Shown here piece by piece: positions 1 to 64,000 of a stretch of DNA of 64,000 nucleotides. Position 1 is the first letter of the stretch. Each line of letters begins with the position of its first letter. Below the pieces are notes generated by a model. It made no database searches. It worked only from the letters and a program-made list of their open reading frames with translations, and was not told the DNA's origin. The translations under genes and the position numbers were made by a program. Origin of the DNA: a virus; IMG/VR virus record IMGVR_UViG_3300032213_001373, positions 38,328 through 102,327 of that record; one strand, given 5' to 3'.

Positions 1-576
1 TAGATCTTCAGTAACTCTTCGACCAGATTTAAAGTGAATTAAACGATCTTTGAGAGTTGGATGATGGGGGTCATTTCCGAGTGTTCTGATTTCTTCCCCG
101 GCTCTTTTACGAAGCGTTATTTCTCCACGCATTTTTTCTAAGTTTGCTGATGCAGTTGGTCCAGCAAGATGTCCTTGATCATTTAAGAAATCAACAACTT
201 CACTGTGTTTAAACCATGTGCGTGTACCACGTTGAAGTGAATCTACGTCCATTGGGTCTGTACCCTCTGTTCTGCGACCCATACCCTTTTGTTCTACATA
301 GTGTGGAATTTCTCGTGTGTGAGTCCAACGTTTTACAGAATCTGGGTGTACGCCATATAACGAAGAAATCTCATGCATCTGTAGATATGGCAAACCTTCC
401 TCATCAACTGGGGTTGGCTTAGCTGTTGATTGGCGTACATAGTTAGTACCCATCAATTCGCTATATCTAGACTCATTAAGAGGTTTAGCAGAGGTTAATC
501 CGGCCACTGGTTCGAACTTTTCGACCTTGGGGGTATTTTCTGATTTGGCTTTTGGTAGGTTCTTTTTCTTAGCCAT
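1..576 (-). CDS. Partial (runs off left edge) protein with an Xis/MerR-like helix-turn-helix
   Basis: Not in ORF track. Manual translation from ATG at 576 (directly after the TAA of the upstream gene) is open to position 1: MAKKKNLPKAK...YLQMHEISSLYGVHPDSVKRWTHTREIPH...TWFKHSEVVDFL, an excisionase-like HTH pattern. Confidence 0.65.
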   Translation of the reverse strand, partial: MAKKKNLPKAKSENTPKVEKFEPVAGLTSAKPLNESRYSELMGTNYVRQSTAKPTPVDEEGLPYLQMHEISSLYGVHPDSVKRWTHTREIPHYVEQKGMGRRTEGTDPMDVDSLQRGTRTWFKHSEVVDFLNDQGHLAGPTASANLEKMRGEITLRKRAGEEIRTLGNDPHHPTLKDRLIHFKSGRRVTEDL

Positions 577-1119
577 TTAGTTCCACCGTGGTCTCAAGTG
601 TGTGAAGTTGTGAGCAACTCTAGGGTTAAATTCAATAGGCACAGTAGCAGAGATGTTTGCCTTACCATCATTAACTAGGTGAGGTGGTGGGGCAAGCGTT
701 GCTTTAGGAGCATTGCGCTTTACATTCATAATTAAGCTACCACCATTGTCTGCTGGGGTAACTCTAGCCTTCAAGCGACGATCAGGCTGCAAACCTTCCG
801 GCCACATATACTGACCTGGATCAATGCGCTCGCCTTTGTGTACACCACGTTGGTAGCCGCGTTGGTTTTGTCTAGCCTTTAAAGAATCAAGAACAGAGTC
901 TGAGACTGCATATGGTTTACCTTTATCGTCACGACGTGAACGAATGGTTCCTAAGTAACCGTCTGGATATTCTGCTGAAGGAGTTCTGCCAACACCAAGA
1001 CGTAAGAAATCCATGGAACTGCGTGGAACGATAGGCGTACCTCCACCACCTGTGGTGGTGTATGCGCCAACGTATCCACTAGCACCTAGATACTGCCAGT
1101 TCTGGTGTGAGGATGGCAT
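577..1119 (-). CDS. Hypothetical protein
   Basis: 180-aa ORF, TAATG-coupled to the upstream gene. Confidence 0.7.
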   Translation of the reverse strand: MPSSHQNWQYLGASGYVGAYTTTGGGGTPIVPRSSMDFLRLGVGRTPSAEYPDGYLGTIRSRRDDKGKPYAVSDSVLDSLKARQNQRGYQRGVHKGERIDPGQYMWPEGLQPDRRLKARVTPADNGGSLIMNVKRNAPKATLAPPPHLVNDGKANISATVPIEFNPRVAHNFTHLRPRWN

Positions 1120-1391
1120 TACTTCTCCTCGTCTACGACAACTTCTTCTTTAACTTCTTCTACAGGAGCTTCTTCAACTGCTGCTGCTTTTTTCTTTACT
1201 TGCTTTTTAACCTCTGGTTGAGGAGCAGGCTCTTCGATAGGGGCTTTGAATACTTCGACTTCAAAAACTTTGGTTCCAAGATCCCGTGAAAGTTTGATGA
1301 ACCACGGTAAGTGAGCAGCACAATATAACTGAGAACGAGCTTTATCTTTAAGCTCATACTTTGCCAACTCTCCACAGTTATCGCAGGTCAT
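1119..1391 (-). CDS. Hypothetical protein with CxxC...CxxH zinc motif and K/E-rich tail
   Basis: MTCDNCG...LYCAAHLP; ATGA overlap with the upstream gene. Confidence 0.65.
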   Translation of the reverse strand: MTCDNCGELAKYELKDKARSQLYCAAHLPWFIKLSRDLGTKVFEVEVFKAPIEEPAPQPEVKKQVKKKAAAVEEAPVEEVKEEVVVDEEK

Positions 1392-1660
1392 GGTTTCTTC
1401 TTTGCAGCTTTCTTAACTTTCTTGTTTGACTCTTCAACAATAGCAGCTAATTGCTTTTCAATCTCAGGAAGAACAGCCTTCACAATACCGAATGCTGGAT
1501 CTTTTGGATTTACTGCACGAGCAGCTACTGGAAGAACGGCTGCTAATCCTGCAGCAACAAGTCCTGTAATATCATGGTTGCCGGTCATCCATACTGCGGT
1601 AGCAGCTGCCACAAAAGAGCGGCCATAGGAGGCGAGCATTGCCTTTAGTTTTGCGTCCAT
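1388..1660 (-). CDS. Putative holin
   Basis: Two hydrophobic segments, SYGRSF and NPKDPAFG motifs, basic C-terminus, typical of actinophage holins; AGGAA RBS. Confidence 0.6.
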   Translation of the reverse strand: MDAKLKAMLASYGRSFVAAATAVWMTGNHDITGLVAAGLAAVLPVAARAVNPKDPAFGIVKAVLPEIEKQLAAIVEESNKKVKKAAKKKP

Positions 1661-1723
1661 TTTATTTCCTTTCTAGGTGGTCCTAGGATATCTATGGTGC
1701 CCTAAAAAGGGTGTAACGTCAGG

Positions 1724-1972
1724 TTAATCCTTGTTTTCTTTGATGTGCTGGTCCAAACGGCCCTTCATTTCGGACACTTCGCTGCGGATTTCGCCCAAGA
1801 TCGGGAGGATCTCTAGACGAATCTTATCGGCTAAGCTGTTGCCACCATTGGGCTTCAATTCACTTAAGTATTCTTTGATTAGGTACTCGTTAAACTTTCT
1901 AAGCGCTACAAACAACGATGTTGAAATCGCAATAATTCCGGAGATAACTCCAACCCAATCAAGCAGTGACAT
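1724..1972 (-). CDS. Single-TM lysis-associated membrane protein (PNGG motif)
   Basis: Start reassigned to ATG 1972 (GGAG RBS). N-terminal TM, ELKPNGGNSLAD motif and coiled coil, as in proteins beside actinophage holins. Confidence 0.55.
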   Translation of the reverse strand: MSLLDWVGVISGIIAISTSLFVALRKFNEYLIKEYLSELKPNGGNSLADKIRLEILPILGEIRSEVSEMKGRLDQHIKENKD

Positions 1973-2068
1973 ATTGTCTCCCAAGGTGTATTTAATTGTA
2001 TGCAAACTATGATGCATGAAACACAGTGTGTCATGTTAAACTCTGTACATAGTTAGAAGGAGATAATC

Positions 2069-4885
2069 ATAAACCCACTGCGTATATTCGCAGCACTATC
2101 TGTATTACTAAATAGGATTAATTTCGTAATTGGAGCGGGTTTTATATACCTGCTGTTAACACTTTCCCCAGCTCAGGCTGATGAACCTAGTCCCTCCACA
2201 GGGTCTGAGACCTCAACTGTTCTAGTTGGTACTCCAACTCAAGAACCCGCGCCTGCAACTTCGGGCCCTCAAACTTCCAGTACGACAAATTCTGCTGAGG
2301 TAACTCAGACATCAACGAGTCAACCTTCTTCGACGCCCACAAACGGTTCTTCTCAGCCCAGCGATCCAAGTCCAGCTGCTGCGCCCGAATCTTCGACTCA
2401 GCACACTTCAACTGAACCGACAACTTCAACACCTTCCCCTTCTCCGGCTGATACCACTGGATCAACGACACCAAGTAGCCAAGAACAAACGCCACCAACA
2501 ACAGTAGAGACTCCAACTGTAACCTCCGTTCAGACAAAAATAGAGAACGCAACTGTAACATTAAATACGGCTGTAGCTACAGCTTCTCCTGAACAAATTT
2601 CTGCGGCTACAGAACCTGTTGCTGCGGCTCAAACAGCTATTGCAGCCGCTGATTCAGCCACCGCGGTTGCTGTAACAGCCCAAGCAGCGGTAGATTCTCA
2701 GACAGCCGTGGTAGCAACTGCTACTACAAATGTAGCAACCGCCCAAGCAGATTTAACAACGGCTACTACTAATCTAACAACAGCTCAAGCTGATTTAACA
2801 ACAGCTCAAACCACCCTTACTAACGCCCCTGTAGTTGAGACAACCGCCCCAGGACTTGTTGTAAAAGTCTACAACGTTCAAGGTCAAAACCAAGCTCCAG
2901 TACTGCCACAAGGGGCAACACCTATCCATACAGCAGTTGACACTAACGGCATCAATGAAAACTGGGGAAGCGGTAACGTAGCTGGCTCTAATCGTTCAGA
3001 GGATGTAATTGTTACCTATGAAGGACAAGTTACTGCACCAGAGGGCGTAAACACCATTCGGTTCTTAACACTTTCAGATGATGGCGCCAGGATATTTATT
3101 GATAACGTATTAGTTGTAAACCAGTGGGTAGACCAAGGACCTACCTGGAGCCTTCCAAGTCAGTGGATTGATTTCACTAACGACAGAACTAAGGATATTG
3201 CCGTTTGGTATTATGAAAATGGTGGCGGTGCAACCCTTCATCTAGGTTGGCAACACAGCGGTATTCATACAGGTGTGGGTGCTCAGTATCTATCACATAC
3301 AACAACTACTCAAGACCCTACGTTAGTAACGGCGGTCACTACCGCACAATCTACTGTTACAGATAAAACGGAAGTGAAGCAAGTAGCAGAGACAACGCTT
3401 GCAACAGCTCAGACCACACTAACAACAGAAACTGGGACATTAACAACCCTCCAATCAACAGCTAGTACAGCACTTGCAACAGCTAACGCTCTAGCAGATA
3501 CAGCTACAGCTACGGTTGCCACTGCCGTTACAGTTCTTCAAACTCCGATTCCTCAGCCGACTCCAACACCTGAGCCAACTCCCGCACCGCAGCCAGAGCC
3601 AACACCAACCCCACAACCAGAGCCGACACCAACCCCAACACCACAACCCGAACCTTCACCTGAACCTACCCCCGTTCCTGTCGATCCAACACCCACACCA
3701 GTAGCGCCACAACCAGTGGAACCAACACCAACGCCAACTCCAACACCTGAACCTCCTACAGTTCCGTCAGTGGACCCTGTCCCCACAAATCCTGACCCGG
3801 TTCCAACACCTCAACCTGAGCCTCAACCTCAACCAACCTCTCCTGAGCCCGAAACGACACCAGAGGTAGACACTCCAGAGCCTCAACCAGAGCCTTCTCC
3901 AGAGGAAACACAAAATCCGGAAGAGCCTGAGTCTCCTGAAGAGAACATTCCTTCAGACACTGAAGACGGTTCAGACAGTCCTGAAGATCTTCCCGAAGAC
4001 GATACTGATCCCACCACAGAGTCACCTACTGAGCCCTCCACAGAAGAGCCAGAGACACCCACAGAACCATCAACAGGTACGGAAGAGCCCGAAGAACAAC
4101 CCGTAGAGCCTGAGGTGCCGTCTGAGGAAGTCGATACACCTGAGGAACCAGAAACACAACCAGAGATACCAGAGCAAGAGCAAGAAAATCCGTCCACAGA
4201 ACCATTAGAACCTCCTATTGAAGAAACAACTCCAGAGCCTACCACACCTGAAGAGGAGGTAGCGTCTGCTGTAGAGGACGTCCTATCTGACGGCAAGCTA
4301 ACTGCTGCTGATGCTGAAGAAGTTATGGACGCTCTAAACGCAGATGGAAAAGTCACTGCTGAGGAAGTCACTGCCCTAGTTGATGCCCTAAAGGAAGACG
4401 GCAAGCTTAGTGCTGCTGAGAAGGAACTTGTTGCTACTGCTCTTATTGAGTCTGTAGCCCCAGGTGAAACCCTCACAAAAGAACAGATTCAAGATGCCGG
4501 AATTGCTTATCAAGACCTGCCACCAGAGACTCCTGTTGAGGTTAGACAGGATGAAAACGGTAATGAAGTTATAATTACAGCAGACGTTGCCGCAGCCCTT
4601 GTGCTACTTGAGAACCCTGCGGAATTAATCGGTGAATTATTCAATGACCCAGGTCAAGCCCTCCAAGCACTCGGAAGTATCGGTGCGGACATGAGCCCAG
4701 AAGAACGTGAAGAAGCAACAGAAATGGTAGTTGCTGCCGTTGTGGCTGCAGGCGCTGCTATAAATGCAGTTGGTGCAGCAACAGGAAGCACTGGTGGAAG
4801 CACTGGTGGTTCTGGTGGCGGAGGCAGTTCTGGTGGCGGAGGTCCATCAGGAGATTCTAAAGGCGTTAGGAGACGTAAACCTTGA
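2069..4885 (+). CDS. Large secreted/surface protein: signal peptide, S/T/P linker, Ala/Thr stalk, PA14 domain, Pro/Glu repeats, EF-hand-like repeats, C-terminal anchor
   Basis: Frame of the 2708 ORF is open back to 2057. AAGGAG (2057-2062) precedes ATA at 2069; the added N-terminus reads as a signal peptide ending AQA/DE. PA14 motifs [10 protein letters not shown] and [15 protein letters not shown]; [27 protein letters not shown] repeats; hydrophobic C-terminal segment plus RRRKP. Confidence 0.75.
3545..4255 (+). repeat. Low-complexity PT/PE/PQ coding repeats
   Basis: Degenerate PEPTPTPQ and EEPETP units within the surface protein. Confidence 0.8.
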
Positions 4886-5052
4886 AGATTATTAGAGACA
4901 TGATCGACCAACTATGGACATTGTTAGGCATGTTTATCGCCTGGGTTGTCCTCGATGGATCTGCAAAGACTGTAGTTGGTTATGCCATTGTTGGAACAAT
5001 ATTTGCATGGGCCGTTACCTATCCACTTCGTAACCCAAAGGATGAGGAATGA
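4882..5052 (+). CDS. 56-aa two-TM membrane protein
   Basis: Manual translation [56 protein letters not shown]; TTGA and ATGA overlaps with both neighbours, AGGAG RBS. Confidence 0.8.
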
Positions 5053-5450
5053 AATCAATAGGAAACATTATTTTAAGAATCGTAGCTACTTTTGCAGCTA
5101 GCGGTTTGTCAGTAATTGGTGCTGGAGCTATTGCAGGAGTTGACACAATCACTGCAGTAACTGTAGCTGGTCTTACAGCTGTTGCAGCAGTAGTTGAAAA
5201 ACTTGCCCGCGGCTTTATGAATGACGGTAAATTAGATCTAGAAGAGATCAACGCTGCATTTGCTGCGGTAGATACTAAAGCCAAGAGTGAACACGATCTC
5301 AAGGTAGAAGCTAAGCAAAATGGAACAGACATCACCATCAGTGCAGCAGGTGCAGTAACTTATGCAGCAGTTGCAGCTGGAAAGCCTGAGGGAGAAGTTC
5401 CTGCAGAGCAGCCAGTTGATGAGGACTGGGCAAAAGAGGAGAACAACTAA
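5049..5450 (+). CDS. Membrane protein (holin-like) with EF-hand-like DGKLDLEE motif
   Basis: Hydrophobic Ala/Gly-rich N-half, acidic tail, directly upstream of the amidase. Confidence 0.6.
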   Translation: MKSIGNIILRIVATFAASGLSVIGAGAIAGVDTITAVTVAGLTAVAAVVEKLARGFMNDGKLDLEEINAAFAAVDTKAKSEHDLKVEAKQNGTDITISAAGAVTYAAVAAGKPEGEVPAEQPVDEDWAKEENN

Positions 5451-6019
5451 TGGCAGATCATGGCACAGCAGCTAAGCTTATTGAAGTTGCTACAGCAGAA
5501 CTAGGAACCATTGAAGGTCCTAAGGATAATGAGACAAAGTACGGCGCTTATACCAAGGCCAACTTCCAGCCATGGTGTGGTTCATTTGTTAACTGGTGCG
5601 CTAACGAGGCTGGTGTAAAGGTACCTAATACTGTATACACCCCTGGTGGAGCAGCAGCATTTAAGAAGGCTAGTTCATGGATTGATGGAGACATCGCAGA
5701 TCCAGAACCAGGAGATATTGCGTATTTTGATTTCCCATCAGACGGCGTCGATAGAATTTCTCACGTAGGAATTGTTATCAAGGACAACGGAGATGGAACT
5801 GTTTGGTGCATTGAGGGTAATACATCCCCTGATGAAAAGGGCAGCCAGCGCAATGGTGGTCAAGTTTCTAAGAAGCTTCGTGCTTTTAAGAAGAACCCAA
5901 AGAAAGTACAGATTTCTATCGTGGGATTTGGACGCCCTAAGTTTAAGGGTGCTCCTAAGGCTACTGCTCCGGCAGAATCGACCCCGGGGGTTTGTTCCTG
6001 CTGCGGTCGTCAGCTCTAA
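5450..6019 (+). CDS. CHAP-domain peptidoglycan amidase/endolysin
   Basis: PWCGSFVNW, PGDIAYFD, SHVGIV and IEGNT motifs. Confidence 0.85.
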   Translation: MADHGTAAKLIEVATAELGTIEGPKDNETKYGAYTKANFQPWCGSFVNWCANEAGVKVPNTVYTPGGAAAFKKASSWIDGDIADPEPGDIAYFDFPSDGVDRISHVGIVIKDNGDGTVWCIEGNTSPDEKGSQRNGGQVSKKLRAFKKNPKKVQISIVGFGRPKFKGAPKATAPAESTPGVCSCCGRQL

Positions 6020-6111
6020 TGTATTACTTAACTCACGTAACTTTTCAAGGAGTATTTTTAGTTACACTAATACTCACTGTAGTACTTGGGGATTGGTGGG
6101 CAAACAGATAA
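6019..6111 (+). CDS. 30-aa single-TM micropeptide
   Basis: MYYLTHVTFQGVFLVTLILTVVLGDWWANR; TAATG-coupled to the CHAP gene and fills the gap to the terminator. Confidence 0.6.
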   Translation: MYYLTHVTFQGVFLVTLILTVVLGDWWANR

Positions 6112-6112
6112 T

Positions 6113-6145
6113 AAAAAACCCCCGGTTAATAGCCGGGGGTTTTTT
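6113..6145. terminator. Bidirectional intrinsic terminator
   Basis: AAAAAACCCCCGG-TTAATAG-CCGGGGGTTTTTT between convergent genes. Confidence 0.9.
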
Positions 6146-6146
6146 G

Positions 6147-7310
6147 TTATCCTCCAAGAACAACAAGTTCCCTTCGAGGATCGATACCTTCACCAACAAC
6201 TAAGGAAACGATTCCCGGTTGGCTTTCAAGACCAGACTTATCACGGAACCAAGCTGAACCATTATCCATTGCTGGATTCTGAATAAACAATCTAGGTCCA
6301 ACACTCTGTGCATGGTAGTGGTGGTAGTGACCTACGTTAAGGATGTCAGCCTGAGCAACGGAGCAACGTCCCATGGCTTGACCTCCCCACCACTTAATTA
6401 GATCACGGGCTTGATGACCGTGAGCCATACCATAAAGAGTCCCACTTAGATTAACAGCAAGCGTGCTGTCATCTGCGGCTGGATACCTAAACTCAACGCG
6501 ATCACGTAAGAAGTCATTCTCTTTACATATATCTTCTACCTGTGCAACTACATCGATTTGCCAGGAATCTTCTGGTCGTCCTACTAAGAAACGTTGTACC
6601 TCATCGTGGTTACCTGGAACAACAGGTACAATGATATTTCCAAACGGTGCTAATGCTTTGATCTGAGCCAACAACATACGACGACCAACACGTACCTGCT
6701 CTGATACGCCAATGTCATGGCGACCCATTACCTTACCCTTTTGACTCGTCATACCTTCAATGCAATCACCTAGTTGAGGTAAAGCAATCTGAGCAATAGG
6801 GTATTTCTTAGCTAAATATTTATGGTGATCTACAGCTGCGTCGAATGAACGAAGTACACGATCAATAATGGCAGGAGTGTCATCCTTACCGTACTGAGTA
6901 TCTCCCATGCTGTACACAGCAGTTAGATCTCCCGATACTTCAAGAACCTTTCCAGGCTTCCACTTTGTAATACCATCAAGTAGCTGCTCAAGATCATAAT
7001 CCTTTGCGTTCTCTGGCTTTACTGGCACTACGTTTACACGAAACGACTCAAGCCAATCACCATTAAATGTTTGCCAACGTGAACGACGATGTGAAACAAC
7101 AGCCCACTCTTCTGGATTTAGGTTTGCTTCACGCAGGATGTCTTCTGCACCAGGAGTGTTTCCATCTGGTCGTGGAGTAGACACAACAAATCCACCGTCA
7201 GTTCCAATTTCAGAACGTGGACGCCATGCATCTGGAATGCTTTTATTTACCTTATCTGAACCTTGGTTACTTGTTTGAATTATTGAATCATAGTCATCTG
7301 CTAAGGACAT
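6147..7310 (-). CDS. Metallophosphoesterase (calcineurin-like)
   Basis: GDTQYG, LGDCIEG, PGNHDE, HGH and GHYHH motifs. Confidence 0.85.
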   Translation of the reverse strand: MSLADDYDSIIQTSNQGSDKVNKSIPDAWRPRSEIGTDGGFVVSTPRPDGNTPGAEDILREANLNPEEWAVVSHRRSRWQTFNGDWLESFRVNVVPVKPENAKDYDLEQLLDGITKWKPGKVLEVSGDLTAVYSMGDTQYGKDDTPAIIDRVLRSFDAAVDHHKYLAKKYPIAQIALPQLGDCIEGMTSQKGKVMGRHDIGVSEQVRVGRRMLLAQIKALAPFGNIIVPVVPGNHDEVQRFLVGRPEDSWQIDVVAQVEDICKENDFLRDRVEFRYPAADDSTLAVNLSGTLYGMAHGHQARDLIKWWGGQAMGRCSVAQADILNVGHYHHYHAQSVGPRLFIQNPAMDNGSAWFRDKSGLESQPGIVSLVVGEGIDPRRELVVLGG

Positions 7311-7534
7311 CCACATTCTCCGTTTCGGTGAGTTAATAAGGATGTCAAACCGAATGACGCCCCAGCTTTTTGGTATAACTTAAAGAGACTTCTAGTTGAG
7401 AAGTCTACGTCATTTAAGGAAGTATCAAATGCAGTTCTATCTGTTTCAGAAAGGGTTGCAGCCCATTGGCCAACAACACAATGGCCACTTAACTTTGTAT
7501 GCTCTTTAGCTTCGGCATATAAATTATCTAACAT
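7301..7534 (-). CDS. Small hypothetical protein, probably Zn-binding
   Basis: C...H-x4-CGC motif; GGAG RBS. Confidence 0.65.
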   Translation of the reverse strand: MLDNLYAEAKEHTKLSGHCVVGQWAATLSETDRTAFDTSLNDVDFSTRSLFKLYQKAGASFGLTSLLTHRNGECGCP

Positions 7535-7560
7535 ATTTGCTCCGTATGTCTTAGTCCGAT

Positions 7561-7596
7561 GTATAAGCCGGGCCCGTTAAGGCCCGGCTCTTATAC
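7561..7596. terminator. Intergenic GC-rich hairpin (terminator or processing stem)
   Basis: AGCCGGGCC-CGTTAA-GGCCCGGCT flanked by GTATAAG/CTTATAC. Confidence 0.55.
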
Positions 7597-7603
7597 TACA
7601 CTA

Positions 7604-7957
7604 TTAGTAAGAAGCAGATGCTCCACCATCAAAATTTGGACGACTGCGATAAACAGCTGTCTTGACGATGTTTCCATTAGCCTGTGTAAAACCTGCTGAT
7701 GGATCTGTCTGCTTTGTATAACGAGCTGTCAATGGACGGTAAGCTGCGCCATTACGTTCTGCCTGTGATGGCATTGCGTTCTCACGATTTACCTTTGTGC
7801 CAGCTCCTGTTGGGTCGCCCGCCTTTGCGTTGCCTTTCTTTGGCATAAGTTTGCCAGCCTTTACACCTGCGGTAGAGAACTTAATTCCGTCCTTACCCAT
7901 AGGTGTGCGGCCTTGCTTAGCCATTCCAGCCAACGCTTCAGATGTTACGTCTGCCAT
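7604..7957 (-). CDS. Basic Gly/Ala-rich hypothetical protein
   Basis: 117-aa ORF with AGGA RBS. Confidence 0.7.
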   Translation of the reverse strand: MADVTSEALAGMAKQGRTPMGKDGIKFSTAGVKAGKLMPKKGNAKAGDPTGAGTKVNRENAMPSQAERNGAAYRPLTARYTKQTDPSAGFTQANGNIVKTAVYRSRPNFDGGASASY

Positions 7958-7998
7958 GTTAGTCCTAACTTTAAGAGATCTCTTAAACTAAGAATACC

Positions 7999-8280
7999 TT
8001 AGTTCACTTCTACAGTAAAGACTATTGCTGAAATTTGTCCGTCCCGAGAGTCCACGGTAGTGAAACCTGGACGGCAAGTTAGGTCTAATCCTCTAGGGGC
8101 TACGTAGCCTCTAGCTATAGCAATTGCTTTTACTGCCTGGTTTACTGCTGATGCACCTACCGCTCTAATCTTCACCTGTGGTGCTTCATAGAGTGCGTGG
8201 GCAATAGCGGAACCAACCGACTGGGCATTCGATCCGGCGCTTACACGCAGGAACTTCTCATCTAGTTCTTTATCTATCAC
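7999..8280 (-). CDS. spoVS: SpoVS family (Alba-fold) nucleic-acid-binding protein
   Basis: LRVSAGSNAQSVGSAIA...IRAVGASAVNQAVKAIAIARGYVAPRGLDLTCRPGF matches the SpoVS consensus. Confidence 0.9.
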   Translation of the reverse strand: MIDKELDEKFLRVSAGSNAQSVGSAIAHALYEAPQVKIRAVGASAVNQAVKAIAIARGYVAPRGLDLTCRPGFTTVDSRDGQISAIVFTVEVN

Positions 8281-8338
8281 GTTTTGTAGTCCTTCAGTTG
8301 TCGAGTTGTTCGCCCCCTGATGGAAAACGGTACGTGAT

Positions 8339-8689
8339 TTAAGAGGATCCGTCAGCGTATCCAGCCTCTTTTAATAGGTTTACAAAGTCTTCTAGACGTA
8401 GCATGACCGGCCATTCCCCGATATTAGCCTCTCCTTGGCCATTAAGACGTAGGACAGCTACAGGCAAATCTTTACCGTTATGACGTTCCTTGAGCTGTTT
8501 TATAGCTGCACTGGGGTTGAAGTCTCTACGAGCCTTTACTTCCCAATCAATGCCTATAGTTCCAGTAACGTCTGTGCCAGACCTACCCGCCCCAGCTGAC
8601 TCTGCATAGATCCAGCCGTGCTTAACTAAGAACTCAGCCAAAATCTTTTGAGATTTGTAGCCACGATGCTTCCTACTTTGAGATGGCAT
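8339..8689 (-). CDS. Hjc-type Holliday junction resolvase (PD-(D/E)XK)
   Basis: KHRG..., GTDV, WEVKAR motifs. Confidence 0.7.
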   Translation of the reverse strand: MPSQSRKHRGYKSQKILAEFLVKHGWIYAESAGAGRSGTDVTGTIGIDWEVKARRDFNPSAAIKQLKERHNGKDLPVAVLRLNGQGEANIGEWPVMLRLEDFVNLLKEAGYADGSS

Positions 8690-9305
8690 TACTCATCCTA
8701 GTCTGAATCAAAAGAGTTAGATCTTCAATTGTCCCGTTGTTAACAAAGATTTGATCAACCTTGTAATCATCTAGTTCGTGCTCTGAAACATGAGAGTTAA
8801 CTGCTTCTACACCTAAACGCTTTATACGCCAGATCTGACCGCCTAACGAATGGACGGTCTCAGCTTCATTCTTAAATCGAACGTCTGTAATAACTAACTT
8901 ATGATTACCGCCTACTACTGGATGTTCGGCAAGGTATGGCTTCAGAGCTTGGTTCACCCAAAAATCTTCACCAAACATATTACGTGCAGCTACACCGACA
9001 TCCTGCAAAATGCGACGAACCTGTGGTTCTTGCTTAGCGTTATCCCAACCAACAAGGTTTACAAGATCTTTAAGATAACCTGTAGGGCTGCATGCAACCA
9101 TTGGGTTAACTTCATAGATAAAGTTTCTAATGGTGTCGGCAAAAGCAACACGACGATAGCCATATCGCTCTACTAAAATAGATGCGACTGTGTCCTTGCC
9201 AGACTGAGCGTAACCGGTAAGCCCGATAATTTTATACTCTGAATGAATGCCCAGCTCTTCATCAGTAAACATAGACATCTGTTCCCAGGTCATGGTGTCA
9301 ACCAC
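8673..9305 (-). CDS. Deoxynucleoside monophosphate kinase
   Basis: IIGLTGYAQSGKDT P-loop, VITDVRFKNE, HVSE motifs. Confidence 0.85.
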   Translation of the reverse strand: MVDTMTWEQMSMFTDEELGIHSEYKIIGLTGYAQSGKDTVASILVERYGYRRVAFADTIRNFIYEVNPMVACSPTGYLKDLVNLVGWDNAKQEPQVRRILQDVGVAARNMFGEDFWVNQALKPYLAEHPVVGGNHKLVITDVRFKNEAETVHSLGGQIWRIKRLGVEAVNSHVSEHELDDYKVDQIFVNNGTIEDLTLLIQTRMSNAISK

Positions 9306-9793
9306 ACACTTCTACCTGCAGCCTTGTTAATGTTAACTCGACGTGTGATCTCACGGTTGATAAGAGAGATGTCTTTAGATAGGCGTTCGGAAATAATCTG
9401 AATCAAACCATGGTAATTAGACAGCTCTTGAAATGAGTCTGCCTTACTACGATAGTCAGGATCTACTTCAATCTCAGCGTCCATCATGGCCACTGCTACT
9501 CCGGTGGTCTTTAGGGATAATTTTTTTCTAGCCCGAACTAAAGCAACCTGCTTGTCGGCCTCTGCTTTGTCTACCTCTGCACACCAAAGCTGTAGGTTAA
9601 TAAACTCTAAGTAAGCTACATACTTTGTGTACAGATCCATAACCTGCTCTTCTGACATACCTGTGATGTCAGCTGGTAGGGATGGAGCATCATAACCATA
9701 GTACTGGTTAACATCCATACCCTGCTGTTGAAGAGCACTAATAGTTTTACTACTAGCCTCAGCAACTTTCAACTCAATAGGACTCATACTCAC
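9290..9793 (-). CDS. Helical hypothetical protein (possibly a recombination mediator)
   Basis: Coiled-coil-like ORF in the recombination cluster; the function is a guess from context. Confidence 0.55.
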   Translation of the reverse strand: MSMSPIELKVAEASSKTISALQQQGMDVNQYYGYDAPSLPADITGMSEEQVMDLYTKYVAYLEFINLQLWCAEVDKAEADKQVALVRARKKLSLKTTGVAVAMMDAEIEVDPDYRSKADSFQELSNYHGLIQIISERLSKDISLINREITRRVNINKAAGRSVWLTP

Positions 9794-9957
9794 GCCTCCA
9801 CGTTCTCTTTAGCCCAGTCAATCCATTCAAAAATTAAATCGTCAACCTTAATAGTGTCAGCAAATCCGTTTTCCTGTAGATGCTCAAGAAAATCGTCGTC
9901 TCCTACTAAAACTGGAAGGTCAAGCCCTACCTCTAAGAATCCTGGATACTTGGTCAT
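9790..9957 (-). CDS. 55-aa acidic hypothetical protein
   Basis: Manual translation MTKYPGFLEVGLDLPVLVGDDDF...; 4-nt overlaps with both neighbours. Confidence 0.7.
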   Translation of the reverse strand: MTKYPGFLEVGLDLPVLVGDDDFLEHLQENGFADTIKVDDLIFEWIDWAKENVEA

Positions 9958-10124
9958 TGTCCGCCCCATCCCCCACCTTTAAGGTGGATACCAAAGTTTG
10001 AAAACTGTCTGAAGGCTTCTCCTCCACACTCACACATTACAGCAGGTGCAGGTCCATCAGCAATAGGGAAAAAGCTTTCGCTTGTCTCTTGACACACCGA
10101 ACACTTGTACTCATAGTTAGGCAT
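9954..10124 (-). CDS. FmdB-like zinc-ribbon protein
   Basis: MPNYEYKCSVC...CECGG...LKGGGW; start reassigned to 10124 (GAGGAG RBS). Confidence 0.8.
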   Translation of the reverse strand: MPNYEYKCSVCQETSESFFPIADGPAPAVMCECGGEAFRQFSNFGIHLKGGGWGGQ

Positions 10125-10986
10125 TATCTTCTCCTCTGTATGGCTCACACCGCTTACATCCAGCCACTGAATCAATACTACACATAGGTGGGCGGTTGTT
10201 GTCAACTGCCCAGACTACATCTAAAGCCTTGTCAAAAATGTCAGCTACAAACTCTGGGTTGTACTGTACAACAAACTCTTTATAATCTTGGTTAGCTTTA
10301 AGCTCATAGATAAATACAATCTCTTTTGGAGCTGACTCAAGCAAACCTTCCTCAACCATTAGGTGAGCTAGGTGAAGGTACATCTGACCTTGCAACTGGT
10401 GAGCTCGGAAAGGTTGCTTAACATTACGCCAAGCTTTTTCTAGATCCCCATCAGCCTGCGCCAAGATTGCAGGTGCTTCAAAACGAAGTGTTCCTGTACC
10501 TATAGATTTAATTTCAATAAGGCAGTCATCGCCTAGGCCTTTGATCCAACCATCAGCGTGTCCGCTAATCCTATGCTTGGCACTACGTAAAGGTACTTCT
10601 GCATAGTCAACACTTGGGTGGATATCTTTAGACACACCCCAGCTTGTTCCAGTCTTATCCCTCCACATACCGTAGAGAATTCCCATGTCTCTAAACCATC
10701 CCTGCCATTTAGCGTGGATAGCGTGACCCTCTGCAAAGATAGATACCTGTCGCAGAGTTAACTTCTCTCGAGTTTCTACATAGTTACCACGAAGGGCATG
10801 GTAAGAAGCCAGAGCACACCACTCGGGCTTAATAAGATCAGATGGATGCAGCACATCCTGGCTACGCTCATCAAAAGGTTGGGACAACGTGTAACGCTCA
10901 AGAGAGCCCATCAATCTAGACTCCCGCTTAGAAGCATTAAGAAACGCTTTAAGTTCCTTGCTAGCTACTGTCTTTGGCTTTCCCAT
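10117..10986 (-). CDS. Cas4/RecB-like PD-(D/E)XK exonuclease
   Basis: HPSD..C, GHAIH, GHADG, LIEIKS, QGQMY motifs and C-terminal Cys cluster. Confidence 0.8.
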   Translation of the reverse strand: MGKPKTVASKELKAFLNASKRESRLMGSLERYTLSQPFDERSQDVLHPSDLIKPEWCALASYHALRGNYVETREKLTLRQVSIFAEGHAIHAKWQGWFRDMGILYGMWRDKTGTSWGVSKDIHPSVDYAEVPLRSAKHRISGHADGWIKGLGDDCLIEIKSIGTGTLRFEAPAILAQADGDLEKAWRNVKQPFRAHQLQGQMYLHLAHLMVEEGLLESAPKEIVFIYELKANQDYKEFVVQYNPEFVADIFDKALDVVWAVDNNRPPMCSIDSVAGCKRCEPYRGEDNA

Positions 10987-11305
10987 ACTTACCCTCCGAG
11001 TTTATCCATTCGTCCAAGGTCAATCCTTTGGCCTTGTATCTGCGCTGTGCTGCATTTCTTTCTCGATGGGACATACCACCAAATATTCCATGCAGCTCGT
11101 CATTCATGATAGCTTCTTTCAAACACTCTTTGCGTACAGGGCAGGGAGGTCGACCGTCCTTGCCCCAACAAATAGCTTTTGCTTGATCTGCTATCGGCTT
11201 ATATAAAGTTTTGTCTCTTGGCGGGAAAAATATTTCCGTATCTTCCCCTCGGCACTTTGCCTTATAACGCCAAGCCCAAGACGCTTCGTCCTGGTAATCG
11301 TCCAT
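10961..11305 (-). CDS. whiB: WhiB family transcription factor
   Basis: AKCRGED..FFP...AKAIC...CPVRKECL...GIFGG. Confidence 0.9.
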   Translation of the reverse strand: MDDYQDEASWAWRYKAKCRGEDTEIFFPPRDKTLYKPIADQAKAICWGKDGRPPCPVRKECLKEAIMNDELHGIFGGMSHRERNAAQRRYKAKGLTLDEWINSEGKYGKAKDSS

Positions 11306-11626
11306 TCATTCACCTCTAATTGAGTTACGAAGTTCAAAAAAATCTTCCTCCAAAAGAACTACATAATTCTCACCGTCAAGATGAAGCCCTAGCACCGGTG
11401 TCCGGCTATCTAGTATTGCTTCGGTTGTGATCTTCTTCAAGACTTCTGACTTGATAGTAACTGACTTCTTGCCAGTCCACTTATGCTCAATCAAAAGCTC
11501 GTCGTTTCTCACGTCGCCCTTGCGAGACCAGAAAGCTCCAGAAGCAGCAGTGCGTTTGCCGTTGATCTTCTTTTCTAATCGCTTCTCATGCTTAAGCGAT
11601 TCTTTCTGACCTTCACTCTTCATCAA
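11306..11626 (-). CDS. Second Hjc-like PD-(D/E)XK nuclease
   Basis: HEKRL...SGAFWSRKGDV...LIEHK. Confidence 0.65.
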   Translation of the reverse strand: MMKSEGQKESLKHEKRLEKKINGKRTAASGAFWSRKGDVRNDELLIEHKWTGKKSVTIKSEVLKKITTEAILDSRTPVLGLHLDGENYVVLLEEDFFELRNSIRGE

Positions 11627-12662
11627 GAACCAGTACAGGTTGAGCTTTGATAGTGCTCATCACTGCCTTGCTGATCTCCTCACGGAGGTCGACTTCTTCT
11701 CGAAGAGAGTCAATAAGGGCTGGTGCGCCTTGCCACTTACGATCACCATAATACATCCATCCGCCACGTCTATCGACGATGCCGTTCAAAATGCTTAGGG
11801 CAACGATTTCCTTGCCAGTATCGTATTGACCTGCATCAATTGGGCCACCATCTGCAAAGTAAAAGTCCATATAAGCAGTCTGCTGAGGTGGGAAGGTCTT
11901 GTTCTTTACTGTGCGAACACGGATAGTCTGTCCCACACGGCGCTTCTCCTGACCAGTACCTACCTCTAGCCAGTCATCACGCTTTACCTCGCAACGAATT
12001 GCGTAGGCATAATCCTTACCCAAACCACCTGGAGTAGTACGAGGATCTCCGTGAATAACGCCGATCTTCATACGATACTGATTGATCATAATTCCAAGGA
12101 CTGGTCGTTCCGATTCGATGAGGTCTCGCTTGGTAGCTGACGCCACTTTTCTAAAGAACTTATTGGTAATAAGTGCGCCACGACCCACAGTAAATTCTTC
12201 CATATGCTTTTCATCTTCTGCGCTAGGAACCAAGGCAGGAAGGGAATCAATAACAACCATGTCCACAGCTTTGCTCTCCATAAATTGAATGACCGAATCA
12301 AATGCATCCTCCATGCTATTAGTCTCTACAAGAAGAACTCTGCTGGTATCTACCCCGCAAAATTCTGCGTACTTAGAATCAAAATCTTCTGCAGCAATCC
12401 ATACTGCTGTAAACTCTGGGTTAATCTTTTGATTAGCTGCAATAGTCTTTAGAGCAATTGCAGTCTTACCATGAGACGCTTCACCCATAAGCTCTACCCA
12501 ACGGTTCATAGGCCAACCTCCACCAAGAACCACATCAAGTGTTAAAGACCCTGTTGTAATGCGTTGTGGAATATGTGTATCTCCGGCGAGCACAACAGTA
12601 TTAGCACCAAGCTTCTTATTAATTCCTGCTGCAATCTTTAATGCCTCTGCGTTTAATGCCAT
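11613..12662 (-). CDS. recA: RecA recombinase
   Basis: TTGSLTLD, GEASHGKT Walker A, VVIDSL, INQYRMKIG, TTPGG, VKNK. Confidence 0.92.
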   Translation of the reverse strand: MALNAEALKIAAGINKKLGANTVVLAGDTHIPQRITTGSLTLDVVLGGGWPMNRWVELMGEASHGKTAIALKTIAANQKINPEFTAVWIAAEDFDSKYAEFCGVDTSRVLLVETNSMEDAFDSVIQFMESKAVDMVVIDSLPALVPSAEDEKHMEEFTVGRGALITNKFFRKVASATKRDLIESERPVLGIMINQYRMKIGVIHGDPRTTPGGLGKDYAYAIRCEVKRDDWLEVGTGQEKRRVGQTIRVRTVKNKTFPPQQTAYMDFYFADGGPIDAGQYDTGKEIVALSILNGIVDRRGGWMYYGDRKWQGAPALIDSLREEVDLREEISKAVMSTIKAQPVLVLDEE

Positions 12663-12667
12663 TGTAA

Positions 12668-13054
12668 TTAACCTAACCTATCTACGATTACATTTGGATT
12701 GAATCCTCCGCCTTGTGACGGCTGACGTGCTGCAATCGGTGCCCCACCTTGTCCGGTACCACCGACACCTGTTCCAGCTTGAACAATTGGATAACCGCAA
12801 TCATAACAACGTTTGCGCTGCGTACCAACTGGAGCCATGTAATTGCCAGACATACATCCTGGACAACGTTCCTGGTCTCTAGCACTTTGAGCACGTGTAA
12901 CTAACTGATCTTGGTTTGGATCATAAGATACTTGTACGTTAGGTGCTTGCTGTGGCGGTCGGTATACGTTTCCTTGAGGCGGTGTAGTAGGGGGAGTATT
13001 TGGAAGAGGTCCATTTGCTCCAAGTTTGTTAGCCCACCAATTACTGTTACTCAT
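12668..13054 (-). CDS. Pro/Gln-rich protein with CxxC-CxxC zinc finger
   Basis: CPGC...CYDCG; start at ATG 13054 after GGAGG. Confidence 0.65.
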   Translation of the reverse strand: MSNSNWWANKLGANGPLPNTPPTTPPQGNVYRPPQQAPNVQVSYDPNQDQLVTRAQSARDQERCPGCMSGNYMAPVGTQRKRCYDCGYPIVQAGTGVGGTGQGGAPIAARQPSQGGGFNPNVIVDRLG

Positions 13055-13481
13055 CGTAATCCTCCACGACATTAGATTCAATTAACCCTAAACTAAATAA
13101 TGTAGAAACGCAAGATACAGATGATGCAAGAGAGACAAGTCTGAACAATTCCAGCAGCTGCTCTACTTTTTCATCTGGGAGGTCATTAAAGTCCTCGTCA
13201 TCAATGATGTATGCAGCTGAGGCAATACGTGCAGAGATGTCAGCATGTGCATCGATAAACGGTAGGAGAGCAGCCATACGAGTCAGGCGATCCTGACTTG
13301 CACGCTCTTCCATCTCAGAAACTTCTTCTGATACCGGTGGCAAACCCATGTGTGCTGCAATCTCTTCTGCTGGCATCATCATTGAATCATAAATGACCTG
13401 ACGAATAAGGACAGGAAGAGGTACCTGTTGTACCAAGACTTTCTTTTTACGTCTGAACAAATTCACTTTGCTTCTCCCCAT
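13047..13481 (-). CDS. Hypothetical protein
   Basis: 144-aa ORF filling the gap; start uncertain. Confidence 0.6.
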   Translation of the reverse strand: MGRSKVNLFRRKKKVLVQQVPLPVLIRQVIYDSMMMPAEEIAAHMGLPPVSEEVSEMEERASQDRLTRMAALLPFIDAHADISARIASAAYIIDDEDFNDLPDEKVEQLLELFRLVSLASSVSCVSTLFSLGLIESNVVEDYDE

Positions 13482-15439
13482 CGTTGTACCACCTTTACAT
13501 CTGCAATCATTGGAATGGATAAGGCTTTGATGCCTTCCATAGCCTGACGAATTGCTTCGGCTGTATCCTCAGCAAGATGATCAGGAGTTACTGTCACCAG
13601 TTCATCGTGTACCGTAAGAATCAAACTTGATTCGTTAGGGATCATCTTATGTGCCCTAATCATAGCAAGTTTAATGAGGTCTGCTGCCGACCCTTGGATA
13701 ACGGTATTGAATGCCTGACGTTCTGCCCTGGAACGCTTCCAGACCTCACTAGAACGAAGCTCCGGTAGGTAACGTCGCCTGTTCATGTAGGTAGAGGCAT
13801 ACGGTATAGGGGCATGCCGACGGCTCTCTGCAATCACCTGCTTCTTATAGCGGGCAACGGCAGGAAACTTATGTAAGAAGTCGTCTAGAAGAGTTCTTGC
13901 CTCAGCAACAGTAACGCCAATAGAGTCTGCAATTTTATCTGGACCAACGCCGTACATCATTGCCAATACCAAAGTCTTGGCTGCGCTACGGTCTACACCT
14001 ACCGTGTTTCCAATGGTTGTATAGATATCTTCTCCGGCCAGATAAGAGCTACAGAGGATACGATCATTGCTAAAGGATGCCAAAACTCTAGGCTCAATCT
14101 GAGAGTAGTCAGCTACAACTAACTTGTAACCTTCCGGAGCGGTGAACAGGTTTCGGATCGCTTTACCGTTAGGTGTGCGTGGGTTAGGAACATTCTGAAG
14201 GTTTGGATTACGACTAGAAAAACGCCCTGTCTCAGCGCCGTACTGTACAAAGTCAGTATGAATACGACCATTCAATAGTAAGCTTTTCTTAGCCACAATC
14301 TTTGATTTACCTGCAAGAGTTCTAGTGATGTCACCACCAAGATATGGGATCACATATGTAGTAAGCAGCTTATTAAGATCTGAATAAGCAATCAAACCAT
14401 CTACTAAAGCATCTTTACCAGCAAATGCTTGAAGAGCTGGTTCTGATACTGAGTAGTCTGAGACAGAAGAGAGTTGACCCTCCTCAGCCCTCTTCTGCCC
14501 AGCTGGGGTAAGGACCTTAGGCCGAAGCCCACGTCCCCCATCCTTCTTCAATGAGAATAATAATTTCTGCTTCTCTGGAACACTATTAATATTAAAAGCT
14601 TTTCCTGCAATCCGATAGATACTTGCCTTGGTAGTTTCCAGCTGCAGTTCTAGATCTGCTTTGAGGATCTCCAAGCGCTTAGTATCAATGTCAGCGCCAC
14701 GTAGTTCCATAGAACAAATGACACTTAACACATCCATCTCAAGGTTAAAGATGCCACGCAACCCATCCTTATCAAGCTTGTCTGATAAGTGAAGCCAAAG
14801 CTTCCAAGTCCATTCAGCATCTAGGGCTGCGTAGGTAGCAACCTCTTCGAAAGAATACTTCTCTACTTCTTTACCCACACCTTTGACCATGTGATACCCG
14901 AACTCACGTTGCAAGCAATCATCTAGACCAAGGTTGTTCCGGTCCTGTGTATTAATAATAAATGCAGCATTAAGGGTACAGGCGTATGGTTGAGCAGGGA
15001 GTCCACCCAAATACTTTGAAACGCTCTGTAGATCAAACTTAAGGTTGTGCCCAGCCTTTACCTTAGAACTGTTAAGTAAAGGCTTAAGAGCCTTAAATAC
15101 TTCCGCCGGCGTTAGCTGTTCTGGCGCAGGGCCAAAGATTCGTGTGGACTTACGTTCGTCTTTACTGTAGTCGGTGGGGCGTAGTTCTAAGCCTTTTTCT
15201 AGACGAGCGTGAGCTGATGGTAGCAATGGGTACTCTGTGCGAAGGTACTCTCCATTGGGATGTCCCATAGGGATAACGTCTACACGATCATATGTAGACA
15301 TAGAGATCCAAGTAACAATGTTCTGTCGTGGATCTCCGCGATGGTCTCCAACTGTTTCTACGTCAAACGCAAAAGCATCTACTTTATCGTAGGCAGCAAC
15401 AAGTTCTTCAAGTTGTTTGGTGGTCGTAACAATATTCAT
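13463..15439 (-). CDS. polA: Family A DNA polymerase (3'-5' exonuclease plus polymerase)
   Basis: FDVET, GHNLKFD, YAALDA exonuclease motifs; TGRFSS..PNLQN, ADYSQIEPR, AKTLVLAMMYG, IQGSAAD, VHDEL; start at ATG 15439 after AGGAG. Confidence 0.93.
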   Translation of the reverse strand: MNIVTTTKQLEELVAAYDKVDAFAFDVETVGDHRGDPRQNIVTWISMSTYDRVDVIPMGHPNGEYLRTEYPLLPSAHARLEKGLELRPTDYSKDERKSTRIFGPAPEQLTPAEVFKALKPLLNSSKVKAGHNLKFDLQSVSKYLGGLPAQPYACTLNAAFIINTQDRNNLGLDDCLQREFGYHMVKGVGKEVEKYSFEEVATYAALDAEWTWKLWLHLSDKLDKDGLRGIFNLEMDVLSVICSMELRGADIDTKRLEILKADLELQLETTKASIYRIAGKAFNINSVPEKQKLLFSLKKDGGRGLRPKVLTPAGQKRAEEGQLSSVSDYSVSEPALQAFAGKDALVDGLIAYSDLNKLLTTYVIPYLGGDITRTLAGKSKIVAKKSLLLNGRIHTDFVQYGAETGRFSSRNPNLQNVPNPRTPNGKAIRNLFTAPEGYKLVVADYSQIEPRVLASFSNDRILCSSYLAGEDIYTTIGNTVGVDRSAAKTLVLAMMYGVGPDKIADSIGVTVAEARTLLDDFLHKFPAVARYKKQVIAESRRHAPIPYASTYMNRRRYLPELRSSEVWKRSRAERQAFNTVIQGSAADLIKLAMIRAHKMIPNESSLILTVHDELVTVTPDHLAEDTAEAIRQAMEGIKALSIPMIADVKVVQRWGEAK

Positions 15440-15460
15440 TATGCTCCTGATGATTAGGGA

Positions 15461-15506
15461 GCTGGGGGCCTGTAAGAGAAAGGAGGTAAAAGACCAGGCC
15501 CCCAGC
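15461..15506 (-). promoter_or_regulatory. 12-bp hairpin with anti-Shine-Dalgarno sequence in its loop, upstream of polA
   Basis: Minus strand GCTGGGGGCCTG-GTCTTTTACCTCCTTTCTCTTA-CAGGCCCCCAGC. Confidence 0.6.
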
Positions 15507-15518
15507 AACTATAGTGGG

Positions 15519-16226
15519 TTAGAGCTGTCCAGCGATTTCACGAGCAATCTCTTCAAGTTCAGCCTTTGTCGGAATGTGAAGTGCTTCCGGTCCAAGTGGC
15601 TTCATTGGTTTGATTAACTCGGCTGCTGCTACAGGATCAATTTCCCAGTCATCAGCAAGATCGCGCTCTTTAACAGGAGCTATAGAGTACGCGGTCTTTG
15701 TACCAGTACCGGACTTGCTAACAGCCCAGTAAATATCTGGACGATCAAGTGGTCCAGTCTTCTTATCAGTGTGGAGCTTTTCAAGCTGACCACATAGACG
15801 AACGCCTACAACCATAAGTTCGATCTTTGGTTCTTCGGCAGAAAGATTAACTACAGAGAATGCAAACTTTTGATCTGGCTTGCTTCCTACTGCAATTAGT
15901 GGATCGCCCTCACCAATACTAATAAATGAGCGCTTGCCCTGACGGTTAACCCAGTGCTGCATAAAGGTCATTGGTTCGCCAGAGATGAATTTGATTAGCT
16001 GAACGTCCTCAGTAAACTTGAAGTCGTTTGCATACTTTTCATTGGACTTAGCAACTGCTTTCTTAGCTGCTGCCCAACCTGATTGGATTGTAGAAGAACG
16101 ATCTGATGTATCGTTTTCGTTTTCTTCTACGAACATTTCCTCAAGCTCTGCTTGAGATGGACTGTGCATTGTGTCAACATATGAGTCAACATTTGGTGCG
16201 TCTTCTTTATCAATACGAATACCCAT
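15519..16226 (-). CDS. Probable single-stranded DNA-binding protein (gp32-like)
   Basis: Adjacent to polA; QHWV and SKSGTGTKTAYSI motifs; start at 16226 after AAGGAG. Confidence 0.55.
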   Translation of the reverse strand: MGIRIDKEDAPNVDSYVDTMHSPSQAELEEMFVEENENDTSDRSSTIQSGWAAAKKAVAKSNEKYANDFKFTEDVQLIKFISGEPMTFMQHWVNRQGKRSFISIGEGDPLIAVGSKPDQKFAFSVVNLSAEEPKIELMVVGVRLCGQLEKLHTDKKTGPLDRPDIYWAVSKSGTGTKTAYSIAPVKERDLADDWEIDPVAAAELIKPMKPLGPEALHIPTKAELEEIAREIAGQL

Positions 16227-16269
16227 TTGGGGTACTCCTTTCATAGCCATAGCCATAGTCATAGTAGAG

Positions 16270-16743
16270 TCAAGAAACGGATGTTTCTTGTGAGTGAATC
16301 TTATCCCATTTTCCCATCAATTCAATTGATAGATCCGGGTATCGATTCCAATCAATCCGTGGGGCTTCAAGAAGCCCACGAGATTGAAAGCTTTCGATAG
16401 TTGCTTCGACGATTGCTCTGCTGTACATCCGCCATCCGGGCTTCTTTACACCATTTACAACCATTGACTTCAAGCGATAGGGTGCACGTGGTATATAACC
16501 TTTTCGTTCCCAAAGCCTCAAAGTAACTAACGGTCTGCCTAATGCAAGAGCTAACGCACCTGCACTAAACAATTCTAACTCCTTACCTGTTGGTAAGGTT
16601 TTTACCTGTGGATCGGAATCCCAGGAACCTACTGTAGCAGCTTTTTTAACCTTCGCTTTAGGGTCGGGTTCTCTGCGCTTACGTTTAGAGCCTGGATAAA
16701 AATCATCTAGGCTACTAAATAACTTATCTACTTCATCGTTCAT
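16270..16743 (-). CDS. MerR-like HTH DNA-binding protein
   Basis: FSAGALALALGRPLVTLRLWERKGYIP...GWRMYS. Confidence 0.7.
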   Translation of the reverse strand: MNDEVDKLFSSLDDFYPGSKRKRREPDPKAKVKKAATVGSWDSDPQVKTLPTGKELELFSAGALALALGRPLVTLRLWERKGYIPRAPYRLKSMVVNGVKKPGWRMYSRAIVEATIESFQSRGLLEAPRIDWNRYPDLSIELMGKWDKIHSQETSVS

Positions 16744-17180
16744 GATTTACTTGGAACAAACGCCCATGTAATCTTCTTAGGGAACATAGTATCCACATCT
16801 TCTTCAGAGAGCAAACCCTCATAAAGGCAAGCCATAACTGCGTCCTCATCCAGTACCGGCATAGTTCTAAAGCAACGGCTTTCCAATCCTTTTTCCTTTA
16901 GGATTCGCTCTGCCTCATCTAGATCCAAGCTTTGTGAAACACGACGCTCACGCTTTAAAGATACATACCCACCAACCTCTTCAGGAAGTTGGTACCACTT
17001 GTGGCCCTTATCATCTTCTTCACCATCTGAATCTACAAGATCTGATAGGTAAGACTTTACTTGGGTAAGTTCTTTTGTTGCATCATCAATTTTATTTTTT
17101 AAGAATACAAAGTTACGTACTTTACCTAGTACGCCATCGTCAGCAGATACTGATCTAGATGGTTTTTCAATCTTTGCCAT
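16740..17180 (-). CDS. Hypothetical phage protein (N-terminal coiled coil)
   Basis: 146-aa ORF, ATGA-coupled. Confidence 0.65.
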   Translation of the reverse strand: MAKIEKPSRSVSADDGVLGKVRNFVFLKNKIDDATKELTQVKSYLSDLVDSDGEEDDKGHKWYQLPEEVGGYVSLKRERRVSQSLDLDEAERILKEKGLESRCFRTMPVLDEDAVMACLYEGLLSEEDVDTMFPKKITWAFVPSKS

Positions 17181-17239
17181 AACGCCCTCTTTCTCTTTGT
17201 TGGTGAGCAGTTTAGGGACATACTCAGGTCACTGTCAAA

Positions 17240-17740
17240 TTAATTAATCTCGATTACCTTTGGTTTCTTTTCCTCAGGAAGCTCCTGACGAAGAAGAATA
17301 CGAAGCATACCATCCTTCATATCGGCGCTGTCAACCACGACGTACTCAGCTAGAGCAAAGTCTTGCTTGAAGTCTCGGGAAGCAATGCCTTTATGAACAT
17401 AGTTATCCACAGATGGTAGGGCTGAGCCTTCTACTGTCAAAGTTAGTTCCTTGACAGAGATCTTGATGTCTTCTTTTGAGAATCCGGCAACAGCAATTTC
17501 CAGGACGTAGTTGTCCTTGGACTTGTAGATGTTGTAAGGCGGGTAGGAAGTCATCTTTGCCTCAGAAGCAATTGACTTTAGGGTTTCAAACAAAGGATCA
17601 AACCCGATAGCCCAACGCTCAAACTGTGGGAAGAGTGAATTGATTGTAACTGGCCCAGGGGATGTAGCGGCTGGCTTTTTGTGCCAATCGTAGTCTGGGT
17701 ACTTTTTGTTGCCTTCATGAGGCATGGGAATTAGAGCCAT
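17240..17740 (-). CDS. hsp20: Hsp20/IbpA small heat-shock protein
   Basis: IGFD, SYPPYNI, LEIAVAGF, HKGIASRDF, DGMLRI, PEEKKPKVIEI. Confidence 0.92.
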   Translation of the reverse strand: MALIPMPHEGNKKYPDYDWHKKPAATSPGPVTINSLFPQFERWAIGFDPLFETLKSIASEAKMTSYPPYNIYKSKDNYVLEIAVAGFSKEDIKISVKELTLTVEGSALPSVDNYVHKGIASRDFKQDFALAEYVVVDSADMKDGMLRILLRQELPEEKKPKVIEIN

Positions 17741-17820
17741 AATTATCTCCTTAGACGATAACTAGTAATGGACCCCCCGTTGTGGGCAGGTCTCGGTGTA
17801 TAACAACTATACCAGGGAAT

Positions 17821-17964
17821 TTATTCCCCGATATATTTTTTCAATGCCTCAATGATTACCTCTGTGACGGTACGCTCTTCGATGGCAGCCTTATCCTTTA
17901 CGGCATTCCAGAGGTCGTTAGAGACTCGGATGGTCCGTGTAGGCGTCTTCGGTGCATTGGGCAT
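17821..17964 (-). CDS. Ribbon-helix-helix (Arc-like) DNA-binding protein
   Basis: Manual translation MPNAPKTPTRTIRVSNDLWNAVKDKAAIEERTVTEVIIEALKKYIGE. Confidence 0.8.
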   Translation of the reverse strand: MPNAPKTPTRTIRVSNDLWNAVKDKAAIEERTVTEVIIEALKKYIGE

Positions 17965-17973
17965 ACATATATT

Positions 17974-19536
17974 TTAAACCGTAATGTTCTGTAAGAAAGC
18001 ACGAAGTGACCCCGCAGTTAAGGCTACCCCACCCTCAGAATTAATACCTTCACCGTCCAATACAGCCCCAGCTACAGCCAGTTTCTGAGCCAGCATAGCG
18101 TGCTGTCGCTCCTCGATAGACCCCTCCATAAGGAAGTCTTGGACGACTATGGTTTTCCATGTACTAGACGCACGACGAATACGACCGTTGCGCTGTACAG
18201 CCAAGCCAGCATTCCACGGCAAGTCGTAATTAATGAGTAGGTTAGCCTGAGGAAGATCCACCCCATACCCACCAGCATCAGAACTAACGAGGATACGAGT
18301 ACCAGGCTGAGTCTGAAACTTAAGTTTAGAATCTTCTTTAGCTTTTGCATTCATCTCTCCTGTGTAGGGTGCGCTACCCCAATCCATAATTAAAGCATCA
18401 CGAATAATATCAACCATGTGTACATAGCTGGTAAAGATAACAAGTTTGTTCTTGTCATCTGAATTTAAAAAGTTATCAACATATTCTTTAAGAGCGGAAA
18501 GTTTAGGATGCTTAGTAACACTGTCTAAACGTCCAGAATCTTTTAGGCCACTGACATATCCGGAAGACTCTGAGGATACTTGCAGCAATTCAGGGTGATC
18601 GCAAAGCATTCTAAGTGCAGTTAGTTTAGACATGATACGACCTCGTAAAGCATCCGCACCTTCAAAGCTATCTGCGTGACCGTAATGCGTAAAGATGTCA
18701 AAAGACGCACCGTAGGAATCCGTAGCTTCATCTAGATCGTTGAGGATTTCATTAGCAATACTCTTGTATAGTTTTTTAGATGCTGAATCAAAAGGAACAA
18801 GAATAGGCTCAGCAAAAATTGTTTCTGGCAAGTAAGGTGCAACATCTTCGTCGGTCTGACGTTTGCGTACACACGCCTCCATCAATGTCTTGTTAAGTAT
18901 AGGAAGGTTACGGTAACGCTCTACACCACCAAAGCGGTTGCGAACAATAAAGGTTTGATCGAATAGATCAAAGCGCCCTAGCAATGAAGGGTCTACAAAC
19001 TGCATAATTGAATATAGTTCTTCCGGCTTTCCGTTCTCTACGGGTGTGCCGGTTAGAGCAAACTTGTAATCGCTCTTAAGTTTCTTTACATACTTTGATC
19101 GTTTTGATCTAAAGCTTTTGATTGCGGTTGCTTCGTCGCAGACAATGAATCCCGTAGGGAGCTGTCGTACGTACTCCCAGTCGTTAACAACTTGCTCGTA
19201 GTTAATAATGACATAATCAACCAACGAATGGCCCCAGTCGAGTGCTTCGATGTACTGGGCTTCCCTTTGTTTTGGCGTTCCATCAATAACCAGAGGTGTT
19301 GAAGTTCCATCAGTAAATTTCCTAATCTGTTCTGCCCATTGGTATTTAAGGCTAGAAAGACAGATGATAATACCTGGCTCCCGGATTGAACCGTTGTCCA
19401 TCAACTGTTCGAGCGCAGCTATAGTCAGGACTGTCTTTCCAAGCCCCAAATCATAGGCCACTAACATCTTGCCGCGATCGCACATTGCGTCTACGGCTTC
19501 TGGTTGGTAAGGCAATAAGGTACCTGTGAAGGTCAT
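17974..19536 (-). CDS. SNF2-family helicase
   Basis: LLPYQ, DLGLGKT, CDEA, ALTGTP, GGYGVDL, QRNGRIRR. Confidence 0.9.
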   Translation of the reverse strand: MTFTGTLLPYQPEAVDAMCDRGKMLVAYDLGLGKTVLTIAALEQLMDNGSIREPGIIICLSSLKYQWAEQIRKFTDGTSTPLVIDGTPKQREAQYIEALDWGHSLVDYVIINYEQVVNDWEYVRQLPTGFIVCDEATAIKSFRSKRSKYVKKLKSDYKFALTGTPVENGKPEELYSIMQFVDPSLLGRFDLFDQTFIVRNRFGGVERYRNLPILNKTLMEACVRKRQTDEDVAPYLPETIFAEPILVPFDSASKKLYKSIANEILNDLDEATDSYGASFDIFTHYGHADSFEGADALRGRIMSKLTALRMLCDHPELLQVSSESSGYVSGLKDSGRLDSVTKHPKLSALKEYVDNFLNSDDKNKLVIFTSYVHMVDIIRDALIMDWGSAPYTGEMNAKAKEDSKLKFQTQPGTRILVSSDAGGYGVDLPQANLLINYDLPWNAGLAVQRNGRIRRASSTWKTIVVQDFLMEGSIEERQHAMLAQKLAVAGAVLDGEGINSEGGVALTAGSLRAFLQNITV

Positions 19537-19751
19537 ACGAGTTCGTCTCTCCTCCAGTGGATAAAAGACTTCACGTAAACAATTGCGTAAGCAATAGCAG
19601 AAAAGATAAACCCATATTGCTTAGTAGTGACGGCATATACGATCCAAATTACTTCGTTAACTAGTAGGACTATCCATCCCCAAATAGTTTTCTTTCCCAC
19701 GAAGTAGATTCCGCAAACACCAATGGCAGCTAAAACCCAAGACCAGTACAT
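19533..19751 (-). CDS. PnuC-like three-TM membrane protein
   Basis: Three hydrophobic helices, K.IWGW motif and terminal W-R pattern as in PnuC halves. Confidence 0.55.
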   Translation of the reverse strand: MYWSWVLAAIGVCGIYFVGKKTIWGWIVLLVNEVIWIVYAVTTKQYGFIFSAIAYAIVYVKSFIHWRRDELV

Positions 19752-19759
19752 ACCTGCCC

Positions 19760-20737
19760 CTAACTGTAGATTGCAGACTCTCCGAATACGCAGTGCCTAG
19801 CATTTTCAATTCCATATACTACCTGATCCCGAGTCATGTCACCGATGTCTTTGGCGCCACTATCTCCGTAGGCAAAGAACCAGCACTCCATACCAAGCTT
19901 CTTAATCTTAGCAAACATTTCTTTAGAGGCTTTCTCCCCAGCCGGATCGATCTTGGGGTTATCAAATGCCAGTATTAACTTGTCAGCTTGACGCATTAGT
20001 TCAACCTGTTCAGAGCTTACAGAAGCTCCAAAGGTAGAGACTCCATCTGGACCTACTTTTAAAGATCTTAAATAGACCGCATCTAAAGGAGATTCTACTA
20101 CAATCATAGTTCCTCCTAACCACACGTCCAATCCAAATAAAGTCTTAGACTTCTGAACACCGGCTGGACGGTTTCTAAAGAGTCGATTGCTCTGACCCTT
20201 CTCCTGCCAGCCCATAAGCTTGCCACTATCAGCGTGACGTATAGGTGTGATCCAAGCCTCTTGTCGCTTATCCCAACGCACACCATAGTCATAGCAAGCG
20301 TTCTCAGTTAGCTTACGAGCCTGAACAGCCCACTCCGGAGGAGAGTCAAAGATTGCAAGACGGGCTTCGCTCATCTCAACTGGTCTAGGAATAGATACGT
20401 AGCTGTTACGCATCTCCTCCATCTGCTTTACAAGAAGGTCAAGGTCTACCTCAACGTTAGCTCGCAACCAATCCTTGGCTGCCTCTAGATCAAGGCGTCC
20501 CCACTCTGTCTTAAGCTCAAGCACTTCCGCGACAAGAGTTATAAGAGTTCCCTTGTATCCACAGGAGAAGCAATGGTGGACACCAGTCTCAGAGTTGATT
20601 GACCAGGATGGATTGTGATCTTCCTTGCCGGTTCTCTCTAAGTGCATAGGGCACCAACCAGTCAGCTCACTGTTCCGCTGAGTGGTATCGATACCAAGAC
20701 GTAGCAGAGCTTGCTGTACGTCACCTTCTCTATACAT
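19760..20737 (-). CDS. DNA primase (CHC2 zinc finger plus Toprim)
   Basis: CPMH...DHNPSWSIN...HCFSCG, VVESPLDA, AFDNP, KDIGD; start reassigned to 20737. Confidence 0.88.
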   Translation of the reverse strand: MYREGDVQQALLRLGIDTTQRNSELTGWCPMHLERTGKEDHNPSWSINSETGVHHCFSCGYKGTLITLVAEVLELKTEWGRLDLEAAKDWLRANVEVDLDLLVKQMEEMRNSYVSIPRPVEMSEARLAIFDSPPEWAVQARKLTENACYDYGVRWDKRQEAWITPIRHADSGKLMGWQEKGQSNRLFRNRPAGVQKSKTLFGLDVWLGGTMIVVESPLDAVYLRSLKVGPDGVSTFGASVSSEQVELMRQADKLILAFDNPKIDPAGEKASKEMFAKIKKLGMECWFFAYGDSGAKDIGDMTRDQVVYGIENARHCVFGESAIYS

Positions 20738-20907
20738 TAGTCCACCGGTGTTGGTGCGGTTGCAAGCGCACCGCATAACGCACATTCCATATCAAGCATG
20801 TAAAGAGAGATCTCTCCCTCTTCAAACATAACCTGTACCTTCCACAGCAGAGAGCCGCAGATACATACATGCAATGGTGCTTCTTTATCTCTAAGATCTA
20901 AACTCAT
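20737..20907 (-). CDS. 56-aa zinc-ribbon protein
   Basis: Manual translation MSLDLRDKEAPLHVCICGS...MECALCGALATAPTPVD; coupled on both sides. Confidence 0.75.
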   Translation of the reverse strand: MSLDLRDKEAPLHVCICGSLLWKVQVMFEEGEISLYMLDMECALCGALATAPTPVD

Positions 20908-21182
20908 GCCCTTACCCTCTTCCTACGACGCATTAGGCGCCGCTCATGAGGAGTTGTTGCTCCCCAAATACCATCCAGCTCAGGATGCTTAAGTGCATAC
21001 TCAAGACACCCTAGTGTTAACGGACAGCTCTTACAAATAGCCTTTGCTGTATACATATCTGCATACTCTTCAGGTGTCGAGTCTGTAAGGTCGTCCTTCT
21101 CCCTTGTAAAGAAGAGTTCAGGATCTACCTGTGCACAGAGCTGACTGCCATCAAACAATTGGTGTTCCGAATAGAGATCCAT
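20904..21182 (-). CDS. whiB: Second WhiB family transcription factor
   Basis: LCAQVDPELFF...AKAICKSCP...CLEYAL...GIWGATT..ERR. Confidence 0.88.
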   Translation of the reverse strand: MDLYSEHQLFDGSQLCAQVDPELFFTREKDDLTDSTPEEYADMYTAKAICKSCPLTLGCLEYALKHPELDGIWGATTPHERRLMRRRKRVRA

Positions 21183-22392
21183 ACTCTTCAAACTTTCCTT
21201 CCTCCCAGTCCCACAACAGGTCACTTGAAGCCGGTCCGCAGTTACGGCTGGCTACGATCTTAAGCTCACGAGATGTATCGTCTTCTTCATCCTGCTTTTG
21301 CAAACCAAGGATTACATCTGAGTCCTGATAGAACGATGATGAATATCCAATTGCGTCCGCGGAAACTTGACGCTTCTTCATCTTCCAGAGAAGCACCTGT
21401 GTGGAGACGACGATAGGAATCTCTTTAGCCATAGCAAGATGCTTAAGGCCACGAGTTATATTGGTGAGTGCTTGAGGAGAGTTGGACTCTCCACTGACCT
21501 CATCAAGCATAAGATAAACACCGTCAACAAAAACAATGTTAGGACGAAGCTTGTCGATCTTTGCTGAGAGTCCTGTAACTGTCATTGCTGATACTGAATC
21601 TGTTAGATAGAAGTTGTGCATGGTCTCCATCTTTGTTAGTGCTGCTTTGTAGCGAGCTTCTTCATCTGGATTAAGAGAACCACGGATAAGTCGAGAGTGT
21701 GCAATCTTGGCACGCATTGCATCGTGACGATGTTGCTGTTCAATGTTAGTCATCTCAAAAGATTGGAACATTGGAACAAACCCATCTTCGTGAATGTTAA
21801 CTGCAACCTGCATTGCAAGCACAGACTTACCGGTCTTAGGTGGTGCAATGATTGTTACAAGTTGTCCCGGCTGAAGACCTGCAGTTGCTTGGTCGATAGT
21901 TCTAAAGCCGGTTGCCATTCCAAGCAAACCATTAGGACGAGTCTTAACACTTAGATACTCATCAAAACGATTCATTGGATCTTTAGTTAGATCGATATCA
22001 GATGACTCTGCTACACCCTCATCTGCAATACGGGCAACGCCACGACTCATCGCAGCTAAAGCAGAGTTGTGATCTCCCTGTGAGATTGCCTCTGCTGCAC
22101 TCTGTACTACGTCAATAGTGTGCTGGCGTTTGCGGTACTCAACTAACTGATCTACAAGATACTCAAGAGAATCTTCTACTGCCAAGAGGTTGTAGGTAGG
22201 AAAGTTATCTTTGACTGTGACAGCTGTAGGAACTTCGCTGTACTTAGTCCAGTGCTGTCTAAGGAACTGCCAGACCTGTCGATTCTCATCAACAAAGAAC
22301 CAACCGTCCTGAACCCCGGCCTCTAGCAGAGGAGCGATATCACGGGTGCGGATAGCACGAGACAGTAACCTGATCTCATTATCTGCTGCCAT
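21151..22392 (-). CDS. dnaB: DnaB-like replicative helicase
   Basis: TGFRTID...GLQPGQL, APPKTGKS, SFEM, VFVDG, QDSDV. Confidence 0.9.
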   Translation of the reverse strand: MAADNEIRLLSRAIRTRDIAPLLEAGVQDGWFFVDENRQVWQFLRQHWTKYSEVPTAVTVKDNFPTYNLLAVEDSLEYLVDQLVEYRKRQHTIDVVQSAAEAISQGDHNSALAAMSRGVARIADEGVAESSDIDLTKDPMNRFDEYLSVKTRPNGLLGMATGFRTIDQATAGLQPGQLVTIIAPPKTGKSVLAMQVAVNIHEDGFVPMFQSFEMTNIEQQHRHDAMRAKIAHSRLIRGSLNPDEEARYKAALTKMETMHNFYLTDSVSAMTVTGLSAKIDKLRPNIVFVDGVYLMLDEVSGESNSPQALTNITRGLKHLAMAKEIPIVVSTQVLLWKMKKRQVSADAIGYSSSFYQDSDVILGLQKQDEEDDTSRELKIVASRNCGPASSDLLWDWEEGKFEEYGSLFGTPIV

Positions 22393-22799
22393 TAGACCTT
22401 CCCCTCAATGTTAATGTACTTGCTTCCATAGCGTAACCCACGTTCTGGAATATCCACAACTCCGTACAACTCTGGTCTGTAGGGAAGTTCAGCAACCAGG
22501 TCTGCGACTACGTTATATGCAATGTAATAGTTAAACGGATTAGTGCCAAGATTATCTAGATCCTCTTGTACACGATCCATTTCTTTTTGAGTATAGCCAA
22601 ACCCAACTAACTCTAAACGGTACTCATACTTTTCAGCAAAGCGCCAGAACAGAGAAAGGGATTGTCGATTGTAAGTTACCTCTTCACCGAAGACAGGGAT
22701 CCCTAGAACCTTTTTAAAGGTAGGGCTGCGATCGATGATGCAGTCAATAGCAACTGCAATTCTTGGAGGAACTTCATTTGAAATATCGCCCCCCTTCAT
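22392..22799 (-). CDS. Hypothetical protein
   Basis: 135-aa ORF, TAATG-coupled to dnaB. Confidence 0.7.
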   Translation of the reverse strand: MKGGDISNEVPPRIAVAIDCIIDRSPTFKKVLGIPVFGEEVTYNRQSLSLFWRFAEKYEYRLELVGFGYTQKEMDRVQEDLDNLGTNPFNYYIAYNVVADLVAELPYRPELYGVVDIPERGLRYGSKYINIEGKV

Positions 22800-22801
22800 A
22801 A

Positions 22802-23101
22802 TTAGACTACCTCAATTTTTCCGTAGTCAATTAATAGTTTGCGAAACAACTTGGGATCCTTACTAGCGATGATGGTGTCTAGTTTGGACGCACGATTAGA
22901 AACCTCGGTTGGATACACTCCACCGTTCTCTTCCATACGTGACTTAACAAAGCGGGTGTGCTTGCAGTTACCTCTGGAATCAAACCCAGGGCAAGAACAA
23001 CGAAGTCGTTCTGTAGAGAGATTGATTTCAACCTCGTGCACGCCAGTATCTGATAAAAAGATCTGGGTAACTTGCCAGTAATTCATCTTCGTCCTAATCA
23101 T
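22802..23101 (-). CDS. SWIM zinc-finger protein
   Basis: CSCPGF...CKH motif. Confidence 0.75.
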   Translation of the reverse strand: MIRTKMNYWQVTQIFLSDTGVHEVEINLSTERLRCSCPGFDSRGNCKHTRFVKSRMEENGGVYPTEVSNRASKLDTIIASKDPKLFRKLLIDYGKIEVV

Positions 23102-23775
23102 CGTCGTCGATCTCCTCCGGTAGCAATTATGTCAAGAGGAACAAAAGCTTCATGCCCAAAGCTCCCCATAGATTCTCCATACATTGAATCCCACTTGTCT
23201 AAAGAATAGTTGGTTGTAACGATAGTTGGCAACCCAGCATTAAATCTTGCACGTAGTAAAGCATCAAAAGTGTTTTCAGCCCACCCGCTTGCAGTTCTGT
23301 ACTCCTTACCTAGGTCATCAAGAACTAGAAGTCGCACGTTGTTATCACGACCTGCTTCTCCATAAAGACCATTGATAAGAACTTCAAGTGTGTCATCAAA
23401 CTCTGACCATTGTTGCTTCTGTAAACGAAGAAGCTTTGGGTAGTCAAGAAAAACTACTGGACGCTTTGCAGCAGAGCCTGTAGTCCCCCAACCAATAGGA
23501 GCCATAGTACGAATCAATGTCTGAGCAGTTACCGACGCAAGAGTTGTCTTGCCATGACCTGGTTCTCCCTGCAACAAAAGACCTAGCCCACACTTCTTAT
23601 CTCCGGCAGCGGTAATGACTCGTCCTTCTTCGACAAGTTTGATCCACTTATAAATCTCATCAACGACTGGGTTTTGATCCAGGTCAGAGAATTCCCACCC
23701 AACACTTTTTGTTGGGAAGCCAGCAGCATTGATCTGTGCCCTAACACTTCCAGGTAAATCTGATAGTGAATACAT
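23098..23775 (-). CDS. DnaC/IstB-like AAA+ helicase loader
   Basis: GEPGHGKT, LLVLDDLGKE, R...LPTIVTTN. Confidence 0.85.
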   Translation of the reverse strand: MYSLSDLPGSVRAQINAAGFPTKSVGWEFSDLDQNPVVDEIYKWIKLVEEGRVITAAGDKKCGLGLLLQGEPGHGKTTLASVTAQTLIRTMAPIGWGTTGSAAKRPVVFLDYPKLLRLQKQQWSEFDDTLEVLINGLYGEAGRDNNVRLLVLDDLGKEYRTASGWAENTFDALLRARFNAGLPTIVTTNYSLDKWDSMYGESMGSFGHEAFVPLDIIATGGDRRR

Positions 23776-24728
23776 TAGCCCTCCAATAGCTTAAGCATTT
23801 TCTCTTGATGCTTCTTCAAAGCATCGTCATCACCTTCTGGTTTTTCATCGCGGTGAACCAATCCGTGAATGGTCGGATAGTATGCCACAAATCTGCGCCA
23901 CAAGGGTTCACCGATTCCAGGGTCACGTAGCAACCGTGGATCAGCAAAGAACATTCTAATCGCCTTTAACATTCCAAGTCGAGTTGCACCTTCGCCAAAC
24001 ATCTTGTGCATCCAAGAACGGAAGTGATCGCGGTTCATCTGACCTGGTGTTCCTGGTGCAGCATCACGCATCAAGTCATAGAACTCAGCAATGATGTCGT
24101 TGCTATCCCACAACTCTTCAGGACGTTCGTTACGACGCATGTGCTTTGGCACCGCTTCGAACTTAGTCTTCTTGTACTTCTCGTTCAAACGTTTCTGACG
24201 ATCCTCGATCTTTCCGACGGCGCCTGGTGATGCGTCAGCTTCCTCGCTGATGCGGAGGCGGCGGGGTTTGGGATCTTCTTGCTCTTCTTCAAAAGGCCAA
24301 CTCATTTCAACTTTCCCTTCGGACGTAGTCCCTAAAGATAAAGTACGTAGTACTTTATCTTTCTTTAAGCTAAGCGACTTAGTACTAGTATTAGTATTAG
24401 CTACTGCACTACTGTCAGTGTATAGACTGCCTGAAAACCCGTCGTCGGTCAAACCGTCGTCGGTGATTCTAACGAATGGCATATTCAAATCGTTATTAGT
24501 AAATTTCCAATACGTTCGGAACTGACCTTTAACGCGATGCTTTTCCATTGTGATGTAACCAGCAAGCTTTAACTCATTCATTGCAGAACGAATTGCGTCA
24601 CGTCCTTCGCTAACATCTGGACGATCCGCTGCTTCCTCCGCAGAAATAACTCTGCCGATTTCTAAATAGAAATAAAAAAATCCGACAGCACGTTTTGATA
24701 GCCTCGGATCTGTTGCGGGTGATTTCAT
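23775..24728 (-). CDS. Putative replication initiator (N-terminal wHTH)
   Basis: DPRLS..A.G and EGRDAIRSAMNELKLAGYI motifs; directly upstream of the loader. Confidence 0.7.
   Translation of the reverse strand: MKSPATDPRLSKRAVGFFYFYLEIGRVISAEEAADRPDVSEGRDAIRSAMNELKLAGYITMEKHRVKGQFRTYWKFTNNDLNMPFVRITDDGLTDDGFSGSLYTDSSAVANTNTSTKSLSLKKDKVLRTLSLGTTSEGKVEMSWPFEEEQEDPKPRRLRISEEADASPGAVGKIEDRQKRLNEKYKKTKFEAVPKHMRRNERPEELWDSNDIIAEFYDLMRDAAPGTPGQMNRDHFRSWMHKMFGEGATRLGMLKAIRMFFADPRLLRDPGIGEPLWRRFVAYYPTIHGLVHRDEKPEGDDDALKKHQEKMLKLLEG
24334..24464. repeat. Candidate origin elements: 13-bp perfect inverted repeat and two 11-bp direct repeats
   Basis: AAAGATAAAGTAC-GTA-GTACTTTATCTTT (24334-24362); CCGTCGTCGGT at 24439 and 24454. 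Confidence 0.5.
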
Positions 24729-24751
24729 AGTCCCTCCTTCAGGAGGAGACT
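24729..24751 (-). promoter_or_regulatory. Hairpin occluding the initiator RBS
   Basis: Minus strand AGTCTCCTCC-TGAA-GGAGGGACT immediately before the ATG. Confidence 0.6.
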
Positions 24752-25015
24752 CTAGCGGGGTAAAACTCGATCAGGCAAATTGGTCTTGGCTGGGGCGGAA
24801 AGCTGCTCCACCAGGATAGACAAAACTAGGCCGCCAAAGGTCGCTGCAAGGCCGTAGACGGGCAAATAGGAGAGTTTAGTATCCAGGGTTAGGCAGAACC
24901 CTAAAGCGGCTACAAGGCCCAGCAAACCCCGCCATTTACCAAGCTGGATTATTAAACCTTCTACAGCCGTAAGAATGCAGGCAGTAGCCATAGATGCTAT
25001 GAGTACTGTGGTCAT
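24752..25015 (-). CDS. Small multi-TM membrane protein
   Basis: About three hydrophobic segments. Confidence 0.65.
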   Translation of the reverse strand: MTTVLIASMATACILTAVEGLIIQLGKWRGLLGLVAALGFCLTLDTKLSYLPVYGLAATFGGLVLSILVEQLSAPAKTNLPDRVLPR

Positions 25016-25023
25016 GTTGCCCC

Positions 25024-27651
25024 CTATTGCCTGAAGACTACCCGATCTAGGTAGAATACTCTACCAGATCCTAGAGCATCAGGAGTCGCCTCAACATATA
25101 GTTGAGCGGTCTTTGCTCCAGAAATTTCTGACTTAGGAGCGTAGGTTGCAAAGTATGCCCAACGATCCGTGTGAACGATTCTAGCAGAATAACTTTTTTG
25201 AATAATTAAAACATCAGCATCATCATAGAATCTTGCTCTGATTGTGTATTGACCGTAAGCATCCTCATTCTCAGGCTTTATAGCTGCAGAGATATAGTAA
25301 CCGGCTAAGAAATCAATCGGAAGTTTATCGGTGTGAACACCAAAGGTTGATGCAGCTGTTGACGTAATGTGACCAAAAGCAGCACCATGAGTTGTGTACT
25401 CGTCAAACAAAGATCCTCGAGTTACTTCTCTCTCAATTATAGATGAGTCAGCAATCCAACCATCAGTACTTTGTTCAAAAGATGGGGACAACAAAATTGA
25501 TGGGGTAAGTTCTGGATATGGAGGTGTGGCAAAGCCAGGCATAATTTCCCAGCTAGATCCGTAGGGCATAACTAAAGGAAGTGTCTCTGCTAGACGAGCA
25601 AGCTTATTTAGATAGTTAGTCCAACGATAGCTTCTTCCTGAAGTTGTAGCAGGAAATTCCCAAGCACAATCCACTGATTGGATGTACTCATTGTTAATTG
25701 GATTGGTAGGTACAGTAGCTCCGCTACCATCAAAGTATGTACTTGGAGAAACTCCGTCCTCTAACAAAGTTCCATCAATGTATAAGATGTCTCCTACTTC
25801 AGCATCTTCTAAATACAACCAAACTTTTGCAGAAGGAAAACCAGAGTCAACACCGTATGTTGGAGACACAGCGGTTACAGAAATTCTTTGCGCTGCTGTT
25901 GTTAAAGATAGTGGATCAGAGTCAAGAGTGTAGTCTCCGATAGGGTAATAAAGCCCATCAGCATCTGAAAGAATCGTGGTCTGTTCTTCTGTAGATTGTA
26001 GTGAAGAAAACTCAAGACGTGCAATAACATTCTTTGTAGTGTTAGAAGTTACGTATGCACTAAAGGTATAGTTTTCTGCGTCATCTACAGGAATCCAGTC
26101 ACTACATACGCCTGCAACTCCTGGGCTTGTAACTGTAAACTTACCTACCTTTGATCCTTTTATAAGGGCAGCAGAAGGGGTTGTAGATGTAGCAAAGGTT
26201 CCGTTTAAAGCTAACCAGTTGTTAGTGTTAGTTTCAAAAGATGGGTTAGAAAGATAATTAGTTTTATCTCCTGCTACAGATACGATTACTTTTCTAGCAT
26301 CTTCGTAATATTCTGTAGTTGGAGCAGTAGTAAATTCAAACATATCAAAAAGGATACGCGTAGAGGTATTAGTTGTAACACCTATGATCTCGATATCTGC
26401 GTATACCGCTGTTGCGGGTGAATTTACTCCTGCTGTAGATGGGGCGTAGAACCATTGAAAACTTTGAGTTAGGGTAACTGTAGTGCCGTAAGAAGTGCTA
26501 GATATAAGAACCCCGTCTCTGTCATACCAGTTAATTCTAGCCCGTACCGTACCACCATTCGCTGTAGCTACAATTCTTGACTGACCCCTAAATAAATATT
26601 TAGTTAAAGGCTTTACCGGGATGCCAAACAAAGTTTTATTAGAGGCAGCAGAAGGAAGTCTCAATGTGTTAGATGCTGCCGCAGCACCGCTAAGAGACAT
26701 AAACCCTAGCTTACGTGGAGCAAAGTATGGGTTGGGGTTTTTATAAGACACGGCTGGAGGAGTAATAGTTACTCCAAGATCTGCTAATGAGTTTGCGTAT
26801 AGTCTGTGAGTAATTGTTCCAGTAGTTGCAGACCAGCGACCAATAGACTCTTCAAATGATGAATCGTTATAGTCCAACATTAAGTTTTTACCTTGAGTAA
26901 TTCTTGTACCCCAATGAGTCAAAGCAGTGGAGTAGGAAATAATTCCTTCGGTAGTTCCCTTTTTAGTATTTACTAACTCACTTACGCGATATACACCACG
27001 GTGGTAGATATCACCTAAGGTAGGTTCGTAATTAAACCCTCTGTCTTCAATCTTACTTTTAAGTAGTTGCACAGGTGTAAAGGCGTACTCAGAAGACTTT
27101 TCAAGTAAATCAGCTTCTGCTCTAAGGTTGTCGTAAGCAAAAGCATAGGCAGATAGAACCTTAGTAAAGTCGTTTGTTTCTGGCTCTCCAATTCCATCGC
27201 CACTAAAGATAGATGAGTTTAGCCAGGCAGATGGAATCCACTTTTCCATTTTTATTAGTGTAGGGCTAACGTCTTCGCTTACAGACACCACGGTTGAGTT
27301 TCCGCAATTAATCCAAAAAGATCCATTAAACAACCAGAAAGAATAAGTTATCTGCGTATCTTCATCAACGTTATTGTCTACAGCAGAAAGTCTATATGAG
27401 CTAATAGTTCCGCTATCAATTATTGTTCCTTGATATGGGTTGTCTGAAGCACCTTGATAGTTACGTACAACCATCCAGTGACTAGGAGGTGGATCGTTAG
27501 GATCTGTTAATACAGATGTCCAGTATAAAGATATGGTTCGGTACCGTAAACATAATGCTTCAAGGCTTACATTGTAAAAGGCACGGTTATTCTCAATCTG
27601 GCCATACTTAAGTCCAGGAGTACCGTATACCGCAAACGAATAACGTGCCAT
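25024..27651 (-). CDS. Baseplate/tail protein (P2 gpI-like region plus carbohydrate-binding-like repeats)
   Basis: KKGTTEGI motif; repeated N.SFE...W domains; downstream of the baseplate J gene. Confidence 0.7.
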   Translation of the reverse strand: MARYSFAVYGTPGLKYGQIENNRAFYNVSLEALCLRYRTISLYWTSVLTDPNDPPPSHWMVVRNYQGASDNPYQGTIIDSGTISSYRLSAVDNNVDEDTQITYSFWLFNGSFWINCGNSTVVSVSEDVSPTLIKMEKWIPSAWLNSSIFSGDGIGEPETNDFTKVLSAYAFAYDNLRAEADLLEKSSEYAFTPVQLLKSKIEDRGFNYEPTLGDIYHRGVYRVSELVNTKKGTTEGIISYSTALTHWGTRITQGKNLMLDYNDSSFEESIGRWSATTGTITHRLYANSLADLGVTITPPAVSYKNPNPYFAPRKLGFMSLSGAAAASNTLRLPSAASNKTLFGIPVKPLTKYLFRGQSRIVATANGGTVRARINWYDRDGVLISSTSYGTTVTLTQSFQWFYAPSTAGVNSPATAVYADIEIIGVTTNTSTRILFDMFEFTTAPTTEYYEDARKVIVSVAGDKTNYLSNPSFETNTNNWLALNGTFATSTTPSAALIKGSKVGKFTVTSPGVAGVCSDWIPVDDAENYTFSAYVTSNTTKNVIARLEFSSLQSTEEQTTILSDADGLYYPIGDYTLDSDPLSLTTAAQRISVTAVSPTYGVDSGFPSAKVWLYLEDAEVGDILYIDGTLLEDGVSPSTYFDGSGATVPTNPINNEYIQSVDCAWEFPATTSGRSYRWTNYLNKLARLAETLPLVMPYGSSWEIMPGFATPPYPELTPSILLSPSFEQSTDGWIADSSIIEREVTRGSLFDEYTTHGAAFGHITSTAASTFGVHTDKLPIDFLAGYYISAAIKPENEDAYGQYTIRARFYDDADVLIIQKSYSARIVHTDRWAYFATYAPKSEISGAKTAQLYVEATPDALGSGRVFYLDRVVFRQ

Positions 27652-27654
27652 TAA

Positions 27655-28197
27655 TTACATACCCGCTAATAGGAAAGGATCGAATCTAATTGCTTCCGCG
27701 GTTTGTAGGGCCGAAGTAGCTGTTGTGTTAAGAGTATTATACTCTGAGCTTCCTACGTACAGTACGTTGGCTGTACCTACCTTAGGTAAACCTGCACCAG
27801 AGATTGCAAACCCAATAGTGTCTGTCGAGTTCTTGGCTTCGAATAGGTTGTTGGTGGTTGTGGCGCTTGAGTTCTTTAGGGTAAGAGCAACCGCGTTGGA
27901 GACTGTCATGTTGTCTCCAGCTTTTCTTACATATGGGGATGTAGCTAGTCCGTTTACAAGACCAGCCTCAATGTTAGTGATTCTTTGATCCAAAGAATCC
28001 CAAGTAGACGTTAAAGAAAATGTTCCAGAATAGTTCGAGCTTAGGAGTCCGTTGTTAGCATCAACAGTTCCATTGAGAGCAAGCTCAATAGCACGAACCT
28101 CATCCTGCAGAGCATTGATGTGGTCTGCAACGATAGTGTCCTGTAGGTCTACCTTTGATGTAAAGGGACGAACGGAGTTGGGGAAAAAGGCTGGCAT
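27655..28197 (-). CDS. Virion structural protein
   Basis: Context; ADHINALQDEV coiled coil and DPFLLAGM tail. Confidence 0.55.
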   Translation of the reverse strand: MPAFFPNSVRPFTSKVDLQDTIVADHINALQDEVRAIELALNGTVDANNGLLSSNYSGTFSLTSTWDSLDQRITNIEAGLVNGLATSPYVRKAGDNMTVSNAVALTLKNSSATTTNNLFEAKNSTDTIGFAISGAGLPKVGTANVLYVGSSEYNTLNTTATSALQTAEAIRFDPFLLAGM

Positions 28198-28210
28198 TTG
28201 ACTTCCTCTT

Positions 28211-29746
28211 CTAGGCGATTCCGCCGGTTACGTCGGTAAATACTAAGTTGACAGGCAACAAGTATCCAACCTGATTTGGGTTTAGAGAAATTGTACCGAC
28301 AGAAGACGCATTAGTTGTATTGAACTTAGTAAGTTCAACAGAAGATACGCCTTCTACTTGAGCAATGGTTGAGATTACAGATGATAGGGGGATTGATCTT
28401 CCAAAAGAATTGTTCTCAAATGAGAATAGCCCACCAGTGTTTAGCAAGGCTTTAGAGATAGCTAGCTTTACTGCTGCTTGTCTATACGCAGGCTCTACCT
28501 TTAAATCCATAGATAAATACAAAGGTGTGTATGTTGGGTATTGAACTGTCACACTAGTTCCTACAGGAATTTTATCTGCAAGGTATTTTGACACTTCCCC
28601 AGATAAAACTGTCCAGGCACTTGTTGGAGACCCTGCTGCAATACCTGGAGTTGTAGACCCGTCATCCTGTGATTGCACATAAACTGTAATATTGCTATAC
28701 ACACTTCCTACAGCTTTTGCTTTACCTACTTGAGATACTTGTAAAGTTAAGTACTCGTAATCAGCCAAGGTTACGGCACGCTTTCGTGCAACAATAGCCG
28801 CTTTAATTTTCTTTCGAAGTTGAGTAGATGAGTCTCCATCTGCCCCACCAAATGCTGCAGCCTCATTAGTTGCCGTAACAAGAGACAAAGTTTCAGGATT
28901 TCCATTTCCAGGAATAAAGGTAATTTCTTGAATAGCATTAGCAATGATGTTTCCCGCAATACCTGTACTTGTTTTATACAGGGCACTAATAAGTTGATTT
29001 GTTGGTGGAACATATCCGTTAACACCGTCGCCAAATATAACAGATGTAGTTCCATCTGTATTTAAACTTGTAGTAAATACAAGATCGTTTGGTCCAGAGT
29101 TTACAAGGCTGTCTACATATTTCCATGGAGAAAACGCAATACCCTGACCTACGTATACAACCAAAGTGTTGTCTACAATACCGACATCAAATAAAGAGAA
29201 CTCCTGATTAGACGTACCATCAGAACTTCCTAGGCTAACTGGAAGAGGCTTGTATGTTGTAGGGCTAATTAAGTCTGGACGATCTGTATTAGCTGTCTTT
29301 CCTTCTCGCGCTGTTACTGTGATAGATTGATCAGGCTGCAGTTGTACCACGGCTTGTGTTGTTTCGTAGTAGATTTCTGAATACTCGCCGTATGTAAGTG
29401 GTGCCATAACCTGAGTTCCAATAGGCAAATCTACATTTGAATCACTATTGTTTGTAAAGGTTACAGAGACTTGTGCAGGCGTAGGACCAGAAGGTTTGTA
29501 CCCATAGAGCTCAGCAAATCGCAATAGAGTTTCTGTTTTAACTGCGGTTTCAATAGAAGTTTCGTTAGCTACACGATCTAGGTAGTAAGACATGATGTCG
29601 CCCATATATGCAAAGGACTCTACCATCACTGACCCTAAGTCTGATGGATCGTCTGCTTCCCATTGAAACCCAGTACGAGTATTAATTAGGTTGATTATGT
29701 CTGCTTTTAAGCCTTCATAATCTCTTGAGGTGTAGTCGATCTGCAT
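28211..29746 (-). CDS. Baseplate J / T4 gp6-like wedge protein
   Basis: IDYTSRDY, DRVANE, FGDGVNG..P, GGAD, RAVTLADY. Confidence 0.88.
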   Translation of the reverse strand: MQIDYTSRDYEGLKADIINLINTRTGFQWEADDPSDLGSVMVESFAYMGDIMSYYLDRVANETSIETAVKTETLLRFAELYGYKPSGPTPAQVSVTFTNNSDSNVDLPIGTQVMAPLTYGEYSEIYYETTQAVVQLQPDQSITVTAREGKTANTDRPDLISPTTYKPLPVSLGSSDGTSNQEFSLFDVGIVDNTLVVYVGQGIAFSPWKYVDSLVNSGPNDLVFTTSLNTDGTTSVIFGDGVNGYVPPTNQLISALYKTSTGIAGNIIANAIQEITFIPGNGNPETLSLVTATNEAAAFGGADGDSSTQLRKKIKAAIVARKRAVTLADYEYLTLQVSQVGKAKAVGSVYSNITVYVQSQDDGSTTPGIAAGSPTSAWTVLSGEVSKYLADKIPVGTSVTVQYPTYTPLYLSMDLKVEPAYRQAAVKLAISKALLNTGGLFSFENNSFGRSIPLSSVISTIAQVEGVSSVELTKFNTTNASSVGTISLNPNQVGYLLPVNLVFTDVTGGIA

Positions 29747-30141
29747 TATGCTCCCGCTCTTTCTATCATTCCGTTGGCCCCAAAGATTGCTGTGTTAATG
29801 GTTAGAGATGTTATTTTAGCGCCTGGTAGCTCAACAATCACCTTGATGTTGGCAAAACCTTGCTCGTCTAAGTTCTCTAGCTCTAGTTTGTCTATGCGTA
29901 ACTCCGGAAGCCAGAGCGATACGGCATCGGTTATTGCGGTTCTGGCAGCTAAAAAGAAGTCATCTTCGTTTTCAAAAAGAGCTCGGGCCAGGTCTGTACC
30001 ATATTCAGGAAGCATAGGGCGCTGACCTACCTGGGTAGACATCAAAGTTAGAAGGCGGTCTAGATAGATTTTTGACTCTGTAGTGACGGTATCGGCTCTA
30101 CCAAAGGGGTTTAAAGTAAAGGGAAAGTTGATAGCTCTCAT
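29746..30141 (-). CDS. Baseplate wedge protein, gp25/gpW-like
   Basis: AINFPF, T..GQRPMLPEYGT..LFEN, WLPEL; start likely 30141 (TAATG coupling). Confidence 0.85.
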   Translation of the reverse strand: MRAINFPFTLNPFGRADTVTTESKIYLDRLLTLMSTQVGQRPMLPEYGTDLARALFENEDDFFLAARTAITDAVSLWLPELRIDKLELENLDEQGFANIKVIVELPGAKITSLTINTAIFGANGMIERAGA

Positions 30142-30881
30142 TATTGGACTCCAATCCATACAGGGTATTCAGGATCTCCGGCTTCAAACATAGCCCACAC
30201 TTTAGTACCTGGTCTTGGAATGAACTTGCCTACTAGGTTGATCGTAGCAATCATTCCAGGAACAGCAGGGCGTGTGGGGTTTGAAGAAGCGGCATGGTAA
30301 GTAAGCTTTGTATTAGCATCCGGAGAAGAAAAAACAAACTCGATATAGTCTTTGGCGTTCAAGTCCAGGATAAAGTTTGCGACCATAACGGTTTCCCCGT
30401 TGTTACCAGATATAAGTATTCTGGTATTGCTCTCTGGGATATTTACCCCATTTTTTCTAAGCCATAAATCTGCGGTGGTGGTGTTGGAATTAGACTTTGT
30501 AAATACAGCAGAAAACATAACAAAGTAATCGCCGGTCTCTTCTACAGTAATTTTTCCATTTGCAATAGACATCCTATTTGCATCTTGAGTTGCAAAACTA
30601 GAGTTAACAACTGTAGCGGTATTAGCTCCGGCTACTGTTTGGTTAGCGGTAGTAGTAAAAGTGCCGTAAGGAAACCCAGTTTGTGACATAGCACCTAGAC
30701 ATGGTGAAGCCCAACCTGTGGTTGAGGTTCCCGTAGGCTGCAAGATCTGTAAGGTTACTCGACCCTTCTTTAGAGGGTCTTTGTTATCCACAACCTTAGC
30801 GCTGTATATGCCGAAGAAACGTACACGACCTAGAGGGTCTACCATGTAGCTTAGTTCTGGAGAGGTGTAATCTTGTGTCAT
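30141..30881 (-). CDS. gp5/VgrG-like OB-fold protein with an inserted C1q-like domain
   Basis: GIYSAKVVDNKDPLKKGRV...GWA N-half and IPRPGTKVWAMFEAGDPEYPVWIG C-half separated by about 150 aa of C1q-like sequence. Confidence 0.75.
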   Translation of the reverse strand: MTQDYTSPELSYMVDPLGRVRFFGIYSAKVVDNKDPLKKGRVTLQILQPTGTSTTGWASPCLGAMSQTGFPYGTFTTTANQTVAGANTATVVNSSFATQDANRMSIANGKITVEETGDYFVMFSAVFTKSNSNTTTADLWLRKNGVNIPESNTRILISGNNGETVMVANFILDLNAKDYIEFVFSSPDANTKLTYHAASSNPTRPAVPGMIATINLVGKFIPRPGTKVWAMFEAGDPEYPVWIGVQ

Positions 30882-31486
30882 AGTATCTTATTACCTTTTG
30901 TAGCAGACCAAGCTGTGGTTCTTTTCACGGCTGAGAAATCTGGCACATCGTTTTGATAAAGATTAGGAGACGTAGGGTCTGTTGTCAATGCTGTAGCTGT
31001 TGGCTTAATATTAACAGACTTAATTGGTGGTGTATAAAGTTGAGTGTTGTTTACTGAGAACGCATAGTCTACAAGAATAGAAGGAGAAGGTTCGATCTTT
31101 TGTCCAGCAATCTCAGCGTTTACATCTCTAGTATCAGAAGCAGTTGAAGCATCGGGATTTGTATCACCAAGAACATCTGTTCCTAGCTCTACCTCAAGCA
31201 TATAGTTAGCAGTAGTTCCACCAAAGATATGAGTAACTTTCAGCACAGTCCAATAACCAGACATACCGTTAGGCAACCCATCTAGATAGATAGGTTCGTA
31301 TGGCTTAACAGTTGCCTCGCCAACAAGTACGGCTTTAGCTCTATAGGCATAGCGTTTAGCATCAGCTAAGTCACTAGCAATAAGTTTTGACTCTGTAAGG
31401 CTAGTTGTTACCTCGTGTACCTGGTGTCGCTTAAACTTTGCCTTAGGTTTGCTACTAGAACTTACTTTAGAAAATCTAGATGCCAT
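30878..31486 (-). CDS. Baseplate hub (gpD/gp27-like), C-terminal part
   Basis: G...VKPYEPIYLDGL...SGYWTVLKVTHIF; own GAGGAG RBS before ATG 31486. Confidence 0.7.
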   Translation of the reverse strand: MASRFSKVSSSSKPKAKFKRHQVHEVTTSLTESKLIASDLADAKRYAYRAKAVLVGEATVKPYEPIYLDGLPNGMSGYWTVLKVTHIFGGTTANYMLEVELGTDVLGDTNPDASTASDTRDVNAEIAGQKIEPSPSILVDYAFSVNNTQLYTPPIKSVNIKPTATALTTDPTSPNLYQNDVPDFSAVKRTTAWSATKGNKIL

Positions 31487-32327
31487 CAAAGTACTCCTCA
31501 CTAGGAACTACTTTGCCTCTATTTTGAGCAGCATCAAATACTTTAGTTGGGTGGGTTGTAGTAATGCTGTTGCCGGATGTAGCGCTTACTCCACTCATGA
31601 CTCGGTCTACACGTACCCCTAGTTCAATAGCATCGTCTGAAACAATAGGCCTAAACTCTAAGCAAGTTCCTACAGAACGCTGTTGCTTTGTTATACCATC
31701 TTTATATTTAAAGTATGGGGCACGAGCCTTTTTATCTTGAAATATTTTGTTCTTAGACATAAAAAAGATAGTTGTGTTTTCTGCTTTAAGGGCAAAACCA
31801 GTCTGCTTAGCAAGCCTACGAAGTAGTTGCCAGTCTGTTTGTCCAGCTTGAACTACTGTTTCTCTTAGACGAGGGTGCCTTTGAGTAACAGCGTTTAACC
31901 CTTGACGCCTAGCAATCTTTGCTATTACCTGATCAGCAGTTACTTTTTTGTAGATTTCTTGAGTACTATCTTTTAATACAGAGGACGCAGATACACACCA
32001 CACCTGTGTTACGTGAGACATCATTGTTGCGGCAGGATCAATTTCGTACACGTAGCCTTCAAAGGTAGACCTGTTAGGGCCGCTGCTGTATGTAAATTGA
32101 ACAGGGTCACTAGAAACAATTGTTGTTTCGTCTTTTCTTGGTTTACCTTTAAAGGTTAAGATAAGTACGTCATGAGTTTCTATTTCTTGATGTAACTCAG
32201 CTCCAAGAAGTAACAGTTCAAAGTTAGGTGTCTTAGGAAAGAAAACACTAAAGTCAGAGCTGTATACGGAACCCGTAGACTCCTTAGCATAGTTCTCAGA
32301 TATTGTATATAAGTTATCTACTGACAT
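31476..32327 (-). CDS. Baseplate hub (gpD/gp27-like), N-terminal part
   Basis: FEGYV, TADQVIAKIA, QAGQTDWQLLRRLAKQTGF. Confidence 0.78.
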   Translation of the reverse strand: MSVDNLYTISENYAKESTGSVYSSDFSVFFPKTPNFELLLLGAELHQEIETHDVLILTFKGKPRKDETTIVSSDPVQFTYSSGPNRSTFEGYVYEIDPAATMMSHVTQVWCVSASSVLKDSTQEIYKKVTADQVIAKIARRQGLNAVTQRHPRLRETVVQAGQTDWQLLRRLAKQTGFALKAENTTIFFMSKNKIFQDKKARAPYFKYKDGITKQQRSVGTCLEFRPIVSDDAIELGVRVDRVMSGVSATSGNSITTTHPTKVFDAAQNRGKVVPSEEYFDGI

Positions 32328-32604
32328 ATGGGACTCTTATCTCTGTACCAGGTTCAATAGAAAATGGGTCAGTAATTTCTGGGTTTATTTCCATAATCTG
32401 CCACCACAACAAAGGGTTAAGTAGATACTTCTTAGCTAAAGAAGATAGGTTATCTCCGTACACCCAGGTGTGTGTCAAGAAAGTAATTGACCCTAGAGAT
32501 GTAAAATCTCTGTAGACTGCAATGTCATACTCACCAGTAACCTTGTTTGGAATCTGTGCAAGGGGTCCTTCAAAGTAACGAGAGGTTCTTGTTATATTAC
32601 TCAT
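32314..32604 (-). CDS. LysM/tail-X-like baseplate protein
   Basis: GDNLSSLAKKYL..PLLWWQIMEINPEI.DPF.I.PGTEIRVP. Confidence 0.8.
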   Translation of the reverse strand: MSNITRTSRYFEGPLAQIPNKVTGEYDIAVYRDFTSLGSITFLTHTWVYGDNLSSLAKKYLLNPLLWWQIMEINPEITDPFSIEPGTEIRVPYVSR

Positions 32605-34481
32605 GATGAGCTCGCCGCCTTCTTAATTCCAGCTACATACTTTGTCTGCTTTTCAGAGAATGCCTTTTGTACTTCGTCACTAGTCTCACTAATAACTGGG
32701 TAACGAATCATGGTAACGTCTACTGTGCTGAACATAGGGACCATAAGCTCATTAAAGATTACGTGGTTGACTGATACCGAAGCTACAGAACCTTTGTATC
32801 TAAGGTTGTTATGGATCTTAAGCCATACAGGTGTTCCAGTGATGTAACCAAAGTCAGATGTCTCCGCTGGTTTTCCTGAAACTGTATATGTTAACAACGT
32901 ATTGTTGCTAGGTTTAGGGTCTCCATTTAAAACTCTGTATAGGAACTCGATGTCGTACTCTGTTCCTCTATTTAAGATGCCTTGAATTTCTTCTTCTCTA
33001 AGCTCTCTAGGATAGTTTTTACCGTAAGTTCCTGGCCTGCCCTTCATACCAGCAAGCTCAGTCATATCAGGCATTCTATTTAAGTAGAGAGTGAACCCTA
33101 CTGAAACGTTTCCACCAATATAGTTAGCTGGATCTTTATCGGCTAACATCCAGTCAATAGATGTATCCATAGCTGTACTATAGGAAATGGTAGTAGGGTT
33201 GTAGTTAAATCTAAAACCCCAAGGCTTGTCGGCATTTCCAGGACCATTTAATGCGGTAGCTGAAGCTCTGTCTTGAAAAATCATTCCAAGTCTTCCAGCT
33301 TTTGTTACCTCAGAGTTTAAAAGATCGATCTTGTCATAGGCAATAATGTACTGAGAAGAGGCTCTTGGCTTACCCAGGTCTTTTTGTATATTGTCTTTTA
33401 CCTTATTAAAGAAGCTTACATCTCTTGATACGTAATGGTTTGGTGGGTTAGTACGTGTAGTTTGATCTATATCAACTGGCTTAGATCCTGCAAATGGAGA
33501 TGGTTCAGTAGAGCCATTATCTACAGGTGCGCCACACGTGCTTGTTTTAATAGCAAGCAAAGCATTAATCGCATCTTGTTTACTATCTCTTTTATCTGAA
33601 CCTTTAAAGTCTTTATTAACGTTAGCTGGATTATCTAGGTTAAGATCAAAGCCAATAAACTGATCAGGACCCAAAGCTCCTAAACCAGCAACTAAGTTTT
33701 CTGCGGTATTAGCCCCAGTAAAAGTAGATTGTATTCCGTCTAAAGACCAGCGTCGTAAGTTATAGTTAGTAAGCAAAGGATTAATATCTGCAGACCTAAC
33801 TACAGCAACCCATTGGTTTGGTGTGCTGCACTTATCTAAAGTAATGTAGCTTTTATTCCAAGCAGCATCTAAGACTTGTTTAGGGATTGTAGGATCCATA
33901 CGAGCTCCTGTCCATTTTACGACAGGGATGTTCTCTGCAGGCAGTACTTCTAGATCTACTGCGCCTGGATTCTCATCTGAATACGCTTTAAGTTTTACAT
34001 AGATTCTAGGGGTTACGGTTACGTTTGCTTTTTTGGCAAGCAAATTAAAGTAAAAGATTTCTTTTGATTCCTGGTTAGAACCATCAACATAGTATGGAAA
34101 CTTAGAGGCAGTGTTTTTAACAAACACTCTTTGACTTCCAGAACTAGTTTGAACTATATCGCCAATACTTACTTGGTTTGCAACTTCGGTTCTCCAAGAC
34201 TGTAACAATAGGACTTGAACCCCATCACCGTCATACAGTGGTTGAGCAGGGTTAGCAATGCTAGGCTCTAAATAGTTAGAGCCTACTTTTTTCTTTTTCC
34301 ACACACGAATTGCATAGCGAACTTCATAGTCTTTATAGACAGCCTTAGAGTCTGAGTTAATTAACACATAGTCTTTTGTATCAGAACCCTTTTGAGTCTT
34401 GACCTGTTCGTAGGCATCGATAGTCCAAAAGTATTCAGATCCCGCATCTTGGGTACCAGATATGTTCTTATAGTTTGTCAT
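32601..34481 (-). CDS. Tail protein with C-terminal tube-initiator-like domain
   Basis: FRFNYNPTTISY...Y.G.V.S.SV.H..F...MVP....V.V; follows the tape measure gene. Confidence 0.6.
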   Translation of the reverse strand: MTNYKNISGTQDAGSEYFWTIDAYEQVKTQKGSDTKDYVLINSDSKAVYKDYEVRYAIRVWKKKKVGSNYLEPSIANPAQPLYDGDGVQVLLLQSWRTEVANQVSIGDIVQTSSGSQRVFVKNTASKFPYYVDGSNQESKEIFYFNLLAKKANVTVTPRIYVKLKAYSDENPGAVDLEVLPAENIPVVKWTGARMDPTIPKQVLDAAWNKSYITLDKCSTPNQWVAVVRSADINPLLTNYNLRRWSLDGIQSTFTGANTAENLVAGLGALGPDQFIGFDLNLDNPANVNKDFKGSDKRDSKQDAINALLAIKTSTCGAPVDNGSTEPSPFAGSKPVDIDQTTRTNPPNHYVSRDVSFFNKVKDNIQKDLGKPRASSQYIIAYDKIDLLNSEVTKAGRLGMIFQDRASATALNGPGNADKPWGFRFNYNPTTISYSTAMDTSIDWMLADKDPANYIGGNVSVGFTLYLNRMPDMTELAGMKGRPGTYGKNYPRELREEEIQGILNRGTEYDIEFLYRVLNGDPKPSNNTLLTYTVSGKPAETSDFGYITGTPVWLKIHNNLRYKGSVASVSVNHVIFNELMVPMFSTVDVTMIRYPVISETSDEVQKAFSEKQTKYVAGIKKAASSS

Positions 34482-37480
34482 TAGTTACCTCCAATACCCT
34501 TGATCTTAAGCTCATTGTTAATGGCACTTCTTAGTTCGCTTGCTACACGTTGTACCTCAAATGTACCTAGCTTAGCTACGCTTACGTTCATATCTACCTT
34601 AACATTAATGTTAGATGTGGCGTGTACAGAACCTCCGCCAGCTCTTCCCATAGCTTGAGGCATGTTGTTTACAGTTTCCATAGCCATGCCTGGATTGTCT
34701 CCACCTATACCTGCAGATCTAGCTGCGGTATTAGCATCATCTAGGAACTTAGTAAAGGAACCGTTAGTAAATGCAGCCCATTGCTTCCACCAAGTTCCCT
34801 TATTAGAAACCTCAAAAGCAGCGGCAGCATTCTTTTTAGCGTTGAATAGCTCTTTATTGTTTGATATTCCAAATTGCTTACGACGGTTTCTACCCATATT
34901 TGGTGACGCAGGGTCATCGTCTTTCATATTGATTTGGAATAGACCATATGATAGGTCTCTGTTTTTTCCGTTAAATGCGTTTGCCCTACCACCTGACTCA
35001 GCAAGCGCTACAGCAAAAGCTGTCTCTAGCCCCTTACCTCTAAAGCCTGCACTGTGAAGCATACGAATCAAACCTTCGCGGTTACCTCCAGCCATACCTA
35101 CGGTGTCACCCGACACTTTATCTATACGGTTATTAATGTAAACATCACCATTGCTGCCTTTAACACCTCTGCTAATTGCGCTCTGTGGGAATTCATTTTT
35201 GAATGATGCAAAGTCAATAGGTCCACCAGACATCAACGCATTACTCAAAGATTCACTTAGAGGGATACTGCTAAGTACTGATGCAGAAGATCCTCTAAAG
35301 TTTAGACCTGCGCCAGGAGTTACACGAGCATTCTTGCTAGGAGCATCGTCGCCAATACCGATAGCCCTACCAACAGACTTAAATAGGTTGGACACAGTGC
35401 TGATAAGTCGACCGAACCAACCCTTAGGGTTTTCACGTCCTTGTGCTCCAGGACCACCATTATCACGTACTTCAAAGTGGAGGTGAGGGCCGGTAGATGT
35501 TCCTGCTCCAGGGGATCCCTTCTTACCACCAGACTTACCAATCATTTCTCCAGCGCTAACACGTTGGCCCACCTTAACTAGGATCTTAGATAAGTGACCG
35601 TACAGTGTTGATTTCTTTCCATGCTTAATAATAATATAATTTCCGTATTGACGATGTAGACCGGCGTGAGTAACAATACCGTTTGCCGCAGCAACAATCT
35701 TTGTTCCAACAGCTACGCCGTAGTCGATGCCTCGGTGGTTGCTAGAAATTTGTGGGTTCTTTGAATTGTCTCGAGGACCAAAGTTAGATGTAACAGGGGT
35801 ACCAGCAGGTACAGGCATCTGAAGAGCCATGCCCTTTGTGTCTTGATTTCCTCCAGAAAACCCTTGCTGTGGACTTACAGCATTAGACATTCCTGGGTTA
35901 TCCCCACCTTGTCCACATGCGTGGCTTCCAATATTTCCGTGGCTACATCCGTCTCCACCTCGGCCATATGGGTTTGTTGCAGCACCTAGTGTGCCAGCAA
36001 CACCTCCGATAATTGCTCCGGCACCTCCACCGGCAATAGCGCCCGTTGCAATACCTTGCCCCATATCAAACATAAAGTTTCCACCGGTACGTAGCCATGA
36101 TGGAACGTTTGACTTATTTAAAAATCCTTGTAGCTTCTCCATGCCAAAATAAGCACCAGCCGCTAGTGCTCCTCTACCAAGAAGTTTTCCAGCTCCCTTT
36201 AATCCGCCGCCCTTACTCATAAGTCCACCTAAGAAGCCAGGACCTTTTACACCGCCACCAGGACCACGAGTAAGTACGCTGTGCATCATTTTAAGTTGAA
36301 GCAAATCCATACCAAGCCCTGCAGCGCCACCAGCTCCGCCAGCAATCATTGCGCCAGTATTACCTGCACCAGGTAACGTTTGCATAACGCCACGTAGTCC
36401 AGCAAATGCTTGAGTTAGTAAGTCTGCCTGTTCTGCAAGAGAACTAAAACCGTTGTTTACTGCAGCTGTTGTATTGAGCGCAGTGTTGTACCCACCTACT
36501 AATCCTTTTTCAGTGGCTTGAAGTTTACGAGCTTCGCTAGTGTTGTAGTTAAAGTTGGCACGTAGAGGGCTTTCTTTACCAACACCTAGAAGGTCTAAAG
36601 ACTTTTGTGCGTTTCCTAGATCACCCTTCTTAAGAGGGCTTCCACTTCTTGCACGAGCAATAACACCCATCTGGATGATATTCATAAGATTTGGATCGCC
36701 ACCAGCAATAGCAGAGATGGTTGCGTAACCCTTTGATCCTGGGTTCAAAACCATTGCGGCTTGCTCTGGAGTTACTTTTCTTCCACCGTACAAGAATTTA
36801 TAAGTATCGTTAATAATCTGATTAGGTGGTTTTAAGTTTCCTGAAGAATCACGAGCCTGCACACCTATTCGCAAGAAACGCATAGCATTGACGCCTGCAA
36901 GTCCGGCAGCAACTTGTTCGTTGCTAGAGCCAGTGATGGCGCTTAATCCACCAACCTGTGGCATAACGTTCTTAAATGTTTGACTTGTAGCTGTGTATCC
37001 GCCACCATACATAAGTGACATGGTCGCCATGGTTGGACCCATAGCACTGGTAGCTCCGTTACCTACAGCTCTGTTAGAACGTAGGATAGCTTGACGGGCA
37101 TTTATTCCGCTAATGCCTGCTACAGCGTCAGCAGCAAGACGTTGGGTTACGGCGGCGCCAGTATTTGGCATCATTCCCATGCCAATACCGGCAGCAACCA
37201 CTCCACCCATTGCTACCTTTTGACCAGTACTAAAGCCTGCAAACTGATCACGGAACCTAGGCATTTCGCCCATACCGAGCTTAGAGGTGCCCTTTCCAGT
37301 AGCACCCATCATGTTCTTGTAAATCTCAGCAGTTAAGTCTGCAATTTCTTTCATTAACTTTGCAGTCAGACCAAGGCCTGCATTACCGTTAATTATTTTA
37401 AACATCTTTTCGGTATCAGAAGTAGCCCCTGCTAGGATGTTGTCATCCTGTGAGGGGAATAGGCTTTCGTATCCTGCCAC
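34481..37480 (-). CDS. Tape measure protein with M23 peptidase and lytic transglycosylase domains
   Basis: Gly/Ala-rich; M23 HRGIDY, YGHL, GPHLHFEV; SLT AESGG, SYGLFQIN. Confidence 0.85.
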   Translation of the reverse strand: MAGYESLFPSQDDNILAGATSDTEKMFKIINGNAGLGLTAKLMKEIADLTAEIYKNMMGATGKGTSKLGMGEMPRFRDQFAGFSTGQKVAMGGVVAAGIGMGMMPNTGAAVTQRLAADAVAGISGINARQAILRSNRAVGNGATSAMGPTMATMSLMYGGGYTATSQTFKNVMPQVGGLSAITGSSNEQVAAGLAGVNAMRFLRIGVQARDSSGNLKPPNQIINDTYKFLYGGRKVTPEQAAMVLNPGSKGYATISAIAGGDPNLMNIIQMGVIARARSGSPLKKGDLGNAQKSLDLLGVGKESPLRANFNYNTSEARKLQATEKGLVGGYNTALNTTAAVNNGFSSLAEQADLLTQAFAGLRGVMQTLPGAGNTGAMIAGGAGGAAGLGMDLLQLKMMHSVLTRGPGGGVKGPGFLGGLMSKGGGLKGAGKLLGRGALAAGAYFGMEKLQGFLNKSNVPSWLRTGGNFMFDMGQGIATGAIAGGGAGAIIGGVAGTLGAATNPYGRGGDGCSHGNIGSHACGQGGDNPGMSNAVSPQQGFSGGNQDTKGMALQMPVPAGTPVTSNFGPRDNSKNPQISSNHRGIDYGVAVGTKIVAAANGIVTHAGLHRQYGNYIIIKHGKKSTLYGHLSKILVKVGQRVSAGEMIGKSGGKKGSPGAGTSTGPHLHFEVRDNGGPGAQGRENPKGWFGRLISTVSNLFKSVGRAIGIGDDAPSKNARVTPGAGLNFRGSSASVLSSIPLSESLSNALMSGGPIDFASFKNEFPQSAISRGVKGSNGDVYINNRIDKVSGDTVGMAGGNREGLIRMLHSAGFRGKGLETAFAVALAESGGRANAFNGKNRDLSYGLFQINMKDDDPASPNMGRNRRKQFGISNNKELFNAKKNAAAAFEVSNKGTWWKQWAAFTNGSFTKFLDDANTAARSAGIGGDNPGMAMETVNNMPQAMGRAGGGSVHATSNINVKVDMNVSVAKLGTFEVQRVASELRSAINNELKIKGIGGN

Positions 37481-37638
37481 TACTTCACCGTCCTTGGTCT
37501 ACTCATTGCTCTGTCTAACCAAATCATTCGTTCTCTTACGCTTAAACTTTTCAACTCAGTCAGCGACCATCCTGGGTAGTACTGAGACAGGAGATCAATA
37601 GTCTGAATTAAAAGGTCATAACTTATCTCATGATTGAA
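37480..37638 (-). CDS. Tail chaperone C-terminal extension (gp51-like), probably reached by +1 frameshift
   Basis: Frame encodes FNHEISYDLLIQTIDLLSQYYPGWSLTELKSLSVRERMIWLDRAMSRPRTVK, has no usable start of its own, and its TAG overlaps the TMP start. Confidence 0.65.
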   Translation of the reverse strand, partial: FNHEISYDLLIQTIDLLSQYYPGWSLTELKSLSVRERMIWLDRAMSRPRTVK

Positions 37639-38446
37639 ACAAGTCCGCTAACGTTAGCGGTAGCGGTACCTCCCGCCCGCAATTTGGACACTCTTTTTTG
37701 ATTGAGCTAAGTTGTGGTCCAGGGTTGCGTTCTGATATGGCATTAAGAATTGTTCTGCGATCCTTTACGCTGAGCTTAAGTACAGCGTTAGGGTCAAGCA
37801 CAGACTGACCGTTAATCTCAAGAACACAGCTCTTTAATACGATGGAGTCCAATTCTGGAGCTGTTTTATTACCTGAATTAACGAGTTGCTTTTGTGTGTT
37901 ACCTGTTGGTAAATGTACCTTTACGGAACCAATATTACAAGCAACATCAAAAGCTGAAGAACCTTCTAGTTTCTTCATCTCTACATCTTTATCTAAGTCA
38001 ATAGTTAAAGTCATGTCGTCAGGGCATTCTTCGCAGAACGCTCCCTGAACTGTTACATCTGGCCCAAACGTTTGCTTGCGGATTGCCAAAAGCAATAGCT
38101 CTCGGTCTCCAGCTAGCAAAGCATCAAGGATGTCTTTGTCTGGTTTCTTATCTCCTAGCTTAGTTACGGCTCTTTCTAAGATAAGCATTAAGCCCTTAGA
38201 TAGATCGTTAACTCTTGCTACAGCTTCTTCGTCAGCTCCGTTGAGCTCCCGCACTTCAGCTGTAGAGATGAAGTCTCCAAACGGTTCTTGAAAACCAGCT
38301 AGTAGCTCAACATGCGGATCAGAAGGAGGCGTAATCTTTGTTTCTGAAAACGCCTCCTCCCGACCAGCTTGAGCTACTGCTTGCGCCGATAGTTGATTTG
38401 CAAGGGCAGGATTATCTACTGCGCTTACTGTCGTATTAGTTGTCAT
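37628..38446 (-). CDS. Tail assembly chaperone / T4 gp26-like protein
   Basis: VRELNGADEE, LLAGDRELLLLAIR..TFG, two CxxC motifs; lies between tube and TMP. Confidence 0.78.
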   Translation of the reverse strand: MTTNTTVSAVDNPALANQLSAQAVAQAGREEAFSETKITPPSDPHVELLAGFQEPFGDFISTAEVRELNGADEEAVARVNDLSKGLMLILERAVTKLGDKKPDKDILDALLAGDRELLLLAIRKQTFGPDVTVQGAFCEECPDDMTLTIDLDKDVEMKKLEGSSAFDVACNIGSVKVHLPTGNTQKQLVNSGNKTAPELDSIVLKSCVLEINGQSVLDPNAVLKLSVKDRRTILNAISERNPGPQLSSIKKECPNCGREVPLPLTLADLFQS

Positions 38447-38458
38447 TTAGGTTCCTTA

Positions 38459-39079
38459 TTAGAGTGATAGGTCTGCTGCTGTTTTGGAGTAGTCTGTAGC
38501 AAATGAAACGTCAAAACCTTCATGTACAAGAGTCATCTCTTCTACCATGAGGGTGTTTCCGCCTGCATCAAGGTTGCTGTATCCAATGTTTGTAATCCAA
38601 GCATTATATACCTTGAACTTGATAGAGGCGTGTTGGTCACCTGCGTACCCTACTGTGTTACCACCCGCTGCTCCTAGAGCCTTTGGGTTTGGGTGGCTAA
38701 GTACTGAGATCTCAAGATCGCAGCGGAAGTCTGCACCAACACCTGATTGAGCTGTACCAGTAGACATAGCGAATAGACGCTTCATCCACAGTGAGTGCTC
38801 TTTCTGTCCAAGAGAGATACCCTTAGATAGAGTGATTGGTGTAAACGAGCTTTGTCCTGGAAGCTGGTGGAAGTTAGTATTGTATCCACCTTCACGATAA
38901 GCAATTGATTCTGTAGCCACAGTCAAGCCAGATACAGATACAAAGCCCATCTTTCCAAATTTGTCTCCCCATTTTTTATCGTCTGTCTTAGGGGCAAACT
39001 CAACTAGGAACTTAAAGTTACGGACTTGGTCCGTAGCAATAGTACTTAGTCTATTAGTTACGATTGTGTCATCGGCCAT
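38459..39079 (-). CDS. Tail tube protein (T4 gp19-like)
   Basis: RNFKFLV, GF.SVSGL, YREGG, PGQ..F.PITLSKG, VEEMTLVHEG. Confidence 0.9.
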   Translation of the reverse strand: MADDTIVTNRLSTIATDQVRNFKFLVEFAPKTDDKKWGDKFGKMGFVSVSGLTVATESIAYREGGYNTNFHQLPGQSSFTPITLSKGISLGQKEHSLWMKRLFAMSTGTAQSGVGADFRCDLEISVLSHPNPKALGAAGGNTVGYAGDQHASIKFKVYNAWITNIGYSNLDAGGNTLMVEEMTLVHEGFDVSFATDYSKTAADLSL

Positions 39080-39093
39080 GATTATCTATCTCC

Positions 39094-40632
39094 TTACGCT
39101 GATGCGCTACCGGTTAGTTGGCTGAGCTTGATGACGATGAACTCTGCAGGGTACTGCAAAGCCACACCGACTTCGAGGTTTACTCGGCCATTTTGGATAT
39201 CTGAAAACGAAGTAGTTGTAGAGTCTACCTTCACATAGAATGCTTGTGAAGCAGATGTTCCACGAAGACCACCTTGTTGCCAGTAACTTAGAAGGAAAGA
39301 ACCAAGAGCTGTGTTGAGGCGCTTCCAGAGACCTGGATCGTTGTTCTCAAACAAAGCAAACTGACTGCGGTTTTCTAGTTCTTTCTTAATGTAAATCAAA
39401 GAACGCTGAATATTGATATAACGTTCGTTTGAAGTATTGCGAAGAGTACGGCCACCCATAACCACAATGCCTGCACCAGGGATCTGGCGGATAGCATTGA
39501 TTGGACGTGGGTTGTCGTTTAGGTCATCAAGCTCAGCATTTGTTAGAAGCTTTTCAGTAGCTACAACATTTGCTAGAGAGTTTGTAAGACCTGCTGGAGT
39601 CTTGAAGACACCTCGTGATGCATCAGTTGCTAAGAACTGACCCACCATTGCAGCGCCTGGAGCTTGAAGACGTGTAGCTCCACCAGAAGCACGAAGTGAA
39701 TCTGGAATAAGAGTCCATGGATAGTACGCTGCTGCAACACCACCGTCAGAATCTGGAGCTGCTGTAATAACGTCTGTTATGAAGGTTTGAGCTTCATTAA
39801 CAGTCAATCCACGAGGTACGTCTACAATTGCAAACGCATCTCCACGAAGCTGAGCATAGTTAATCACATCTCCTTGAATATTAACTGCAAGGGTGCGATC
39901 GTTGGTGTTTCCACTAGGTGCATAGATATATGCAGCTGCTGGAACGTTAAACACTAGTGGGTTTTGAATTGCATCAAAAGTAACTAGTGAATCTGAGTAC
40001 TGTGTACGTGTAGGTGTTGATCCATTAACGCCACCGCTGAGAGCCTTTAGGCCATCAACTTCTGGGCGATCATCTGGAGCAACAGATGCTGAGTTCTGAT
40101 CTGCAACACGGATATATGTTGAGCTAGCATTGATTACTGAAACCACATAGCGTGGGTCTGTAGTAACCATGCTTAGATCTGTGTACTGTTCTACAACAGT
40201 TCCAGTTACATATACAAGCAGTGCGAATCGATCATCAGTTCCTGCAGCTTTTACTTCAACAGCAATGTTGTTACCCCATGCGCCAGCATTTTCTGCTTCA
40301 ACACGAAGGGTGTTTAGTGATGCCTGAGAACGGTCAGTAAGAACGATCGAGGCCTTTGCTGATCCTGTGCCAAGTACACGCTTTACGTATAGTTGACGAC
40401 CGCCATTAGCAAAAAAGTTATAGGCAGCCCAGGTTGTTGGGTATGCATCATTCAATCCGCCAAAGGTCTTTGAGAATTCTGACCATGAGCTAAGTAACGC
40501 TGGAACAGTTGATGGGCCCTTTTCTAGAGCGCCAACAAAAGCACCAATTGCACTTCCGTTATCGCCAAGAGCGATTGACTGAGGCAAAGCTACTTCTTGA
40601 ATGAATACGCCAGGTCTACTGTATGTAGTCAT
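39094..40632 (-). CDS. Contractile tail sheath protein
   Basis: RPGVFIQE, FFANGG, GAWGN, YYPW, GVFKTPAG, LFENND, PAEFIVI. Confidence 0.93.
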   Translation of the reverse strand: MTTYSRPGVFIQEVALPQSIALGDNGSAIGAFVGALEKGPSTVPALLSSWSEFSKTFGGLNDAYPTTWAAYNFFANGGRQLYVKRVLGTGSAKASIVLTDRSQASLNTLRVEAENAGAWGNNIAVEVKAAGTDDRFALLVYVTGTVVEQYTDLSMVTTDPRYVVSVINASSTYIRVADQNSASVAPDDRPEVDGLKALSGGVNGSTPTRTQYSDSLVTFDAIQNPLVFNVPAAAYIYAPSGNTNDRTLAVNIQGDVINYAQLRGDAFAIVDVPRGLTVNEAQTFITDVITAAPDSDGGVAAAYYPWTLIPDSLRASGGATRLQAPGAAMVGQFLATDASRGVFKTPAGLTNSLANVVATEKLLTNAELDDLNDNPRPINAIRQIPGAGIVVMGGRTLRNTSNERYINIQRSLIYIKKELENRSQFALFENNDPGLWKRLNTALGSFLLSYWQQGGLRGTSASQAFYVKVDSTTTSFSDIQNGRVNLEVGVALQYPAEFIVIKLSQLTGSASA

Positions 40633-40676
40633 AGGTATTTCTCCTTGGGTTTAGGTTGTTTTCTAGTGAGTCCAAA

Positions 40677-41276
40677 TTATGTTTGAATGGTAGTGAACGG
40701 GGTTGGTTGGTATTCGAAAGAGATATTTGGATCTTGGGTAACAGGGTAAACCTGTACGAATTGATCTCTGAATAGTTCAGAGCTTATTCTTACCGTATAG
40801 ATGTTTCTAAACAAGCGCTTGTCCTGTTCAGTGGTATCTCTTTTGGTAAACCCAAGCATATCTAAACGACGGATTGTTCCGTCCTCAGGTATTTCTAGGC
40901 CACCAAATCTAAGAGGCAGACGGGTTGGTCGTGTTAACTCATACATGAGCTGCCGATCATGTCGAGGTTGACGAGCGTAAGTAGTGATCTGGTAATCAAG
41001 GTTCACAGGGATTGGTACATCCACCATGAAATCTTCCTCCGGATCTACTCCCTCAGGTGTATACCCTAGTGGAATGTATCCGCGGTACTCTCGCTCTTGA
41101 GCTACAGCTAAATTAATTAAGTCAATAGTTATATATGGGTAGGACTGAAAACGAATTTCAGCATCTGGTTGACCAAACCATACGCCAACAGGACGGGCTG
41201 GATTACCAGAGTCAGCTACAGTGATTCCTGTTAGGGCTGCCTTAAGTGCTTTATCTTCATTGAGAATAAATGGCAT
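40677..41276 (-). CDS. Tail terminator/completion protein
   Basis: YPYITIDL, P.PVNLDYQIT; upstream of the sheath gene. Confidence 0.65.
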   Translation of the reverse strand: MPFILNEDKALKAALTGITVADSGNPARPVGVWFGQPDAEIRFQSYPYITIDLINLAVAQEREYRGYIPLGYTPEGVDPEEDFMVDVPIPVNLDYQITTYARQPRHDRQLMYELTRPTRLPLRFGGLEIPEDGTIRRLDMLGFTKRDTTEQDKRLFRNIYTVRISSELFRDQFVQVYPVTQDPNISFEYQPTPFTTIQT

Positions 41277-41596
41277 TAGATCATCCGAGCCTTTCTCAAA
41301 ACCTTATCAAAGTGTGCCACAGCTTCTGTGTCATTTATGCCAGCAATGAACTGACGTACTATTGGATTAGGTGGGGTTGACTCTGTTCCAAATTCTGCAT
41401 CCTCGATAGCATTTGCATGCTTCTTTGGATAGGCAACCTGGTACTTGCTGTCTGTAGATACGACGCGAAGATGTCTAGATGCGTCAGTAGACCACCCTGA
41501 CTCGTACGCTTTTCTGCGGAGTTGGGCGGTAAGTTTCTTTGATGAGTGCTGCTGTCCCTGTTCTAATGACTTTACGATGAAGTTATGTATCTTCAC
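41276..41596 (-). CDS. Putative neck/morphogenesis protein
   Basis: EFGT...PP.P..R motif. Confidence 0.55.
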   Translation of the reverse strand: MKIHNFIVKSLEQGQQHSSKKLTAQLRRKAYESGWSTDASRHLRVVSTDSKYQVAYPKKHANAIEDAEFGTESTPPNPIVRQFIAGINDTEAVAHFDKVLRKARMI

Positions 41597-41754
41597 TTTT
41601 TCCTGATTTTCGAGGATAGTAGGTATCCGGCTACGAATCCCACAGCTGTGGCCTTACGTCCCTTTTCAGGCGTAGCGCCAATCAGTCCTCGGACAAACTC
41701 TTCTTTATCGACGTCTGTCTCAGCTTGCAATAATTTTCTAGCAAGGTTAATCAT
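41593..41754 (-). CDS. 53-aa hypothetical protein
   Basis: Manual translation MINLARKLLQAETDVDKEEFVRGLIG...; GGAGG RBS, GTGA overlap. Confidence 0.7.
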   Translation of the reverse strand: MINLARKLLQAETDVDKEEFVRGLIGATPEKGRKATAVGFVAGYLLSSKIRKK

Positions 41755-41833
41755 CGTAAATCCTCCAAATGAAGGTGCAGGGGTAAAGCAGCAGGGTTCC
41801 GGATTTCTCCGGCGTCAAGATAAAGGATAAATG

Positions 41834-41855
41834 AAAAAACCCCCATTTAGGGGGC
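41834..41855 (-). terminator. Intrinsic terminator
   Basis: Minus strand GCCCCC-TAAAT-GGGGGT-TTTTT. Confidence 0.75.
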
Positions 41856-41862
41856 TAAGTCA

Positions 41863-42132
41863 TTACTTCTTTTTATGCTCTCGTTTGTCTTCGGCCTTTT
41901 CGCCCTTCTTGCCTTCCTTGGCTTCGTGGCGCTTTTCGACCTTCTTGATGGCTTTCTTCTTTAGCTTCTCGTCAATCTTACGATCGGCTGTCTGGGACTC
42001 TGGCTTATTACGCTTGCCGTGAGCCTTATCCATCTTTTCAAACTCTTTCTTTTCAGCAGGGCTCATACCCTTGGTAGTCTTGGCATCCTGCTTCTTGTCG
42101 TTCTTTTCGTTATAAGGCTTTTTCTTAGCCAT
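41863..42132 (-). CDS. Lys/Glu/Asp-rich highly charged protein
   Basis: 89-aa ORF, TAATG-coupled. Confidence 0.7.
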   Translation of the reverse strand: MAKKKPYNEKNDKKQDAKTTKGMSPAEKKEFEKMDKAHGKRNKPESQTADRKIDEKLKKKAIKKVEKRHEAKEGKKGEKAEDKREHKKK

Positions 42133-42275
42133 TACATACCCTTCTTTCTGACCATAGAAGCCTTCTTGGCTTTGCCTTTAGAGTCTTTCTTTTTATCATA
42201 CTTCTTATTGGCAGCCGCTAAGGTCTTCTCGCCATGCTTGTCTTTTGGCTTACCGCATCCACAGGTGGCGCACAT
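42132..42275 (-). CDS. 47-aa basic protein with N-terminal CxxCGC motif
   Basis: Manual translation MCATCGCGKPKDKHGEKTLAAANKKYDKKK... Confidence 0.7.
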   Translation of the reverse strand: MCATCGCGKPKDKHGEKTLAAANKKYDKKKDSKGKAKKASMVRKKGM

Positions 42276-42305
42276 TATTTCTTACCTTTCGTAGTTTTTG
42301 ATTTA

Positions 42306-42923
42306 TCAGACATCACCAGGATGTCCTTCAGGATTTTCATAGAATGAGTATTGATCTCGGGCACCGAATGGTGTATAAGAGGCGTACTCTGCAAACTGTG
42401 GATCGTTGACCAACTCTTCTGCGTTTACCTGGTATAGGACAATCCCAAACAAGGTGTAGTCGTTGGTGATGATTCCCTTAGGCAAGATTTGACGGGGAGT
42501 GAATACTTCATTCTTAAACACAACTCGGTCTCTTAAGAATGCGTCTGGGTTAGTAGGTAAGGATCTTAGTTCAGGGATAGTAATTGAATCTGAGGTAGAT
42601 AGGTGGCTACCTTCAGATATATCCATGTTAACGGTAACGTTCAATACGTCAGTGTTGTAGAAACCGCGGTCATTAGGAACTGTCATTCCCTGAGTCAGGG
42701 TAGCGTTGATCACAGGGATGTGATACGGACCCTTCCAACGACGACCGCCGGTATTAGAACCTACGTCGTAGATTGGATCTACCACAGTAGCGACCGGATC
42801 ATAAAGCCACCACTCTAGTTCGTAACCTACTGTACGTACGATTTCCTTTGTGGTGCCGCGAATGATTGATCCACGTTCGTGGTTGATAGTAAACCTAGAC
42901 CCCTCAACACGTTCACCTCTCAT
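42306..42923 (-). CDS. Head-closure/neck protein (putative)
   Basis: Context; DPIYD, GFYNTD, DRVVF motifs. Confidence 0.55.
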   Translation of the reverse strand: MRGERVEGSRFTINHERGSIIRGTTKEIVRTVGYELEWWLYDPVATVVDPIYDVGSNTGGRRWKGPYHIPVINATLTQGMTVPNDRGFYNTDVLNVTVNMDISEGSHLSTSDSITIPELRSLPTNPDAFLRDRVVFKNEVFTPRQILPKGIITNDYTLFGIVLYQVNAEELVNDPQFAEYASYTPFGARDQYSFYENPEGHPGDV

Positions 42924-42925
42924 GG

Positions 42926-43150
42926 CTACTCCTTGTTAGGCTTTGTAAAGGTAGAAGTTTCTGGATCGTAAGTAGCGTTAGGGACTAGGTTCGACAGATC
43001 TTCGTTTGAAGTACGGTCGGTTACGTCAAGGATTAGCGGTTCGCTTAAAAAGATAGCGGCAAGACGCTCGTCAGTATGCAAGATGTCTGTTACTACGTTG
43101 TCGATAATAAATGCCAGCTTAATAGGTGGCAAAGGTTTTTCTTCGGCCAT
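42926..43150 (-). CDS. Small hypothetical protein (possible fibre chaperone)
   Basis: 74-aa ORF, TAATG-coupled to the Cys-rich gene upstream. Confidence 0.65.
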   Translation of the reverse strand: MAEEKPLPPIKLAFIIDNVVTDILHTDERLAAIFLSEPLILDVTDRTSNEDLSNLVPNATYDPETSTFTKPNKE

Positions 43151-43386
43151 TACATTTCCTCCTTATATGATACTTGTACTGCTTCCCACTTGTGCAGAGG
43201 ACAAGACGCATTTGGAAGCTTTGTCTTAAGCTTCATAATGCATCCACACTCTTTGCACTGAGAGGTTGCTTTAATAAACTTGTCGCACCCACGGCAGATA
43301 TCAAGGCGCTGTGAGGCGATATCTGTCTCTACTCGTCCAATATTTTTATTGAACAAGTCCCATGGTCTAGCTGGTCTGTCGCTCAT
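43150..43386 (-). CDS. Small Cys-rich protein (DUF6171-like)
   Basis: RLDICRGC...CKECGC.M..K......CP..KW. Confidence 0.7.
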   Translation of the reverse strand: MSDRPARPWDLFNKNIGRVETDIASQRLDICRGCDKFIKATSQCKECGCIMKLKTKLPNASCPLHKWEAVQVSYKEEM

Positions 43387-43394
43387 TTGTTCTC

Positions 43395-45164
43395 CTATAT
43401 AGTGGCCAAGAAGTTGTCGGTTGTAGACCCTTGGTTTCCCGTGGAAGGTCCCTTAATTATACCCACAGATGTTCCCCTAATAGGGCTGGAGGGCGTAAGG
43501 CTTAGGGTAGAACCTACTTGAGACCCGGTCAAGTTAGACCCTGAATACGCTGAAGAAGTTATAGTGCTTCCTACGGTTGTTACGTATACAGATCCGACTG
43601 TAGCAAAGCCTGAAGTATTAGTAGCCAAGTTTAAACTAGAGGCTACAGCAACAGTTCCAGACACAGAGCTAACCAATACAAGGTCGCTAGTATAGGTAGT
43701 CACGCTTCTAGTAGAGGTAAAGCAAGAGTATGTGGTGCGGTTTCTAGTTGCTGTAAAGCAAGAATAGAAAGTAGGTTGTACTACCTGAGACGTAAAGCAG
43801 CTGTAGGTAATTGGATTATTAACTGAGCGGGTAGAGGTATAGCAGCTGTAGGTAATAGGGTTATTGACTAAACGGGTAGAGGTGTAGCAGCTATATGTAA
43901 TAGGGTTAGGTACGTTGCGAGTAGAGGTGTAGCAATAATATTGAGTGTAGGTAAAAGGAACAGTCGTAGTGCTACAAGACCAAGATCCCGCTGTAGTAGT
44001 TGTTGTTGCACAGTAGGTAAAGTTAGCCCCAGCGGTGGTTCCGTTACAGGTTTTTTGTTGAACTTCACTACCAGTACAATAACCACTAAATAAGCTAATA
44101 AGTCTACAACTTGTAGTTGTAGATCCTGGACTTTGAGTAGGAATTTCACAGCATCCTGAAAGATCCCAAATATTAGCTGCGGTTCTTACACCTCCGGAAC
44201 AATAGCTAGAGTTTACAGTCTCTGAGAACTCTCCCGCACAAGAACCTGCTGGACAACCAAAACCCATGGTATCTACACGGCCTTGGTCGCAAACAGCAGT
44301 GCTACCGCCTCCGCCTTGGCTAACTCCAGAACAACACTGGTTTGATGGTGGGTTGCTAGAGCTAGTTACTTGACTCTGGTCGCAAACATTGCTTTGACCG
44401 CCGCCGCCTTGGCTAACACCAGAGCAGCATTGGTTTGATGGAGGGTTACTAGTACTTGTTACTTGGCCTTGGTCGCAAACAGTGCTGGTGCCACCACCGC
44501 CTTGGGTAACTCCAGAACAGCATTGATTTGAAGGAGGGTTGCTTGTACTTGTTACTTGGTTTCCTGTACAGGCTGTGCCGCCTCCGCTTGATGTTACTCC
44601 AGAACAGCAGTTGGATGCGGGAGGGTTGTTTTGGTTTGTTATAGGCGTTTGATCACAGACAGTTACCGAACCTGTAACTACTGGAGAACAACAGTTTCCT
44701 GCCGGAGGATTGTTAAACTCACTTACTAAACCTTGATCACAAAAGGTATTTGTAACAGATGTAAATCGTGGGTAGCTTGCCCACCAAGAACCAGAGTCTG
44801 TAACCCAAAATGCTGGACCCACACCGCCGTTTGCATCTGTCTGTACCTTTACATCAGTATTACCTAGATTAATAGATGCTAAAGGATAGCTAGTTGCAGC
44901 ATCGTCTGATATAGCGCTATTAGATCCGCTAATGCGCCAGTTGCCGCGGGTAGCATTCCAAATTTGACCTGAATCAGCTGTACCTAATCCAAGAGCCGTA
45001 GAGGCTCGGTTAAAAGCGTCTTGTATTTTAGAAGCAAACCATTGTTGCCATACGCCACCAACTTTAACGTAGCCAGAAGTAGCGGTCTTCCATTGACCGC
45101 CAACTTTTACAGAAAGACTAGTAATAGTCTTCCAGGCACCATTAACTTTGGATTGACCAGGCAT
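43395..45164 (-). CDS. Cys-rich fibre/receptor-binding protein with nested repeats
   Basis: N-terminal KVGG.WK adaptor repeats, then a beta-rich domain interrupted by a 32-Cys insertion. Confidence 0.75.
   Translation of the reverse strand: MPGQSKVNGAWKTITSLSVKVGGQWKTATSGYVKVGGVWQQWFASKIQDAFNRASTALGLGTADSGQIWNATRGNWRISGSNSAISDDAATSYPLASINLGNTDVKVQTDANGGVGPAFWVTDSGSWWASYPRFTSVTNTFCDQGLVSEFNNPPAGNCCSPVVTGSVTVCDQTPITNQNNPPASNCCSGVTSSGGGTACTGNQVTSTSNPPSNQCCSGVTQGGGGTSTVCDQGQVTSTSNPPSNQCCSGVSQGGGGQSNVCDQSQVTSSSNPPSNQCCSGVSQGGGGSTAVCDQGRVDTMGFGCPAGSCAGEFSETVNSSYCSGGVRTAANIWDLSGCCEIPTQSPGSTTTSCRLISLFSGYCTGSEVQQKTCNGTTAGANFTYCATTTTTAGSWSCSTTTVPFTYTQYYCYTSTRNVPNPITYSCYTSTRLVNNPITYSCYTSTRSVNNPITYSCFTSQVVQPTFYSCFTATRNRTTYSCFTSTRSVTTYTSDLVLVSSVSGTVAVASSLNLATNTSGFATVGSVYVTTVGSTITSSAYSGSNLTGSQVGSTLSLTPSSPIRGTSVGIIKGPSTGNQGSTTDNFLATI
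43700..44741 (-). repeat. Mirror-nested coding repeats: 7x C-x15/16-CC-type modules and 7x YSCxTxx modules
   Basis: CDQxxVTSTSNPPSNQCCSGV series and NPITYSCYTSTR series in the translation. Confidence 0.85.
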
Positions 45165-45400
45165 TATACGTACTGCACCCAGATATCTCCATCAGAGCCC
45201 TGACCTGAAGTAGGTGCGCTGGTAGATACGGTGATGTTACGTACTACGGTTTGTGAAGTGCTTGCAGTTGTTACTGCACCATTTACTACGTTTACCGCAC
45301 CAATAGCTGTAGGAGTAATACCTAAACTTGCTGGGTTTAGCTGTGGGCTACCAAATGATTCCCACTGAGCGGTAGTAGAGTTCCATCGTTTTACTGCCAT
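45164..45400 (-). CDS. Small fibre adaptor protein
   Basis: RNITVSTSAPTSGQGSDGDIWVQY C-terminal motif. Confidence 0.65.
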   Translation of the reverse strand: MAVKRWNSTTAQWESFGSPQLNPASLGITPTAIGAVNVVNGAVTTASTSQTVVRNITVSTSAPTSGQGSDGDIWVQYV

Positions 45401-45972
45401 TAGTTAACTCCATACACTAGGGCTGTTCCACCTGTAAAGGTACCTGTAGAAACAGAAATAGTCATCTTTGTAAGTGCTGTGGTTTGGGTGTAAGCATTAG
45501 TGCTATCAAGAATAGTCACTGTGTTTGAGGCGTTTGTATATACGCCTTTGAGATATCCCCACGCAAAGCTTGCTGTATCTTGAGTGTCCACAATGTCTAG
45601 TGTCCAGTGGTTAGTTGTTACTGCAGACTTTACGTTTGCAATGCTAAAGAGAGCAGTTCCGGTTACGTAGTTAGAACTATTGTCATTAAGAGTTATGTTT
45701 ACAGTTGCGTTTGCTGAAGTCTGAACTCCACGAAACACAACGTATACGTCTTTATACTCTGTTACGATTGATAGATCTCTTGAAGAAAAAGTGTTTAGGG
45801 ATACGGTAGAGATCAGGTTCTTTCCAGCATTATTAAGAACGTCTGAGTCAAACCATATATCTCCATCTACCGGAGTGGTTGGGGTGTTAGGCCCCATAAA
45901 AAGGCGCTTGCCTGGTCGGTCATCTGTAAAGACAACAGGACCTGTAGGCTGGCCGTTATTTTGTACGGCCAT
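45400..45972 (-). CDS. Virion/fibre protein
   Basis: PTTPVDGDIWFD motif; beta-rich domain ending LVYGVN. Confidence 0.65.
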   Translation of the reverse strand: MAVQNNGQPTGPVVFTDDRPGKRLFMGPNTPTTPVDGDIWFDSDVLNNAGKNLISTVSLNTFSSRDLSIVTEYKDVYVVFRGVQTSANATVNITLNDNSSNYVTGTALFSIANVKSAVTTNHWTLDIVDTQDTASFAWGYLKGVYTNASNTVTILDSTNAYTQTTALTKMTISVSTGTFTGGTALVYGVN

Positions 45973-45974
45973 AG

Positions 45975-46310
45975 TTACGCTACCTCAGAACCAAAAGCCT
46001 GGAATGTTAGGTTAGCTGTTGATGCCACCACAGTAACGCTGTCAGCAGCTGACAGCGTGATACCTAATGTAAAGGTAGTGGTGGTATTAGCTGGGACAGT
46101 TGTGTCATAGGCTAGGTATTGCTTGTTGTCTAGAGCTGCGTTATCTTCACGAAGCGCAATACGGTAGGTTGCTGCGGTAGTTCCGCGGTTGCAGATCACG
46201 ATTGTAGACACAACGGCTGAGGTGTTGGATGGCACTGCGTATAGCTGGCTGCCTCCCGCTACGTTAGCTGCTGGCGCAACCTGACCTAGAATCTTATATG
46301 TCGTTGCCAA
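45975..46310 (-). CDS. Virion structural protein
   Basis: MATTYKILGQ...LYAVP...STIVICN...AFGSEVA beta-sandwich-like sequence. Confidence 0.65.
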   Translation of the reverse strand: MATTYKILGQVAPAANVAGGSQLYAVPSNTSAVVSTIVICNRGTTAATYRIALREDNAALDNKQYLAYDTTVPANTTTTFTLGITLSAADSVTVVASTANLTFQAFGSEVA

Positions 46311-47358
46311 GAGATTGCTCCTTCAAATAGAAAGCTAGATTAGCTGTAAGGCGAGGATCCTGTGGGCTTAATTCTACAGCTTTGCGCCCGTATTGTAGGG
46401 CTTTGTCAAACTTTCCTAGGCGATAATAAGAGATAGCTGCAAAGTCCCAGGGTGCTGCCCCCCAGGCAAACTCTTCACATAGATACTCCAGAGGCTTTTC
46501 TTTTATAGCTAACGCCTTTTCTGCAGCCTGATAGCAGGCAGTCCAACGTTCGTTTTGATAGTAATAGTCCGCTAGGTCTACTAAAGCTTCTCGTCTATCA
46601 GGACACTCATCATGTGCCTTTAGTAACCACTCTTCTTTTTCTGAAACCATCTTAGCGATATAACGCATGGAAGCTGCCCGCTCCGGCTTCCAGGTGGCTT
46701 TTGGCAATGAGAGATGGCGCATAAACTCTTGTGTGGCTTCTTCAAAACGACCGTGAAAGAACAACTCGCGGGCGTAGTAAAAAGTGTTTCTATCATCATA
46801 TGGGTCTTCTTGAACAGCCTGAGCTAGCAAAGGCATGTACTGGTTACGAGACTTCGAGTGGTCAGGGTAGTGGTGAATCTCTAACGGGATCCAATCCTGA
46901 ACCTCAATAGATTGGTTGGTAACTATAACCTCGTGTACTGGGTGCTTCCAACGATAGCCTTTACGAGCGTGGATCTTATCTCCACCATACTCAAGTCCGG
47001 GTGTTCCATCCTCTTTCCAACTCCACGTGTATTTATATCGTGGTCTGGTTACGGCTGGGTTTATATTGTCAAAGCCTGAACGCCAACCCTCAACTAGTAC
47101 TTCATCCATATCAAGGGCAATGCAGTAGTCAATGTCAGCTGGGATTGCAGCTAGAGAAGCGTTGCGGGCGTCATCAAACCGCCAAGGTTTAACGCTAATG
47201 TCTATTACGTTTATTCCCAAAGACTTAGCTAGCTCTACGGTTCCATCAGTAGATCCAGTATCAGCTATGAGGATGTAGTCCGCTTCTTTGGCAGACTGAT
47301 ACCAGCGCTCAACGAAATGCTTTTCGTTTAACGCGATTGTGTAAACCGCTATCTTCAT
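46294..47358 (-). CDS. Family 2 glycosyltransferase with TPR repeats
   Basis: IALNE, DTGSTDGT, FDDARN, LDMDE, PVHE; TPR-like C-terminus. Confidence 0.88.
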   Translation of the reverse strand: MKIAVYTIALNEKHFVERWYQSAKEADYILIADTGSTDGTVELAKSLGINVIDISVKPWRFDDARNASLAAIPADIDYCIALDMDEVLVEGWRSGFDNINPAVTRPRYKYTWSWKEDGTPGLEYGGDKIHARKGYRWKHPVHEVIVTNQSIEVQDWIPLEIHHYPDHSKSRNQYMPLLAQAVQEDPYDDRNTFYYARELFFHGRFEEATQEFMRHLSLPKATWKPERAASMRYIAKMVSEKEEWLLKAHDECPDRREALVDLADYYYQNERWTACYQAAEKALAIKEKPLEYLCEEFAWGAAPWDFAAISYYRLGKFDKALQYGRKAVELSPQDPRLTANLAFYLKEQSLGNDI

Positions 47359-47374
47359 TAGCCCTCCAGCTAGA

Positions 47375-47488
47375 TTATTCTTCAGTGAATACTAGATCGT
47401 ATCCAACCAAGTTTCCTTGGTCATCCCGGACTTCAAACTTCTCTGCTCCGGTCTCTGGGTCAATGCCTAAGCTTACTTTAGTTGTCAT
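47375..47488 (-). CDS. 37-aa acidic peptide (possible fibre chaperone)
   Basis: Manual translation MTTKVSLGIDPETGAEKFEVRDDQGNLVGYDLVFTEE; ATGA-coupled. Confidence 0.6.
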   Translation of the reverse strand: MTTKVSLGIDPETGAEKFEVRDDQGNLVGYDLVFTEE

Positions 47489-49545
47489 GATAGTCGTCCC
47501 CACGGTGCGATAGCTGTTGTTGTAAATGAGTTTGAGGTAGAAGGTAGGTCAGTCTGTGACGCTACATAACCTGATAGACGAGGTCCTAGGCTGGACAACG
47601 CCGCTGGGATATTTGCAAACGCTGTGTATACGGTAGGAGCTGTTGTTCCTACGTAGAGGACAGCAATCGCATATCGAGTTCCAGCTTGTAACGTGTAAGT
47701 AGATGGGTATCCACCGGTAGTACTAAAAGCACGGGTAAAGACTGTGTTTGTAGTACCTAGAAGGGTTACGTCACTGTCTGTGCGAGCAACCAATGTAGCG
47801 GTAGTACCGTTAAAGGTATAAAGACCTAGGCGTACAGTCTGCGCTCCAGTAGCTGCAGTGTTAGCTGAAACCACTGTAAGGTTGCTGATAGTTGCTGTCC
47901 ACATAGGGCTAAAGAATGTGAAGTATGCGTTTCCGCTTGACAACACGCCGCTAGAGTTCGTGGTACGTGGATATACGTCAACTATGCTCGTAGTTTGGTT
48001 TAGGTTACCTGCAATATCCTGGAAGATATCTTTCCAAACCAATCCGGTAGTCTGAGCTGAGTCTGCAACCAAAGCACGACCGTTTACTCCTACAGCTAAC
48101 TTATCTAAAGTTCCAGTGCCTGTTCCAGCTAAAAGGTCTCCCTTTGCTGTGTACTGGTGGCTTCCTAGAAGGGTTGTAGTGCTTGTAGGTAAGGTAAGTG
48201 TACCCGTGTTAGTAATGCTAGATATTACAGGAGAGGTGAGTGTTAGTCCTGCTACTGTAGTAGTTGCCGACCCCAAAGTAAGTGTGCTAGAACCTAGTGT
48301 GATAGTTGAGTTTGCTAGCTTAACATTGGTGACGTTAGCGTCAACAATCTTTACTGTAGTAACAGTTCCATCGGTAGGTGTACGTGTATTTGTAAGTCTT
48401 GTATCAGTTCCGTAGACAACCTGAGAGTTAGAGGCATCTCCCGAAGCCGGAAAGTCTTTTGTTGATGCTGTACCTAGACCAGTAATCTGGGTATTTGCAA
48501 GCGATAAGACAGATTGATTAAGACCTAATACAGCAGAGGTAGAAGACCCCGTATTTGTAACAGGTCCTGTTACAGAGATAACGCCTGAAGGTCCAGTAGG
48601 TCCTATTAGTCCTTGAGGACCGGTAGGTCCTGTCCCACCTTGAGGCCCGGTTGCACCTTGAGGCCCAACAATTTGACCGACGCTTGTCCAAGCTGTGCCG
48701 TTCCATACGTAGAGGTCTCCGTCGGCATCAACAATGTATGCGTCATTAATATCATTTCCTGAAGAAGGTAGGTTTACAACAGCAGCTACGCTTCCTTTAA
48801 AATCAATAGAAGTTCCTTGTGGACCAGTAGGACCTGTTATTCCAGACGGACCAGTAGGACCTGTTTCACCCTGAGGACCCGTAGGTCCTAAGCTAGAAAC
48901 AGTAATGCTATTTCCCATGTTAGGGTGGTTTTGACATACATATGTCAAAGAGCTTGGAGCGTCATATGGGACTTCAAAAATAATAGTTCCAACTGCTACG
49001 CCAGCGTTAGTTACGCCAGTACTGTAAACGTTTGCAGGGTTGTACGCTAATCCGGATGTTTGAATCCAAAATGGGTGACCTGGAGCGTTTACGTTTATTA
49101 CGTATCGGTGACCACGGATAAAAGAAATAACCGGGTTGTTTGCCCCGTTAACAATATAGATTCCACCGGCAGGTGATGTAACAGAAAGGGTAATACCACC
49201 ACTAGGACCAGTTGGTCCTGTTGGTCCTGTAGGTCCAACCGGGCCAGTTACTCCTTGAGGAATACCAAAGTTATAAACTGCTGCGGTAGTAGTTCCGCTG
49301 TTAGTTACTGTTGCTGAAGCTCCTGGAGAAAGAGTGTTTACAGTTCCAACTGTTGCAGTTGAGCTAGGACCTGTAGGGCCTGTTGTACCAGAAGAATACT
49401 GAAGACTGTTCCAAGGGCTAGTACCGTTACCGATTTTAAACTTACCGGTGTCGTGTTCATACCCAGCTTCACCTTGAGATAGTACAGGGTTAGAAGTAGT
49501 CCACTCTGTTGCAGTGCCTCGTCTAAACTGAATCTTAACAGCCAT
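47485..49545 (-). CDS. Tail fibre with Mtd_N-like N-terminus, collagen repeats and a cupredoxin-like domain
   Basis: IQFRRGTATEW...NPVL..GE.G.E.DTGKFKIG; GPT repeats; GHPF...YVCQNHPNMG. Confidence 0.8.
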   Translation of the reverse strand: MAVKIQFRRGTATEWTTSNPVLSQGEAGYEHDTGKFKIGNGTSPWNSLQYSSGTTGPTGPSSTATVGTVNTLSPGASATVTNSGTTTAAVYNFGIPQGVTGPVGPTGPTGPTGPSGGITLSVTSPAGGIYIVNGANNPVISFIRGHRYVINVNAPGHPFWIQTSGLAYNPANVYSTGVTNAGVAVGTIIFEVPYDAPSSLTYVCQNHPNMGNSITVSSLGPTGPQGETGPTGPSGITGPTGPQGTSIDFKGSVAAVVNLPSSGNDINDAYIVDADGDLYVWNGTAWTSVGQIVGPQGATGPQGGTGPTGPQGLIGPTGPSGVISVTGPVTNTGSSTSAVLGLNQSVLSLANTQITGLGTASTKDFPASGDASNSQVVYGTDTRLTNTRTPTDGTVTTVKIVDANVTNVKLANSTITLGSSTLTLGSATTTVAGLTLTSPVISSITNTGTLTLPTSTTTLLGSHQYTAKGDLLAGTGTGTLDKLAVGVNGRALVADSAQTTGLVWKDIFQDIAGNLNQTTSIVDVYPRTTNSSGVLSSGNAYFTFFSPMWTATISNLTVVSANTAATGAQTVRLGLYTFNGTTATLVARTDSDVTLLGTTNTVFTRAFSTTGGYPSTYTLQAGTRYAIAVLYVGTTAPTVYTAFANIPAALSSLGPRLSGYVASQTDLPSTSNSFTTTAIAPWGRLS

Positions 49546-49688
49546 TAGCAGTCACACTTCTCTTTCTTTCTCATCTTCCACCACATCCATACGTGGTGTG
49601 CCGCCATCAATCCCATAAGAATCCACATGACAGTCATTTCACTTATTCCACTGCCAGTAGCCAACACCATGTTTTCATGATCATGCAT
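49545..49688 (-). CDS. 47-aa His/Met-rich membrane peptide
   Basis: Manual translation [47 protein letters not shown]; TAATG-coupled at both ends. Confidence 0.7.
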   Translation of the reverse strand: MHDHENMVLATGSGISEMTVMWILMGLMAAHHVWMWWKMRKKEKCDC

Positions 49689-49978
49689 TAGTCGTTAACT
49701 CCCCCACAGTCAATTGGAATGACACCGCCATATACTGATCCTGGAGTTCCGCAATCTACATTTTGAAATATAGGGCCTGTAGGACCTGTTGGTCCAGGCG
49801 CACCTGTAGGGCCAGTAACCTGTGGTCCAGTTGGGCCTGTGGGACCTAGAGGACCGGTAGGTCCGATAGGACCTAAAGATTCTTTAATAAGCCATTTTGT
49901 TCCATCCCACTTCCACGTGGTTAACCCAGCCGTGAACTCTTGATTAAGAGTCGGGGAGTTGGGAAAGTCAATAGGCAT
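49688..49978 (-). CDS. Small collagen-like virion protein
   Basis: IDFPNSP...[11 protein letters not shown] triplets. Confidence 0.75.
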
Positions 49979-49999
49979 GTTCTACAGTTTACAACAAGA

Positions 50000-50698
50000 C
50001 TAGTCGTAAGACTTCTTAACCCACACGACCTTTTTGTAACCGTCATAGAGGTACTTAGCCACCTTAAAGGTTTGCTTTCTAACCCACATTGCGTCAGGCT
50101 CTAGCACCTCAGACTTCCAATCTTCCCTTTTGAATGGGATGATCTGCATGATTGGAGTTCCTGCAGGTATAACCCCCTCGAAGCCCTCTTTGAGAAAGAA
50201 AGGTATTTCCCCTCCCAAAGAGAACCCGTCGGAGTCCACAACCCCAGAGGTTGTAGTAAAAGGAAGATCAAACCTATTTAACGGGTGTACAAACAAAGCG
50301 CTGTACCCTGGCGGAACTATAACCGCCCAGTAGGTATGCCAGGCATAGAGATCCTGGTCATGACCCTCTGGACGAGGAAGAGTTGTCGCCATGTCTTTTG
50401 GACGGATCTCGATAATAGAAGGTGCCTCGTTCCAGAAGAAACCCACACCTTTTTCATCCCTCTTTACCAAGAGGTCTGTAGGCATTGTGAGCATATAGCC
50501 GGAAGTAAGAGCATCTAGGAAAGGTACACAAAGCTTAATGTCTTTGTTAATACCGCCATTATTACCAAGAATCTTCATCTGCCCACCGCGGAAACGCTTT
50601 GCTTTCTTGTACCACTCAGGTACAGAAGAGCGTGCAGGAGTAGGTGGGTCAAACTTAGCTGTGTCCTCAGACATAGGTCTGAACTTAATTTTTTTCAT
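50000..50698 (-). CDS. Conserved phage protein with dUTPase-like beta fold (DUF6065-like)
   Basis: P.PA...PEWYK, K.CVPFLDA, PPGYS.LF.HPLN, GVVDSD, GTPIMQIIPFKRE.W. Confidence 0.6.
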   Translation of the reverse strand: MKKIKFRPMSEDTAKFDPPTPARSSVPEWYKKAKRFRGGQMKILGNNGGINKDIKLCVPFLDALTSGYMLTMPTDLLVKRDEKGVGFFWNEAPSIIEIRPKDMATTLPRPEGHDQDLYAWHTYWAVIVPPGYSALFVHPLNRFDLPFTTTSGVVDSDGFSLGGEIPFFLKEGFEGVIPAGTPIMQIIPFKREDWKSEVLEPDAMWVRKQTFKVAKYLYDGYKKVVWVKKSYD

Positions 50699-50700
50699 TT

Positions 50701-51651
50701 TTAGAGGATGCCACCGTAATACAGAGTAACTCCCATAAAGATGATTGGGATAACTAACGCAGCAATAGCTTTGTAGTAATCCTTAAGCGGTGTTCGGAAG
50801 TAGCTCTTACCTACCACTAAACACTTATGCATAGGGGAAAGCATATACCCAGCGTAATCGACTGCAAAGAATAGTGGCAAGGTTTCGATGCCAAATACTC
50901 CTACAGAAATGACCACAAAACCAGCAAACTTGCTGCTACTACCTAGGGCAAAGCTAGCTAAGAATCCTGCAATAGCAACAAGAATTAGTAGGTTATTTTT
51001 GTGAGCGTCTTCTAACCATGCATTGATGGTGTCAAAGTTAGCTTTAACAATGTTGCTGATCACAATAACGACCGCTGTAAACAACAGAACGCGAGCGTAC
51101 TCGACAATCTGCTTGCGATCGCGCTTTGCATCCGCTTCAATCTGCCAAGGCTCTTTATCTTTCTTCTTCAAAGCCTTCTCAGGAATAACGATCTCAATAT
51201 CGTCTTCCTTAAGAATCCTAAAGATGTAGAACAAGATGATAATTACAGCAGTTGCCAGCAAAGGCCAAATTCTGCTCATTAGCTCCCAGTAGCTGATGCT
51301 TAGGGCAGCCATTGGCAAAAGAACTGTTGCCTCTAGGGGAGACCAAAAATAAAAATGGTGCGTAGAAAGGTAATCAATGATTCCATAATTCTTACGCTTC
51401 TTCTTATCTTCTGGAGCAATTGTGTCTAGTGCACCTGCCGATATAGCTACGCGACCTGATATCGGAAGAACACCCGAAAACACAGAAATTAGAGCCACTA
51501 CGGCTCGCTTTGATTTAACTGTTCTAGCAATCCATGCGTACAAAGGCATGAACACTTGAGTCTTCTTTGCAGCAAAGGCAAGACCCATTACTGCTGCTAG
51601 AAGGATTAGGAACTGCTGGTTATCCAGCAACAACGATGATGTAAATTCCAT
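50701..51651 (-). CDS. Multi-pass membrane transporter (ion-transporter superfamily-like)
   Basis: About 8-9 hydrophobic segments with GVLPISGR, FWSPLE, LGSS and GYMLSPMHKC motifs. Confidence 0.65.
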   Translation of the reverse strand: MEFTSSLLLDNQQFLILLAAVMGLAFAAKKTQVFMPLYAWIARTVKSKRAVVALISVFSGVLPISGRVAISAGALDTIAPEDKKKRKNYGIIDYLSTHHFYFWSPLEATVLLPMAALSISYWELMSRIWPLLATAVIIILFYIFRILKEDDIEIVIPEKALKKKDKEPWQIEADAKRDRKQIVEYARVLLFTAVVIVISNIVKANFDTINAWLEDAHKNNLLILVAIAGFLASFALGSSSKFAGFVVISVGVFGIETLPLFFAVDYAGYMLSPMHKCLVVGKSYFRTPLKDYYKAIAALVIPIIFMGVTLYYGGIL

Positions 51652-53263
51652 TCCACCACATTCTTTCATCTTCTAAGCTATTCAATAGCTTTTTTGAATA
51701 TACGGGTGTAAGACCCGCGGCTTTTACTGCATCGTCAGCTGCTTTCACCGTGTCTGTCCAATTCGCGTCATCGAACACCAGGATCGCTTGCTTAGCGAAA
51801 CAGTCCCTATAACGGGTCACGGTCTTATAGATATGCTCGTACTCGTGAGGTCCATCATAGAAAAATAAGTCTACCCCAGTAATTTGGGTAGTATCCACTT
51901 CGTGCACGTCTTCGTTGATGATGTGCACATTGTTCTCCCCAATGTATGGGGTGATATTCTTTTCAAAATCATCTTGACTATTAGGGGGTAGTTCACCGTG
52001 CTCTTCCCGTACAGGTTGAAGGTTCTCCTCCCACATGTCAATAAAGTAGGCATCAAGCTTATTACCGCTTAGTGCCGCAGCGCCTGTAGCACCCAGGTAG
52101 GCACCAACCTCAAGGTAAACCTTAGACTGAGAGGCCAACCCATTTAAAAGCTGCTGCACTCGTGGACTGGTAAGCCCAGGAATCTGGATGTCAAGCTTTC
52201 TATTTACAGAGTCTACAATTTCTCTAGTAGCCACAAGGGTTCTAGGTTGACGCTTATCTCCGTACTTAGCTGCAACAATCTTGTCGCAATAACCACAGTC
52301 CCAGCAATCAAACTTGCAGGTCTTGATTTTTTCACGCCAGATATTAATTGGCTTGTCTACAAGGTTGCCTTCTTCTACAAAGTCTTTGAAGTGGTCAAAG
52401 AGAATCTCCTTGCCAGCAATGTAGTTTCTAATAATCTGCATAGTTTCTCTAAGACGAGACTTAGATTCTCTACCGTGCATCTTGATTACGTCAATACCTA
52501 GTTCTTCTAGGAAGTAAACCCAGTCTTCTCGCCAGGGAGGGAAGTTTGCAGTCTTTAGGGGAACAGCCTGATCTTCGTAATCCCACTTCATGCAGGATAC
52601 GCGGCTTATAGGATCAGCAAAGTACTGTGGCCATTCTGTTCTAGTATTGTTGAAGTGATAGTGCTCATCCATCATTGGGCAGCCTCCTAGGCAACCTTCA
52701 TTTGCTAGAAGGGAAAGTTTTACCCCGTACTTTTCTTTAGCCTTTTTAAATCTACGAAGCTTCTCATGATCACGCATAAGGTCTCGATCAAGATTGATGT
52801 AGTTAAACCCAGCCTTAGCTAAATGGGATACATCTCTAGGCTCAGATACGTTTCTAAGAATAGTGTTCTTTATAAATAAGTTAGGGAACTCAGCCTGCAG
52901 CTGACCACCTGCAACCCAGTGGGTGTGCGGGATTGTGACAGACCTAATACCGGCCTCGTAGAGTGGTCTAAAGTTTTCAATAAACAGATCAAGGTTCTGC
53001 TGTGTAGGTTCTACATAGATATTATTAAAAACCGCAGAAGCAGTAACACCAGTGTGGTCTTGTATAGCCAAAGCAAGGTCATTGAGATACTTGTGATCTT
53101 CATTAGGGTCTATAAAGATATCCCCCATAGCATCTTGTAAGAAAGGTGCTATGCGACAAGTAAAATAAAAATCATAAATGTAGTCTTTGCATTCAAACAA
53201 AAATTCTACAAACTCATTGACTTCCTTCTCGTTGAGCTTGGGATTCAAGGGCACGGTGAACAT
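51620..53263 (-). CDS. U32-family (Fe-S) protein fused to a class I SAM methyltransferase
   Basis: INLDRDL, LLANEGCLGGC, DVIKMHGRE, CKFDCWDCGYC; MTase YLEVGAYLGAT, FFYDGPH, VFDD. Confidence 0.72.
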   Translation of the reverse strand: MFTVPLNPKLNEKEVNEFVEFLFECKDYIYDFYFTCRIAPFLQDAMGDIFIDPNEDHKYLNDLALAIQDHTGVTASAVFNNIYVEPTQQNLDLFIENFRPLYEAGIRSVTIPHTHWVAGGQLQAEFPNLFIKNTILRNVSEPRDVSHLAKAGFNYINLDRDLMRDHEKLRRFKKAKEKYGVKLSLLANEGCLGGCPMMDEHYHFNNTRTEWPQYFADPISRVSCMKWDYEDQAVPLKTANFPPWREDWVYFLEELGIDVIKMHGRESKSRLRETMQIIRNYIAGKEILFDHFKDFVEEGNLVDKPINIWREKIKTCKFDCWDCGYCDKIVAAKYGDKRQPRTLVATREIVDSVNRKLDIQIPGLTSPRVQQLLNGLASQSKVYLEVGAYLGATGAAALSGNKLDAYFIDMWEENLQPVREEHGELPPNSQDDFEKNITPYIGENNVHIINEDVHEVDTTQITGVDLFFYDGPHEYEHIYKTVTRYRDCFAKQAILVFDDANWTDTVKAADDAVKAAGLTPVYSKKLLNSLEDERMWWNGIYIIVVAG

Positions 53264-53639
53264 ATGGTTCTATAACCTTTCCGAATGATAAGCCTTGCTG
53301 TATATCGTCATCTGTTAGTTCGTATTTATATCGCATTGGGCAGTCTACCAGATCGCCCATCTTATTCTTCTTTGGGTGCTCTATAAATCTAGCCTGTTGT
53401 TCTGGGGTGAATTGGTCTTTGACGTTTGAGTTAGCCCACACGTATATAAAGTTTCTAGCTACCTGATAGAACTTATAGCCCATAGCTTCATACTCAGATA
53501 GCTCAAAGAAAGGTAATCCCTCAGGAACGTTCTCTACTTCAGTAAAGTACCAGAACATGAAGGAGCCTTTGATCTTTAAATCATCCCATTGTTCTGGAGT
53601 AAATTTATAGATGTCGTCGTGAAACAGGCCCGCAAACAT
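53214..53639 (-). CDS. Hypothetical protein
   Basis: 141-aa ORF, TAATG-coupled. Confidence 0.65.
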   Translation of the reverse strand: MFAGLFHDDIYKFTPEQWDDLKIKGSFMFWYFTEVENVPEGLPFFELSEYEAMGYKFYQVARNFIYVWANSNVKDQFTPEQQARFIEHPKKNKMGDLVDCPMRYKYELTDDDIQQGLSFGKVIEPYVHRALESQAQREGSQ

Positions 53640-54427
53640 TATGCCTCTAGTTGTTTAGGCTTATCAATAAGTTCAATAGAGAACTGCTTGTTAGAAAGCT
53701 CTTTAATTTTTGCTGATTGAATCTGCTCCATAGCGCTGTTTACTCGTGTAGCCCAGTCTACTGCCACATCAAGAGCTGCAACAGCATGGTCTGTGTCCAT
53801 CATTGAGATGGCGTCCATGTTTCCGGTACCAATCTTGCCGGAAGACAGTAGATCCAATGCTGCCTGCTTACCTAAACGTTGGATCCAATGCTCTTCCTCT
53901 AATTTTAAAGAAAGTTCTTCGTCTAATACGGCGTCTTTTAGATCTGTACCGTCTGGAAGATAGGCTTCCCCTGACTCATACATTTCTTCAATTGCTTTAA
54001 TAAAGCTTAGTCTTTCTGCGTACGCTTGCTTCAAGCGACGGTGCATCTTAACAAGATCGTTTTTATTGGTGATCAACTCAAACTCTTTAAGCTTCATTTT
54101 AGCTGGGGAGGTAATCTCAGCCATCTCTTCGTAAATGACTTCAATCTGAGCCTCTTGCTTAGCAATATTCATCAAAAAGTTTTCAAGCACTTCTTCTCGA
54201 GATCGTAGCTCCAATAAGAATTGTTTATACTTTTGGTATGGGGTAATTTGAGCATCTCCCACAAAATGTTTAATCTTAAAGTATGGGGTGCCGTGATCTA
54301 ACTCAAATGAGAAATTGAGCATCTCAAGTTGTTTTTCATTTAGATCGCTAGTATCAGATACTAAACGTTGTCTAGCAGATTCTAGGCGCTCTTCAAGTGA
54401 CGTAATGTTGTCCATGTTATTTTCCAT
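53639..54427 (-). CDS. Coiled-coil hypothetical protein
   Basis: FVGDAQITPY...QFLLEL..REE; HWIQRLGKQAALDLL..GKIGTGNMDAI. Confidence 0.7.
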   Translation of the reverse strand: MENNMDNITSLEERLESARQRLVSDTSDLNEKQLEMLNFSFELDHGTPYFKIKHFVGDAQITPYQKYKQFLLELRSREEVLENFLMNIAKQEAQIEVIYEEMAEITSPAKMKLKEFELITNKNDLVKMHRRLKQAYAERLSFIKAIEEMYESGEAYLPDGTDLKDAVLDEELSLKLEEEHWIQRLGKQAALDLLSSGKIGTGNMDAISMMDTDHAVAALDVAVDWATRVNSAMEQIQSAKIKELSNKQFSIELIDKPKQLEA

Positions 54428-54451
54428 TTCGTTAGTATAGCAGGGGTTAGT

Positions 54452-55474
54452 CTAGTCTCTCCAATACCCGTGTCCGGATGAACGACCGTTAATAGCGGCG
54501 CCGTTTGTATGGGTTCCAGTTAAGCTTGTAGAGGTTACTCTAAAGCCTGAGTCTGTAGCAAAGTCAAATTTACCAATATCATTAACCTGTCCCTGTCCCG
54601 AGGCGTTACCGCCTGCGGTATCTGAGTAGTGACCAAGCATAATGCCGTGAGTTTGGCTCATAGAGAAGTTTTCTTCTCCGCACCACCATACAGACTTCTG
54701 AGGGGTTGAGACAGTATTCTCTGTAGCATAGTTCCACTTACGATGATAACGTCCAGAACCATAGCTACCTTCGTTACCGCCATATCCAAAACCAGTCTTA
54801 GCTGGTTGGCCTTTTTGCTGACCATGGAATCCAGGAGAGGTTCCTGGGGTAGACTCTGTTTCAGTAGCAAATACAAATTTTCTACGTGCTGTGGTGTCTG
54901 TATCCGCACCATCAGCCCACCAGTACCCAAAGTTCTCTGACATGTGGGCTCCAGCACCGGTACCGCCTTGGTTGAAACTAGACCCGGGGGCAGATACGTG
55001 AACTTCAGTTGTTAGGTTAAACTTTTGAAATACTGCCGCCCCTTGATTACCGTTTTGATATGAAAATGTATACCCACCATTAGTGTCCATAGCAAGCATA
55101 GTTGCGGAATCACCAACAGTTTGAGCTGTATTCATAGACGATGATTTGGAGTAAGTAGTTTCGTTTCTCATATTCCAACAAGATGTGGATGTAAACGCAC
55201 CAACTCCGCCGGTTCCCCACATAAAACCAATATTTCTATTGTGAGCGCCGGAGGTATAGTTAGCGTCTTCAGTAAGAATATTTCCGTTGTTAGTTGCTGT
55301 ATCGGTTGAAAACACATACTTATTAACGTTACGCCAAGGCACACTGTCTTTGTACCCTGCGGCAACATACCCAGTCGTTAAAATCTGGCGAGTAAGAAAT
55401 GGCAGAATTCCTCCACGCTTAAAGCGTGCAGTAAAAACACCATTAACGGATCTTTGAGATGCAAAAATAGGCAT
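54452..55474 (-). CDS. Kelch-like beta-propeller protein, paralog B
   Basis: Start reassigned to 55474 (TAATG-coupled, same N-terminus as paralog A); repeated GY..G and K(F/W).(F/Y).T(E/D) blades. Confidence 0.72.
   Translation of the reverse strand: MPIFASQRSVNGVFTARFKRGGILPFLTRQILTTGYVAAGYKDSVPWRNVNKYVFSTDTATNNGNILTEDANYTSGAHNRNIGFMWGTGGVGAFTSTSCWNMRNETTYSKSSSMNTAQTVGDSATMLAMDTNGGYTFSYQNGNQGAAVFQKFNLTTEVHVSAPGSSFNQGGTGAGAHMSENFGYWWADGADTDTTARRKFVFATETESTPGTSPGFHGQQKGQPAKTGFGYGGNEGSYGSGRYHRKWNYATENTVSTPQKSVWWCGEENFSMSQTHGIMLGHYSDTAGGNASGQGQVNDIGKFDFATDSGFRVTSTSLTGTHTNGAAINGRSSGHGYWRD

Positions 55475-64000: not shown

What the first reader, a model, noticed from the sequence alone, without database searches (positions are those of the whole stretch)
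43395..45164. Telescoping 'stalk-and-knob' fibre: 7 three-Cys modules mirrored by 7 one-Cys modules around a 4-Cys tip
Seen: from residue 142 the protein has seven consecutive modules with 3 Cys each (five CDQ/CTG...NPP...CCS, then CDQGRV..C..C, then CSGG..CC), a central segment with 4 Cys, then seven short modules with 1 Cys each (WSCSTT, YYCYTSTR, YSCYTSTR, YSCYTSTR, YSCFTSQ, YSCFTATR, YSCFTSTR); 32 Cys in total. The order is mirrored: near-identical modules 4 and 5 match the two identical NPITYSCYTSTR units, deviant module 3 (CTGN) matches deviant SCFTSQVVQ, and the divergent inner modules match the divergent inner returns. The Cys-free flanks look like one beta-sandwich split by the insert. 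Inference: the chain runs out and back as a long hairpin in which each 3+1 pair completes a 4-Cys unit (two disulfides or one Zn), so stalk length changes only by paired duplication at two separate DNA sites, with a variable knob at the tip. This resembles the stalk-and-knob of bovine ultralong CDR-H3. I know of no described phage receptor-binding protein built this way.
Basis: partly seen in the sequence, partly recalled or inferred. Interest (0 to 1): 0.88.

Follow-up and report, generated by a model that had tools for sequence, protein, structure and literature searches.

The report
Cysteine-laddered hairpin stalk in phage lectin
A tail-region protein of an uncultured freshwater-type actinobacterial phage is a sugar-binding-type beta-sandwich from which a very long out-and-back hairpin projects; its two arms are kept in exact register by cysteine nodes and it ends in a swappable tip, a way of building a phage receptor-binding protein that I could not find described.

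Summary
The 589-aa ORF lies on the minus strand and has 32 Cys arranged as 7x3, then 4, then 7x1.

The gap from the last Cys of outgoing module i to the first Cys of module i+1, plus 1, reads 12,13,15,15,15,14. The return-arm Cys spacings read from the C-terminal base are also 12,13,15,15,15,14.
- The law holds in 22 distinct homolog Cys patterns with 8 different interval signatures.
- Where one arm changed, the other changed identically.
- The same intervals compared in parallel order match only 24 of 112 times.
- Homologs have 6+6 or 7+7 nodes. Distant relatives are plain 1+1 ladders with 4+4 to 9+9 Cys around an exactly central turn.
- The one mismatched homolog sits on a single contig and is a repeat-to-repeat deletion of a 604-aa form seen on 8 contigs.

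The Cys-free flanks fold together as a ConA-like lectin/CBM sandwich (Z 16.8) like the glycan-binding domains of actinophage receptor-binding proteins. Tip cassettes are exchanged between lineages.

Not shown: disulfide versus metal chemistry, the oligomeric state, and atomic contacts. The closest known design is the T4 gp37 needle (a stem plus tip inserted in a base domain, with 7 Fe sites). I therefore rate this a new variant of a known kind, not a kind without precedent.

The parts
45030..45164 (-). Residues 1-45: N-terminal beta-meander with repeated VKVGG.WK-type motifs, probably the virion attachment arm. The ATG overlaps the stop of the upstream 78-aa gene.
   Evidence: PHROG 25859/36019 (unknown function) match residues 4-51 only. 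AF2 gives short strands 4-49 with pLDDT 77-89. Many homologs lack this piece.
44742..45029 (-). Residues 46-141: N-terminal half of the ConA-like lectin/CBM beta-sandwich.
   Evidence: VIA-align: 4b1m_A CBM66 Z 16.8, rmsd 2.5, 153 aligned, model range 52..589; TM4 gp23 receptor-binding domain Z 15.0. Douge gp20 Z 16.4. pLDDT 88-97. Conserved across 150 homologs.
44109..44741 (-). Residues 142-352: outgoing arm with seven 3-Cys modules (C-x15-CC five times, then C-x11-C-x4-C, then C-x15-CC).
   Evidence: A 93-nt tandem array at 44279-44559 covers modules 3-5. AF2 gives long strands separated by loops.
43983..44108 (-). Residues 353-394: 4-Cys tip ('knob'), a swappable cassette.
   Evidence: Identity to P0001 falls to 6-17% in P0008/10/11/15/16 although their flanks are 70-95% identical. 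Four tip types are distributed independently of flank similarity. pLDDT 84-90.
43695..43982 (-). Residues 395-490: return arm with seven 1-Cys units of 12-15 aa.
   Evidence: A 45-nt tandem array lies at 43788-43934. AF2 gives almost continuous strand 401-501, kinked at the NP positions. Spacings mirror the outgoing arm.
43398..43694 (-). Residues 491-589: C-terminal half of the lectin/CBM beta-sandwich.
   Evidence: Same structural matches as the N-terminal half. pLDDT 95-98.
43150..43386 (-). 78-aa six-Cys DUF6171 protein, 8 nt downstream: a conserved companion gene.
   Evidence: Pfam PF19668 at 29.7 bits, cut-off 27. A DUF6171-like ORF follows the fibre gene in 43 of 44 distinct loci with complex Cys modules and in 0 of 5 simple 1+1 ladder loci. 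It is read as one fused ORF in P0020 and L030.

Best explanation
The gene encodes a virion (tail-fibre region) protein of a roughly 102-kb contractile-tailed phage of low-GC Actinobacteria.

Base and stalk. The base is a ConA-like lectin/CBM beta-sandwich of the kind actinophage receptor-binding proteins use to bind cell-wall glycans. Two neighbouring strands of that sandwich are drawn out into a very long antiparallel hairpin (residues about 126-501).

Nodes. The two arms are held in register at seven nodes. At each node the outgoing arm supplies a 3-Cys module: one Cys in the strand plus a CC at the end of a 15-residue loop. The return arm supplies one Cys.
- Outgoing modules always carry an odd number of Cys (3 or 5), and nodes lie 12-15 residues apart. 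Full pairing therefore needs exactly one cross-arm bond per node.
- The most economical reading is one cross-arm disulfide (the rung, the only bond in the simple 1+1 relatives) plus one disulfide closing the outgoing loop.

Tip and length. The hairpin ends in a small 4-Cys tip that is exchanged as a cassette between phages and is the likely specificity element. Stalk length changes in whole nodes: 31 aa on one arm plus 15 aa on the other, that is 93 nt and 45 nt at two sites several hundred nt apart. Indels on one arm only would break the register.

Shown: the Cys layout, the mirror register, equal arm counts, the lectin fold of the flanks, tip mosaicism, and the genomic context.
Inferred: disulfide chemistry and connectivity, the receptor-binding role, the physical length, and any role of the DUF6171 companion in maturation.
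For: Mirror register:
- P0001 gives 12,13,15,15,15,14 on both arms.
- The law holds in 22 distinct Cys patterns with 8 interval signatures. The same intervals compared in parallel order match only 24 of 112 times.
- Concerted change: the P0017/L004/L006 lineage reads 12,10,13,12,15,15 on both arms. The CTG module and the Q..QP return unit both sit at index 4 there, against index 3 in P0001.
- A GGG bulge in the outgoing linker co-occurs with Pro in the mirrored return unit: counts 59/2/18/26.

Equal arm counts:
- 6+6 in P0007 and P0012-14 against 7+7 in P0001.
- 11 of 13 distinct simple-ladder patterns have the largest gap exactly central, with arms of 4+4 to 9+9.
- The only mismatch, P0019 (5 out, 8 back), is on one 4-kb contig. 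It equals its cluster mate P0201 (604 aa, 8 contigs) minus a deletion between repeats M1 and M3.

Cys counts: even in 179 of 200 relatives and often not a multiple of 4. The extra Cys come as pairs inside the loops.

Structure:
- AF2 mean pLDDT is 84.7, with long strands 126-149 and 401-501.
- The top Foldseek PDB rows, though not significant, are heads carrying long beta-hairpins.
- Flanks fold as a lectin/CBM: Z 16.8, 15.0 and 16.4. Douge CBM-like domains bind mycobacterial glycans (PMC13033339).

Tip: mosaic between lineages.

Context: fibre, sheath, tube and baseplate genes nearby; two WhiB genes; sheath closest to Streptomyces BRock-like phages.
Against: - I could not read model coordinates, so no Cys-Cys distance or module-to-return contact was measured.
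- AF2 confidence is low in the middle of the stalk (pLDDT 53-73 at residues 200-290 and 430-460) and in the ladder of a simple relative (40-56).
- Phage assembly takes place in a reducing cytoplasm, and no dedicated thiol oxidase was identified. The genome has one thioredoxin. The Erv1 search was uninformative because its controls did not ring.
- Even Cys numbers also fit metal sites that use 2, 4 or 6 Cys per node.
- Other subfamilies follow the +1 rule only loosely. P0023 reads 12,13,12,13,17 against 12,12,16,13,16. Some carry multi-Cys modules on the return arm, which I did not decode.
- A two-stranded ribbon about 100 residues long is unlikely to stand alone, and the oligomeric state is unknown.
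- No virion proteomics or binding data exist for this family.
Confidence: 0.7

Rival explanations
1. Same out-and-back stalk, but the nodes are metal sites (Zn, Fe or similar) and not disulfides. This would be a thiolate version of the histidine-iron ladder of the T4 gp37 needle, possibly formed on the axis of a trimer (2, 4 or 6 Cys per chain per node).
For: - T4 gp37 has a stem plus tip inserted in a base domain, with seven iron sites along the needle (PMC6957217).
- Assembly occurs in a reducing cytoplasm.
- The companion DUF6171 protein has a CxxC...CxxCxC...C layout like a metal-binding ribbon and co-occurs with the complex nodes.
- Even Cys counts are compatible with 2, 4 or 6 ligands per node.
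Against: - The protein has no His at all.
- Adjacent CC pairs are poor joint ligands for one ion (general coordination-chemistry knowledge).
- Extra Cys appear as isolated pairs inside surface loops, and there are 2-Cys tips of the form C-x15-C. These look like loop-closing disulfides.
- Totals are often not multiples of 4: 30, 34 and 38.
- A Cys-free, Tyr-rich insert variant exists (P0151), so no metal is essential to the design.
Confidence: 0.17
2. The arms are in register, but each outgoing arm pairs with the return arm of a neighbouring chain in an intertwined trimer. This would give a six-stranded needle as in gp37, so the rungs are inter-chain bonds.
For: - Many phage fibres are trimers, and Douge gp20, whose CBM-like domain is the best structural match, is trimeric (PMC13033339).
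- A lone two-stranded ribbon of this length seems too flimsy (inference).
- The register law does not say which chain supplies the partner arm.
Against: - AF2 builds the hairpin confidently near the base and near the tip from a single chain.
- CBM-type phage domains also occur as monomeric decorations, for example the J-1 Dit CBM2 (Z 12.2).
- No evidence of oligomerisation was obtained here.
Confidence: 0.25
3. The two repeat arrays are independent low-complexity or solenoid segments, and the apparent mirror symmetry is coincidence or shared ancestry with no structural coupling.
For: Close homologs share ancestry, so identical patterns among them are not independent observations.
Against: - Eight different interval signatures all obey the mirror rule, while parallel order fails (24 of 112).
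- Three intervals changed in concert between lineages.
- Arm counts are equal from 4+4 to 9+9.
- The only unequal form is a singleton repeat deletion.
Confidence: 0.03

Closest known systems
T4 long tail fibre tip gp37 (needle; domains D10/D11)
   Same: An elongated stem plus a small tip is inserted into a base domain. The chain therefore goes out and returns, with a periodic series of seven cross-links along the stem, and the tip determines the receptor (PMC6957217).
   Different: - In gp37 the base is a 'collar' fold; here it is a lectin sandwich.
- In gp37 the cross-links are His-coordinated iron ions in a trimer; here there is no His and the nodes are 3+1 Cys.
- There is no sequence similarity.
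- Here the outgoing arm carries a disulfide-type loop at every node.
CBM/lectin-fold receptor-binding domains of actinophages (Douge gp20 CTD and gp23 BppU-CBM, TM4 gp23 receptor-binding domain) and CBM66
   Same: The flanks adopt the same beta-sandwich fold: Z 16.4, 14.2, 15.0 and 16.8. The host is actinobacterial. The Douge domains bind cell-wall glycans (PMC13033339).
   Different: Sequence identity is 8-14% only. None of these is described with a hairpin insert of about 360 residues. The sugar-binding residues were not compared.
Bovine ultralong CDR-H3 (stalk and knob)
   Same: A beta-ribbon stalk projects a small disulfide-bonded knob away from a beta-sandwich scaffold, and the knob is the diversified part (my own knowledge, not tested here).
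   Different: The scaffold there is an immunoglobulin. The stalk is short and has no cysteine rungs. Diversification is somatic. This is an analogy only.
Cystine-ladder beta-hairpin peptides (theta-defensins, tachyplesin/protegrin type)
   Same: An antiparallel hairpin is tied by cross-strand disulfides in nested (mirror) order (my own knowledge).
   Different: Those are peptides of about 18 residues with a rung every second residue. Here the rungs are 9-15 residues apart over some 100 residues per arm, inside a 589-aa virion protein.

Membership tests
ConA-like lectin/glucanase (CBM66-like) fold | A two-sheet jelly-roll beta-sandwich of about 150-200 residues | tested here: met
   4b1m_A Z 16.8, rmsd 2.5, 153 of 165 residues aligned over model range 52..589, so both flanks are needed. 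There are dozens of legume lectin, GH43 C-domain and GH16 rows at Z 10-14.
ConA-like lectin/glucanase (CBM66-like) fold | Sequence-family membership (a Pfam or other profile hit) | tested here: not met
   No Pfam family at E<=1. No PDB sequence match better than E=0.29. The similarity is structural only.
ConA-like lectin/glucanase (CBM66-like) fold | Carbohydrate-binding site residues or measured binding | not tested
   No residue-level superposition was available to me, and binding needs an experiment.
T4 gp37-type needle | Elongated out-and-back stem plus tip inserted into a base domain | tested here: met
   The insert lies between the two halves of the sandwich. The arms are in mirror register. 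The tip is central.
T4 gp37-type needle | HxH motifs coordinating iron along the axis | tested here: not met
   The protein has zero His (composition).
T4 gp37-type needle | Homotrimer with intertwined chains | not testable with these tools
   The oligomeric state could not be established here.
Cystine-ladder hairpin (generic) | Nested, mirror-order Cys pairing across an antiparallel hairpin | tested here: inconclusive
   Spacing symmetry and equal arm counts fit this feature. No S-S distance or chemical evidence was obtainable.
Phage tail fibre / receptor-binding protein (functional class) | Encoded in the tail/fibre module and carried on the virion | tested here: inconclusive
   The neighbours are fibre, collagen-like fibre, sheath, tube and baseplate genes. 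Presence on the virion was not tested.

The most novel reading that the evidence does not exclude
This is the founding example of a large, undescribed family of actinophage adhesins (466 cluster representatives at E<=0.001).
- A lectin sandwich carries a 'cystine-ladder stalk'.
- The stalk length evolves in quantised nodes through concerted indels at two distant sites in the gene.
- The nodes range from 1+1 to 3+1 and 5+1 Cys.
- The tip is a horizontally exchanged specificity cassette.
- Correct oxidation of the complex nodes depends on a dedicated small CxxC protein (DUF6171) encoded next door. That would be a phage-encoded route to making many disulfides for a virion protein.
Probability: 0.4. 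Interest if true: 0.85.

Novelty: new variant of a known kind. Interest (0 to 1): 0.74.

Why it matters
- It would add a new structural solution to the catalogue of phage receptor-binding proteins: a rigid reach element built from a single hairpin, tied by cysteine nodes, with length set in steps and a plug-in tip.
- It gives a rare, sequence-readable case of structural coupling. Two repeat arrays hundreds of nucleotides apart must change together, which is useful for studying how concerted indels arise.
- The family is abundant in metagenomic phages with actinophage hallmarks, whose hosts (low-GC freshwater Actinobacteria are likely) are hard to culture. A readable tip cassette could therefore help link phages to hosts.
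- The tight linkage with DUF6171 offers a testable lead on how a phage matures a protein with 16 potential disulfides.
- A stalk-and-tip scaffold of adjustable length may also interest protein engineers.

Tried and rejected
- Plus-strand reading of the coordinates: full of stops. The gene is on the minus strand.
- Pfam, PDB sequence search and tblastn against 50,697 phage records: no family, no meaningful match, no cultured relative.
- Foldseek against the PDB with the whole model: nothing at E<=0.001. BFVD returned only uncharacterised proteins of uncultured phages.
- Homotrimer prediction for a short relative (P0118 x3): verdict 'no answer' (score 0.00, controls not run). It counts neither for nor against oligomerisation.
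- AF2 of the simple 4+4 ladder P0118: lectin domain above 95 pLDDT but ladder at 40-56, so the simple ladders get no independent structural support.
- A shuffle test for palindromic gap lists had no power for uniform ladders. I replaced it with the central-turn test.
- P0019 looked like a refutation (5 outgoing modules, 8 return units). It was rejected as such after its cluster mate P0201 showed it is a singleton repeat-to-repeat deletion.
- Erv1/ALR search in the genome: uninformative, because the controls did not ring. Glutaredoxin: none.
- Literature searches for a cysteine-laddered phage fibre, 'cystine ladder' plus bacteriophage, and DUF6171 found nothing relevant. Pam3 and other phages use virion disulfides, but differently. 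Tentaclins are unrelated.
- The 'all Cys4 zinc sites' reading was considered and down-weighted; see the rival explanations.
Full report
**1. What is there**

The coordinates 43395-45164 hold one ORF on the minus strand (589 aa). The plus strand is closed by many stops. Its ATG overlaps the stop of an upstream 78-aa gene, and a 78-aa six-Cys gene follows 8 nt downstream.

- seven 3-Cys modules at residues 142-339;
- four Cys at 353-385;
- seven single-Cys units at 397-481.

The protein is Ser/Thr/Gly-rich and contains no His at all. At the DNA level there are two separate tandem arrays: a 93-nt period x 3.0 copies (44279-44559, outgoing modules 3-5) and a 45-nt period x about 3 copies (43788-43934, return units). 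Modules 4 and 5 are 78% identical in DNA, and return units 4 and 5 are 84% identical. These are therefore old duplications, not recent ones.

**2. Genomic setting**

The window is part of a 102,327-bp IMG/VR virus record with direct terminal repeats.
- Neighbours on the same strand are tail-fibre genes. They include a collagen-like fibre with an Mtd_N domain, a GT2-TPR glycosyltransferase, and then sheath, tube, hub, tape-measure-like and baseplate wedge genes.
- The sheath is most similar (about 36%) to Streptomyces BRock-like myoviruses.
- The genome has two WhiB genes, and GC is about 45%.

I read this as a contractile-tailed phage of low-GC Actinobacteria. A freshwater host is an inference from these features and from the 'uncultured Caudovirales' relatives.

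**3. The family**

Sequence searches found 61 relatives in the word-indexed search. The exhaustive search found 466 cluster representatives at E<=0.001.
- All of those with a source name are 'hypothetical protein', except one mislabelled TraN.
- No Pfam family matches. PHROGs match only the first roughly 50 residues.
- Every full-length relative keeps an N-terminal flank of about 100-145 residues and a C-terminal flank of about 100 residues. Everything between the flanks varies in length and Cys pattern.
- The Cys number is even in 179 of 200 relatives, and most of the odd ones are fragments. It is frequently not a multiple of four.

**4. The decisive test: mirror register**

Take the gap from the last Cys of outgoing module i to the first Cys of module i+1 and add one. 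For this protein the result is 12,13,15,15,15,14. The return-arm Cys spacings read from the C-terminal base are also 12,13,15,15,15,14.

The rule holds across 22 distinct Cys patterns with eight interval signatures. The same intervals compared in parallel order match only 24 of 112 times.

The rule also survives change:
- The P0017/L004/L006/P0201 lineage reads 12,10,13,12,15,15 on both arms.
- In that lineage the deviant CTG module and the deviant Q..QP return unit both sit at index 4, against index 3 here.
- Modules with five Cys, where an extra pair replaces the NPP loop, keep the rule. The loop is therefore an excursion that does not count towards arm length.
- A GGG bulge in an outgoing linker goes with a Pro kink in the mirrored return unit (counts 59/2/18/26).

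Geometrically the rule means that the first Cys of a module, its CC pair and the mirrored return Cys all meet at one node.

**5. Arm counts**

- Homologs with one node fewer lost one 31-aa module and one 15-aa unit from the matching position: P0007 and P0012-14 are 6+6, against 7+7 here.
- Distant relatives are plain ladders with one Cys per unit on both arms. In 11 of 13 distinct patterns the largest gap (the turn) is exactly central, with arms from 4+4 to 9+9. The chance estimate for all eleven is about 10^-12.
- The one counter-example, P0019 (5 out, 8 back), occurs on a single 4-kb contig. Its cluster mate at 90% identity or more, P0201 (604 aa, eight contigs), has all seven modules and obeys the rule.
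- The difference between the two is an in-frame deletion between two nearly identical repeats. It is either an assembly collapse or a rare deletion variant.

**6. Structure prediction**

AF2 with a 150-sequence alignment gave mean pLDDT 84.7.
- The flanks score above 95.
- There are long strands at 126-149 and an almost continuous strand at 401-501.
- Confidence is good near the base and tip of the stalk but only 53-73 in the repetitive middle.
- I had no access to coordinates, so no contact was measured. This is the main gap in the analysis.

Foldseek found no significant PDB match. Its top rows are pore-form toxins, which are a head with a long beta-hairpin.

The exhaustive structural aligner showed that the two flanks together form a ConA-like lectin/CBM sandwich:

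| Match | Z |
|---|---|
| CBM66 (rmsd 2.5, 153 aligned across model range 52..589) | 16.8 |
| Douge gp20 | 16.4 |
| TM4 gp23 receptor-binding domain | 15.0 |
| Douge baseplate chain | 14.2 |
| J-1 Dit CBM2 | 12.2 |

The Douge CBM-like domains bind mycobacterial surface glycans experimentally (PMC13033339). The 'one sandwich split by an insert' idea is therefore supported.

A second AF2 run on a simple 4+4 ladder gave a confident sandwich but an unconfident ladder.

**7. The tip**

In proteins whose flanks are 70-95% identical to this one, the tip is 6-17% identical.

I recognised four tip cassettes. Their distribution does not follow flank similarity. For example, P0008 (N-domain 90% identical) has tip B, whereas P0009 (69%) has tip A, and tip C occurs in three otherwise different stalk lineages. 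This is the mosaic pattern expected of a specificity element.

**8. Chemistry**

- Outgoing modules have 3 or 5 Cys and return units have one. Each node therefore needs exactly one cross-arm partner if all Cys are paired.
- The extra in-loop pairs, the 2-Cys tips (C-x15-C), totals of 30/34/38, the extracellular life of a virion and the absence of His all favour disulfides.
- A Cys-free, Tyr-rich insert variant (P0151) shows that the hairpin design does not depend on any metal.
- Metal sites are not excluded. I put disulfides at roughly 4:1.
- Virion disulfides are documented in other phages, for example Pam3 (PMC9942802).

**9. Companion gene**

A DUF6171-like small Cys protein follows the fibre gene in 43 of 44 distinct loci with complex nodes and in none of 5 simple-ladder loci. 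It is read as one fused ORF in P0020 and L030.

The simple-ladder loci may be one or two clades, so this contrast is suggestive only. It fits a maturation factor that is needed when the pairing is not dictated by the hairpin alone.

**10. Comparison with what is known**

The nearest described design is the T4 gp37 needle. In gp37 an elongated domain D11 (stem 882-931 and 960-1009, tip 932-959) is inserted into base domain D10, and seven iron atoms lie along the needle (PMC6957217).

Here the topology is the same. The base fold, the cross-link chemistry (Cys nodes, no His), the per-node loops and the sequence are all different. Bovine CDR-H3 and cystine-ladder peptides are analogies only.

Searches of the held literature found no description of this family.

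**11. Verdict**

- The out-and-back, node-by-node pairing and the paired length changes are strongly supported from sequence alone.
- The lectin base and the mosaic tip make a receptor-binding role likely.
- Disulfide chemistry, oligomeric state and function remain to be shown.
- I class it as a new variant of a known kind (phage receptor-binding protein with an inserted stem and tip), with interest 0.74.

Noticed in passing
window 43150-43386 (-), and loci L002-L081: A DUF6171 six-Cys 78-aa gene lies directly downstream of the fibre gene in 43 of 44 distinct loci with complex Cys modules and in 0 of 5 simple 1+1 ladder loci. It is read as one fused ORF in P0020 and L030.
   Followed up: partly
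window 42926-43150 (-): The 74-aa gene after DUF6171 is conserved downstream of the fibre gene even in loci that lack DUF6171. It carries an ..IID..VV...H..E.LAA..LS.P.. motif in L027, L028, L035, L039 and L030. Its function is unknown.
   Followed up: no
protein P0151 (392 aa; also P0139, P0153): These family members have no Cys at all. Between the same lectin flanks their insert is a Tyr/Pro/Ser-rich repeat (YYAG/SYYPG-like). The stalk idea may therefore exist in a disulfide-free form.
   Followed up: no
proteins P0030-P0044, loci L008-L013, L023: This subfamily carries its multi-Cys (C7C5C5CC-type) modules on the C-terminal arm next to the base, the reverse of the window's layout. Its pairing logic was not decoded.
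   Followed up: no
window about 11051-11272 and 20934-21143 (G000:49378-49599 and 59261-59470, minus strand): There are two WhiB-family genes (66 and 62 bits), a hallmark of actinobacterial phages.
   Followed up: partly
G000:C1:37601-37831 (-), just outside the window: There is one thioredoxin-family gene (56.5 bits). Any link to maturation of the fibre is untested.
   Followed up: no
window 47485-49545 (-): A 686-aa fibre protein has an Mtd_N domain (52 bits) and collagen-like G-P-T/G-x-y runs. A GT2-TPR glycosyltransferase gene lies next to it at 46294-47358.
   Followed up: no
protein P0061 (632 aa): A distant family member is named 'conjugal transfer mating pair stabilization protein TraN' by JGI. 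This is probably an annotation artefact of its Cys-rich composition.
   Followed up: no
locus L037 (703-3165): An 820-aa relative has 52 Cys, with eleven consecutive 4-Cys modules (gaps 7,7,6 and linkers of 11-14) on the outgoing side. It is the longest array seen and was not analysed for a matching return arm.
   Followed up: no
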